A program made the translations under genes and the position numbers. A stretch of 64,000 bases of DNA from TPA_inf: Saccharomyces. Its lineage: Eukaryota. Each line of letters starts with the position of its first letter. Position 1 is the stretch's first letter. Location: assembly GCA_000146045.2 (NCBI GenBank), contig BK006946.2, positions 448,001 to 512,000 of the forward strand, read 5' to 3'. The notes under the pieces are model-generated. The model was not told the DNA's origin. It did no database searches and worked only from the letters and a program-made list of their open reading frames with translations. This document shows positions 1-64,000 of this stretch, piece after piece.

Positions 1-86
1 ATATGGGTCAAGCCGTAATAGGACCGGAAGCGAACGGGCCTTCTAACTACCTTAGTAGCAATTCTTGACCAAGAAAGTAGCAACAT
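1..86 (-). CDS. YTA12: YTA12 (mitochondrial m-AAA protease subunit), 5' end only; the CDS continues left of the window
   Basis: Reverse complement of 1-86 begins ATG and reads [28 protein letters not shown]..., which I recognise as the Yta12 N-terminus. The window edge truncates the gene. Confidence 0.75.
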
Positions 87-1244
87 TAGTACTCTTTCTA
101 ACTTTAAAGTTGCTTGCCAAGACTCTTGAGTGTGCTATATTGTATTCGTTGGCAGCTCAAAATCTTTCCTTTAAAACTATAGTGGCAAAAGTTAGAGATC
201 GTTTTCACGAGAAAATGATGGGGAAAAATGGACCAAAAGACAAATGTATTCACAATGTGACACCAGATAGCTTGGTGATTAGTATATAGATCTTACAGGA
301 CACCGAATAATACCAGAAGGGACTTTCTTATTGAACGAACCGATATGTGCATGCGTTATCCTATAAAGAAATACGTCCGGATGGGATATTCAAACAAGAC
401 GCCGGACAAAATAATTCACACATATGGAGGATGTTACGTACATGAGCACAAGACGAACCGTACAAAGAGAAACATACATCATCACTCAGACGATAAGATC
501 ATAAATTAGCAGATGACACTTTAGTTTATTCTCTTTGGTAGGTTTTCTACAATCAGAATTATCTAACGGCGAACTTCTGTAGGCAGAGTTTTCGCATCGC
601 CCAATGAGATAATGCACTTTCAAAAGACCACGCTGCACTTGCATCAAATTGGTTTACGAAAGAGCAAAGTCGAGGATTAGCACATTCCGTGTGCCCATAC
701 GTTACCATTTTTGACAAAGTTGGCAACATCAAGCGAGACATATCTACAAATATACGTATCAGAATTGTACCCGAAGTATTTCTGGTTATATTCGTTGCTA
801 ACCATTTTAACGTATTCAGCCTAGTAGCCTGCAAGAACTATTAATACAAATCGTGAAACAGAAGTTCTTTGAGTTAAAGTACAAAGACAGACAACAGCCC
901 TCGGTGAACCTGTTGGTGTGTGTTTCCTGTATCACAAAACACAAGCGAGCAAAGAAATACGACGTTATAGCTTTTAATAATACGACGAGACAATGTTAGT
1001 GGCCGTAATAACTTTCCAACAAAAGTACTTTCCAAACTTTGCTGTTACCTCTGTGATTGTTTAGTACGAAAATTGTATCGCGCTGTCAACAGCAAGGGGC
1101 TGCAAGTATTACGTAAGGGTACACTCGAAGTAGGGATATATATTTAAAGTCCCATCGTGACGCTCATAATAGGATACTTTCCCTCCAAATAAAAATTCAT
1201 TGAAGTTATATCATCGGTATTCATATATTATTGACTTAACAGCC

Positions 1245-1928
1245 ATGTCTCCTATGAAAGTTGCGGTTGTCGGTGCCAGTGGTAAAGTTGGACGTTTATT
1301 GATAAACCAATTGAAGGCCAACGATAGTTTCTCAACACCATTAGCGATTGTTAGAACACAGGATCAAGTCAATTATTTCAAGAATGAAGTAGGTGTTGAT
1401 GCTAGTTTGACAGATATAGAAAACGCGTCCGTTAGTGAGATCACAGACGCTATTAAGGCTTATGATGCCGTGGTCTTTAGCGCCGGTGCGGGTGGTAAAG
1501 GAATGGAAAGAATTTTCACGGTTGATCTGGATGGCTGTATCAAAGTTGTTGAAGCATGCGAAAAGGCTGGTATCAAAAGGTTCGTTGTTGTTTCAGCGCT
1601 CAAGGCGGAGGATAGAGATTTTTGGTATAACATTAAGGGTTTGCGTGAATACTATATTGCAAAGAGATCTGCTGATCGTGAGGTTAGAAACTCTAATTTG
1701 GATTACACTATTTTACAGCCTGGATCGTTGGAACTAAATAAAGGTACCGGTCTTTTGCAACCCCTTGACAAATTAGAAGAGAAGGCTTCTGTTAACTACT
1801 CCATTAACAGGGAGGATGTAGCTTCTTTTATTGTGGAAAGCTTGCTACATCCAAATGCAACAGTGAAAAAAACCATTTCGTTGGTAAATGGCAACGAGCC
1901 AATGGAAAAATTCATTCAAAGTTTGTAG
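1245..1928 (+). CDS. YMR090W, NAD(P)-binding Rossmann-fold protein (NmrA/atypical SDR-like), 227 aa from an internal Met of the 242-aa ORF
   Basis: ORF 1200-1928. Glycine-rich dinucleotide-binding motif VAVVGASGKVG at the N-terminus. Recognised as YMR090W. Confidence 0.85.
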   Translation: MSPMKVAVVGASGKVGRLLINQLKANDSFSTPLAIVRTQDQVNYFKNEVGVDASLTDIENASVSEITDAIKAYDAVVFSAGAGGKGMERIFTVDLDGCIKVVEACEKAGIKRFVVVSALKAEDRDFWYNIKGLREYYIAKRSADREVRNSNLDYTILQPGSLELNKGTGLLQPLDKLEEKASVNYSINREDVASFIVESLLHPNATVKKTISLVNGNEPMEKFIQSL

Positions 1929-2057
1929 ATCAACCTATTTACGCGTGAAATGCATATGTAGATGAATAGTCAAGAAAAGAAAAAGAAAGTGAGAATATAT
2001 GAATTTTTTTACCTTGATTTGAAGATAAAAATTTGTTATATTGTTACATTGAGTATA

Positions 2058-3365
2058 CTAAATATATTCGTTGCATTTTTCGAAATTTTGTTGTTCGGTG
2101 ATAGCCCTTAAAACGTCTTCATCAACAACGTCTTCATAGATCTCTTTCGGGATTTCCGACAGTCCCGTTTTCGGTTTATTCAAATCGTTATCGTGTATAA
2201 CGGTCTCATACACAATGCTTGTGTCGCTGGGACTATCGTTTTTTGATCTCCTCCATCCTAAAACAGTGGTTGACTGTGTGGATTCTGGTATGTGTAATAT
2301 ATTTGTGTATGCATCTCTCAAGCCTTGTTGATCTACAAGAAGAACCTTCACTCTATCATAAAACAAATCGCTATTAAATCTACTACACGCAGCAGAATGC
2401 TGATAGAGCCAATTTGTAGAGCTCAGCTTACTACCTGATGCAATAATATTAGAATTACTCATGTGACCATGTGGCCTGTGTTCAAAGAATTCCACCTGGT
2501 TTTTTGCAGGGTTTATGCCATTCTCGGAAGCAGGATACATCATGGTTTCTAAGGCCCTTGCGGATTTATCAATAGGATCACCAGCAAGTTTTCCTTCAAT
2601 TACATTTCCCTTTGTTCTTAATTCAGAAGCATAATAATCATCGGTTATATGTTTGCCGCCACGAATGATTTTAGCACCAAATTCTTTAAACACGCCTCTA
2701 GCGGTGACTAGAGCGATTTGTCTATTTCTATATGAATAAGGTAAAACGCCACGGTCTATCAAGTCGTTCTTTTGAGTTTGATTCAGAATGAACTTATAAA
2801 GGTTGGGGTGAGTTTGAAAAAATAAATATGAATCTCTAAAACCCACTATCCTAGCCGGTTCGGTGGCCAGCATAAACTTTCGATTCCCCTTCTCAGTTAA
2901 TGTGAAGGTGCGCACTAAAAATTCTCTGCCTCCTAATAGATCACCATCTGCAGTTATCTTCGTCTCACCTTCAGGATCATCTGGTAGAACATATTCTTCA
3001 TTGACCACTTTCAAAGGATTTAAGTTCTCCTCAGCATCATCGATTCCGGGAAATACTGGTTTTTTGAACTTTGAACGGTTTCTAGATCTAGTAACGCCTT
3101 TATCCTCTGACAAATCCTCTTCTTCGTCCACGTGCCTCCTTTTGTTTCTTCCGCTTTTATTTATCTGTTCCTCCTCATCACTTATTTCTTCTTCATTCAC
3201 TCCCTCATTGGCTTCTTCTTCTCTGTAATCATCATCTTCATTCTCATCATTTTCATCAATATCTAAATCCTCAGTATCAATTGCATAATTGGGTCTGTTG
3301 CTAGTAGATCTTGACCGCTTCTCATGTTCAACTTCGGAAGCTAGACCTCCCTCTGAATCTGACAT
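2058..3365 (-). CDS. NPL6: RSC chromatin remodeler subunit Npl6/Rsc7
   Basis: 435-aa ORF with an acidic, low-complexity N-terminal half (DEEEDL, ENDENEDDDYREEE). Recognised sequence; length matches. Confidence 0.9.
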   Translation of the reverse strand: MSDSEGGLASEVEHEKRSRSTSNRPNYAIDTEDLDIDENDENEDDDYREEEANEGVNEEEISDEEEQINKSGRNKRRHVDEEEDLSEDKGVTRSRNRSKFKKPVFPGIDDAEENLNPLKVVNEEYVLPDDPEGETKITADGDLLGGREFLVRTFTLTEKGNRKFMLATEPARIVGFRDSYLFFQTHPNLYKFILNQTQKNDLIDRGVLPYSYRNRQIALVTARGVFKEFGAKIIRGGKHITDDYYASELRTKGNVIEGKLAGDPIDKSARALETMMYPASENGINPAKNQVEFFEHRPHGHMSNSNIIASGSKLSSTNWLYQHSAACSRFNSDLFYDRVKVLLVDQQGLRDAYTNILHIPESTQSTTVLGWRRSKNDSPSDTSIVYETVIHDNDLNKPKTGLSEIPKEIYEDVVDEDVLRAITEQQNFEKCNEYI

Positions 3366-3631
3366 TTCTGCTAGATGGTATTTCCTTCTTCAAAAGTAAA
3401 TGTACTGTATTCAGTAATGCTTAAACTTTATAAAGCTGTTTTCTTGCAATATTTTTGTCTGCTCACAGTAACATGTTTAATAGTTCGAACGGGTTTTTTT
3501 TTAAAAGAGCGAAGTAATCAAAGCATTCGGGTAATAATTACAAGTTTATATGGACTGTGGTAAAAACAGTGTAAAACTTTTTTATATCTATTTTTCTAAG
3601 GTTACGTAATTGTTTACTTTATATTCTTATC

Positions 3632-5479
3632 TCACTCGAGGACAACATTCCACCTTTTAATGCAAGCGTCCGCACCAGAACTAACCAAGGTAGATGGTGT
3701 TTCCCATAAAAGGTTGTTAACACCGTCCTTGTGAGCATTCAACGCCTTAATGATTTTCATAGGTCTTTTGACGGAGTAAATAAAAATATTGGTGTCTAAA
3801 GAACCAGTGGCAACTAAGTCCTCTTCAATTTCCTCTTCGTTTGCTCCCTTTTCAGCAGGTTTCCATGAAATGGCGTTGATTTTACTGGTGTGGAAAGCCC
3901 ATCTTGAAGTTTTCACTTCTCTTGATTGTAAATCATATAGCAATATCTTGCCCATAACATCTCCAGCAGCGATGTATGTTTCAGATGGCGAAATTGATAT
4001 GTACGAGGGTTTTGCGCGAAGAGGTGTTTTTAAATCAAAACTGACTTCCAAATCTGATAATTTGAATACCTGAATAGTATTACCTTCTTCCAAACCAACT
4101 GCAACGTAATTTTGGCTCAAGCTAACGGCAGAGCCTGGTGAGTTCAGTCTTACACTCTTGATTATATCGCCCGTAAAAGACTGTAATATCAACAAATCAT
4201 CATCATTTGTTAGTACTGCAGTGAAGCCATCATTGTTCGCACTAGCAACCTTTGGTTGCGATCCAAATTCATGCTTAGTAATACCGTTCACTTTCAAAGT
4301 ATCATCCCAAGAAATACTGGAGTATTCTTGCGCTTTACTATTATCCAATGATACAATCAAGTTGGAGTGATCTTGGTGCATGGAAGAGCTAGACCATTCC
4401 ATAATCCTACCATCATATGACCCACTGATTAGTGGGTTGACTGTCAAAGCAGTAATACCCTTGTTATGACCACTAATGGTTTTTAAAACCTCGTCATGTC
4501 CAAGTTCATAGAAGTTTAAGGTCCCATCCAGTGAAAGAGAAATAATCCTTCCGTTTCCTGTTGCAACAACACCAACTTGTTGATTTCCCAGTTGTTGCTT
4601 GTCTAAGGTCCATTTTTGAACGCATTTTGAAGTCGTGACGTCCCAAACCCTAATGGTAGCGTCTGCTCCTACGGTAGCAAACTTTTGGGAATCAAGCCAC
4701 GATAGTGCAAATATACCACCTTGAACTGGTTCTTGATCATCCTCTATGTATTTAAGAAACTCACCTGATTTGCCATCAAAGCAAGAAATCTTTCTGTCAG
4801 ACCCTACCGTAATAACAAATTCACCGCTGTCAGGTGAAAATTCAACATCCCTGACAAATGAGCCTTGTTTGTGGTGTGTTCTGTCACTGGCAGAGAACTT
4901 AAATGGAGGTCCTTGATAAAAGACAACAGATCCATCATCTCCAACTGTCATAGATCTCATAGGTCTAGATTGCTTCAAATGACAAGCATTGATGCGTTGT
5001 GAGTGACCTGAAACTTCACCTAAGGAATTACCAGAATCCCAGGATATGAAAACACCAAAGTTATCACGACCTTCTCCCACAACGCAGAGTCTTCGCCCTT
5101 CAAAATCCCAGGAGATATCGCTGATTGGACCTGCTAAAACTTGGAATTCAGACTTAACATTCACTTCAACAGAATTGCTTTCTTTGTCAAATGTCCATCC
5201 CCAAACAATCACTTTTCCAGATTCGTCACCGGAGCATAGGTACTGGGAACCCTTAATTGGAGAGAACTTTACCGTTGTGACTACCGAAGAGCCATGACCA
5301 GTAAATTGTACTACTGGAGGTACTTTACTGTCTCCATCGTCCAAACAACGTACAAATGCAGATTTTCCACATGGGTAAGCAATTGCGTTGGTTGTAGGGT
5401 CATACGATAAATGCGTAGTAAAGTTACGCTGTGTCGAAGGCTGAGGTGGTATAATTTCCTTCAAAGAGATAGATGACAT
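3632..5479 (-). CDS. AIP1: Actin-interacting protein 1 (WD40 repeat, cofilin cofactor)
   Basis: 615-aa ORF with multiple WD-repeat signatures (GH...WD). Recognised sequence. Confidence 0.9.
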
Positions 5480-5883
5480 TATTTTTGTTTACTTTGCTAC
5501 TTTTGCCCGTTAATATACCTTAAAAACTGTATTTGCGAGTTGCAAAAGGCAGAATAGTGCTGAGTTGCTTCCCCTTATAATTAAATAATGATCATTAATC
5601 AAAGATCTGACATATATGCCTTCGGTAGAAAAGGTGGCAGGTTACAGGGTGAAAACATCCGTACATCATATACAATTCATTGTTTCGAAAACAAACGAAC
5701 GGGACACTAGAGACCAATAAAAACGTTTCAGAACGTCTTGGTAGCGTTCAGTTCTGATTATGAACGGAAAGCAATAGCTAGTATTGATACACCTCCAGTT
5801 TCTAGTCATTCACCCCAAGTAAGCATAATATTTAACGTTCTGTGACCTACATACCTCGTAATTAGTGATAATTATCTTTTGAA

Positions 5884-5912
5884 AATTTTTGGAATAACTG
5901 AAAAATTTTGAA
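5884..5912. promoter_or_regulatory. Two RRPE-like (AAAATTTT) motifs in the AIP1-UTP15 divergent promoter
   Basis: GAAAATTTTTGG and GAAAAATTTTGA, about 100-130 bp upstream of the UTP15 ATG. RRPE is the hallmark of the ribosome-biogenesis regulon. Confidence 0.5.
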
Positions 5913-6014
5913 AACTTTCGAGCTTTGAAGAAAAAACGATGCCCATCACTAATAGAAGTCCCTTGAAACAGTTTTTGCTAAGAACAGGCCTAAGGATCAT
6001 AATATAGAAATAAA

Positions 6015-7556
6015 ATGTCGACTGCTAGGCCTAGAATAATCACTTCGAAGGCTCCATTATTGCCTCAACAGACTACCCCGGAGCAGCGTTACTGGCGTCA
6101 ATACACTTCCGCACAACTGGTTAAAGAACATAATAGCGTTACTCACATATCATTCAATCCTCAACATCCTCATGATTTTGCAGTAACTTCCTCAACCAGA
6201 GTTCAAATATTTTCTTCAAGAACTAGGCAAGTGATCAAGACCTTTTCAAGATTTAAAGATGTTGTCTATTCTGCATCCTTTAGGAGTGATGGTAAATTGC
6301 TTTGTGCCGGTGATGCTACCGGTTTAGTGTCTGTATACGACAGTTATAATCCCAGGACTATCCTTTTATCTATAAACGCTTCCACACATCCCACACATGT
6401 TACGAAATTCCATACGCAAGATAACAAAATTCTGGCTACGGCGAGTGACGATAGAGTGACAAGACTTTGGGATATATCCAACGCATATGAGCCACAATTA
6501 GAGCTCACCGGAGCTACTGACTATGTTCGTACCTTATCATTTATCCCAGCAGCCCCACATTTGGTTGCAACAGGCTCATACGACGGTTTGATCAGATTAT
6601 ATGACACAAGATCTAGCGGATCCACGCCAATTTATTCTCTGAATCATGACCAACCTGTTGAAAATGTTATTGCAGTATCTCCAACCCAAATTGTTTCTTG
6701 CGGTGGCAATAATTTCAAAGTGTGGGACTTGACCAGTAACAAGAAATTATACGAACGTGGCAATTTCAATAAGGCTGTGACATGCTTGGACTATGTTGAA
6801 AATTTTGATTCTCCAATGCAATCGGCGTTGATCGCTTCTTCCTTAGATGGTCATGTCAAAGTCTTTGATCCTTTAGACAATTTCCAAGTCAAATTTGGCT
6901 GGAAATTTTCGGGTCCCGTACTAAGTTGTGCTGTCTCCCCTAGTACCGCACAAGGGAATAGGCATTTAGTAGCAGGTTTATCATCAGGACTACTAGCCAT
7001 TAGAACTAAAAAGAAAGAGAAACGTTCTTCCGATAAAGAAAACGCACCCGCCAGTTTTAATAAGAATGCGAAAAGTAATAACTTCCAGAGAATGATGCGA
7101 GGCTCGGAATACCAAGGTGATCAAGAGCATATAATCCACAATGATAAGGTAAGATCTCAACGTCGTATGCGTGCATTCGAAAGGAACATAAATCAGTTTA
7201 AATGGAGCGAAGCACTCGACAATGCCTTTGTACCAGGTATGGCCAAAGAGTTGACACTTACTGTTCTTCAAGAACTACGCAAACGTGGCAAAGTTCGTGT
7301 AGCGCTATATGGTAGAGATGAATCTACATTAGAGCCGCTACTGAATTGGTGCTTAAAAGGTATTGAAGATGTGAGATCAGCATCTATTGTAGCGGATTGG
7401 GTCGCCGTGGTTTTAGAATTATATGGGAATACGTTAGAAAGCTCTCCAGTTCTTCAAGAATTGATGATAGATTTGAAAACTAAAGTTAGACATGAAATTC
7501 ATAAGTCTAAAGAAGCTCAAAGAATTGAAGGTATGCTTCAACTTTTAACGAGTTAA
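6015..7556 (+). CDS. UTP15: U3 snoRNP / SSU processome protein Utp15 (WD40)
   Basis: 513-aa ORF with N-terminal WD repeats and a C-terminal Utp15 domain. RRPE-like AAAATTTT motifs lie upstream, as expected for a ribosome-biogenesis gene. Confidence 0.9.
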   Translation: MSTARPRIITSKAPLLPQQTTPEQRYWRQYTSAQLVKEHNSVTHISFNPQHPHDFAVTSSTRVQIFSSRTRQVIKTFSRFKDVVYSASFRSDGKLLCAGDATGLVSVYDSYNPRTILLSINASTHPTHVTKFHTQDNKILATASDDRVTRLWDISNAYEPQLELTGATDYVRTLSFIPAAPHLVATGSYDGLIRLYDTRSSGSTPIYSLNHDQPVENVIAVSPTQIVSCGGNNFKVWDLTSNKKLYERGNFNKAVTCLDYVENFDSPMQSALIASSLDGHVKVFDPLDNFQVKFGWKFSGPVLSCAVSPSTAQGNRHLVAGLSSGLLAIRTKKKEKRSSDKENAPASFNKNAKSNNFQRMMRGSEYQGDQEHIIHNDKVRSQRRMRAFERNINQFKWSEALDNAFVPGMAKELTLTVLQELRKRGKVRVALYGRDESTLEPLLNWCLKGIEDVRSASIVADWVAVVLELYGNTLESSPVLQELMIDLKTKVRHEIHKSKEAQRIEGMLQLLTS

Positions 7557-7824
7557 GGAAATATTAGCATATAGATTTTAATTTGTATCTATTTTATAGA
7601 TATTCAGGCATACATATATATCTCTTTCTCATTGTAATCGAAAAAAATAATATCTTCTCTTTTTATTGAAAAAAGGAACCTGTATAAATTTCATTTTAGA
7701 GTGCTTTGCATTTTGATACGTTTTCGCGTTTAACTACCTTCGAGGGCTTGAAAACAAAACATTGTGAGATGAGATGCTATCAACAGAAAGCTGACTGTGA
7801 GTCCCCAGAAGTCCATGTCGCTTG

Positions 7825-9261
7825 ATGCCTTCTTTCAATCCTGTTAGATTCTTAGAGTTACCAATTGACATTAGAAAAGAAGTTTACTTCCATTTAGATG
7901 GTAATTTTTGCGGAGCACATCCCTACCCAATAGATATATTATACAAATCTAATGATGTGGAGCTTCCAGGAAAACCAAGTTATAAAAGGTCTAAGAGATC
8001 TAAGAAATTATTGAGATACATGTATCCTGTTTTTGCCACGTATTTGAACATTTTCGAATACTCTCCGCAACTCATTGAAAAATGGCTTGAGTATGCATTT
8101 TGGTTGCGCTATGATTGCCTGGTTTTGGACTGTTTCAAAGTAAACCATCTTTATGACGGAACGCTTATAGATGCATTAGAATGGACGTACCTTGATAATG
8201 AACTTCGACTGGCCTACTTCAATAAGGCCAGTATGTTAGAAGTTTGGTATACTTTTAAAGAGTACAAGAAGTGGGTGATAGACAGTGTTGCTTTTGACGA
8301 GCTTGACTTACTTAATGTAAGTAATATTCAATTCAACATTGATAATCTAACTCCACAACTAGTAGACAAATGCTTATCAATTTTAGAACAGAAAGATTTA
8401 TTCGCAACAATCGGGGAGGTACAATTTGGACAAGATGAAGAAGTAGGAGAAGAGAAAGATGTTGATGTTAGTGGAGCTAATTCTGACGAAAACTCCTCAC
8501 CTAGCTCCACAATTAAAAACAAGAAAAGGTCAGCATCCAAAAGATCACATTCAGATAATGGCAATGTGGGAGCAACGCACAACCAACTAACAAGTATTTC
8601 TGTTATAAGAACAATAAGAAGTATGGAATCCATGAAGAGCCTGCGGAAGATCACTGTGAGAGGAGAGAAATTATATGAGTTGCTAATAAATTTTCATGGG
8701 TTCAGAGACAATCCTGGTAAAACGATTAGTTACATAGTGAAACGTAGGATAAATGAAATACGCCTATCACGCATGAATCAAATTTCCAGAACCGGACTAG
8801 CTGACTTTACAAGATGGGACAACTTGCAAAAGCTTGTATTAAGTAGAGTAGCTTACATCGACCTGAATAGCATTGTCTTTCCCAAAAATTTTAAATCTCT
8901 GACAATGAAACGTGTAAGTAAAATCAAGTGGTGGAACATCGAGGAAAATATACTAAAGGAACTAAAAGTCGATAAGAGAACTTTTAAATCGTTGTACATA
9001 AAGGAAGATGATAGTAAATTCACAAAATTTTTTAATTTACGACACACAAGAATAAAAGAGCTTGACAAAAGTGAAATTAATCAAATAACATACCTTCGAT
9101 GTCAAGCAATAGTTTGGCTATCTTTTCGGACTTTGAACCATATCAAGCTACAAAATGTATCTGAAGTTTTTAACAATATCATCGTACCTAGAGCATTGTT
9201 CGATAGTAAACGAGTAGAGATTTATCGATGTGAAAAAATCTCTCAGGTTTTGGTAATATAA
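7825..9261 (+). CDS. CTF13: CBF3 kinetochore complex subunit Ctf13 (F-box-like)
   Basis: ORF 7822-9261. MPSFNPVRFLELPIDIRKEVYFHL N-terminus recognised. 478 aa from the second Met. Confidence 0.85.
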   Translation: MPSFNPVRFLELPIDIRKEVYFHLDGNFCGAHPYPIDILYKSNDVELPGKPSYKRSKRSKKLLRYMYPVFATYLNIFEYSPQLIEKWLEYAFWLRYDCLVLDCFKVNHLYDGTLIDALEWTYLDNELRLAYFNKASMLEVWYTFKEYKKWVIDSVAFDELDLLNVSNIQFNIDNLTPQLVDKCLSILEQKDLFATIGEVQFGQDEEVGEEKDVDVSGANSDENSSPSSTIKNKKRSASKRSHSDNGNVGATHNQLTSISVIRTIRSMESMKSLRKITVRGEKLYELLINFHGFRDNPGKTISYIVKRRINEIRLSRMNQISRTGLADFTRWDNLQKLVLSRVAYIDLNSIVFPKNFKSLTMKRVSKIKWWNIEENILKELKVDKRTFKSLYIKEDDSKFTKFFNLRHTRIKELDKSEINQITYLRCQAIVWLSFRTLNHIKLQNVSEVFNNIIVPRALFDSKRVEIYRCEKISQVLVI

Positions 9262-9284
9262 AAATGTGGAAAACCGGCGGTATT

Positions 9285-9959
9285 TTAATTAGAAACAAAC
9301 TGTCTGATAAACCAATCATGAAATCTTGTATCACTGTCAGCAAGCTCTGGATGAAAAGAAGTCACAAGGATATTATGATTTTGCGTTGCAGCTACAACCA
9401 CATCCTTTCCATTCACTGGCAATTCATATAAACTTTTAACCGCGATAGGATCAAGAATTCTCTCGATCACGGGTGCGCGAATAAATGTAGCAGGAAAATT
9501 ATCACAGCCAGGTATGAAATTGGAAAAATCACACTTTTGTGTAAAAGATTGAGCTTGTCTTCCAAATGCGTTTCTTCTCACGTCGACCTTCAACACACCT
9601 AAAGTCTTTACTAGGGCACTTTCGTTTTCTAATTGCGCGCTTAAAAAGATGAGACCAGCACAAGTACCCCAAACTACCTTTTCCGGATTATGAACAAATT
9701 CGTATAAACAAGGATATAAGCCTGTTCTTTGAGCGATGAGGGACATCGACGTAGATTCTCCTCCGGGAATAATTAAGGCGTCGCACTGGGCTAGATCCTC
9801 AGGAGTTTTTACAGTTTTGATTTCTATCTTTATTCCGTAGTCGTTTTCAGCCAAACACCTTTTTAAATGGTTGGTATGCTCCAAAAAGGCACCTTGCAAC
9901 GCCAAAACCCCAATTACTTTCATCGACTTTCCGGACATTGTACTGTGGGTTTTGTGCAT
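9285..9959 (-). CDS. SNO1: Pyridoxal-5'-phosphate synthase glutaminase subunit (PdxT/SNO family)
   Basis: 224-aa ORF with the class-I glutamine amidotransferase motif VWGTCAGLI containing the catalytic Cys. Divergently paired with SNZ1. Confidence 0.9.
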   Translation of the reverse strand: MHKTHSTMSGKSMKVIGVLALQGAFLEHTNHLKRCLAENDYGIKIEIKTVKTPEDLAQCDALIIPGGESTSMSLIAQRTGLYPCLYEFVHNPEKVVWGTCAGLIFLSAQLENESALVKTLGVLKVDVRRNAFGRQAQSFTQKCDFSNFIPGCDNFPATFIRAPVIERILDPIAVKSLYELPVNGKDVVVAATQNHNILVTSFHPELADSDTRFHDWFIRQFVSN

Positions 9960-10102
9960 ACTTTAAGATATGGTTTTTCTTTCTATTTAACGAAATGAAA
10001 TAATAAGAAAAAAAAACCTGGTGGCATCAACGTGATTTTTGGAAGAAAGAATAAAACATTCAAAGAGTTCGTGACCAGTTATTGCTGATAAATGCCGTTT
10101 AC

Positions 10103-10234
10103 TGACTCAGTTGGAATTTATGGCACTAGTTGGAATAGCTCATCATGACATAATGACTCAGCCGACAAGGGTAAGGGTTGAAAGCCGGGCTTTTTCACTA
10201 CTTTTCAGGTAGCGCCGCCATTTCTTCATGACTC
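10103..10234. promoter_or_regulatory. Three Gcn4-type TGACTC(A) elements in the SNO1-SNZ1 divergent promoter
   Basis: TGACTCA at 10103-10109 and 10154-10160; TGACTC at 10229-10234. These lie centrally in the 448-bp shared promoter. Confidence 0.6.
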
Positions 10235-10407
10235 TGACACACTCTGCCGCACCGTTAGTTACGTCTGTAATTCTGGCTGCGAAGTACCATTTTCGATATA
10301 AATAGGAGGACGCTGAGAGCTATGGACGAAGTCTATGGTATTGTTGGAGAAACCTTTAGGAACGACTAGCAAATATACACAGTACTAATATTCAGTTAAT
10401 TATCACG

Positions 10408-11301
10408 ATGACTGGAGAAGACTTTAAGATCAAGAGTGGTCTCGCCCAAATGTTAAAAGGTGGCGTTATTATGGATGTTGTTACTCCAGAGCAGGCAAAA
10501 ATAGCTGAAAAATCTGGTGCATGTGCGGTAATGGCATTAGAATCCATCCCAGCAGATATGCGTAAGTCAGGAAAGGTTTGCCGCATGTCAGATCCGAAGA
10601 TGATTAAGGACATCATGAACTCCGTTTCCATTCCCGTCATGGCTAAGGTAAGGATTGGCCATTTTGTTGAAGCTCAAATTATTGAGGCATTGGAAGTTGA
10701 CTATATTGACGAAAGTGAAGTCTTGACTCCTGCTGATTGGACTCACCACATTGAAAAGGACAAATTCAAAGTTCCATTTGTTTGTGGCGCTAAAGACTTA
10801 GGTGAAGCTTTGAGAAGAATTAATGAAGGCGCCGCTATGATTCGTACCAAGGGTGAAGCTGGAACGGGCGATGTCTCTGAAGCCGTCAAGCATATAAGGA
10901 GAATTACAGAGGAGATAAAGGCGTGCCAACAATTGAAGAGCGAAGATGACATTGCAAAAGTTGCTGAGGAAATGAGGGTACCAGTTTCTTTGCTGAAAGA
11001 TGTTTTAGAAAAAGGTAAGTTGCCAGTAGTAAATTTTGCTGCAGGTGGTGTAGCAACGCCAGCCGATGCCGCATTGTTAATGCAGTTGGGTTGTGATGGT
11101 GTGTTTGTTGGCTCAGGAATTTTTAAATCATCTAATCCTGTAAGGTTGGCCACTGCAGTAGTAGAGGCTACCACTCACTTTGACAATCCCAGCAAATTGT
11201 TGGAAGTATCTAGTGACTTAGGAGAGTTAATGGGTGGTGTATCAATCGAATCTATTAGTCATGCTTCCAATGGAGTAAGACTTTCCGAAATTGGGTGGTG
11301 A
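10408..11301 (+). CDS. SNZ1: Pyridoxal-5'-phosphate synthase subunit (PdxS/SNZ family)
   Basis: 297-aa ORF with highly conserved PdxS blocks ([19 protein letters not shown]). Recognised. Confidence 0.9.
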
Positions 11302-11423
11302 TTTCTTTGAACAGGTATTTTGAGCATTATAACACTTTTTCCCCCCTCAACTTTGTATTACTCGGTACACATTGTAAAATGATCTAATTATTAGATAAGC
11401 TTATGTATGCTGGATATTATTTA

Positions 11424-12527
11424 CTAGAATACTTGATTGGGGTTCCCTTTTAGTTTGTTAGACAATCCCTCATACGAAAGATCTCCTAACTTTTCCAATT
11501 GATCATTTACATAGTTTTTATAAGAAAACTCGTCATTATTCAACAGTACCTCAGGGTCAAATATGATACCCTTTCCATGCAACCTCCATTTGTTAGTCCA
11601 CTCGATAGCCGTTGATTTTTCATTTTGGCTTTTATTCACTTGAAGCCTTCTTAAAACATCATATATATCATTTGTGGGAGAATTGGTGCTTCCAGGGTAA
11701 AGCTCTGTTCTTCCATCGTTCAAATTTTGCAAGTTCATTAGGTATAAAAGGTAATCCGCTTGAAATATTGGATCTACAAGGTTATTTTTAACACTACCAC
11801 ACAACGCCAGTCCTAGCATTCTATTATGATCTGAAACGCGACCGGGAACACCGATTCCTGGAGTATCTATCAAGTATATTTCATTTCTTGATTCCGTATT
11901 CCGTGAAGTTACTCTAATAACCTCGCTTGTGGCTCTAGTAACACCAGCTTCTGCACCAGTTTTGGCTACTTTCTTAAATTTTCTTCCCATATTCACTTGA
12001 TTGTGAAAAATTGTCCTCAAGCTATTTATTAAAGTAGATTTTCCAACATTTGGCATGCCAGTAATCAATGCTCGGTATCCCATAGGTAGATATCCGCCAT
12101 TTGTTTCTAGTTCGTAATTTTGCCATTCTAGTATTTTTAGTAGATTCCTGACGTCAGTTTTGTTTCGGCAATCCAGTAAAATAAACTTTTCTCCCAGCTC
12201 TTCATGCCAATTCTTTAACTTTCCTATATATGGCTTATTGCCGGGCATAAGATCCTTTCTAGTGTATACCACTAATTTCATCACATCGTGTTCCTTTCTT
12301 GCTATTCGATCGAAAACCACATTCCTTGTAGATAACGGGGCACGTATATCACGTAGTTCTATTATCATATTCATTTGAGGAAGCAACTTTTCAAATGTTT
12401 TAAGAGCTTTGACTTGGTGTCCCTTGAAATCAGTGAGAGGCATACTGTACTTTGGAAATTCATATCTTGGTGTGAAGGATGAAACGTTGGAAATTATTTT
12501 CCTAGTTCCTCTCACATTTATGTGCAT
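11424..12527 (-). CDS. MTG1: Mitochondrial ribosome-assembly GTPase Mtg1
   Basis: 367-aa ORF with the GTPase G1 motif GMPNVGKST and a circularly permuted G-domain arrangement. Confidence 0.85.
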   Translation of the reverse strand: MHINVRGTRKIISNVSSFTPRYEFPKYSMPLTDFKGHQVKALKTFEKLLPQMNMIIELRDIRAPLSTRNVVFDRIARKEHDVMKLVVYTRKDLMPGNKPYIGKLKNWHEELGEKFILLDCRNKTDVRNLLKILEWQNYELETNGGYLPMGYRALITGMPNVGKSTLINSLRTIFHNQVNMGRKFKKVAKTGAEAGVTRATSEVIRVTSRNTESRNEIYLIDTPGIGVPGRVSDHNRMLGLALCGSVKNNLVDPIFQADYLLYLMNLQNLNDGRTELYPGSTNSPTNDIYDVLRRLQVNKSQNEKSTAIEWTNKWRLHGKGIIFDPEVLLNNDEFSYKNYVNDQLEKLGDLSYEGLSNKLKGNPNQVF

Positions 12528-12770
12528 TTCTGTATTTGATTTGGCTTTTTTGCATTCAGGTCTGAGTAATGAGCATTATCATTCGTTCTTTCTTCTCCTA
12601 ATAACTAAACCAAATTGTTTCGAAAAGACAAAAATTGTGTACTTTTGACATGATGGTCCGTGTTCTTTGATCTGCGGCAAAATGAACCTACCATGTGGCA
12701 GAATTAAATATTTGATTCAAATATAAATAAGGCGAACGACGAGAGATTAAGATATTATATACAGGTAATA

Positions 12771-14609
12771 CTATTGATTGTTTGTTCCACGGACTAGGAA
12801 TTCTTCCAATGTGGAATTCTCCATTCCAGCGGTTTTTAATAACGCTTTAATGGAGTTGCATAACTCCGGAGTTACGTTAACATTTAAACGTCTGATCCAT
12901 AGCAAATGACCATTATTTACGATTTTCGATATAACGTGACTATCACCGCTTTGATTGATAACATTTATAAATTCATTCCAGGGCCTTTTGTCCTGACCTT
13001 CCCCTTCCGTTGGTGTGATAGCTTCCCAGACTTGAAGTAGCTTATTCCAGTCTTTGATTTTGGCCAAGTTTTGCAATATTGAGACAATCATGCCTGAAGT
13101 CAACTTATCTCCAAATGTTTGGAAAATGTGGTCTATTGTCTCGTAGAGTGATCTCAATTTTACCCGTTCATCCGCGACCATGGAATTTAAAAGAAGGGAT
13201 ATTACCACTTCATCGTAAACAACTGAGCCATCGTCCTCTGTTTGTAGACCTTTAAATAGGTTCAAAGCTCTGATAATCACCCTATTTTGCTTTACTAGGT
13301 TAAAGTATGAATGACTAGAATGCTGCGTTTTCAAAACCATTTCTAAAAGAGCGATTAGATCTTCCCTTATTAACTCTTGCCCCAACGATTTTTTTAAAAG
13401 TAGATAATCCTTGAGGAAAACACGATCTGAATAAAATTGTGGGTCTGCTTTGTTTAGAAGTATCGCATATTCTAGTCGTAGTGGCCAATATGCAGCCGAT
13501 TGATTTATGGTTAAAAAAGTTGAATGTTCGTCAAATAAGGACTTCCATTGAACAACATCTACTTTCCTCTCTTGTCCTACCAAATCCTTTAAAGTATTTT
13601 TAACATGCTCCAAAGTACGTATATTGTGAGTTTCAGTACCACTACTACTCTGAATTATCTTATTGGCTCCTTTGAAGTCTTCCTTTTGTAGAAAGTATCT
13701 TAAATTACTTAGCCCGTTTGGGTTGATAGTTGAATACCTTCTCCTTTGCTGGGCCAGTCTTCTTAGGCCTAAAAGAATATTATTGTTGCTTGAAATTTCA
13801 TTTACCCCTGAAATAGTAGGGACATTACCTGAATCTATATTTTGGAACTTAGATTTCTCATTTTCAGGTGCATACAGCTCTTCTAAATTCAATTCATTAC
13901 GCCTTCTCTGTGTCAAAATATTTACAAAAATACCATCGACACGACAATCAATCATATACCAAGCCTCACTATTTAAGTCTTTTGCAGAGCATTCAGAGCT
14001 TCTACCTAATAGTTTACTAAGGTTGGATTTTCTTGCTAATCTTCTTTTTCTTCTACTTTCTTGTCGCTCATTAAAGTTTCCTTCAACGTATGCACTACTA
14101 CAGAATTCGTGCTTCAAAAACTTGTTCAACTCTAAGAAACTTTTATGACAATGTTTGGTAGATCTTGCTGTACATATGACCATGAAGTCACCCAACTTAT
14201 TAACGGCTGAAACAGAGTTTGGGCTTTTCTTCCGTAAATCGAAAACCAGGAAGTCATCCAGACCAAGTTTACCAGTTAGGAGGTCTGCTATTTTTCTTAA
14301 TGAGTTTGGAGAGGTTTTAGGTATCTCCAATTCTTTGTTCATCGTGTGGTGGTTATTTTTCTTACCTTCCATTAGTTCCTTTTCATTGTCAACAATCCTG
14401 AGGTACCAAGGTGTTTCCAGAGGGGTAAAAGTAGACTTTTTGGATACACGACTTTGTTCATGACTGTCATTTTTGCCCTTTGTCGAGTAATAAACTGCTG
14501 TGATGTGACTATGAAGAAAATAAGGGCCCTTTTTGAATAATATGGTAAAAGGAATATTGGCCACGCCTATCCTCTTGCCATGGAAAGGTAGTAGACAGAA
14601 TTTATTCAT
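12771..14609 (-). CDS. ATP25: Mitochondrial Atp25 (ATP synthase Atp9 mRNA stability/assembly), 612 aa
   Basis: ORF 12771-14660. I place the start at the internal Met MNKFCLLPF, which gives 612 aa. Confidence 0.8.
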
Positions 14610-15127
14610 GTCAACAAACCTCAATTTTTGAATAAGCAGGCTATTACACTTAATCTTCACTTGGTGTCGATCTTTCTTAGTAGCTTAACTTGCTTTTTTT
14701 TTTTTTGGCTGAATGGTCCTCATTGTTTCTCTTTATCGGGATGAAAAGCATAATTATCAGAAGATTGCAAGTATATTAGAAGAGAGGTTAGAAAAAGATG
14801 TCAAGAAATACTAGTAAAAACAAATACCATTACTGTGTACTAGAGTACTATTTAAGAAAGACGGATTATTTCTAAAGTTACGATAGTTCGGATGATTGTG
14901 ACCCCATTTCTAATAAAACCAATATTATCAGGTATATAGAAATGCTGCAGGATCTTTTCAAGCATATATGATACCACCAAAAAAGTGTAAAATCCCATAT
15001 AATATAACGTTCTTCTATTTGTTTCGTACAGTTCGCTGATTGGTATTATTACATCAGGAATATTGTATGTTCGCTTCGTTAAAGTTTGATCGCTGTTTCC
15101 TATATGCGGCGTCTAATATATAGATGA

Positions 15128-15461
15128 TGAGAATTTGACAAATAATGAGAATTGTTAGGATCCAATTATACTTAACAGCTATAATAATAGTACACAAAAT
15201 ATACTAAAAGTTCTCCTCGAGGATATAGGAACCCTCAAATGGAATCCATATTTCTACATAATAGTATTACGATTATTCTTCACTCTGTTTTACATGTTTC
15301 ATTATCCTATTACATTATCAATCCTTGCATTTCAGCATCCTCTAACTTCGATGACAGCTTCTCATACCTTATGCCATCATCTAACACCGTATATCATAAT
15401 ATACTGGTAGTGTGACTACTAGTTGATAGACGATAGTTGATTTTTGATTTTTATTCCAACA
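15128..15461 (-). mobile_element. Solo Ty1/Ty2 delta LTR, about 334 bp, reverse orientation
   Basis: Reverse-complement match to the delta consensus, from TGAGAA... through ...TATTCCAACA, including the diagnostic CTCGAGGA core. About 90 bp upstream of tRNA-Asp. Confidence 0.85.
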
Positions 15462-15553
15462 GTCCTGATGATAAGTTACTGTCAAAGACATAATTATTAT
15501 CAAAATATATGGTATTAGATGGACTGGTAAAAGTACAAAACTTCAGAAATTTG

Positions 15554-15625
15554 TCCGTGATAGTTTAATGGTCAGAATGGGCGCTTGTCGCGTGCCAGAT
15601 CGGGGTTCAATTCCCCGTCGCGGAG
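15554..15625 (+). tRNA. tD(GUC): tRNA-Asp (GUC)
   Basis: TCCGTGATAGTTTAATGGTCAGAATGGGCGCTTGTCGCGTGCCAGATCGGGGTTCAATTCCCCGTCGCGGAG. Cloverleaf with GTC anticodon and A/B boxes (GGTTCAATTCC); a T7 run follows immediately. Confidence 0.95.
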
Positions 15626-15626
15626 A

Positions 15627-15633
15627 TTTTTTT
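15627..15633 (+). terminator. Pol III oligo(dT) terminator for tRNA-Asp
   Basis: TTTTTTT run directly 3' of the tRNA. Confidence 0.8.
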
Positions 15634-15933
15634 ATCAGACCAGGTGGGTGTTGTTTGATCATCACAAAGTAGAATTCAGTGTCATTTTTAAAAACGTTAC
15701 TTAATTTTACGATAATATGCTGCCAGAACAAGTTTAACAATACGCTTTTGGCAATTTGTTCTTGCTGCACTTGGAATTAAATAAGAGTCTTAGTAAACAG
15801 AATGTTGCTTTAGTTGTTCGTCAACAAAAACAAAGATAAAGGATGGAGGTAATCAAATAGCCCACATTAAGAAAAGTATACAACTGGGAATTTACTTTAT
15901 AAAAATTACCGTTGCTACATTTTTTTATATTAT

Positions 15934-16860
<927 letters not shown>

Positions 16861-18299
16861 TTACCAAAGGCTTATAATGAACCTCAGAATCACCTCTTTA
16901 TTCATTTCTAGGGACCTACTAAGTTTTCTTTCGGCGTGAAAAATAAAAGGCGCATTGGTGACCCCATTTGCGATACCTTTTTATGGAAAGACAGCTTGAA
17001 GAAAGACCTTGTTATCATTGACTGCGTCTAGCGAACGAGGACATCTACACACTATTTCTTCTGCTGCAATGATTGATGCCGTTTAGATGAATGGTCGGGA
17101 CGTAACTTATGTTTTAAGAAGAAGGCACTTTTCCTGGTGCAATAGATGAATCTCGGTTTCAAGTTAACTATATAAATATGGGGTTGGCATTATATGTCAT
17201 GCTTTATTATAATTAGGCATATAAAACTACATGGTTATGAAAGGCGCTGGCAGTAAAAGGGTTGTTTGTCAATGGCAAGAATTAATCATTCTCGCATTGA
17301 AATATATGTAGATCGAGGTGAACTGTTAGATGGTCCATCAGACATTTATTATTTTGACTTATGTATTTCCCTCTCAATTTTGTTATCAGTAATCGAGTCA
17401 TGTGTACTTTAAAGTTCATATTCTCACGTTTTTCGCAAGATATTAGCCGCCAATAGCAACTCCGAATAATAAGAGCTATATAAAGGCCGTTGAAGCCCAC
17501 GGAAAGAGAAAGAAAACTAATAGTTATTACAATATAGACCGTTGGTTTTTTCTTTCCCTCCTGGAGCAGCTGCGTATAGTTACTACCTAAGAAGTGGGCT
17601 AGAAGTTGGCTAGAAGTGGGCTACTTAATATATATCTTTGGATACATAGAAAGGAACCAGGAAAAAGGAAAATTATTTAGATGGCTTCCATAAGTTTATG
17701 ATGGTTCAAACGGCAAAAAGCCTTTTGACTATTTTTCTTGGTTGAACTATCTTCTTATTAGGCCTACTACAACAATGCATCGAGCTAGGATAACAACTAG
17801 AATACTTTGGTTATGTATTGTATGGGTGTTCAGTGGCAAAATTTGAGAGTTGGGTTATTGATGGTCGGCCTATACAAACGAAAGACCTAGAGCAGCTCAC
17901 AAGGAAGAAAGTGCTGGACAAACTTCCCTACCTGAAGAGAAAAATATCCGTTTTTTATATAGTTTCTGTAAGTGTGCACAGTGACTTCCTCATTAGAGCG
18001 ATATAGATAATTTGAGACTTTATTTATTTTTTATTTTTGTTGGTTCTCATATTCAACCTTCCATTTATCTAAGTTGAACCATTAAACATTCCCTTTTTTA
18101 CTTTGCTAATTTCATCATACCCATTGATCAACTATAAGTGAAACTTGGGAATCTTCCATTATACAAAGGTGAGGTCCCTATTTGTTGCATTTTTCAATTC
18201 ATTTCCCTGGGAGTTTTTGTTTGTTTTTGCTATATTAACATATCATAACAGCGTATAGAACGTAATTTGAAATATTCAAAACAAAGAAAAGGTAAAGAA

Positions 18300-20162
18300 A
18301 TGAGAGACTCTAATCATCGATCATTAACGTCGAACAAGCCTATAGTAACAATAACATCTACTGTCTATGACCGAAGGGCATTGGATATCAACTCTAGTAT
18401 TCCGTTAATAAACTCCCTAAACTACTTAACATATCTAACCTCTAATTCATCAAAAGTTAGGGAAACGGTAGCTAACGACGGTGCTCTCGAAAGATTAGTC
18501 TCAATATTGAGGAGTTGTCATTTAAGTTTGTTTGAGTTGCTGGATTTGGATTTAGAAAATTTTAATGAGCACGAAAACATAAAGGATCTATGGAAGGAGA
18601 AAAGACTAGCACTATGCGCTTGGAAATGGACTTTAACATTTCAGTGCTTAGTATTGACAGGTACTAGAGGGACAGAACAAATTCGTAAAAAAGTGGTAAT
18701 GTCTGGGGTCTTATCTGTGCTGGTCACAGTATTGGATAACTATTTACTATATCATAAAAATTACGACTTCATCAAAGATCAAACAATGACCTTTGACTTC
18801 AAAGGGATAACCACGGAGACAATGTATAAATTCATGAGAAAAGATGAGAATGAAACATATCAGCAGTATATAGAGTTCATTACAGGTCAGGATAAATTGA
18901 AGTTGTCAACTGACAAAAATTTTCTAAACGAACGATTAGTGGCACCGTCTATGACAATTCCAACTGATTTTAGTGATATATGGGGCCGGTTTGCAGACCT
19001 AGCTAGCAATTTTGAACCTGACCAGGAAAGACACGACGACGACATTGATATTGATAGTGAAGTAGAAAGTGAAAATTTTGATGCACATAAGAATTTCTTT
19101 TCGCAACCAGACATTAATAGACCTACAATTTCCACTCCACGTGAATTTTTTCTCGGAAGAATTGTCCCCAAACAAGACGACGTTATATGGTCGCTTCAGT
19201 TATTAGCTTTTGTTTCGAAGTATACATATATGAAATCAACCCTTCAAAATGTTGAGCTGGTTGAATCCCTATCGTTCAGAAGTATGGCTTACAAAATTAA
19301 ACAGAGAATCTCAGAAGAGAATGACTTAGAAGAACAAGAAAGAGACGTAACTGTAAAATTGTCTTCATTATATCCTTATTTATCGAAAAATCCTGAAAAC
19401 AATTCCAAAGTTAAGGCACTAGATACTAGCAAAATGGATCCATTTTTCAAAGAATTAGAAGAACTCTCAAACAGATGTCAACAAGAAGAACAAAATGAAA
19501 TATGTAATAACCACTGTCCCGTTCTTAATTTGTTTGAGCGCTACCGTGTACCGAAACCTAGCGACGACAATGCCTATGGCAAAGACAAGGAAAGAATTAA
19601 TTTAAGGAAGAAAATATCTGATAACTTTGAAAGGCGCTGGAGCTACGATAAAATGAAAAAGGAATTAACAAATATTGTTTACAAAAACAAGGTACTAACA
19701 AATGTTGTAAACATCTTCCCCTTAGTCGAAAAATATACAGTGAGCGCAGAAAATACACATGATGTTATATATTGGAGTTCTGTCATCATGAGAAATTCAT
19801 GTCGAAAAAATGAGATCTTAGGTGTGCGTCAGTGTGCCAATTTTTCGTGCGGAAAATGGGAAGATTTTCCAAGACAATTTGCAAAATGTCGTCGATGCAA
19901 AAGAACGAAATATTGCTCACGAAAGTGTCAATTAAAAGCATGGGGATATCATAGGTATTGGTGTCACGAAGTTGGATCAAGTCATATGAGATCCACGAAT
20001 ACTACCACAGGTGTCAATACCCCAAATGAGCCTAGTTCTTTAAATGCCACCGCTACTACAGCAGCTGATGTTTCGAATTCTACCAGTACGTTCACTCCTA
20101 ATATATCCACCACCGTACCTGATGAAATAAGCAATAGGGATGAAAATAGCATACCTGAGTAA
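18300..20162 (+). CDS. MUB1: MYND zinc-finger protein Mub1 (Ubr2 ubiquitin-ligase cofactor), 620 aa
   Basis: ORF 18267-20162. C-terminal MYND Cys/His array CANFSCGKWEDFPRQFAKCRRCKRTKYCSRKCQLKAWGYHRYWCHE. Start taken at MRDSNHRSL. Confidence 0.85.
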   Translation: MRDSNHRSLTSNKPIVTITSTVYDRRALDINSSIPLINSLNYLTYLTSNSSKVRETVANDGALERLVSILRSCHLSLFELLDLDLENFNEHENIKDLWKEKRLALCAWKWTLTFQCLVLTGTRGTEQIRKKVVMSGVLSVLVTVLDNYLLYHKNYDFIKDQTMTFDFKGITTETMYKFMRKDENETYQQYIEFITGQDKLKLSTDKNFLNERLVAPSMTIPTDFSDIWGRFADLASNFEPDQERHDDDIDIDSEVESENFDAHKNFFSQPDINRPTISTPREFFLGRIVPKQDDVIWSLQLLAFVSKYTYMKSTLQNVELVESLSFRSMAYKIKQRISEENDLEEQERDVTVKLSSLYPYLSKNPENNSKVKALDTSKMDPFFKELEELSNRCQQEEQNEICNNHCPVLNLFERYRVPKPSDDNAYGKDKERINLRKKISDNFERRWSYDKMKKELTNIVYKNKVLTNVVNIFPLVEKYTVSAENTHDVIYWSSVIMRNSCRKNEILGVRQCANFSCGKWEDFPRQFAKCRRCKRTKYCSRKCQLKAWGYHRYWCHEVGSSHMRSTNTTTGVNTPNEPSSLNATATTAADVSNSTSTFTPNISTTVPDEISNRDENSIPE

Positions 20163-20444
20163 AGTACAAGGGGATTTCGATGACCTAGGTTTAACAAGAT
20201 CATGAAATATTCATTAACGGAGTTTTTTGTTTTCGCTTTTTTTATTTTTTGTTCCTAATTTTTTTTTTTTTTACATTTTATTAGCTATACACTTGGCGCA
20301 AGGATATTTTATATACCGGATATAATAGATAATTAAAAGACTACTAATTAAAAATGATGTAATATGGTAATAGGTATGGAAGAATCAGGGAGTTTTCAGA
20401 ATGTTCTTTGCCCTCTCTTGGGCTTTCTAGTTTTGCACTTTTAC

Positions 20445-21476
20445 TTATTCATCTCCTGTAACCGAAACTGAAATGGGGGGGTTTGGAAAGTTGTACAAAG
20501 ACATAGCTGTTTTCTTTTTTTTAAATATTGAAGGAACGCTTTCATGTATTTTTTCAAACAATGAGTGATTCTTCTCATTATATTTTTGAATGGTGGAAAA
20601 GAAGGACCATTTGAGAATCATCAGGTACATAGCAAAGAAGCTAAAATTTGGCCACAACGTATCACTAAATTCAATGGTGGCATTTTCATGTACTTGCCAT
20701 AGCATATAGTCTGAGAGCCTCCTATGCCCACTTGTTCTGATTAATAATTCACATTTATTGGAATGGAAACCCATGTACATTTTATTAGTAAATTTTCTTA
20801 TATTAATCCTTGGTGATTTATTTTCCAAATGGTCTTCAACTGAATCACGAATAGTATGTAACATATCATTTCTTGAAGTGTAAGGAAAACATATAAATAA
20901 AGTGAAATCGTCTCCATCCTGTGTGATTTCTTCCACTTTTTTAATTTTTTTTCTCATTTCTGGAGATAGTAAAGATTGATCACCTACTATTCTTATTTTA
21001 GATCCGTATAAGGGATCCTTATAGTCCTTGGCTCTTTTTGCGAATTCATCAAGCTTTACCGTAAACAAATTCATTAGCGTATCTACTTCTTCTTTTGGTC
21101 TATTAAAATTTTCAATAGAAAATGCATAGGCGGAAACACATTTTACACCCAATCTTTTGCAGATATACAGTAGTGTTAGTAACGTTAACCCACCAGCTTC
21201 ATGGCCTTTTTTTACTGGTAGCCTTCTTGACTTGGCATATCTCCGGTTACCATCCATGATAAAGGAGACATGTTCAGGCACTGGCCCTACCCTTAATGCT
21301 TTTATCAAAATATTCTGAAGATTTACATAAAACCATGAAAACAAGCTTAATGACATAACCCACGCAAATACTCTCTGAAATATACTTTTCACTGCGAAGC
21401 ACATCTGTTCTTTGGTTTCTACCAAAAGCCTTTTTAGGGCTACAAACTGAATCTGAATAATACTGGGCATTTTCAT
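20445..21476 (-). CDS. SRT1: cis-prenyltransferase (dehydrodolichyl diphosphate synthase) Srt1, 343 aa
   Basis: ORF 20445-21485. Conserved cis-IPTase motifs (HVSFIMDGNRRYA, ...RTSG). Start at MKMPSII. Confidence 0.85.
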   Translation of the reverse strand: MKMPSIIQIQFVALKRLLVETKEQMCFAVKSIFQRVFAWVMSLSLFSWFYVNLQNILIKALRVGPVPEHVSFIMDGNRRYAKSRRLPVKKGHEAGGLTLLTLLYICKRLGVKCVSAYAFSIENFNRPKEEVDTLMNLFTVKLDEFAKRAKDYKDPLYGSKIRIVGDQSLLSPEMRKKIKKVEEITQDGDDFTLFICFPYTSRNDMLHTIRDSVEDHLENKSPRINIRKFTNKMYMGFHSNKCELLIRTSGHRRLSDYMLWQVHENATIEFSDTLWPNFSFFAMYLMILKWSFFSTIQKYNEKNHSLFEKIHESVPSIFKKKKTAMSLYNFPNPPISVSVTGDE

Positions 21477-21847
21477 TATGGTCAACAGAAACGTCCTATG
21501 TTTGAAAGGCAGCCTGTTCTTTATAAGTTGATAAATTGAGAAAAGTGCACCAAATCTTAATCTACTCTGTGTGTATTTTTAGGTCCCTTAAATAACAGAA
21601 AAAGTATAGCTTTAGCCGCCGAGGTCCACTCAGTTTGGAGTAGTTACCCTTAACAGGCACTCACTCCGTTTTGTTCTTTCGAAGAGATACGTTATAGTAT
21701 ATCGGCAACAAATGATAGGCTCATTGTTAGCGTTCATTAATTATTAGATTAAAATTTATTTAAGTGTATCGTGTTTCTTTACTTTATGTACGAAGATTAA
21801 TATGCATTTAAAGGTATCATCCACGGAAAAAAAATACTCCATCAGCG

Positions 21848-24352
21848 TTAGCGGAAGTTATTAACTACTGTACCGCAGTCTACGCAATAATAGTTTCTAT
21901 CTTGTTGGTCATTAGCACCAGAAAAAGCCTCAAACCTTGAACCGTTACAAACATTGCAACGGATAGGTAAATTCATTGCGCTCGTTGGAGTGGTAGGCCC
22001 ATGTGCATTGGAGAAAATAGATGACATGCTTTCCCTTGGTGTTCTTGGCTGTGCATTACTGCCGAGTGTTTTTAGTGATGTACTGCTTTTGGGACATATA
22101 TTAGAGTATCCACGTCCCGTTGCATAGCCTTTTCCAGTATTAGTATACGCCGCTGCCGGTTGGCCAGCCAAGTTTGATTTCGCTCTCGAGTTGAAGCTTC
22201 GACTCAAAGAATGCAAAGAATCAGAACTGTTAAACCTTCTCCGAACCTCTCTATTGTATTCTTCTAGTTTGAGTAACACGCGCTTTCTTATAACAGAGGG
22301 CATATCTGCTCTAAACACACGAATAGTCCCTACGTTATCAGTACTGATCAATATCGTTCCAATTGCGTCAACGACATCTGGGATAGCACTGGTGGCGGAA
22401 GCATTAGAAATTGAGCCTGGTTTAGAATTGTAGCCCAAAGACGACTCTACATCTGACATTATGCCATCGTCGTTACTCCGACTCAAAACATCGAAACTAT
22501 CGGATGTCTGAAAAAACTCTAGAGATAGCTCGCAGATAACATCGTTAGACAAAGATAATGTTTTCGAAGTTTCTGGCGGTGCAATGCTAACACAAGTAAC
22601 AGGGGCATTGTGTGCATGAAAAGAAATGTAATCCGTATTTTTGATATAATGATCGTTGCTATGATGAGGCAAGGGAAGTAAGTTAGTAAGTTTTAAATGA
22701 TGATGTGGTTTTTCTTCGTTATTCTGGCTGGAAGACCTACTCATTGATTTACTAAATATGCTTCTCAAACTTCCGGACCGAGCCAATCCCTTTGGTTTCC
22801 TTTTAGGTTCGTCTTGATCATTCTCTCTATCCGAAGACTTTAACCTCCAGCCGTAAACCCAATGGTCATCACTACTATTTACAACGATTGGCTGACCATG
22901 CCAGATGGACAATTGTGCCTTGTGTTGGGAAGATCCGCTATGGAAGCCTTTCAATACCTCTAGAAGCTTCCTCTGTTCTAAGTCAAAAATTCTTATCCTC
23001 GAATCATTCGATGTAACTACTAAGCGGAAAGAATTGTCCAGTTGAGATCTAAAAGCTTGCAAACCCGTCACACGTGGACCATGACGAATTTTTGAGTCAG
23101 TTTCCGTGACCATGACGTGAGCGTTTTGTTCTTGTGTTTGTCTATCAGCTACGTGAAATGAAGAAACTGGAGTGAGACCTCTGGTCATCAGAATATGAAC
23201 GTATCCATTAAATGTTCCTATTATAGTGTATTTTCCCTCCTCAGGGGATAATGTAACAGATGTTATTAAGTCTTGACAATCGTACTCAAAGCTAACTTCA
23301 TCATCCAGTATAGACCATAACCTGCATTTGTGATCCAGACAGCCGCTAATGAAAAATCTATCGTCGGTGGGGTGAAATTCCACACAAGTGACAAAATCAG
23401 GATGTATGAATGTCTTAAGTGAATTTTTCCTATCGGGATGCCATAGTTTTACTGTCTTATCCATCGATGCTGACAAAATAAAATTATTTTTAGACCAATT
23501 TATATCCAGAACATCTTGCACGTGTTCTTTATACAGTCGCAAAGGCGTTGGGTGAAAGACAGGCGCATACAAATTCAATAATTTTTCCTTCTCTTCGTAT
23601 TTCTCTGTAGCAGAATCCAAAAATTGTTTTTCTTTTGGATTGTTCAATGAACTGACCTGCTGTTTGATCCGCATCGACTTGGCTCGTGCCTCTTTATTTG
23701 ATTCCGCACTCGAGTCCAATTCGGCTCTTTCAACTGGAGAGCCAATAACTTTCCATATTCTTATTTTACCATCTTTGCTACCAGTGGCCATAAATTTTCC
23801 ATCGCGGCTAAACTTTGTACTCCATATAGCTTTAGAGGTTGGTTCAGATGATTTGGAAGTGGAGGTAACCGTTTCACCTTCGTAGGCCATTAGTTCTTGC
23901 GCGAGAAACAATCTTCTAAATTGTTTCAGGTTTTTCCGACGTTTCAACATTTTAATGTATTTTGGCTCTCTCAAATAGTTTTCAAATTGCTCTGTATCAA
24001 TGGAATTGAAAGGGTAAAACTCATTGACCCTAAGATTCGAATTTAAAGTATTGCCTCTCTGTAAATGTTCCTTTAGTCTCATAAATGAATCAGTGGCGTT
24101 GCCGTTGTTACTATATTTTAATTTGTCATTTGTATTATTAGTTTTTGTCATTCTGAACTTCAATGGCTCGATATCTGCAGAATATTCAAGATTTAGTTTG
24201 CTTTTACTTTTACTTTCACCGGAACTGGACTCGCCGTCGAAGCTCTCTTGATGCGACCGACTCTCCTCTTCAGATCCAGTGGTATTCGAGGAATTGCTGA
24301 ATTCAGAATGTACCTTGCTTATACTTGTTTTATCCTCCGCCATATTCGTCAT
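21848..24352 (-). CDS. YMR102C, WD40-repeat protein of unknown function
   Basis: 834-aa ORF with Ser-rich low-complexity ends and central WD repeats. Length matches YMR102C. Confidence 0.85.
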
Positions 24353-24901
24353 ATTTCTAATTCTCGTACTATATTATACGCCACTACCGTATACAATATG
24401 CCAAGAGCTCAGCAACTGCTTTCTATTCTTTTTCTTTGATTGTCTTTGTTCCTCTTTTCCCTCTTTCTTTTCCTCCTCTGTTTAACAAGTTGGAGAGAGT
24501 TGCAGTCTTGTTCCCTATACGGTCCAGCTGTGACTTGTACGAACGCGTATTGTATCCCAGGAAGAAATAATGATGTAACTCGCTTACGAAGCTTAAGAAA
24601 GGGCAAAAAAAATGTGTCCCCCCTAACTGCGAAAGTGAAAAAAAAAAAAATTAATGCGTTGAATTTACACAGTTCTATGTATAATTAACTGCTACGATAG
24701 AAACTGGACAGTAGTAAGAAAGATTGGACTAGGCATCACCCAGACTTTACTTTTTCGGCATACATATCTATTTATATATAGTTTAATACGTAAATACAAA
24801 TATATATATACTGTAAATTTTAATCATTAAGCTTTTCTTTTTTTTTTGTTCACGCTTTCACCCTGTGAGGCGAATGAGGTTAGCTTTTTCCCTTTACGGG
24901 A

Positions 24902-25264
24902 CTAGGTAAGGCTCCCCATGGCTGAGCCCGCGCAAGGAAATCCAGGATCATCCGCGGAAGAAATAAGCTGCTCCCGGCCCAGACTATGTAAGAAAAGTGG
25001 CAACAAACAGAAAAGCGAATCTTTCCTTTCAGGCAATGCAAGGGTCCTTTGCCGTTTGGCGAATTCCGGTAACCTCGACTTGCGCCCCGCGGGCTTCGCT
25101 TTGACATCCGCGGGTATAAGCGTCCGTCCTTCGGCCGACAACAGGTCGGTCTTTGATCTCAATTCCGTAGATGGAAGAATTCTGATAATGCTGTAAAAGA
25201 AATGAATAAGCAACATAAGTCGTGTGAGAGTTGCTAAAAGAAGAGCGCAGCCTCTGCGGACCAT
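24902..25264 (-). other. Dubious ORF YMR103C (120 aa) within a GC-rich island; probably non-coding
   Basis: Arg/Leu-rich translation with un-yeast-like composition. ORFs overlap on both strands, as expected in GC-rich DNA lacking stop codons. Confidence 0.3.
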
Positions 25265-25419
25265 TCTATTTTCTGTAGTTCTTCTTGTCCCCGTTAACCA
25301 CAATAGTAACGGAGTGCGTATCGCAATCTACTTGAACTATCCATTTTTGAAAATTGCAACCTCTTGCGGCTATAGCTATAAATTCCGTCCGGCTCGGCTC
25401 GGCTTGCTTCGGCTTGCTT

Positions 25420-27453
25420 CTAACTAATGCTTCTCCCCTGCGAAGGAGAATCACCCAACTGTTCGTCACCAATGTACGTCCACCCACCAAACTGCTTTTG
25501 AATACTTGCACTTAAGTACTCGTCCACTACACTATCGATCGGTTTTTCCTTAGTGAACTCTTGATCAAAATTTGCAGTATCTATTTCACTCTTTACAATT
25601 GGCTTGTAAGGCGGAATATAGCCCTTCAAAAGTAGCTTTTTCCATGAGATGTCTTTAAAGAAAGGATGGTTACGAATTTCATCTGTACCGTTAACGCCGA
25701 GTCTTCTGCTTGGGTCTCTGCTTAAGAGGCCAATTAATAGGTCTTTTGCCGCAGGGTCAAATCCATCAGGAAATAGTAGCGGTTGCTGCAGAATTTTCTT
25801 GTACATAACAGGAACGTTCTCATCATAGTATGGTGGCAGCCCTGTCATCATCTCATACAGTAAGATACCTAATGTCCACCAGTCAACTGTTTTAGTATAG
25901 CCCTGCCCCAACAAGATTTCTGGTGCCAAATATTCGGGAGTACCACAGAAAGTGTCTGTTTTGTCATTATCCTTCATGTTCAGCTTGCAAAGCCCAAAAT
26001 CACACAGTGCAATATGTCCTTGGTAATCCAATAGAATGTTTTCAGGCTTTAGGTCACGATAAATGACGTCAAGTTTGTGTAATGAATCGAGAGCACATAA
26101 TAGTTCTGCAATATAAAAACGGGAGCGTGCTAGACTGAATCGTCCCTCGTGTTGTAAATGGTAGAACAGTTCACCGCCATTAATGAAAGCTAATACTAGG
26201 TACAACTTCTCCGGAGATTGGAATGAGAACTTCAACGGAACAATAAAGGGGCAGTCAACTCTTGCTAGGACAGTCCTCTCCGCTAAAGTATGTGTCACTT
26301 CACATTTCGATACAATATATGCTTTTCTCAGAGCCTTCAAAGCGTAAATCTTTTGGGTATCTTTTTTCCTTACTTGCATCACTTTGCCGAACGAACCCTT
26401 CCCGATAACCTTCAATAGATCAAAGTCATCAATGGAGAGAGGCTTGTTCTTAGAAGGTTTGTAGTCCACCGTGATATTTAATTTACCATATCCCCTTTCT
26501 AAAGAAATCCAATGGTGATTGTATAGTCTTATTTGGGCTGCAGAATCGATTTTTAAATTCAAAGGTAAATGGAAGGAGTCCAAATGGATATCCTGATTTG
26601 TATTGATTTTTTTTAAAATCTCCTTCAGTACTTCGTCCTGCTCGCCAATCTCCTGTTGCCAGTTTTTAGAGGGTAAAAGTAGGGATGGAATCCTTGCAAA
26701 GACATCGATTTTTAAAAATCGTAATTTTCTTGTTACATCAAATGTCGATATTTTGTTAAACACTGGTTGCTCCATCGTTCCCATATCTGGACTAATAGTA
26801 GTAATAGAATTATCAAATTCAATTGTAAAATAAAGTAATGGGCTTGAATTTGTTGACCCAGGTAACAATATAGAGGAAGGAATGAATTTAGTGGCAAAAG
26901 CTCTATCTATCAAGCCTTCCCCTGCTGAATCTTGATCCACTCTCTTGTATCGTGGTAGCTGCCGCATTATGGCTGCAACTTCGGAAGCGTCATTGGATGA
27001 TGAAGTAAGGATGCCGGAACTTAGTAGTTTTTGTAAAATAGTAGAGTTAGAGGTGATAGGGAAGGGAAGAGTAAAATCTTTACCAGAATACACCTTCACT
27101 GTCATTAGTCCGGATTCCGAACTCGGTCCCTGCGTCTCAGTAGACGACTGACTAGCTTTCCTTTCGGAAGCCTTAGAATTGTCATTTCCTATCCCCGATG
27201 GATTCTTGAAGGATGCATCATTACGTAATTTTGGAGAACTTAAGGAACTTGGGAGAGTCTCATTTGTATTGATCTTTCTTATATGGTGTTCGTGTTCATG
27301 ATTATGATTCTTCGGGCTACCATCGTGATGTTTTTCTCCATGGTGGAAATGAAACAGGCCATTACCCCACGATTTTTCATTTTCATCTTCACTACTCCCA
27401 TCATCTTCTTTGGACCTTCCTAACTTAAACTTGGATATTCGCCAGGAATGCAT
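25420..27453 (-). CDS. YPK2: AGC-family Ser/Thr protein kinase Ypk2 (SGK homolog), 677 aa
   Basis: ORF 25420-27519. Kinase motifs GKGSFGKV, YRDLKPEN, DFG and GTPEYLAPE, plus the C-terminal hydrophobic motif FGGWTY. Start at MHSWRISKF. Confidence 0.9.
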   Translation of the reverse strand: MHSWRISKFKLGRSKEDDGSSEDENEKSWGNGLFHFHHGEKHHDGSPKNHNHEHEHHIRKINTNETLPSSLSSPKLRNDASFKNPSGIGNDNSKASERKASQSSTETQGPSSESGLMTVKVYSGKDFTLPFPITSNSTILQKLLSSGILTSSSNDASEVAAIMRQLPRYKRVDQDSAGEGLIDRAFATKFIPSSILLPGSTNSSPLLYFTIEFDNSITTISPDMGTMEQPVFNKISTFDVTRKLRFLKIDVFARIPSLLLPSKNWQQEIGEQDEVLKEILKKINTNQDIHLDSFHLPLNLKIDSAAQIRLYNHHWISLERGYGKLNITVDYKPSKNKPLSIDDFDLLKVIGKGSFGKVMQVRKKDTQKIYALKALRKAYIVSKCEVTHTLAERTVLARVDCPFIVPLKFSFQSPEKLYLVLAFINGGELFYHLQHEGRFSLARSRFYIAELLCALDSLHKLDVIYRDLKPENILLDYQGHIALCDFGLCKLNMKDNDKTDTFCGTPEYLAPEILLGQGYTKTVDWWTLGILLYEMMTGLPPYYDENVPVMYKKILQQPLLFPDGFDPAAKDLLIGLLSRDPSRRLGVNGTDEIRNHPFFKDISWKKLLLKGYIPPYKPIVKSEIDTANFDQEFTKEKPIDSVVDEYLSASIQKQFGGWTYIGDEQLGDSPSQGRSIS

Positions 27454-27896
27454 GTTACTATATGTATATTTGTATACGCGATAATTTGACCCAGTTGAAC
27501 AATTCTGGTTTAGGAGCACTTTGGCTGAATTTTATCATTTTATTTATAAATCTAAGGATGACGGCCATTTTACAGATTTCTCGAGGGAAATATAATAAAA
27601 AACTCGGGGTAGGTAATCTGAATTCGGGGATACGCTAATTTGGGAAAAATTCGTGAATTAGATATAATTAGAAACAGCACTTATGAAGAAGATACTGCGA
27701 TTAACCAAAATATTCTCCTCCTTATGAAAAAAAAAAAAAAAAGACTCAGAAACCTATGCAATCGTTTGCTAATATGTCGAAATATGGATCTATTAAGTAT
27801 ATAAAGTATGTGTTCAAAAAATTGAAATTTTCTTCTTTACCGTTAATATTCATTGAAAAAGGTGAAAATCATTAAGCCATTAGTAAATCATTCGTT

Positions 27897-29606
27897 TTAA
27901 GTACGAACCGTTGGTTCTTCAGTTCCTAAAACTTGTTTAAAGTTCAAGAACTTGATGACCGAGTTAATAATTGGCTTCAAGTATTCTTCAGCTGTCTTTT
28001 GGTATTGTGATTTATCATCGCAGTATTTTTCAATGTACAATCTAATGGTAGCACCTGAAGAACCTGTACCTGACAATCTTAGAACGAATCTTGCACCATT
28101 GGAAAGCTTGACATATAAACCTTGATGGTCAGAAACAGAACCGTCCAAATCTGTGTATGAAAAATCACCACAATCGGTGACCTTAAGAGACTCATCGGCT
28201 GGGAAGGCGGAATTAACAACACCCGATTTGGTAACATATGCTCTCAATTGATCGACAATCTTGTTAGCTTTTTCTGTTTCAACTTTTTCAAAATCATAAC
28301 GAGTGAAGAAAGTACGGCCGTACTTTGCCCAGAATTCATTCTGTATCGTCTTAATAGAAGCTTCGTTCTCCGGATGATGCTTGTTGTAAATGGCCAAGAT
28401 GTTCAACCACGCCATAATGGCCCAAACACCGTCCTTTTCCCTTACGTGGTTGGAACCAGTACCAAACGATTCTTCACCACAAATAGATAATTTTTTAGCG
28501 TCGAACAAAGCACAGAAAAATTTCCAGCCAGTTGGGACCTCATAACAGTTTAGACCATGGGCCTTGGCAACACGGTCTATGGCTCCTGAGGTAGGGAATG
28601 AACGGGCCAGACCATATATACCTTGCTTGGCGAAATATGGGATTTCAGCTGCATATTCGGCAATAATTGCGACGGAGTCACCTGGAGAAACGAAAGATGG
28701 GCCGTAACCGTAAATCATATTTCTATCACCATCACCATCGGATGCAGCACCAAACTCAATCTTTTCACGATCTACTCTTTTCACTAACGAACTGGCATAA
28801 GTTAAGTTTGGATCTGGATGCATACCACCAAAATCCGGAGAAGGATGCCAGTTTTGTAAAACCTCATCCGCCGGTAAACCAAATTCATCAACGAAAATAG
28901 CCTTACCGTATGGTCCAGTTACACCGTTCATACTGTCAAACAGTAACTTCCAATTCTTAGTAGAACGTTGATTATCGATGAATTTCTTGATTAAGTCGAA
29001 ATCGAAGATTTCCTTCAAGAAGTTGACATAATCTTTTGTAATATCGATAATGTCAACGAGTAATGGACCGTATTTCTTGTTCTTGCCTATCGTACCCAAG
29101 TCTAGTTCTGGGAAGTCTTTGATAATCTTATAGCTGGTAAGCTTTTTGGAAATCTCCCAAATAGCATTTGTGACGGATTCAGGAGCAGGACCCCCATTGG
29201 ATAAGTTATACTTAATACCCATGTCATTTTCTGGACCACCTGGATTATGTGAGGCGGTTAAGATAATACCACCAGTACATTTTTCCTCGTAGGTTCTCAT
29301 GATGTGAGAAGCGGCTGGCGTAGACAGAAGACCATGCTGGCCAATAACTAACTTTTTAATACCGTTGGCAGCACCGATAGCGGCAATCTTATGAAGAATG
29401 ACATCATTGTAGTAACGCCCATCACCACCGACAACAAGAGTGGCACCTTTAGAACCCTCTGGAATAGCTTCCATGATCGATTGAATGAAATTTTCTGTGT
29501 AGTTAGGTTCGTCTTTAAACACCTTTGTCTTCTTACGCAAACCAGAGGTACCAGGCTTTTGGTCTTCATATGGTTTGGTGGGAACCGTTTCAATTTGAAA
29601 TGACAT
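27897..29606 (-). CDS. PGM2: Phosphoglucomutase (major isoform)
   Basis: 569-aa ORF with the phosphoserine active-site loop TASHNPGG and a GDGDRN metal-binding loop. Confidence 0.92.
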   Translation of the reverse strand: MSFQIETVPTKPYEDQKPGTSGLRKKTKVFKDEPNYTENFIQSIMEAIPEGSKGATLVVGGDGRYYNDVILHKIAAIGAANGIKKLVIGQHGLLSTPAASHIMRTYEEKCTGGIILTASHNPGGPENDMGIKYNLSNGGPAPESVTNAIWEISKKLTSYKIIKDFPELDLGTIGKNKKYGPLLVDIIDITKDYVNFLKEIFDFDLIKKFIDNQRSTKNWKLLFDSMNGVTGPYGKAIFVDEFGLPADEVLQNWHPSPDFGGMHPDPNLTYASSLVKRVDREKIEFGAASDGDGDRNMIYGYGPSFVSPGDSVAIIAEYAAEIPYFAKQGIYGLARSFPTSGAIDRVAKAHGLNCYEVPTGWKFFCALFDAKKLSICGEESFGTGSNHVREKDGVWAIMAWLNILAIYNKHHPENEASIKTIQNEFWAKYGRTFFTRYDFEKVETEKANKIVDQLRAYVTKSGVVNSAFPADESLKVTDCGDFSYTDLDGSVSDHQGLYVKLSNGARFVLRLSGTGSSGATIRLYIEKYCDDKSQYQKTAEEYLKPIINSVIKFLNFKQVLGTEEPTVRT

Positions 29607-29860
29607 GTTATGTTAACTTTTGTTACTTTTTTTACTGAGAAAGATTGGTTGATCTTCTTCTTATTATCCTATTGTTCAAGCAACGCTGAAGAAAGACATG
29701 GAACACTATCTTCGAAAATGAAACAATATTAACGGTACCTTTTTATATTTCCCACATTGTTCGGGCGGCAGTCATCCAGATTCTGAAAGAATCAACTATT
29801 TCTTTTACACTTTTCAACCCCTGTTTGTTCCTGGAACTGCACATAACAAAAGTATAACGT

Positions 29861-29965
29861 CCCCTTTCACGTAAGTTCCCCACGAAAAAAGTAGTGCGCG
29901 ACACCACCCCTTTTCGTGAGCTCCGCGCTTCTCTTCACCGAGCCTAAGTTGGGCCTCTCCCCCCT
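29861..29965. promoter_or_regulatory. Cluster of three STRE (CCCCT) stress-response elements in the PGM2 / YMR105W-A intergenic region
   Basis: CCCCT at 29861-29865, 29907-29911 and 29961-29965, which is 255-360 bp upstream of the PGM2 ATG. Msn2/4-dependent induction of PGM2 is established. Confidence 0.6.
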
Positions 29966-30063
29966 AGAAAGAACAAGTTGGCCCTGTTGTCCTTAGCTCG
30001 CAAGCTCAGGGGCAGCAGCGTGTGTTGAGATTAGAGAACCGCTCGACCTCAACGGATGATAGT

Positions 30064-30258
30064 ATGATTTTAGTACATACAGGGAACGTCCTCTACCCAC
30101 GTTTTATTGTTGTTGCATTTACTTTTGAACAGCGACAGGGGGGAAGGTGTAAAGGAGGAAAAGCAACCTGCATGGCTAGTGTTCAAAGTTACAAGGTAAC
30201 AATGCAAATCAGTAGTATGACAATTATTTACCCGCTATTTATTTTTTTTTCTCTTTAA
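30064..30258 (+). CDS. YMR105W-A, small ORF of 64 aa
   Basis: ORF 30022-30258. Internal Met MILVHTGNVLYPRF gives 64 aa, matching my recollection of YMR105W-A. Function unknown. Confidence 0.5.
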   Translation: MILVHTGNVLYPRFIVVAFTFEQRQGGRCKGGKATCMASVQSYKVTMQISSMTIIYPLFIFFSL

Positions 30259-30300
30259 CTGTGGTGACGAAAACATAACTCAAAGGATGTTAGACCTTTT

Positions 30301-32190
30301 TTAATTATTGCTATTGTTTGGACTTCCCCTACTGTGTTGTTCACCGCGCTTCAATAGCGTTTCTAGGTCCGGGATCTTTTCCCTCTCAAGCTCAGTTTTT
30401 AGTTCGGAGTCGAGTTTTAATTTGTCTACTTTCTTGATGCCGAGCACTTCAACCAATTTTGTGCTATCAAATTTCTTGTGCGTGTAAGGACTTATTTTGT
30501 TTTTCAATGAGTCAGGAAGCTCTGGGATTTCAAATTCCCTGGAATCATTGATCATCAGTTGGTGAATCCATTCCAGTAGCACCTGTTGTTGCCTGTAGAC
30601 AAAAACCGTGGGTATTCTAAGAGGATCCTTTTTGTTTTCCTCTTGGTCTTTATTTAAAGAGGGAAGTGGGAGAGTGGTGTCTGTTGTTACTTCGCCTATG
30701 GGTTGATAGTAGTTGCCTAACGGAATCTCTGGTAGCTCATCTGTATCCATTGAATCTACAAATTGTTCCATAAGCTCATCGATTTGATGCCCGTCTGTTT
30801 CCTTTTTCAGCGGTACCCCGGATGTAGTTGTTCGATCCAGAAGTTTTGGAAAATCAGTTACCCTCTCGTCTTCCGCGAATGGTAATCTACACAAGGTAAG
30901 GCTCTTAACAAACTTCTTCTCGGAATTAATGTTACTGTGCTCAATTAGAACGGGACACAATGCACACATATTCACTTCACTGTCTTTCTTGCTCACATAT
31001 CTTGCAACAGCAATTTTTCTATTTTCTAGCATAACATCCACTAGAGCACTGAAAGCCATTAAGTCAGATTGACAGCCAAGTCTTGTGTCGGCGGTAATGA
31101 AGGAGGATTCCGACGTCAAAAAGTACCTTGGAAGAGCTTCTCTATTCAAAAATCCTCTTAAATCCAAGCCTGGAAAAGATTCATATACAGTTTGATCGAC
31201 TAGAACGGACGGTAGCACTACGTAGTCTGCACCATAACGGTATGCCTTCGTTACAGAGTCTTTGGAGATGGTCACGGGAATGTATGACGATCCAGACTGG
31301 TCATCTTCACTGACATTTTTCTTATTTCCTTCGTTGTGAATTTCATATTCGATTATGGATTTGACCCCCACATACCTTTCTTTCTTCTGGGAGTCTTCCA
31401 CCTCAACAGCGGTTTTCCTATTTAAGCCTGAAACTGCTTTCGTAGCAGGAAAAGCCTCTACCTTGATACATAAGCAATTTTCATCTTGCATGCTGCCGCT
31501 AGGATTCGATGTTTGTGTTGATAATATATCTGCCCCTAACCTAAGCTCGCCTGAGAATACTCTTACTGGCTTAACGACAGATGTTGCTGGGGAAGTGATT
31601 TCAACAAGAAGTTCATTCATATTGTAGATTCTTGAATTCGGTATCGCTTCGACCAACTTTAACCAGTTCGATTTTTTCCTCTCCTCTTGAGTGTCTTTAC
31701 CGCAATCAATCAAAATGATTCTTGTGCTTAATTCTTCCGTTAGCAGGTCTATTTCTTCATCAGTAATATCCAGATCATCTAAATTGTCTGTAAATACAAC
31801 AATTTGTTTTAGAATTTTTCTTGCTTGAAATTGTTGTTTAATATCTAATGAGACGACCAACAGACATTGAATCATTGATTGTAAGCCTTCATTCGAACTA
31901 TCATGACTGTGCTGATCACAATATTGTTTCAGGCGTTTTATAAACCCAATGGTGGCCGTCGTGGTAACAGGAGCCAAAAAGGATTGTATTTGGAACACAT
32001 TTGGTATTTCCTGGGAATTCTCAGATACGGGACAATTAGCGAGATAACAGCTTATCCAATCTGTTTTTCTACTTTTTTTAGATTTGTTTAATAGAGTGTA
32101 CTCTAGATATGCCATAGATTTGGAAACATTATTATTTTTCATCATTGATGGTGAAACATCCACGATGAAAGTTGTTGACTCACTTGACAT
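30301..32190 (-). CDS. YKU80: Ku80 subunit of the Ku heterodimer (NHEJ, telomeres), 629 aa
   Basis: ORF 30301-32232. Start at MSSESTTFIVDVSPSMM. Recognised. Confidence 0.9.
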   Translation of the reverse strand: MSSESTTFIVDVSPSMMKNNNVSKSMAYLEYTLLNKSKKSRKTDWISCYLANCPVSENSQEIPNVFQIQSFLAPVTTTATIGFIKRLKQYCDQHSHDSSNEGLQSMIQCLLVVSLDIKQQFQARKILKQIVVFTDNLDDLDITDEEIDLLTEELSTRIILIDCGKDTQEERKKSNWLKLVEAIPNSRIYNMNELLVEITSPATSVVKPVRVFSGELRLGADILSTQTSNPSGSMQDENCLCIKVEAFPATKAVSGLNRKTAVEVEDSQKKERYVGVKSIIEYEIHNEGNKKNVSEDDQSGSSYIPVTISKDSVTKAYRYGADYVVLPSVLVDQTVYESFPGLDLRGFLNREALPRYFLTSESSFITADTRLGCQSDLMAFSALVDVMLENRKIAVARYVSKKDSEVNMCALCPVLIEHSNINSEKKFVKSLTLCRLPFAEDERVTDFPKLLDRTTTSGVPLKKETDGHQIDELMEQFVDSMDTDELPEIPLGNYYQPIGEVTTDTTLPLPSLNKDQEENKKDPLRIPTVFVYRQQQVLLEWIHQLMINDSREFEIPELPDSLKNKISPYTHKKFDSTKLVEVLGIKKVDKLKLDSELKTELEREKIPDLETLLKRGEQHSRGSPNNSNN

Positions 32191-32620
32191 TATTATGGTG
32201 TGAGATATATTATTTGTGCATATGTCCTGCACTCTCGTTAATTAGGTTTTCTTCTCTTGATGATGCCCTTTTTTTTTATTCATTTTTTTGCATGACAACA
32301 AATGCCCTGACGGACATGCGGTAATCTAGTTGAAAAAATAGTCAAATTGTGTCGACACTGTAAAAAGGTACTTCCGCTAATAGACTACAAACATTACTCC
32401 AAGACCAGAAACAGAAATACGTTACAATAGTGTTGTCGAATCCTGGCAATGGTAAATTGTTTTTAACGCCCTCCAACTGCTAATCTTTGGTTGACGGTAC
32501 ATTCATCTATTATAAGAACTAAATATATAGATTAACTAGAAAAGGCCAGATGTCTTAAGTGTATATATTTTGAATGAGAATTATGTATGCAGCATATTTA
32601 CTTGAATCTTCAAAAAAAGA

Positions 32621-32693
32621 AGCCCTGTAGGGGGCTCGAACCCCTAACCTTATGATTAAGAGTCATACGCGCTACCGATTGCGCCAACAAGGC
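32621..32693 (-). tRNA. tK(CUU): tRNA-Lys (CUU)
   Basis: Reverse complement is GCCTTGTTGGCGCAATCGGTAGCGCGTATGACTCTTAATCATAAGGTTAGGGGTTCGAGCCCCCTACAGGGCT, with CTT anticodon and B box GGTTCGAGCCC. The oligo(dT) terminator appears as AAAAAAA at 32612-32618 on the + strand. Confidence 0.95.
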
Positions 32694-32923
32694 TACTTAT
32701 TGTTATTTACCGTCAGCTTGTATTCTTATATGTTGAGCTGGTTTTTTATCTCAGCTTTTACTTTCTCAAAGTTAATAAAACTATTCTTCTAGAACTTTTT
32801 TTCTGGATTTCGGTTGCTGAACTAGTTCAACAAAAATATTTATTTTAAAATTAAACTGGTTCAAGGTCTCATAGTCGATCATTTCCAATCAATCAAAGCA
32901 ACCCACAAATCCTAGGCTGAATC

Positions 32924-33187
32924 ATGATATCGATGGAAGCAATCAACAATTTTATCAAGACCGCACCAAAGCACGACTATCTGACAGGCGGAGTTCATCA
33001 TTCTGGTAATGTAGACGTGTTACAATTAAGCGGCAATAAAGAAGATGGTAGTTTAGTATGGAACCATACTTTTGTTGATGTAGACAACAATGTGGTAGCT
33101 AAGTTTGAAGACGCTCTCGAAAAACTTGAAAGTTTGCACCGGCGCTCATCCTCATCCACAGGCAATGAAGAACACGCTAACGTTTAA
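32924..33187 (+). CDS. Uncharacterised 87-codon ORF between tRNA-Lys and a delta LTR pair; coding status uncertain
   Basis: Intact ATG-to-TAA ORF, not low-complexity, with moderately yeast-like codon usage. I cannot match it to a named gene. Confidence 0.25.
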   Translation: MISMEAINNFIKTAPKHDYLTGGVHHSGNVDVLQLSGNKEDGSLVWNHTFVDVDNNVVAKFEDALEKLESLHRRSSSSTGNEEHANV

Positions 33188-33213
33188 CCGAGGGGAGTCA
33201 CTTCATAATGATG

Positions 33214-33545
33214 TGAGAAATAAGTGAATATTGTAATAATTGTTGGGACTCCATTGTCAACAAAAGCTATAATGTAGGTATACAGTATATACTAGAAGTT
33301 CTCCTCGAGGATCTTGGAATCCACAAAAGGGAGTCGATAAATCTATATAATAAAAATTACTTTATCTTCTTTCGTTTTATACGTTGTCGTTTATTATCCT
33401 ATTACGTTATCAATCTTCGCATTTCAGCTTTCATTAGATTTGATGACTGTTTCTCAAACTTTATGTCATTTTCTTACACCGCATATGATTATATACTAGA
33501 AACATGAATACTACTAAATAGATGATAAATGGAGTTTCATTGCAA
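33214..33545 (-). mobile_element. Ty1/Ty2 delta LTR, reverse orientation, moderately diverged
   Basis: Reverse-complement match to the delta 3' region (TGAGAAAT...ATTGTTGGGA.TCCATTGT...CTCGAGGAT...). Ends abutting a second, forward delta. Confidence 0.7.
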
Positions 33546-33570
33546 TGGTGATAATGATTGTGATTTTATT

Positions 33571-33920
33571 TGTTGGAATAACAATCAACTATCATCCATT
33601 CACTGGTATCAATATTACTGGTATATTATCTTATATGGTGTAGGAAGATGGCATAATATTGAGAAACGGCTATCGGATGTGGTAAAAGCTAAAATGCGAA
33701 GATTGATAATGTAACAGGATAGTGAACGACAACGCATAAAATGGAAAAAGAGGTAATATCGTTATTATGTAAAATTATTTGTGTCCTTTGTGGACTCTAA
33801 GATCCTTGGAAATTTAAATGACCGGAGAATGAGGTCGCTATAATAGTTTCTATACTCATGGAAAATGCAACCGATAAACCATTATAAATCTTCGCGGTTA
33901 TCTGGCATTGTTATTAACCA
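33571..33920 (+). mobile_element. Delta-like LTR, forward orientation, strongly diverged (old insertion)
   Basis: Starts TGTTGGAATAACAATCAACTATCATCC (delta 5' end). Internal similarity to delta (GCTAAAATGCGAAGATTGATAATGTAACAGGATAG). The 3' boundary is approximate. Confidence 0.55.
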
Positions 33921-34907
33921 AAAAAATGCCGGCCTATTACAAGCTACTGTTCAATAAATATTGTTGTAATGAAGACGGTCCAACTGTACAAATACAGCAA
34001 ACTGTCATATATAAGGAGTCTTATGTGACAGCACTTGCGTTATTGTCAGCCGGAGTATGTCTTTGTCGCATTCTGGGCTTTTTACTTTCTGCTCAGAAGG
34101 AAGTACGAACAAGAAAAAAAAATCACCAATGCTTCCCTTTTCAGTATTAGTTTCATATTTGTTTACGTTCAAACTCGTCGTTTGCGCGATAACCTCTAAA
34201 AAAGTCAATTACGTAACTATATCAATCAGAGAATGCAAAAAGCACTATCATAAAAATGTGTCTAGGGGATGTGAGACATGTCAATTATAAGAAGTGATGG
34301 TGTCATAGTATATATATCATAAAAGATTATCAAAGTTTCAATCCTTTGTATTTTCTAGTTTAGCGCCAACTTTTGACAAAACCTAAACTTTAGATAATCA
34401 TCATTCTTACAATTTTTATCTGGATGGCAATAATCTCCTATATAAAGCCCAGATAAACTGTAAAAAGAATCCATCACTATTTGAAAAAAAGTCATCTGGC
34501 ACGTTTAATTATCAGAGCAGAAATGATGAAGGGTGTTAGCGCCGTCCACTGATGTGCCTGGTAGTCATGATTTACGTATAACTAACACATCATGAGGACG
34601 GCGGCGTCACCCCAACGCAAAAGAGTGACTTCCCTGCGCTTTGCCAAAACCCCATACATCGCCATCTGGCTCCTGGCAGGGCGGTTGATGGACATCAGCC
34701 GCCTCCCTTAATTGCTAAAGCCTCCACAAGGCACAATTAAGCAATATTTCGGGAAAGTACACCAGTCAGTTTGCGCTTTTATGACTGGGTTCTAAGGTAC
34801 TAGATGTGAAGTAGTGGTGACAGAATCAGGGAGATAAGAGGGAGCAGGGTGGGGTAATGATGTGCGATAACAATCTTGCTTGGCTAATCACCCCCATATC
34901 TTGTAGT

Positions 34908-34917
34908 GAGTATATAA
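34908..34917 (+). promoter_or_regulatory. TATA box (TATATAAATA) about 100 bp upstream of the SPG4 ATG
   Basis: Consensus TATA at the appropriate distance from the ORF start. Confidence 0.5.
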
Positions 34918-35013
34918 ATAGGAGCCTCCCTTCCTATTGCAACTCCATAAAATTTTTTTTTGTAGCCACTTCTGTAACAAGATAAATAAAACCAACTAAT
35001 CGAGATATCAAAT

Positions 35014-35361
35014 ATGGGTAGTTTTTGGGACGCATTCGCAGTATACGACAAGAAAAAGCACGCAGATCCAAGTGTATATGGAGGAAACCATAACAACACA
35101 GGAGACAGTAAAACGCAGGTTATGTTTTCGAAAGAGTACCGTCAACCTAGGACACATCAGCAAGAGAACTTGCAGAGCATGAGAAGATCTTCCATAGGAT
35201 CACAGGACAGTTCCGATGTTGAGGACGTTAAGGAAGGGAGATTACCCGCAGAAGTAGAAATACCAAAGAATGTTGACATCTCTAACATGTCGCAAGGTGA
35301 GTTTTTAAGACTTTACGAAAGTTTGAGGAGGGGGGAACCCGACAATAAAGTAAATAGATAA
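35014..35361 (+). CDS. SPG4: Stationary-phase protein Spg4
   Basis: 115-aa hydrophilic ORF MGSFWDAFAVYDKKKHADPSVYGG... recognised. Confidence 0.85.
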   Translation: MGSFWDAFAVYDKKKHADPSVYGGNHNNTGDSKTQVMFSKEYRQPRTHQQENLQSMRRSSIGSQDSSDVEDVKEGRLPAEVEIPKNVDISNMSQGEFLRLYESLRRGEPDNKVNR

Positions 35362-35615
35362 ATGGAGGAGATATTCATAGTGTCTTTTCTTGTGTTGTCT
35401 ATTTATTCTAACATGATTATATATTTATTATGCTTTTCAGTGTTTCCATTAGTTTTATATGATAGCATCCTTATGTCTTTTTTCATACCTATATAAGCAA
35501 TAAGAAGTTATGTAAACAGAACTTTGCCACTAATACCATAATTACTGTCTTTTAGTATCATTGTCTGTCAGTCGGCACGGATGAAAGGTGACAAACGCCT
35601 AGCCGCCGGAGCCTG

Positions 35616-35625
35616 CCGGTACCGG
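35616..35625. promoter_or_regulatory. Leu3-type UAS (CCGGTACCGG) in the ILV2 promoter
   Basis: Perfect CCGG-N2-CCGG everted repeat about 460 bp upstream of the ILV2 ATG. ILV2 is an established Leu3 target. Confidence 0.6.
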
Positions 35626-46998: not shown

Positions 46999-48282
46999 AT
47001 GGCCATTGAATTGGGACTTTCCCGTATTACAAAACTACTAGAGCATTTAGGCAATCCGCAAAACTCACTTAGAGTGCTGCACATTGCAGGGACAAATGGT
47101 AAAGGTTCAGTATGTACTTACCTATCTTCTGTGTTGCAACAAAAGTCCTACCAAATTGGAAAATTTACCACTCCACACTTGGTGCATGTTACTGATTCCA
47201 TTACAATCAACAATAAGCCGATTCCGTTAGAGAGATACCAGAATATTAGATTACAACTAGAAGCTTTAAACAAGTCACACTCTTTAAAATGTACGGAATT
47301 CGAGCTATTAACATGTACCGCATTCAAATATTTTTATGATGTGCAGTGCCAATGGTGTGTCATAGAAGTAGGCCTTGGCGGAAGACTTGATGCGACCAAT
47401 GTTATTCCAGGCGCAAATAAGGCATGTTGTGGTATTACTAAAATCAGTTTGGATCATGAAAGCTTTTTAGGTAACACCTTGTCTGAAATCTCTAAAGAGA
47501 AAGCAGGTATAATAACAGAAGGGGTACCCTTCACAGTGATTGATGGAACCAATGAGGCAAGTGTTATAAATGTTGTGAAAGAAAGATGCAAGGCTTTAGG
47601 GTCTGAACTATCCGTTACAGATTCTCAACTTAACGGAAATATGATTGACACCAACTCCTGGGGTTGTTTTGACTTGGCAAAATTGCCACTGAATGGAGAA
47701 TATCAGATATTTAATCTCAGGGTGGCCATGGGTATGTTAGACTACTTACAAATGAACGAACTTATTGATATTACCAAGAATGAAGTAAGTACGAGATTGG
47801 CGAAGGTTGATTGGCCAGGAAGGTTATATCGTATGGATTATCGCTTTGACAAAGTAAGTAATAGGACAGTGCCTATATTAATGGACGGTGCCCACAATGG
47901 CTCAGCTGCAGTAGAGTTAGTTAAGTACCTAAGAAAGGAGTACGGAAACCAGCCTTTGACCTTTGTGATGGCAGTAACGCATGGGAAAAACTTGGAGCCG
48001 CTGCTCCAGCCATTATTGAGGCCTATAGATCAAGTAATTCTTACTCGGTTTAATAATGTGGAAGGTATGCCCTGGATTCATGCCACTGATCCTGAAGAAA
48101 TAAAAGATTTTATTTTGACTCAAGGATACACAAAGGAGATAGTGATTGAAAATGATTTACATCAGGTATTGCCTTCTCTGGCGCATGTATCAGACGAGCA
48201 AAGACGGCCAATTGTTGTATGCGGTTCACTGTATTTATGTGGTGAATTATTACGGATTCACAATAGTCACTTGAGAAACTAA
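46999..48282 (+). CDS. FOL3: Dihydrofolate synthetase (FPGS family), 427 aa
   Basis: ORF 46972-48282. Start MAIELGLSRITKLLEHL. Mur-ligase/FPGS P-loop IAGTNGKGS. Confidence 0.88.
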   Translation: MAIELGLSRITKLLEHLGNPQNSLRVLHIAGTNGKGSVCTYLSSVLQQKSYQIGKFTTPHLVHVTDSITINNKPIPLERYQNIRLQLEALNKSHSLKCTEFELLTCTAFKYFYDVQCQWCVIEVGLGGRLDATNVIPGANKACCGITKISLDHESFLGNTLSEISKEKAGIITEGVPFTVIDGTNEASVINVVKERCKALGSELSVTDSQLNGNMIDTNSWGCFDLAKLPLNGEYQIFNLRVAMGMLDYLQMNELIDITKNEVSTRLAKVDWPGRLYRMDYRFDKVSNRTVPILMDGAHNGSAAVELVKYLRKEYGNQPLTFVMAVTHGKNLEPLLQPLLRPIDQVILTRFNNVEGMPWIHATDPEEIKDFILTQGYTKEIVIENDLHQVLPSLAHVSDEQRRPIVVCGSLYLCGELLRIHNSHLRN

Positions 48283-48342
48283 ATAAAATAAGTAACAACG
48301 AACATTATATAGACTATCGATGATAAACAAACTAAAAAAATG

Positions 48343-49449
48343 TCATTTTTTTATTTTTTTCTTGCCTCTGGAGTCTTTCTGGTTTCCCAACATATTTACT
48401 ATATTTCTCTTCTCTCTGTTTCCCTCTCTTTTGGGTGACAAATTAGCTTCTTCTCTCTTCACTCGGTCACCTATACTTCCTTCCTCTGGTAAAGTTGTTT
48501 CCTCTTGTTCTTCATTCTTTTTTAATCCATCATAGGAATTCCTTTTGAGGCTTTTCTTTTGATTAAAAACATCTTCGCCTTTCAACGATTTGTCACCCTT
48601 TACACCTCGATTATCAATACCTTGTTCGTTATCATTTTCTAGCAAGGCTTCTTCTTTTTCTCTCTTTACGCTGAACATGTCCGAATCCTCTTTCAAAAGC
48701 GGTTTTATCAGCCGCTCTCCGGTGTTGGTAGTCTTCCCCACATCATCGGTAACTTGATAGAATTGTAACTTTGATTCATCGTAGTCCGGCTTCAGCAGCT
48801 TTACCAGTTCTTCAGTGCTCCATGTCGTTTTATCCACATCCATCCATGCATCCCAACTTTCGGTGCCTGGTTCCAGCACGCAAGGCATTCTTTCGTGGAG
48901 CCATTCTAACTCTCTGGGGCCTTGTGCAGTTATTATGGTGAACGTATATAAATCATCCTTTTCGACGTAATCATACATTCCTGCTACAAACATCAATCTG
49001 CCGTCTCGTCTAGAAATGAAATAAGGCGTCTTCTTTTTCCCTACGGTTTTCCATTCAAAATATCCGCTCATAAGCACAGCACACCTTTTCTTCTCACAGG
49101 GTCTCATCCACATTTTGCTCTCTTGTAAATTCTCTAAACGGGCATTAAAGGTACGATAGGTCTTGAATTGTGAAACGTCCTTGGTCCAGAATGGTACAAG
49201 GCCCCATCTCATAAATTGTATTGCTTTAGTATCAGGACGATATACCGCAGAGTAGTTTGTAGGGGAAATATTGTAAGAGGCCTTGAAGATATCCTTACTA
49301 ACGGTAGGCTGATCTTTGGTGTCTTCCTCGTCATGTGGATGCTGGCTGTTCGATGAGGCGTCCTTGGGTGTATTAACCGGTAAGTTCCAATCTCTTAGAA
49401 GTTGCGGCAAATCTCCGCTATCGTAAGCTAAGGCAAACCTACCACACAT
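48343..49449 (-). CDS. SRAP-domain protein YMR114C (HMCES/YedK family; abasic-site DNA-protein crosslinking)
   Basis: 368-aa ORF beginning MCGRFALAY, with the invariant Cys2 nucleophile of SRAP domains, and a long Lys/Glu-rich C-terminal tail. Confidence 0.85.
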   Translation of the reverse strand: MCGRFALAYDSGDLPQLLRDWNLPVNTPKDASSNSQHPHDEEDTKDQPTVSKDIFKASYNISPTNYSAVYRPDTKAIQFMRWGLVPFWTKDVSQFKTYRTFNARLENLQESKMWMRPCEKKRCAVLMSGYFEWKTVGKKKTPYFISRRDGRLMFVAGMYDYVEKDDLYTFTIITAQGPRELEWLHERMPCVLEPGTESWDAWMDVDKTTWSTEELVKLLKPDYDESKLQFYQVTDDVGKTTNTGERLIKPLLKEDSDMFSVKREKEEALLENDNEQGIDNRGVKGDKSLKGEDVFNQKKSLKRNSYDGLKKNEEQEETTLPEEGSIGDRVKREEANLSPKREGNREKRNIVNMLGNQKDSRGKKKIKK

Positions 49450-49703
49450 CTTGGGTTATGAAAGTCTGGTATTAGCATCAGGTATACTTTAATTAAGTCT
49501 CTTGGTTCAACTGTTCATTGCTTTGTTCCCTTTTTTGATCCCTTTCATTCAGATATTTTTCGTGGGGGTTCGGCCTCACAAAATTGCATTTACAAATCAT
49601 CAACATTTTTATGCAAAAGTGGGCTACTTTCATTTACTCACAAAGGTGTAAACACAAGCAGGAAGATCTCAGTTTAACAGGCTAAAAGTCCCTCCTTTTC
49701 GGT

Positions 49704-51209
49704 ATGCTTTTACAAGGAATGCGTTTATCGCAAAGGTTACATAAGAGACATCTATTTGCTTCCAAGATTTTAACGTGGACTACGAACCCTGCTCATATAC
49801 GCCACCTACATGATATAAGGCCGCCTGCATCAAACTTCAATACGCAAGAATCGGCCCCCATACCGGAGTCTCCAGCAAACTCACCAACTCGACCACAGAT
49901 GGCACCTAAACCCAATTTGAAAAAAAAAAATCGTAGTTTAATGTATTCTATTATTGGGGTTTCCATAGTAGGTTTATATTTTTGGTTTAAAAGTAACTCC
50001 AGGAAACAAAAACTACCTCTTTCGGCGCAAAAAGTCTGGAAGGAAGCCATATGGCAAGAAAGTGATAAAATGGATTTTAATTACAAAGAAGCGTTAAGGC
50101 GGTATATTGAGGCGTTGGATGAATGCGATCGCTCTCATGTCGATTTATTGTCAGATGATTATACCAGAATAGAGCTGAAAATTGCTGAAATGTATGAAAA
50201 GCTCAATATGCTTGAAGAAGCCCAAAATTTGTACCAAGAATTATTAAGTCGGTTTTTCGAAGCGCTGAATGTTCCTGGCAAAGTTGATGAGAGTGAAAGA
50301 GGCGAGGTTTTAAGAAAAGACTTGAGAATCTTGATTAAATCGTTAGAAATCAATAAGGACATAGAAAGTGGCAAGAGAAAATTGCTACAACATTTACTTT
50401 TAGCTCAAGAGGAAATTTTAAGCAAATCGCCAGAGTTGAAGGAATTTTTTGAAAACAGAAAAAAGAAGCTCTCGATGGTAAAAGACATCAATAGAGACCC
50501 TAATGATGATTTTAAAACATTTGTTAGTGAGGAAAATATTAAGTTTGATGAGCAAGGCTATATGATTTTGGATCTGGAAAAGAATAGCAGCGCTTGGGAA
50601 CCCTTTAAGGAAGAATTTTTTACTGCGAGAGATTTATATACAGCTTATTGTCTGTCATCAAAAGACATAGCTGCAGCTCTAAGTTGCAAGATAACTAGTG
50701 TGGAATGGATGGTTATGGCAGACATGCCACCAGGACAGATATTGCTATCACAGGCAAATTTGGGGTCATTGTTCTATCTTCAAGCAGAAAAGCTAGAAGC
50801 TGACTTAAATCAATTAGAGCAAAAGAAAAGTAAAGAGTCCAACCAAGAGTTAGATATGGGAACATACATAAAAGCCGTTAGATTCGTACGCAAAAATCGT
50901 GACTTATGTCTGGAAAGAGCACAAAAATGTTACGACAGCGTTATTGCGTTTGCCAAAAGAAACAGAAAAATTAGGTTTCATGTGAAGGATCAACTGGATC
51001 CTTCAATTGCACAGTCAATTGCTCTATCTACCTATGGAATGGGGGTTTTAAGCCTTCATGAAGGTGTTTTGGCTAAAGCTGAAAAACTATTCAAAGATTC
51101 GATCACTATGGCCAAGGAGACTGAATTTAATGAACTCCTTGCAGAAGCTGAAAAGGAACTAGAAAAGACGACAGTCTTGAAAGCGGCCAAAAAAGAGGGT
51201 TTAAACTAA
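49704..51209 (+). CDS. MGR3: Mgr3, mitochondrial inner-membrane i-AAA protease adaptor (TPR-like)
   Basis: 501-aa ORF with an N-terminal targeting/TM segment (IIGVSIVGLYFWF). Recognised. Confidence 0.85.
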   Translation: MLLQGMRLSQRLHKRHLFASKILTWTTNPAHIRHLHDIRPPASNFNTQESAPIPESPANSPTRPQMAPKPNLKKKNRSLMYSIIGVSIVGLYFWFKSNSRKQKLPLSAQKVWKEAIWQESDKMDFNYKEALRRYIEALDECDRSHVDLLSDDYTRIELKIAEMYEKLNMLEEAQNLYQELLSRFFEALNVPGKVDESERGEVLRKDLRILIKSLEINKDIESGKRKLLQHLLLAQEEILSKSPELKEFFENRKKKLSMVKDINRDPNDDFKTFVSEENIKFDEQGYMILDLEKNSSAWEPFKEEFFTARDLYTAYCLSSKDIAAALSCKITSVEWMVMADMPPGQILLSQANLGSLFYLQAEKLEADLNQLEQKKSKESNQELDMGTYIKAVRFVRKNRDLCLERAQKCYDSVIAFAKRNRKIRFHVKDQLDPSIAQSIALSTYGMGVLSLHEGVLAKAEKLFKDSITMAKETEFNELLAEAEKELEKTTVLKAAKKEGLN

Positions 51210-51455
51210 TACCACAATAAAGGAAATAAAGGAAGACAAAAATAATAAATATTTCAACTGTACATATGTATTTTCGCAGCAAACAGAAAGCATAGTTTAT
51301 AGTACCTAATGATAACCTTTCTTTCATTACTTCGAAATCTATGACGATTATATTATACACTAAAATATAGAAATTATTTTCTTTATTTTTACCATTTTAA
51401 ACATGACCAATAACTAGAAGATACATAAAAGAACAAATGAACTTTATACATATTC

Positions 51456-51878
51456 TTAGTTAGCAGTCATAACTTGCCAAACTCTAATGACGTTGTCGGT
51501 GTAACCGGCAAACAAAGTTTGACCGTCAGCAGACCAAGCCAAAGAAACAGCATGTGGTTCAGCGGCCTTGCTGTAACCAGCAAATTCTGGTCTCAAGTCA
51601 TCGACCAAGTATTGTGGGTCCAAAGAAAAGACCTTAATACCGGTAGCAGTGGCAGCAGCCAACCAGTATCTGTTTGGAGAGAAAGCCAAAGAGAAAACTT
51701 CATCTTGGGCAGACAAAGTGTACATAGCCTTCTTAGCAGCCAAGTTCCACAACATAATTTCACCGTCCTTACCAGCGGAAGCAATCAAAGTTCCGTCTGG
51801 GGAAGCAGTCAAAGTGTTGATGTTGGAGTTGTGACCGATGAAGTCAGCTTCAATTTGGAATTGGTTTAAGTTCCAAGC
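51456..51878 (-). CDS. ASC1: ASC1 (RACK1 ortholog, 40S-associated WD40 protein), exon 2
   Basis: Continues the exon-1 frame after a 273-bp intron. The 3' splice-site AG is at 51879-51880 on the minus strand and the TACTAAC branch point at 51898-51904. Translation: AWNLNQFQIEADFIGHNSNINTLTASPDGT... Confidence 0.9.
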   Translation of the reverse strand, partial: AWNLNQFQIEADFIGHNSNINTLTASPDGTLIASAGKDGEIMLWNLAAKKAMYTLSAQDEVFSLAFSPNRYWLAAATATGIKVFSLDPQYLVDDLRPEFAGYSKAAEPHAVSLAWSADGQTLFAGYTDNVIRVWQVMTAN

Positions 51879-51983
51879 CTGTCATTATATCATTTTTGTT
51901 AGTAAGGGAACAAAATTAATTTAAAAAAAAAGTTTCCATTTTGACATAACGAGTAAAGAGAAGAGCAGAGTAATGCTAAACCA

Positions 51984-52072
51984 TTCATCAGAGATCTTGG
52001 TGATAATTGGTATGTCTCATTCGGAACTCAAAGTTCCATCTGAAGTAGCAAATATGTTATTACATCATTTGA
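51984..52072 (-). ncRNA. SNR24: C/D box snoRNA snR24, hosted in the ASC1 intron
   Basis: Minus strand reads UCAAAUGAUGUAAUAAC...CUCUGAUGAA. C box AUGAUGU is near the 5' end, D box CUGA near the 3' end, and terminal complementarity (UCAAAUGA / UGAUGAA region). 89 nt. Confidence 0.9.
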
Positions 52073-52151
52073 ATGGCATACACAAATCCACTTTTCTTCT
52101 TCTACTCGATTGTCATCATATTCTATCATGGAAAGAAAATATATCACATAC

Positions 52152-52688
52152 CTTAACCATTTTGTCGTTACCGGCAGAAATGATGGTGACAGAGTCATCA
52201 TCAGCTTTTTCGTTTGGAACAACTCTGACTTGGGAAACCCAGTCATTGTGACCCAACAAAGTGGCCAAACATTGACCTTTGATGGTCCAGACCTTGATGG
52301 TCTTGTCACGGGAACCAGAGATAATCATGGAAGCCTTCTTGTCAATGTCAACGGACATAACATCGGACTTGTGACCGACGAATCTTTGGTAGGTTTCACC
52401 GGTGGCAACATCCCATAATCTCAAGGTCTTGTCCCAAGAAGCAGACAAAGCGTAAGCACCGTCAGCAGTCAAAGTACAGTCTTGGACAATGTGACTGTGA
52501 CCCTTGAAAGATCTAACTGGGACACCAAACTTTTGGTCGTCACCAGTCAACTTCCAGGAGATCAAAGTCTTATCACGGGAAGCGGACAACAATAGGTTTG
52601 GTTGACCAGCAGAAGTAGCCAAAGATGTGACCCAACCGTTGTGACCTTCCAAGGTACCTCTCAAAACTAAAACTTCGTTAGATGCCAT
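52152..52688 (-). CDS. ASC1: ASC1 exon 1
   Basis: ORF 52116-52688 reads [31 protein letters not shown]... The GTATGT 5' splice site lies on the minus strand at 52146-52151, immediately after ...ATGGTTAAG. Confidence 0.9.
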
Positions 52689-53249
52689 TTTTCACTTTAT
52701 TTACTTTAGTGTGTTATAAGGATTTTTTGGAAAAAAAAAAGAGAGAGAGAACGAGTTAGGAAAACCAAAGGAGCAGTCTTAAATATAGGAAAATTTTCAA
52801 GTTGTAGAAAATCCACAATTAAAGGAATAGCCCAATGCCAAAAAAATTGGTCTTACACATCCAAAAAAAAGTTGCGTGGATGAAATTTTTTTCAACAAAC
52901 GTTCTGAGACTTTCGCTGGAGAAGCACGTCCTCGCTAAGAAATTTTCAGAACGGAGCGATAACGAAGACGGCCTAACATCCGTACATAGTCATAAGGCTA
53001 CAGATGGCCAGGTTTGGGGGAATATAAGTATGGTGATGAGTATTACCAGTAACACAAACAAATATTTTGACAAACCAGTTACGTTGTGACAGTCCAGTAT
53101 CTTTTAAACGTAGAATGGTGCATCTAGAGTAAATATTGTAGTTATATCACACCGAGCAAAATACGTGGTTCCAATTCATAATGCTAATAATTATGCTCAG
53201 CTCATTGAATATGTATGCCACTGTAGTATTTTATTAATGATCTCAATTT

Positions 53250-53891
53250 TCACTTTCCTAATCTTTCCCAGATGTATTTGGTCTTATAGAAATCGCTGAG
53301 GTTATTGTCCAAGGGTAAAATATCAATATTCCCATCATTTTTTCTGTTAATAAGGACTTGATCATTTTCTAAATCCAAAATAACTCCTAAAGATCTGTAT
53401 AGCTTCAATTTTAGAATATTTTCGTTTGCTTCCGGGGTGACCGCACTTTGTTCTTCCAGCTCAGGTTCAATTACTTTTGCTTTTATTTTGGAACCGTTCG
53501 GTGTGGATATTATTTCACTATCTTTGAGGTACAATTTCATCTTTTCGTCCAATTCACTTCGAAGTGACACAATATTACGTTCCAATCCGTCCAAATCTTT
53601 CAGAAGTTTAACTAGTTCGTCTTTACTACCAAACTCATTGCTCTCTTCGTTAGTATATTCTAAGTCTCCCTCCAATTTAGCAACATTTATTCTTTCCGCA
53701 TTCAATTTCTTGTTCGACTCAGAAACCTTTGAATGCTCTTTACTAATTCTTGCTTCGCTTTCCTCTTTTATAACATCAAGATCGTGTCGGATTCTTTTCA
53801 TGGCATCAACATCTTGCTGAATATCAAAACTTTCTCTGACCTCTTTTAAAAATTCAACCGGATTGTCGAGTAGGTTATCCTTTTGTGACAT
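53250..53891 (-). CDS. SPC24: Ndc80 kinetochore complex subunit Spc24
   Basis: 213-aa ORF with an N-terminal coiled coil and a C-terminal RWD-like globular region. Confidence 0.85.
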   Translation of the reverse strand: MSQKDNLLDNPVEFLKEVRESFDIQQDVDAMKRIRHDLDVIKEESEARISKEHSKVSESNKKLNAERINVAKLEGDLEYTNEESNEFGSKDELVKLLKDLDGLERNIVSLRSELDEKMKLYLKDSEIISTPNGSKIKAKVIEPELEEQSAVTPEANENILKLKLYRSLGVILDLENDQVLINRKNDGNIDILPLDNNLSDFYKTKYIWERLGK

Positions 53892-54143
53892 GGCTCTTGC
53901 GTTCCTTCCCTTTACACTTGCTCTTCCCTCGTTACTTCTTTCATCTATAGCAAAGTCCCTACGTAAGTTATTTTGAAGACTTCATTGTTTACATTTACTT
54001 TTGACGCGCCTGTCAAGGTCGGGTAACCTCTTCTGCTTTCGCGGGTCCTTCTACGTTGAATCAAATTTATTGAATATAACATTATAAAGAGTATCATAAA
54101 AGCTATGTAGCAAAAAACACTAAGTACATTCCTTACATTTCAT

Positions 54144-54734
54144 TTACTGAGCCAGTAAATACGTTCCTAAGACGAGTGTGCCGGCTAAAACGATTGATCC
54201 GGTTTTTATAACCCCACGGTTGGTCAATTCGTAGCCCATATCCCAGATGAGATGCCTTATACCGTTACCAAAATGGAATGCAAACAGATATGCTGCAGAG
54301 CCTTTGGCCACCCATTGGGACCACTTAGGCATCTTTTCGTGATACCACTTGTTTAGATCCTGAAAAGTCGTATCCATTCCCATTATTGTCGTCACACCCA
54401 AAGTAATTGTGAAAGCATAGAATCCAAGAGCCAGTAAAACGCCAGATATACGATGTAAAGAGGAAAGATACCAGCTCATTTCAGGTTCGTAAACAGTTAA
54501 ATGAGGAGAGATCGGTCTTTTTTTCCTTTGAGATACTAAGAGCTCCTCTTCCTTGTTGCTTGACCAAAGATCAGATTTGGATACGCGGCCATTGTGGAAT
54601 TCTTTGGAAAAAAGGTCCATTCTGCCATTAGAGATATAATTATGCAAAATAAATGGTGTGCTGATTCTTGGCACGAATACAGATGCTCGGGGAACTCCAA
54701 ATACAGATGTTACTCTTTGAATGGTTGCTTTCAT
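54144..54734 (-). CDS. SHH3: Shh3, paralog of succinate dehydrogenase membrane anchor Sdh3, 196 aa
   Basis: ORF 54144-54782. Start at MKATIQRV. Sdh3/cyt b560-like helices with a conserved His. Confidence 0.8.
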   Translation of the reverse strand: MKATIQRVTSVFGVPRASVFVPRISTPFILHNYISNGRMDLFSKEFHNGRVSKSDLWSSNKEEELLVSQRKKRPISPHLTVYEPEMSWYLSSLHRISGVLLALGFYAFTITLGVTTIMGMDTTFQDLNKWYHEKMPKWSQWVAKGSAAYLFAFHFGNGIRHLIWDMGYELTNRGVIKTGSIVLAGTLVLGTYLLAQ

Positions 54735-55189
54735 TATTCTTACGCTTCTGAATATTTCTGAGCTCCACTTATCAGCTATCACAGTCGCATTGAGTGTGAT
54801 TAATTTTTCGGTATATTGATACTATTTCATTTTTATTTGCCATTATCTAAAATCTTCGTCAATTTTTTTATGAGCAACGTATCCCTAATCCCTTTTTTAC
54901 AAAAGTCCAAAATAGAAAAAAAACTATTACGGATGCAGTGATCTCTAATTAGGGATACTTTTCCTTGTAATTTGGTTTATCGTACGGTAAGAATGACCGA
55001 ATGAGTGATGGTTTTGATCCGAACCGTAAAGAAATACTGGTAGAAGTGTTTACTCTGGTTCCTTTCAACGACATGGTATACAACTATATTGCATGAGAAC
55101 TGGATGCGATGCAAGTACTTCTGGTACAAACATGTAAATACTATTGATTATATTACAGTAATTTTGTCAAAACACAGTGGCACAAAGTC

Positions 55190-55395
55190 ATTTGATAATG
55201 TGATAGGATAACGAAACATATAAAGCGGAAGGACAAAAAAAAAGTAGTGATATTATGTAGAAATACCGATTCCATTATGAGGACTCTTATATCTTCGAGA
55301 GGAACTTCTATTATATTCTGTATACACAACATTATAGCCTTTGATCAACAATGGAGTTCACAATTATCAAAATATTCGCACAATATTCACGTAGA
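55190..55395 (+). mobile_element. 5'-truncated delta LTR fragment
   Basis: Matches the 3' half of delta (GATAATGT.ATAGGATAA.GAAACATATAAA...CTTCGAGAGGAACTTCTA...CAACAATGGA). Part of the LTR array upstream of tRNA-Leu. Confidence 0.7.
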
Positions 55396-55770
55396 ATAGT
55401 GGATGACAGAGTATATAAACAAAGAAAGAAGCACTCAGGATTTTCTATAAATAGTGAAGTTTTCTATGGACGCCAAAAAATCTTAAGGGTATCTTGAGTG
55501 TAATCATCATTGGAAGGATTATTATCTTTCACGAGTAAAATACTATTAATAACTAGTAATTTCCGTGAAGTCATTAAAATGAACAAAACGATAAAACGGT
55601 TTCTTATTGCTAATGTGCTGATTTTTTGCCAAAAGGTAAAATCTAAAAATATCAATTGCATACCTTCACATTTGGTATATTACCATATAATAGCAAGATG
55701 ACATAAATCGGTGAGGAGCAGTTACCAAATTCCATGGAAGATGAAAAACAGGGTTGATAATATAATAAAC

Positions 55771-56141
55771 TGTTGGAACGAGAGTAATTAATAGTGACAT
55801 GAGTTGCTATGGTAACAATCTAATGCTTACATCGTATATTAATGTACAACTCGTATACGTTTAAGTGTGATTGCGCCTATTGCAGAAGGAATGTTAAACG
55901 AGAAGCTCAGACAATACTGAAGCTGTGTTAAAGACCTATTAGTTGAACATGTTATGGTAGGTACATATATGAGGAATATGAGTCGTCACATCAATGTATA
56001 GTAACTACCGGAATCACTATTATATTGGTCATAATTAATATGACCAATCGGCGTGTGTTTTATATACCTCTCTTATTTAGTATAAGAAGATCAGTACTCA
56101 CTTCTTCATTAATACTAATTTTTAACCTCTAATTATCAACA
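55771..56141 (+). mobile_element. Solo LTR, 371 bp, TGTTG...CAACA termini; probably Ty4 tau
   Basis: Exact TGTTGG...ATCAACA boundaries. The 371-bp length matches tau. The sequence is unlike delta or sigma as far as I recall. Confidence 0.55.
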
Positions 56142-56345
56142 TAAACAATGGAAGAAAAATAATAATATTACCAAGCAAAATTATTGTCCTTGTGGATTTC
56201 GATATTTTCAACAGGTACCTTAGTAGAGCTGAAGTTTTTTCAAATTAAACATTTATGTGGTAGTCATATATATGTGTCATGCGAGTCTTTACATTAAATA
56301 TATGGTAACCACCAGAGAACTTGTTATATTAGTCACGATTAATAA
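56142..56345. mobile_element. Unclassified LTR-like fragment between tau and delta
   Basis: Shares a short similarity with the adjacent tau (…TTATATTAGTCACGATTAAT versus …TTATATTGGTCATAATTAAT). Boundaries and family uncertain. Confidence 0.3.
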
Positions 56346-56677
56346 TGTTGGAATAAAAATCCACTACCGTCTATCAACTAGTAGTTATATTATCAATATA
56401 TTATCATAGACGGTGTTAGATGATGATATAAATTATGAGAAGCTGTCATCAAAGTTAGAAGAAGCTGAAATGCAAAGATTGATAATATGATAGGATAATG
56501 AAACATATAAAATAGAAAGAGGGATAATCGTAATATTAGTATGTAAAAATATACATTCCATTTTGAGGATTCCTATGTCCTCGTGGAGAACTTTTAGTAT
56601 ATTCTGTTTACCTAATATTATAATCTTTTATCAACAATGGAATCCCAACAATTATCTCAAAATTCACCTATATCTCA
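56346..56677 (+). mobile_element. Full-length solo delta (Ty1/Ty2 LTR), 332 bp
   Basis: TGTTGGAATAAAAATCCACTACC...CTCGTGGAGAAC...ATTATCTCAAAATTCACCTATATCTCA; near-consensus delta. About 215 bp upstream of tRNA-Leu. Confidence 0.9.
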
Positions 56678-56894
56678 AATAATAAACCGATCGGACTGCG
56701 TTCAGTGAACCTCTCTTATATAGTATAGGAAGATCCAAATTTATTATTCGCTGATATGACCTTTTGACCTTTACATATTAACGAGGTGCTTTTACCAATG
56801 CATAGACGAGCAGCTTATCCCATAATGAGTTTAAATTCTATTCAACTCATAACAACTTATAGTTGCTATAGTCACACCTTTTCAACAGATAAGT

Positions 56895-57008
56895 GGTTGT
56901 TTGGCCGAGCGGTCTAAGGCGCCTGATTCAAGAAATATCTTGACCGCAGTTAACTGTGGGAATACTCAGGTATCGTAAGATGCAAGAGTTCGAATCTCTT
57001 AGCAACCA
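56895..57008 (+). tRNA. tL(CAA): tRNA-Leu (CAA) with 32-nt intron
   Basis: GGTTGTTTGGCCGAGCGGTCTAAGGCGCCTGATTCAAG, then an intron, then CTCAGGTATCGTAAGATGCAAGAGTTCGAATCTCTTAGCAACCA. A T-run terminator lies at 57011-57017. Confidence 0.93.
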
Positions 57009-57332
57009 TTATTTTTTTCTCGCGTATTCCTTTGAGGGCGCCCCTTTATGTTGAAATATTGAGAAGCTACGAATCAAACTTTGAAGTCAGTTGAGTAAGC
57101 AATATGAAAAACATTGGAAAATACAATAAAACACAATTACGAAAACTATATTGTTTTGAACAGAAAAATAGAAGGAAGTACTAAAATTACTCTTTCACCA
57201 CACAACAATTTTAACTCAAGAAGATAATCACTGCTTACTTTTATATTTTATAGACAATTTGCACTTTGGGGTATTTTTCTTAATTTTATCTGGGTTTTTT
57301 TCTTCTTTTTACAAAGAAACTATGCTAAGAAT

Positions 57333-59207
57333 ATGAACTCTTCCACTTCTTCAGAAAATGTGTTCATAAATTCATTTAGCTATTTGAATCAAACATCACA
57401 AGCCGTAATCTCAGGTAACTCCACTTTCGCAAATGTTATCAACTTTCCTTATAGACTTGGATTATCCTTTATTGGGGCTGTGAACTTGCAGTACGAGCAA
57501 ACCGTTAAATCTGAAGAAATTCCCCCAACTCTAAGGTCTGTTTTTGATACAATAGGGTTTTTTTTCAGCCCGTACGCCATATTTTGCTTTGTAATCGCCA
57601 TTGTCCTGAACCGGTTCGTTGTATTTTACGCCGTCCTTAACAACGGTTCCAGACGTACTTTACCGTTATGGTTGAGTAATGTTTTCCATGTATCAGCAGT
57701 AGTTGTATTAGCAATGGTATCCTTAGGTCCGCTGACCTTGGGTAAGGATTTCAAAATATTAGGCGACCCTGCTTTTGCCCAAGAAAAATTTTTACTGAAT
57801 ATATTCTACGCTTTCGCTTACTCTTATTGTGTCGAAACCATATTTACCATCATGCGGAATTCCAGCCCTTTGGAGGGCACTGACTATTCATTGTTTGAAC
57901 TTTCGATTCAGTTTTATACAATGACTAATAATAATACTAAATTTTTAGATTCTCCTGATTACATTATAGACTGTTCTATGGCTATTTTGAGCAGGATATT
58001 GATCCATTTGGTGGAGATTTTCAGGCTTAGAAATTATCGTCTACTTTTTAGTACTATTATGAACCTCTGTCATATTTGTTACTTAGGGATAAGAGTTAAG
58101 CAGGGCGGCTGGAAAAGCCTTCCATTTTCGGTGAAATTTAGGCACTTTCCAAAACTGTTTTCAGTGTCTATTATTTGCTTATCATTACTGATTTTTAAAT
58201 TATCATGCTTAATTAGATGGGATCCATTTGGAAAATCACGTAATTCTTGCGAACTTTTACAGTTTTACCCTCTCAGTAGAAATTGGAAAAAATACTTAAA
58301 TTACACGGGAGAAGAAGATTTTTCTGCTATGGCCACTAAATTCGCACTATTATTATGCTCAGGAACTGAACTAATGGAAAAGGGTATACGAAGAGAATTT
58401 CCTGCTATTAACATCCCGGATAATGTTAATGAGAAATTTTTTATTAGCGGTTATTTAAATGAACTTTCTAAACCGTATAAAGAGAACACTTCCATCAGCT
58501 TCCCAAAGAAAAATTCATCAATATTAAAGCAAAGATTTTTTTTAATGTTTCCAAAATCTATAATATGGATCATGAAGAAGCTTGTAGGCCAAGTATTCTT
58601 TGGCTTCAGAGATAACAAGGACGAGGACATCCCCGACAACGACCCATCAAAAATGTTAAAGATAACTAAAACGAACTCTCTCAATAATAGTGCCGGCCAC
58701 AAAGAAGATATTGAACTTGAACTATTGAACACATCAGATGATGAGTATTCTGAAGATTACGAGCCTTCTGAAGTTGAGTCACTGGGGGATTCTGATGAAG
58801 AAAACTTGGAAGAAGATTCACTGATTTTCAACGAAACTCGGGATGCCCTACTGGATTTATTTTCTTCCGAAGATAATGAAGTTCATACTGATTATAATTG
58901 GATCATGTCAACTAGCCGTATCCTTCAACAAAAATTACTGTCAGATAAAACTTTGACAAGGGCGTCTATCTTAGATACAAAGTTAAGTGAAGTAGATGAG
59001 ACTTTTGGTACAGAAAGTGATTTTGATCTATCTTGCGCGGTATGCAAAGTCAATGAAAGAAATACAGTATTATGGCCCTGCCGATGTTTTGCCATTTGCG
59101 AGGATTGCAGAATTTCTTTGGGTTTACGTGGGTTCAGCACTTGCGTATGTTGTAGGAGTAAAGTTCATGGGTACTGTAAGGTTCATCCTGTTTCAGATAG
59201 TAAATAA
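57333..59207 (+). CDS. ASI1: Asi1, inner-nuclear-membrane RING E3 ligase (Asi complex)
   Basis: 624-aa polytopic ORF with the C-terminal RING CAVCKVNERNTVLWPCRCFAICEDCR...CVCC. Confidence 0.88.
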   Translation: MNSSTSSENVFINSFSYLNQTSQAVISGNSTFANVINFPYRLGLSFIGAVNLQYEQTVKSEEIPPTLRSVFDTIGFFFSPYAIFCFVIAIVLNRFVVFYAVLNNGSRRTLPLWLSNVFHVSAVVVLAMVSLGPLTLGKDFKILGDPAFAQEKFLLNIFYAFAYSYCVETIFTIMRNSSPLEGTDYSLFELSIQFYTMTNNNTKFLDSPDYIIDCSMAILSRILIHLVEIFRLRNYRLLFSTIMNLCHICYLGIRVKQGGWKSLPFSVKFRHFPKLFSVSIICLSLLIFKLSCLIRWDPFGKSRNSCELLQFYPLSRNWKKYLNYTGEEDFSAMATKFALLLCSGTELMEKGIRREFPAINIPDNVNEKFFISGYLNELSKPYKENTSISFPKKNSSILKQRFFLMFPKSIIWIMKKLVGQVFFGFRDNKDEDIPDNDPSKMLKITKTNSLNNSAGHKEDIELELLNTSDDEYSEDYEPSEVESLGDSDEENLEEDSLIFNETRDALLDLFSSEDNEVHTDYNWIMSTSRILQQKLLSDKTLTRASILDTKLSEVDETFGTESDFDLSCAVCKVNERNTVLWPCRCFAICEDCRISLGLRGFSTCVCCRSKVHGYCKVHPVSDSK

Positions 59208-59370
59208 TAGTTTAAGAACTTTTGCATGGTATCTAAAAGAGGTTTTTCGTTTGGGAGCTCTAGCATTAATTACTATAGCTAGAGCTTTCTGTGTTGCACA
59301 TATAAACATCATAATAATAAATCAAGTTTTTTTTCTTTGGGAAATGTTCGAATTAAAATTGTACTTATAA
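58996..59370 (+). other. Dubious ORF YMR119W-A (124 aa) overlapping the ASI1 3' end
   Basis: Out-of-frame overlap with ASI1 and hydrophobic, low-information translation. Confidence 0.2.
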
Positions 59371-59501
59371 CATATCGTATCATTAGTATATATATAAAAG
59401 TGTCAGTGGCGATTATATCATTAGAGGAGGAAAGAATAAACTATACATCGATTTGCCGTCATTTCTGTATTTATGGCATATTGACTCTGAACTCATGCCA
59501 T

Positions 59502-61280
59502 CTAATGGTGGAACAAACGGATTGGGTTCTCTACGTAAACCAAATCGAATGAATCGGCAGCTGAAAATACAACCTTGTCCATGACAGAACCAGATGGAGC
59601 GGCAATGTATTTGACACCGGATTTAACTGCTCTGTAAACATTGTCTGGGAATGGGAAAAATGCATCCGATGACAAAGAAACGTTGGTTAATTTACTCAAC
59701 CATTCCTTTCTTTCTTCTGGAGTAAATGGTTTTGGAATCTCCTCGAACTTCGATTGGTATTCAGACAATTCTGGTTCTTCTGTTGGAATTTGGCCGGTTA
59801 CGAATAAATCGATAGCATTAGATTTTTCTGGTCTCTTGACGCCTTTAGCCCATTTAATCTCCAAAACTCTAGGGTGTTGTCTGAACCACCAATTATCAGC
59901 CTTATCACCAGCTAATCTTGTACAATGGATTCTAGATTGTTGACCTGCACCCAATCCGACAACCATACCATTTCTAGCATAACATACGGAATTAGATTGA
60001 GTATATTTAATAGCAATGGTGGCAACCGTTAAATCAATTATGGCTTGTTCAGTGAGATTTTTATTTTGAGAAACAATTTCTTTGAAAGTTGATTGATTGA
60101 TTATGGCATCGTTTCTCTTTTGTTCCAAAGTCACACCGTATACTTGTCTTCTTTCGACAGCTTCTGGAACATAGTTTGGATCAATTTGTAATATGCAGTA
60201 CTTACCTCCCTTCTTCTTGGATAGAATGGCCAACGCCTCAGGCTCATAACCTGGGGCAATAACACCATCAGAAACTTCTCTAGATATGATCTTAGCTGTT
60301 GGAACATCAACTATGTTGGAAAGAGCAATCCAATCACCAAAGGAAGACATTCTATCAGCACCACGGGCCCTAGCATAGGCACATGCCAGGGGAGATAAGT
60401 TTTCAATGTCGGCAACAAAATAAACTTGCTTTTCAACATCAGACAATGGGATACCCACAGCGGCACCAGCTGGTGATACATGCTTGAACGATGCTGCTGC
60501 TGGTAAATTCAACGAGGCGGATAATTCCTTAACCAGGGGCCAGGAATTTAGAGCATCCAACAAATTAATGTAACCTGGTGAACCACATAGGACTTTGAAA
60601 GGTAAACTGTCTTGTTGACTGACGTAAGCTTGAGCCGGCTTTTGGTGTGGATTGGCACCATAACGTAGAGTAATTTGAGCTTGACCTTCAGAGTATTGTT
60701 TCCTGAAGAAATCTGAAATTGCAGCATCATAATCGGCAGTGTGTTCGAAAGCCTTTAATGCCAATCTGTTTCTCAAATCTTGAGAGATTTCACCATTACT
60801 GGATAATTCACTTAAAAATTCGGAGTAGTCCTTTGGATCAGATAAAATAGTGACTCTAGCATGGTTCTTAGCAGCTGCTCTTAATAGAGTAACACCACCA
60901 ATATCAATTTCTTCTACTGCTTCTGGAATAGTCACACCCACCTTAGCAACAGTTTCTTTGAATGGGTATAGGTTACAAACGACATAATCGACTTTTTCAA
61001 TGTGCTGTTCCTTCAAGTCTTTCTCATCGCTATCGATGTCCCTAGCAAGGATACCACCATGAACGGCAGGATGTAAAGTTTTCACTCTACCTCCCAACAT
61101 TTCTGGGGCATGTGTGATAGCAGAAACGTCTTCGATTGGAAAACCAGCGTCACGAATCATACGAGCAGTACCACCGGAGGCGAGAATACGAACGTTCTTC
61201 TCGATGAGGCCTCTGGCTAAATCAAGTAGACCTGTCTTGTCATAGACGGATAGGATTGCGGTTTTTGTGTAATTGGCCAT
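59502..61280 (-). CDS. ADE17: Bifunctional AICAR transformylase / IMP cyclohydrolase (PurH), 592 aa
   Basis: ORF 59502-61319. Start [17 protein letters not shown] (MGS-like domain). Recognised. Confidence 0.9.
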
Positions 61281-61733
61281 ATTTGATGGTGATATGTGCT
61301 TTGATGTCCAAGCTAGCAAAACTACTTCAAGGGCTATTAGTTGCTGGTAAGAAAGATTTTAGGTACTACACTAAAGGTTAAAACGAGCGTACATTTATAT
61401 ACATAGATCCGAACGTGATATGCACATCCGAATATTAACAAGTTATGAGAGGAGTCAATTCATTTCTGGGCACATCAGGGTACACACATTGTAGGGTAGG
61501 ATCTTCTTTATAAATGATAAGTTGACTTCTGCAATGACTTAGTTGGCATGATTAATATTGTTCGTTCCGCTAAGGAAAAAAGAGTCAAAAACTGCAAATT
61601 CAAATTGCGTATGCTGCCAAAGAGCGAAGAATAATAAAAAAAAAATAAGTCGAAGAAAAGGAACGATGAAGTAATCAGGTTGAAAAAATGTTCATAGTGC
61701 ATTATTATTGATCTATATACGGTTCTAACTATT

Positions 61734-62348
61734 TCATTTTCTATACCTCCATAACGACAGAGTATTTTGTCTTTTCCAGGTCTTTCTTCTGCCGGCCTTG
61801 GTGTTGTTGAATTTGTGTCCCTTGTTGATACCCCTGGATTTCTTACCGGTGGCAGTCAAGCCTCTAGCTTCACGATGCTTATGGACGGGATTGCAGATCC
61901 AGTTGTACCGAGCATCTCTTCTGATAGCCTTGTGTTGAGGATCAACCAATATAACTTCGAAGTACTTGTAAGTAGAGTCTTGGTTGACCCAGTAGGAGTT
62001 CAAGACTCTCAAGTTAGCAGCACGACGGCCAACTCTTTCTTCAGCGGTAGCTCTCAAGGATCTTTGGTATTTCAATTCATTGACACCTTGGTTAGTTGGC
62101 TTACCGTAAGTAGCACCCTTTGGAACAGGTCTCTTTCTGTTACCGCGTCTAACCCTGACACGGTAGATAACGAAACCTTGCTTGGCTTTGTAGCCTAGTC
62201 TCCTAGCCTTGTCTGGTCTAGTTGGTCTAGCGGCTCTGTGAATGACATTTTTTTGTCTGTATTCCCAGACCCTGACTCTTTGCAAGAATCTCAAAACATC
62301 AGATTGCTTCTTTCTTTCTAATTCTTCTAAATATTTGTAGGCTCCCAT
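61734..62348 (-). CDS. RPL15B: Ribosomal protein L15e (60S), 204 aa
   Basis: ORF 61734-62441. Start at [14 protein letters not shown]. Highly basic L15e sequence. Confidence 0.9.
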
Positions 62349-62700
62349 TGCTTGTGTGGTAGGTAATTTGTGACTGTCTTTACGGTAGCTTTCGCCGATT
62401 ACTATTGCCGCTAACTTCTCAAGAGTGAATGAAATTATCAATGGCTCCGGTTAATTGAAAACGTGGAAAAGTATCGAAAGGAACAAGAAAGATGTTTTCC
62501 GGGTAACGACATATGGAGCATCAAGACAGATACATCTCTACTGACTACATGTTTGTATCATCATTTGAAGAGATTGGAGAAGTATTCTAGCAATCGGTGC
62601 AAAAAATAAGAGTAAAGAAAAAAGACGTTTGTTTCCTTAAAGGAGCTGGAGGAGCCTGTTTTGGATAGCGGCGTAGTCGCTTTATTAATTTGGTTATACT

Positions 62701-63075
62701 TTAAACGCAAAGATGGCAGTACGAAACCAGCAATGCAGTGATTATATATTCCCTACTAAGGAAAGTTGCGCATCCAATGGGAAACATTTTCCTGATCTGT
62801 ACCTTTGGCAACCTGAATATGCGGTTGGCTGGCAAATAAGGTAGCGTGGAGGCGGTGTTTTTGCCACAAACCAGTACGCCCAATCTATCCCTGCGAGCCA
62901 CCGTAATGATGCAAATTGCAGTAAAGCAGCGCTTAGCCTCCAGCCGAAATTTACTTCCGTCGAATGCACGTTGGCCAGAATGTCTCTCGTCCCCCTTGTG
63001 CTGCGCAAATAACAACGCGTTGGTGCGTTCTGGAACGCGAAGATTGCGAAACACGCCTCCGAACTGACGTAGCAT
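62701..63075 (-). other. YMR122C, uncharacterised or dubious ORF (124 aa) within a GC-rich island
   Basis: The island is open on both strands with several overlapping ORFs. Arg-rich, un-yeast-like translation. Confidence 0.3.
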
Positions 63076-63314
63076 AGAGTCTTTCACAGTATTGCCTAAT
63101 GCGGAAATCACATTGCCATATTGGTGAAAAATACAATGGCTAGTTTGATCTATTTTTGGGTTATGGTGTCTCGAGCGTAAAAAGTGAAAAAAAAGTATAT
63201 AAACGATCTGAATTTAAGGCAGAATTCTGTTTGCCGCTCTCAGAATGTACTGTTAATTACTGAGGTCTCCATCAAACACAAACCCCAACCTAATCGCAAA
63301 TAACCTGAATAAAA

Positions 63315-63569
63315 ATGGCCAGCAGTACTTCCACTTCCGCTTCCGCTTCCTCCTCCATCAAAACTAACAGTGCCTTAGTTTCCAACAATGTCGTTGCCGC
63401 CTCTTCCGTCTCTGCTACTTCTACTGCTAGTTCCAGTGCCGCTAAGAACACTACTTCCAGTTCAAAGAACGCTGCTCCAGGCATGGTTGCAAACCCTGTT
63501 TCCTCGAAGTACGGTATCATCATGGCCGCATTTGCTGCTGTTTCTTTCGTCCTAGGCACCGGTATTTAA
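63315..63569 (+). CDS. YMR122W-A, small Ser/Ala/Thr-rich protein with C-terminal hydrophobic segment (84 aa)
   Basis: ORF MASSTSTSASASSSIKTN...GIIMAAFAAVSFVLGTGI. Looks like a GPI- or TM-anchored mucin-like cell-surface protein. Recognised as YMR122W-A. Confidence 0.75.
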   Translation: MASSTSTSASASSSIKTNSALVSNNVVAASSVSATSTASSSAAKNTTSSSKNAAPGMVANPVSSKYGIIMAAFAAVSFVLGTGI

Positions 63570-64000
63570 GAAGTTTCTAAAAGCCTTTTTTTTTCCTTCT
63601 GCTTATTGTACTATCAAAGGGAACGATTGATTAACAGAAAAATTACATAAAAATCATATCATAATGGACTCGCGGTTGACGCCTAGTTAAACCAATGAAG
63701 AGGTGGGCGAACTTGTGGGAGTTATATATATTTAGGCCAATTGGGCCATTGCATGTTTCCTATAATATATTTTAATATAAAAATTTATTTATTAATACAG
63801 CAACTCATTAGATTAATCGAGTGGTGGTAAGGCTTTTTTTGCTCGCAATGCGAGCACGTGACAGAAAGTGAGAATGAACGTCTGACATTGCTAGTGTCAC
63901 GTTCAGAAAACGAGAAGACGGGTAAAACAAAAATATTGATGATTGTTGGTTAGCAATATCAAATTCATTGAAGGAGGTCACAACCGCGAGAGAAAGTAAG

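Follow-up and report, generated by a model that had tools for sequence, protein, structure and literature searches.

A conserved GC-rich region between YPK2 and LAF1 (YMR102C) as the probable Pdr1/Pdr3-responsive distal upstream activating region of LAF1

Pdr1/Pdr3 response elements upstream of LAF1

The closest described systems are the promoters of the yeast pleiotropic drug resistance (PDR) regulon (PDR5, SNQ2, YOR1, PDR3, RSB1 and TPO1), which carry the same 8-bp element, TCCGCGGA, as the GC-rich island considered here, with TCCGTGGA-type variants in sister species; both sequences are documented forms of the Pdr1/Pdr3 response element (PDRE) consensus (bioRxiv 10.1101/2023.08.11.553033, among other sources). 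In these promoters, as at LAF1, several complete and degenerate sites lie close together some hundreds of bp ahead of the gene, with half sites near them; the downstream gene is Pdr1-dependent and its promoter is Pdr1-bound. For LAF1 this is known from the literature: deletion of PDR1 lowers YMR102C mRNA, and deletion of PDR3 does so to a lesser degree (PMC3091778), Pdr1 is found at the LAF1 promoter in CUT&RUN and Fardeau ChIP data, with peaks also visible in raw ChIP-exo data (bioRxiv 10.1101/2023.08.11.553033), and YMR102C has been named as a Yrr1/Pdr8 target (PMC12239629). However, the LAF1 sites are farther from the start codon (-606 and -762) than those of the PDR regulon promoters and, unlike them, sit in an unusually long (~290 bp) conserved GC-rich block, the sub-blocks of which are mostly not PDREs. 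The LAF1 product also differs in being a sterol-transport cofactor, co-regulated with drug-efflux genes, and not an efflux pump.

The GC-rich core of the island (~24860-25145) is most likely a Pdr1/Pdr3-responsive distal upstream activating region (UAS) of LAF1, the minus-strand gene that follows it, a reading that we hold with considerable confidence. The features concerned are listed below; positions are those of the window, by which is meant the whole 64-kb stretch of DNA that was analysed.

21848-24352, minus strand: LAF1/YMR102C coding sequence, 100% identical to S. cerevisiae YMR102C/Laf1; the proposed target gene
24769-24776, minus strand: probable TATA box TATAAATA, invariant in five species
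24860-25145, minus strand: conserved GC-rich core, interpreted as the distal UAS of LAF1/YMR102C
24951-24958, unstranded: palindromic canonical PDRE (type A) TCCGCGGA, at -606 relative to the LAF1 ATG
25031-25047, minus strand: block with the highest conservation in the island, GGACCCTTGCAT(TGCCT), with a 12-nt run invariant in five species
25064-25071, unstranded: putative half site TTCCGGTA (TACCGGAA on the minus strand)
25086-25093, unstranded: third CCGCGG core, CCCGCGGG, kept in Scer and Skud only
25107-25114, plus strand: second PDRE-like site TCCGCGGG, with one mismatch to the canonical element

Five Saccharomyces species were aligned (Scer, Sarb, Seub, L004 and Skud, S. kudriavzevii), and the PDRE at 24951-24958 is present at the aligned position in all five, as TCCGCGGA in Scer, Sarb and Seub, as TCCGTGGA in L004, where a single internal change of C to T yields the other documented PDRE, and as TCCGCGGG in Skud, which is not the canonical 8-mer and counts against the reading. 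The adjoining GGATGATCC is invariant in the five species. As would be expected of a PDRE-containing promoter, the 8-mer is present, lies upstream of and facing the core promoter, and is kept in relatives; against the reading, a distance of ~600 bp from the LAF1 ATG is long by the standards of yeast UASs, unless LAF1 truly has a long leader. If the window begins at 448001, the PDRE would presumably correspond to chrXIII 472951-472958. A designed mutant counterpart of the element TCCGCGGA is TAAGCTTA.

The neighbouring sites are less uniformly kept. Skud and Sarb retain the CCGCGG core of 25107-25114. Seub and L004 have lost it and carry instead a complete PDRE at -796/-806, which aligns with the degenerate S. 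cerevisiae sequence TCTACGGA; this represents binding-site turnover. At 25064-25071, ACCGGAA is kept in four species and reads ACCGAAA in L004, and the site resembles a half site with a single CGG, TTCCGGAA/TTCCGAAA, to which Pdr1/Pdr3 bind (bioRxiv 10.1101/2023.08.11.553033). Three Pdr1/Pdr3 motifs have been listed for the YMR102C promoter (PMC2903563, Table 3), and we infer from the agreement in count that these are the three CCGCGG-core sites. The published Pdr1 occupancy would likewise map to the PDRE at 24951-24958.

The model proposes that Pdr1, with or without Pdr3 and possibly with the related Yrr1/Pdr8, recognises, as a dimer, the everted CGG repeat in the PDRE TCCGCGGA at 24951-24958, where binding may be aided by the neighbouring PDRE-like and half sites at 25107-25114, 25086-25093 and 25064-25071. 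Transcription would then initiate at the conserved TATAAATA (24769-24776), ~175 bp downstream of the PDRE, and LAF1 mRNA would rise together with that of other multidrug-resistance genes, probably with a leader of ~300-380 nt devoid of upstream ATGs. The sequence-only reading had proposed, among other possibilities, a protein-binding element, and this is supported by the conserved predicted Pdr1/Pdr3 response elements followed by a TATA box toward LAF1. It had also placed the island between the YPK2 3' end and the YMR102C promoter; since the elements are followed by a TATA box facing LAF1, the core would instead belong to the LAF1 promoter itself, as its distal part. The region is thus an ordinary one, being a known kind of element whose regulation has already been described, and it carries little import beyond annotation, in that an odd GC-rich patch is explained as a LAF1 control region.

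More distant relatives give a mixed picture. Candida (Nakaseomyces) glabrata has a syntenic YPK2-LAF1 spacer with two back-to-back PDREs, TCCACGGATCCGTGGA, ~870-880 bp upstream of the LAF1 orthologue, although the N. glabratus spacer sequence is not alignable with the Saccharomyces island. PDREs are also found in the syntenic spacer of N. dairenensis, whereas that of N. bracarensis has no PDRE, which counts against the reading. The C. glabrata LAF1 orthologue presumably belongs to the CgPdr1 regulon; a literature search on CAGL0K03377g found no C. glabrata Pdr1 regulon paper. Upstream of DGR2, the LAF1 paralog, there is no PDRE.

Composition and conservation of the GC-rich island

An island of about 550 bp (24880-25430) with elevated GC content had been reported from the sequence, and the GC excess is confirmed, although its extent is narrower, at ~24860-25170. 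The 300 bp from 24851 have a GC content of 55% as against 38% for the whole window, a value (0.55) attained by just 0.14% of 300-bp windows in the 64 kb, and the peak ranks second in the window, the top one lying inside a long ORF (41341-42251); at 25170-25244, GC stands at 0.30-0.32 in 50-nt windows. The three CCGCGG sites that had been claimed are indeed present, at 24952, 25087 and 25108, and are the sole copies in the window. As 2.2 copies per 64 kb would be the chance mean and three are seen, it is their clustering, all within 162 bp, and not their count that is non-random. Two of these had been described as part of a near-repeat, and an exact repeat, CATCCGCGG, does occur at 24949-24957 and 25105-25113; the degenerate flanks given for it were slightly wrong, the copies reading T-CATCCGCGG-AA and A-CATCCGCGG-GT. 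CGG/CCG triplets number 18 in 301 bp (24870-25170), which is the window maximum against a mean of 3.6; when the island itself is shuffled by mononucleotide, only 3% of the shuffles reach 18. As far as its sequence can tell, the core would consist of clustered CGG-triplet sites recognised by zinc-cluster (Zn2Cys6) transcription factors, and its high GC content would result from the packing of many CGG/CCG-containing sites into 300 bp.

In five species that span the genus, the core keeps its syntenic position and can be aligned, and in each of them GC content peaks (0.55-0.605 per 200 bp) at -717 to -790 relative to the LAF1 start codon. When the suggested comparison with other Saccharomyces genomes was made, 45.5% of core columns were invariant across the five species as against 20.4% in the adjacent YPK2-proximal flank, a more than twofold excess. 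It is therefore extremely improbable that the island lacks a function and arose by compositional drift or by acquisition from a foreign source. In favour of such an origin, its base composition is not typical of intergenic DNA in yeast, but it occupies the same syntenic position and aligns in five species, which contradicts the earlier suggestion of an ancient acquired segment, and it is more than twice as conserved as the neighbouring flank.

Conservation of the core takes the form of short invariant blocks with indels between them, a pattern that points to binding sites. Pdr1/Pdr3 accounts for only part of this conservation, as most of the conserved blocks, such as GGACCCTTGCAT and TCAGCCAT, lack an assigned factor. 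Other conserved blocks bear what we take to be a resemblance to STRE (AGGGG), MCB (ACGCGT) and a sterol-element-like CGTATA.

The island is GC-rich, conserved and non-coding, as would also be the case if it encoded a structured non-coding RNA, which had been another of the original proposals. However, its folding was no better than that of shuffled sequences (z = +0.62 on the minus strand and +1.40 on the plus strand), and the covariation check on the five-species alignment gave unfavourable RNAalifold terms (+4.64 and +2.08 kcal/mol), with many pairs of the consensus structure broken in one or two of the five sequences. The indel-separated blocks, being binding-site-like, also argue against this reading. 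An Rfam scan of 23500-26500 (E up to 10) returned nothing inside the island and three weak matches outside it, and a tRNA scan found none in the island and only two distant tRNAs. A structured RNA is accordingly a very improbable explanation.

YMR103C and the YPK2-proximal flank

Two further features lie over or beside the core.

24902-25264, minus strand: YMR103C ORF, 120 aa, ATG at 25264; non-conserved, overlying the UAS
25146-25419, minus strand: indel-rich flank directly 3' of the YPK2 stop, with 20.4% of columns invariant

Dubious ORFs and proto-genes of S. cerevisiae provide the described class to which YMR103C is most similar, in being short, species-restricted, placed over a conserved non-coding element and accompanied by alternative ORFs on both strands; unlike these, YMR103C has been called uncharacterized in one paper. 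The ORFs at 24880-25107 (minus), 24902-25303 (minus) and 24918-25196 (plus) were found exactly as had been claimed, and the initial view of the island as GC-rich non-coding DNA rather than a gene is borne out in that they are not conserved. Because GC-rich DNA is poor in stop codons, chance ORFs on both strands, YMR103C among them, may be explained by composition.

The competing view would be that YMR103C is a real, young, S. cerevisiae-specific gene and the GC-rich sequence its coding region. Consistent with this are its intact 120-aa ATG ORF, its 98% identity in other S. cerevisiae strains, a published array signal that rises 3.5-fold with active Hog1 and its classification as 'Uncharacterized', not dubious, in the one paper. 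However, the start codon is missing in all four other Saccharomyces species and the frame is not kept, the region having 6-10 frameshifting indels per sister species and stops in all frames; in Skud, it contains no ORF of at least 50 aa on either strand. A search of the protein against 5.8 billion sequences matched S. cerevisiae only, and Pfam (E up to 1) gave no family for any of the three ORFs. The tblastn similarity of YMR103C switches frames, as conservation at the DNA level predicts, and ORFs are also present in a second frame and on the other strand. A 134-aa ORF lies at the same place in L004, and BLASTP between it and YMR103C gave E = 2, so that at the protein level the two are not homologous. 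Further, YPK2, adjacent on the upstream side, is induced by Hog1 to the same extent (3.59 vs 3.50), which would fit a YMR103C signal coming from the YPK2 3' UTR or read-through. A coding origin is thus improbable, and the sequence evidence favours treating YMR103C as an ORF that arose by chance over a regulatory element. A weaker form of the rather unlikely leader reading considered below is that YMR103C is a de novo ORF emerging inside an enhancer.

An alternate scenario has the core acting chiefly on YPK2, as a terminator or insulator halting transcription into LAF1. The core follows the YPK2 stop at a distance of 275-560 bp on that gene's strand, and in tandem genes bound activators and their resulting nucleosome-free region can serve as roadblocks. 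However, the conserved content of the core consists of activator sites with a TATA box downstream, and the AT-richer, non-conserved 25146-25419 is the more usual kind of place for yeast 3'-end signals, such that we give little credence to the insulator or terminator that had been put forward as its main role; the conserved predicted PDREs and the TATA box facing LAF1 point elsewhere. By its position, 25146-25419, including the tandem array, is probably the YPK2 3' UTR/terminator. That array, which had been noted at the YPK2 stop, is real but weak, with CGGCT x3 at 25390-25404 and TCGGCTTGCT x2.2 at 25399-25420, for which TRF scores of 30 and 44, respectively, fall below the usual cut-off of 50. 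The array overlaps the YPK2 stop codon (TAG on the minus strand, cta at 25420-25422) by a single base, the last of the array and the first of the codon, and the (GAGCC)n-type microsatellite at 25390-25420 has differing copy numbers in Skud and Sarb and is absent in Seub and L004.

The probable LAF1 core promoter and the ATG-free stretch

On the LAF1 side of the core, TATAAATA is found on the LAF1 strand at -405 to -424 relative to the LAF1 start codon in the five species, and we infer that 24769-24776 is the TATA box in use. Two features follow it.

24353-24733, minus strand: stretch without ATGs preceding the LAF1 start codon, probably a long 5' leader
24520-24669, minus strand: Block B, 150 nt, within the ATG-free stretch, with 68% of columns invariant

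The sense strand is without ATG for 363-412 nt upstream of LAF1 in all five species, and in each the ATG-free stretch starts beside the TATA box TATAAATA. Zero ATGs occur in 2.6-9.7% of dinucleotide shuffles per species, a modest significance in species that are not independent. Folding of Block B, from the single sequence and from the alignment, gave no RNA-structure signal.

It may be, although we think it rather unlikely, that the island and TATA box launch a LAF1 transcript with a leader of ~330-380 nt that is free of upstream ATGs and contains Block B, such that drug-induced LAF1 passes a second layer of control. Such control might reside in the leader, as an element acting on translation or stability. 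Or, by analogy with SRG1 over SER3, a transcript from upstream might pass across a proximal promoter of its own standing. For specialists in LAF1 or PDR, the long ATG-free stretch and the highly conserved Block B might deserve attention, the 68% invariance of the latter comparing with 64.6% for the 3' end of the YPK2 coding sequence.

The GC-rich core between YPK2 and LAF1

All genes at the locus lie on the minus strand, and along that strand the order of features is as follows.

Features of the YPK2-LAF1 locus (window positions), with the share of columns invariant over five Saccharomyces species
ORF ending at 25420, minus strand: YPK2, kinase; coding 3' end with 64.6% invariant columns
25146-25419: YPK2-proximal flank; 20.4% invariant columns, many indels
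ATG at 25264, minus strand: YMR103C, a 120-aa reading
24860-25145: GC-rich core; 45.5% invariant columns
AT-rich zone: 34.2% invariant columns
24520-24669, minus strand: Block B, 150 nt; 68.0% invariant columns
Final 167 nt before the LAF1 ATG: 32.3% invariant columns
21848-24352, minus strand: LAF1; 100% identical to S. cerevisiae YMR102C, now named LAF1

This gene order means that the span 24880-25430, first noted as GC-rich, covers the YPK2 stop codon, the YPK2 3' flank and the distal LAF1 upstream region; genes called in the sister species are likewise ordered kinase, ~1.05 kb spacer, LAF1. The high GC content of the span is real, but its extent is narrower. Per 300 bp, GC peaks at 0.52-0.55 at ~24851-25199, against 0.32-0.40 on both sides and 0.38 for the whole window, where just 0.14% of 300-bp windows reach at least 0.55. 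The true GC-rich extent is thus ~24860-25170, and the remainder (25170-25430) has ordinary or low GC except for a short tandem array adjoining the YPK2 stop codon, which is real but low-scoring (30 and 44). The sole GC peak above that of the island (41341-42251, 0.577 per 300 bp) belongs to a 1219-aa ORF (38587-42246, plus strand), at its 3' end; this ORF is probably MYO5, with its proline/alanine-rich tail. All three copies of CCGCGG in the 64 kb were confirmed within the island, at 24952, 25087 and 25108; the count is at chance level (2.2 expected), yet the placement of every copy in the island makes the clustering a real feature. An exact repeat, CATCCGCGG, occurs at 24949-24957 and 25105-25113. 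CGG triplets are half sites of fungal zinc-cluster factors, and the 18 CGG/CCG triplets in 301 bp of the island are the highest density in the window (mean 3.6), a count reached in just 3% of cases when the island itself is shuffled by mononucleotide.

Conservation, coding potential and RNA structure

Orthologous YPK2-LAF1 spacers from S. kudriavzevii, S. arboricola, S. eubayanus and a Logan assembly (L004), which is probably S. uvarum, as the first 1800 nt of its LAF1 are 91.6% identical to those of S. eubayanus, were aligned with MAFFT. S. paradoxus and S. mikatae, whose proteins merge into the S. cerevisiae cluster, are not among the five species compared. The core is conserved in the way that binding sites typically are, its invariant runs including AAGGACG, GGACCCTTGCAT, GGATGATCC and TCAGCCAT, and each of the five species has a GC maximum (0.55-0.605 per 200 bp) at positions -717 to -790 relative to the LAF1 ATG. 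Conservation together with this shared position indicates that the island was inherited vertically and is under constraint. This speaks against an ancient acquired segment as well as against compositional drift, as the core has 45.5% invariant columns versus 20.4% in the flank.

The three ORFs of the sequence-only reading were found (24880-25107 and 24902-25303, minus strand; 24918-25196, plus strand), and its view that they arise by chance in non-coding GC-rich DNA is supported. A search of YMR103C against 5.8 billion proteins returned one matching cluster, of S. cerevisiae only; none of the three ORFs has a Pfam match. In the aligned spacers, the YMR103C start codon is absent from all four other species, each of which differs from S. 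cerevisiae by 6-10 frameshifting indels and has stops in every frame. The S. kudriavzevii spacer has no ORF of at least 50 aa on either strand, and ORFs of other species here sit in different frames and strands; a 134-aa ORF in L004 was rejected as a homologue (protein similarity E = 2). YMR103C is most likely a by-product of the scarcity of stop codons in GC-rich DNA. Active Hog1 induces YMR103C (3.50-fold) and YPK2 (3.59-fold) nearly equally, with which an origin of the YMR103C array signal in the YPK2 3' UTR or in read-through is consistent.

A structured non-coding RNA, also proposed from the sequence, is not borne out by folding or covariation. An Rfam scan with E values allowed up to 10 found no match inside the island. 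Neither strand of the 286-nt core folds more stably than its dinucleotide shuffles (z = +0.62 and +1.40), and the covariation terms from alignment folding are unfavourable, at +4.64 and +2.08 kcal/mol; many of the pairs are disrupted in one or two of the five sequences.

Pdr1/Pdr3 sites and the LAF1 promoter

Taken together, the GC-rich core is best read from its motifs as an upstream activating region of LAF1, a known Pdr1 target, bearing Pdr1/Pdr3 response elements (PDREs), rather than as the insulator or YPK2 terminator suggested earlier; elements of this kind are already known, and this one itself is largely known as well. The everted CGG repeat CCGCGG is the recognition sequence of Pdr1 and Pdr3 (PMC3091778), and TCCGCGGA at 24951-24958 is a canonical PDRE, of which TCCGTGGA is a documented variant (bioRxiv 10.1101/2023.08.11.553033). 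The aligned position holds TCCGCGGA in S. arboricola and S. eubayanus, TCCGTGGA in L004 and TCCGCGGG in S. kudriavzevii, and the flanking GGATGATCC is invariant in the five species. A second site shows turnover between species: S. cerevisiae has the PDRE-like TCCGCGGG at 25107-25114, the core of which is lost in S. eubayanus and L004, and these two carry a full PDRE (~4205 in S. eubayanus and ~4195 in L004; -796/-806) where the S. cerevisiae alignment has the degenerate TCTACGGA (25160-25170). The conserved TACCGGAA has no more than a resemblance to the half site with a single CGG that is reported for Pdr1/Pdr3 (bioRxiv 10.1101/2023.08.11.553033).

YMR102C mRNA is reduced in a pdr1 deletion strain, with a smaller drop when pdr3 is deleted (PMC3091778). 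Three Pdr1/Pdr3 motifs and a single Msn2/4 motif are listed for the YMR102C promoter (PMC2903563), and the gene is named as a Yrr1/Pdr8 target (PMC12239629). The LAF1 promoter is Pdr1-bound in CUT&RUN and Fardeau ChIP, with raw ChIP-exo peaks too (bioRxiv 10.1101/2023.08.11.553033). Since the island holds the sole canonical PDRE of the LAF1 upstream spacer, it is reasonable to place the published peak there.

A probable TATA box, TATAAATA, at 24769-24776 is invariant in the five species; it follows the conserved PDRE by ~175 bp and precedes the LAF1 ATG by 405-424 nt in each. No sense-strand ATG occurs between this box and the LAF1 start over 363-412 nt in any of the five (24353-24733, minus strand, in S. 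cerevisiae); depending on the species, 2.6-9.7% of dinucleotide shuffles are likewise free of ATG, and 2-6 ATGs lie on the antisense strand. An ATG-free stretch beginning beside the invariant box suggests that transcription may start shortly past it, giving an LAF1 mRNA with a long leader, unusual for yeast. The multidrug-resistance (PDR) pathway is activated by xenobiotics or gain-of-function alleles. Pdr1/Pdr3 dimers would occupy the island PDRE(s) and, once activated, drive transcription from the TATA box towards LAF1, and the remaining conserved island blocks probably bind additional factors.

Syntenic spacers elsewhere carry PDREs in N. glabratus (back-to-back TCCACGGATCCGTGGA) and N. dairenensis (TCCGCGGA); there is none upstream of the S. 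cerevisiae paralog DGR2, in the N. bracarensis spacer or at the single-copy Torulaspora gene. The abutting N. glabratus sites (L006, 2120-2135) lie 116-131 bp past the stop of a YPK2-like kinase and ~870-880 bp before the LAF1 orthologue, in a spacer that is GC-rich overall (0.49). The window holds five PDRE matches (1.4 expected), the palindrome at 24951 contributing two, one per strand; the other three are TCCGTGGA at 12786-12793, 36747-36754 and 21820-21827, one of which, 21-28 bp beyond the LAF1 stop codon, sits in the spacer that precedes the following minus-strand ORF (20445-21485).

Block B, the YPK2-proximal flank and other elements

The Pdr1/Pdr3 reading accounts neither for the conserved blocks other than PDREs nor for Block B in the ATG-free stretch. 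Block B, between the TATA box and the LAF1 ATG, is more invariant than the YPK2 coding 3' end (68% versus 64.6%, five species), with invariant runs including GTAAGCGAGTTAC, TATTTCTTCCT, AATACGCG and GACCGTATAG, and folding gave no RNA-structure signal for it. It contains AGGGG (24620-24624, minus strand) and ACGCGT (24543-24548), which we take to be STRE-like and MCB-like, respectively.

By its position, the non-conserved 25146-25419, with its (GAGCC)n-type microsatellite, is likely the YPK2 3' UTR/terminator. This pentanucleotide repeat (25390-25420), directly past the YPK2 stop codon, varies in copy number among S. cerevisiae, S. kudriavzevii and S. arboricola and is absent in S. eubayanus and L004. 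Unrelated to the island, ARAGORN placed a tRNA-Asp (GTC) at 15554-15625 (plus strand) and a tRNA-Lys (CTT) at 32619-32694 (minus strand).
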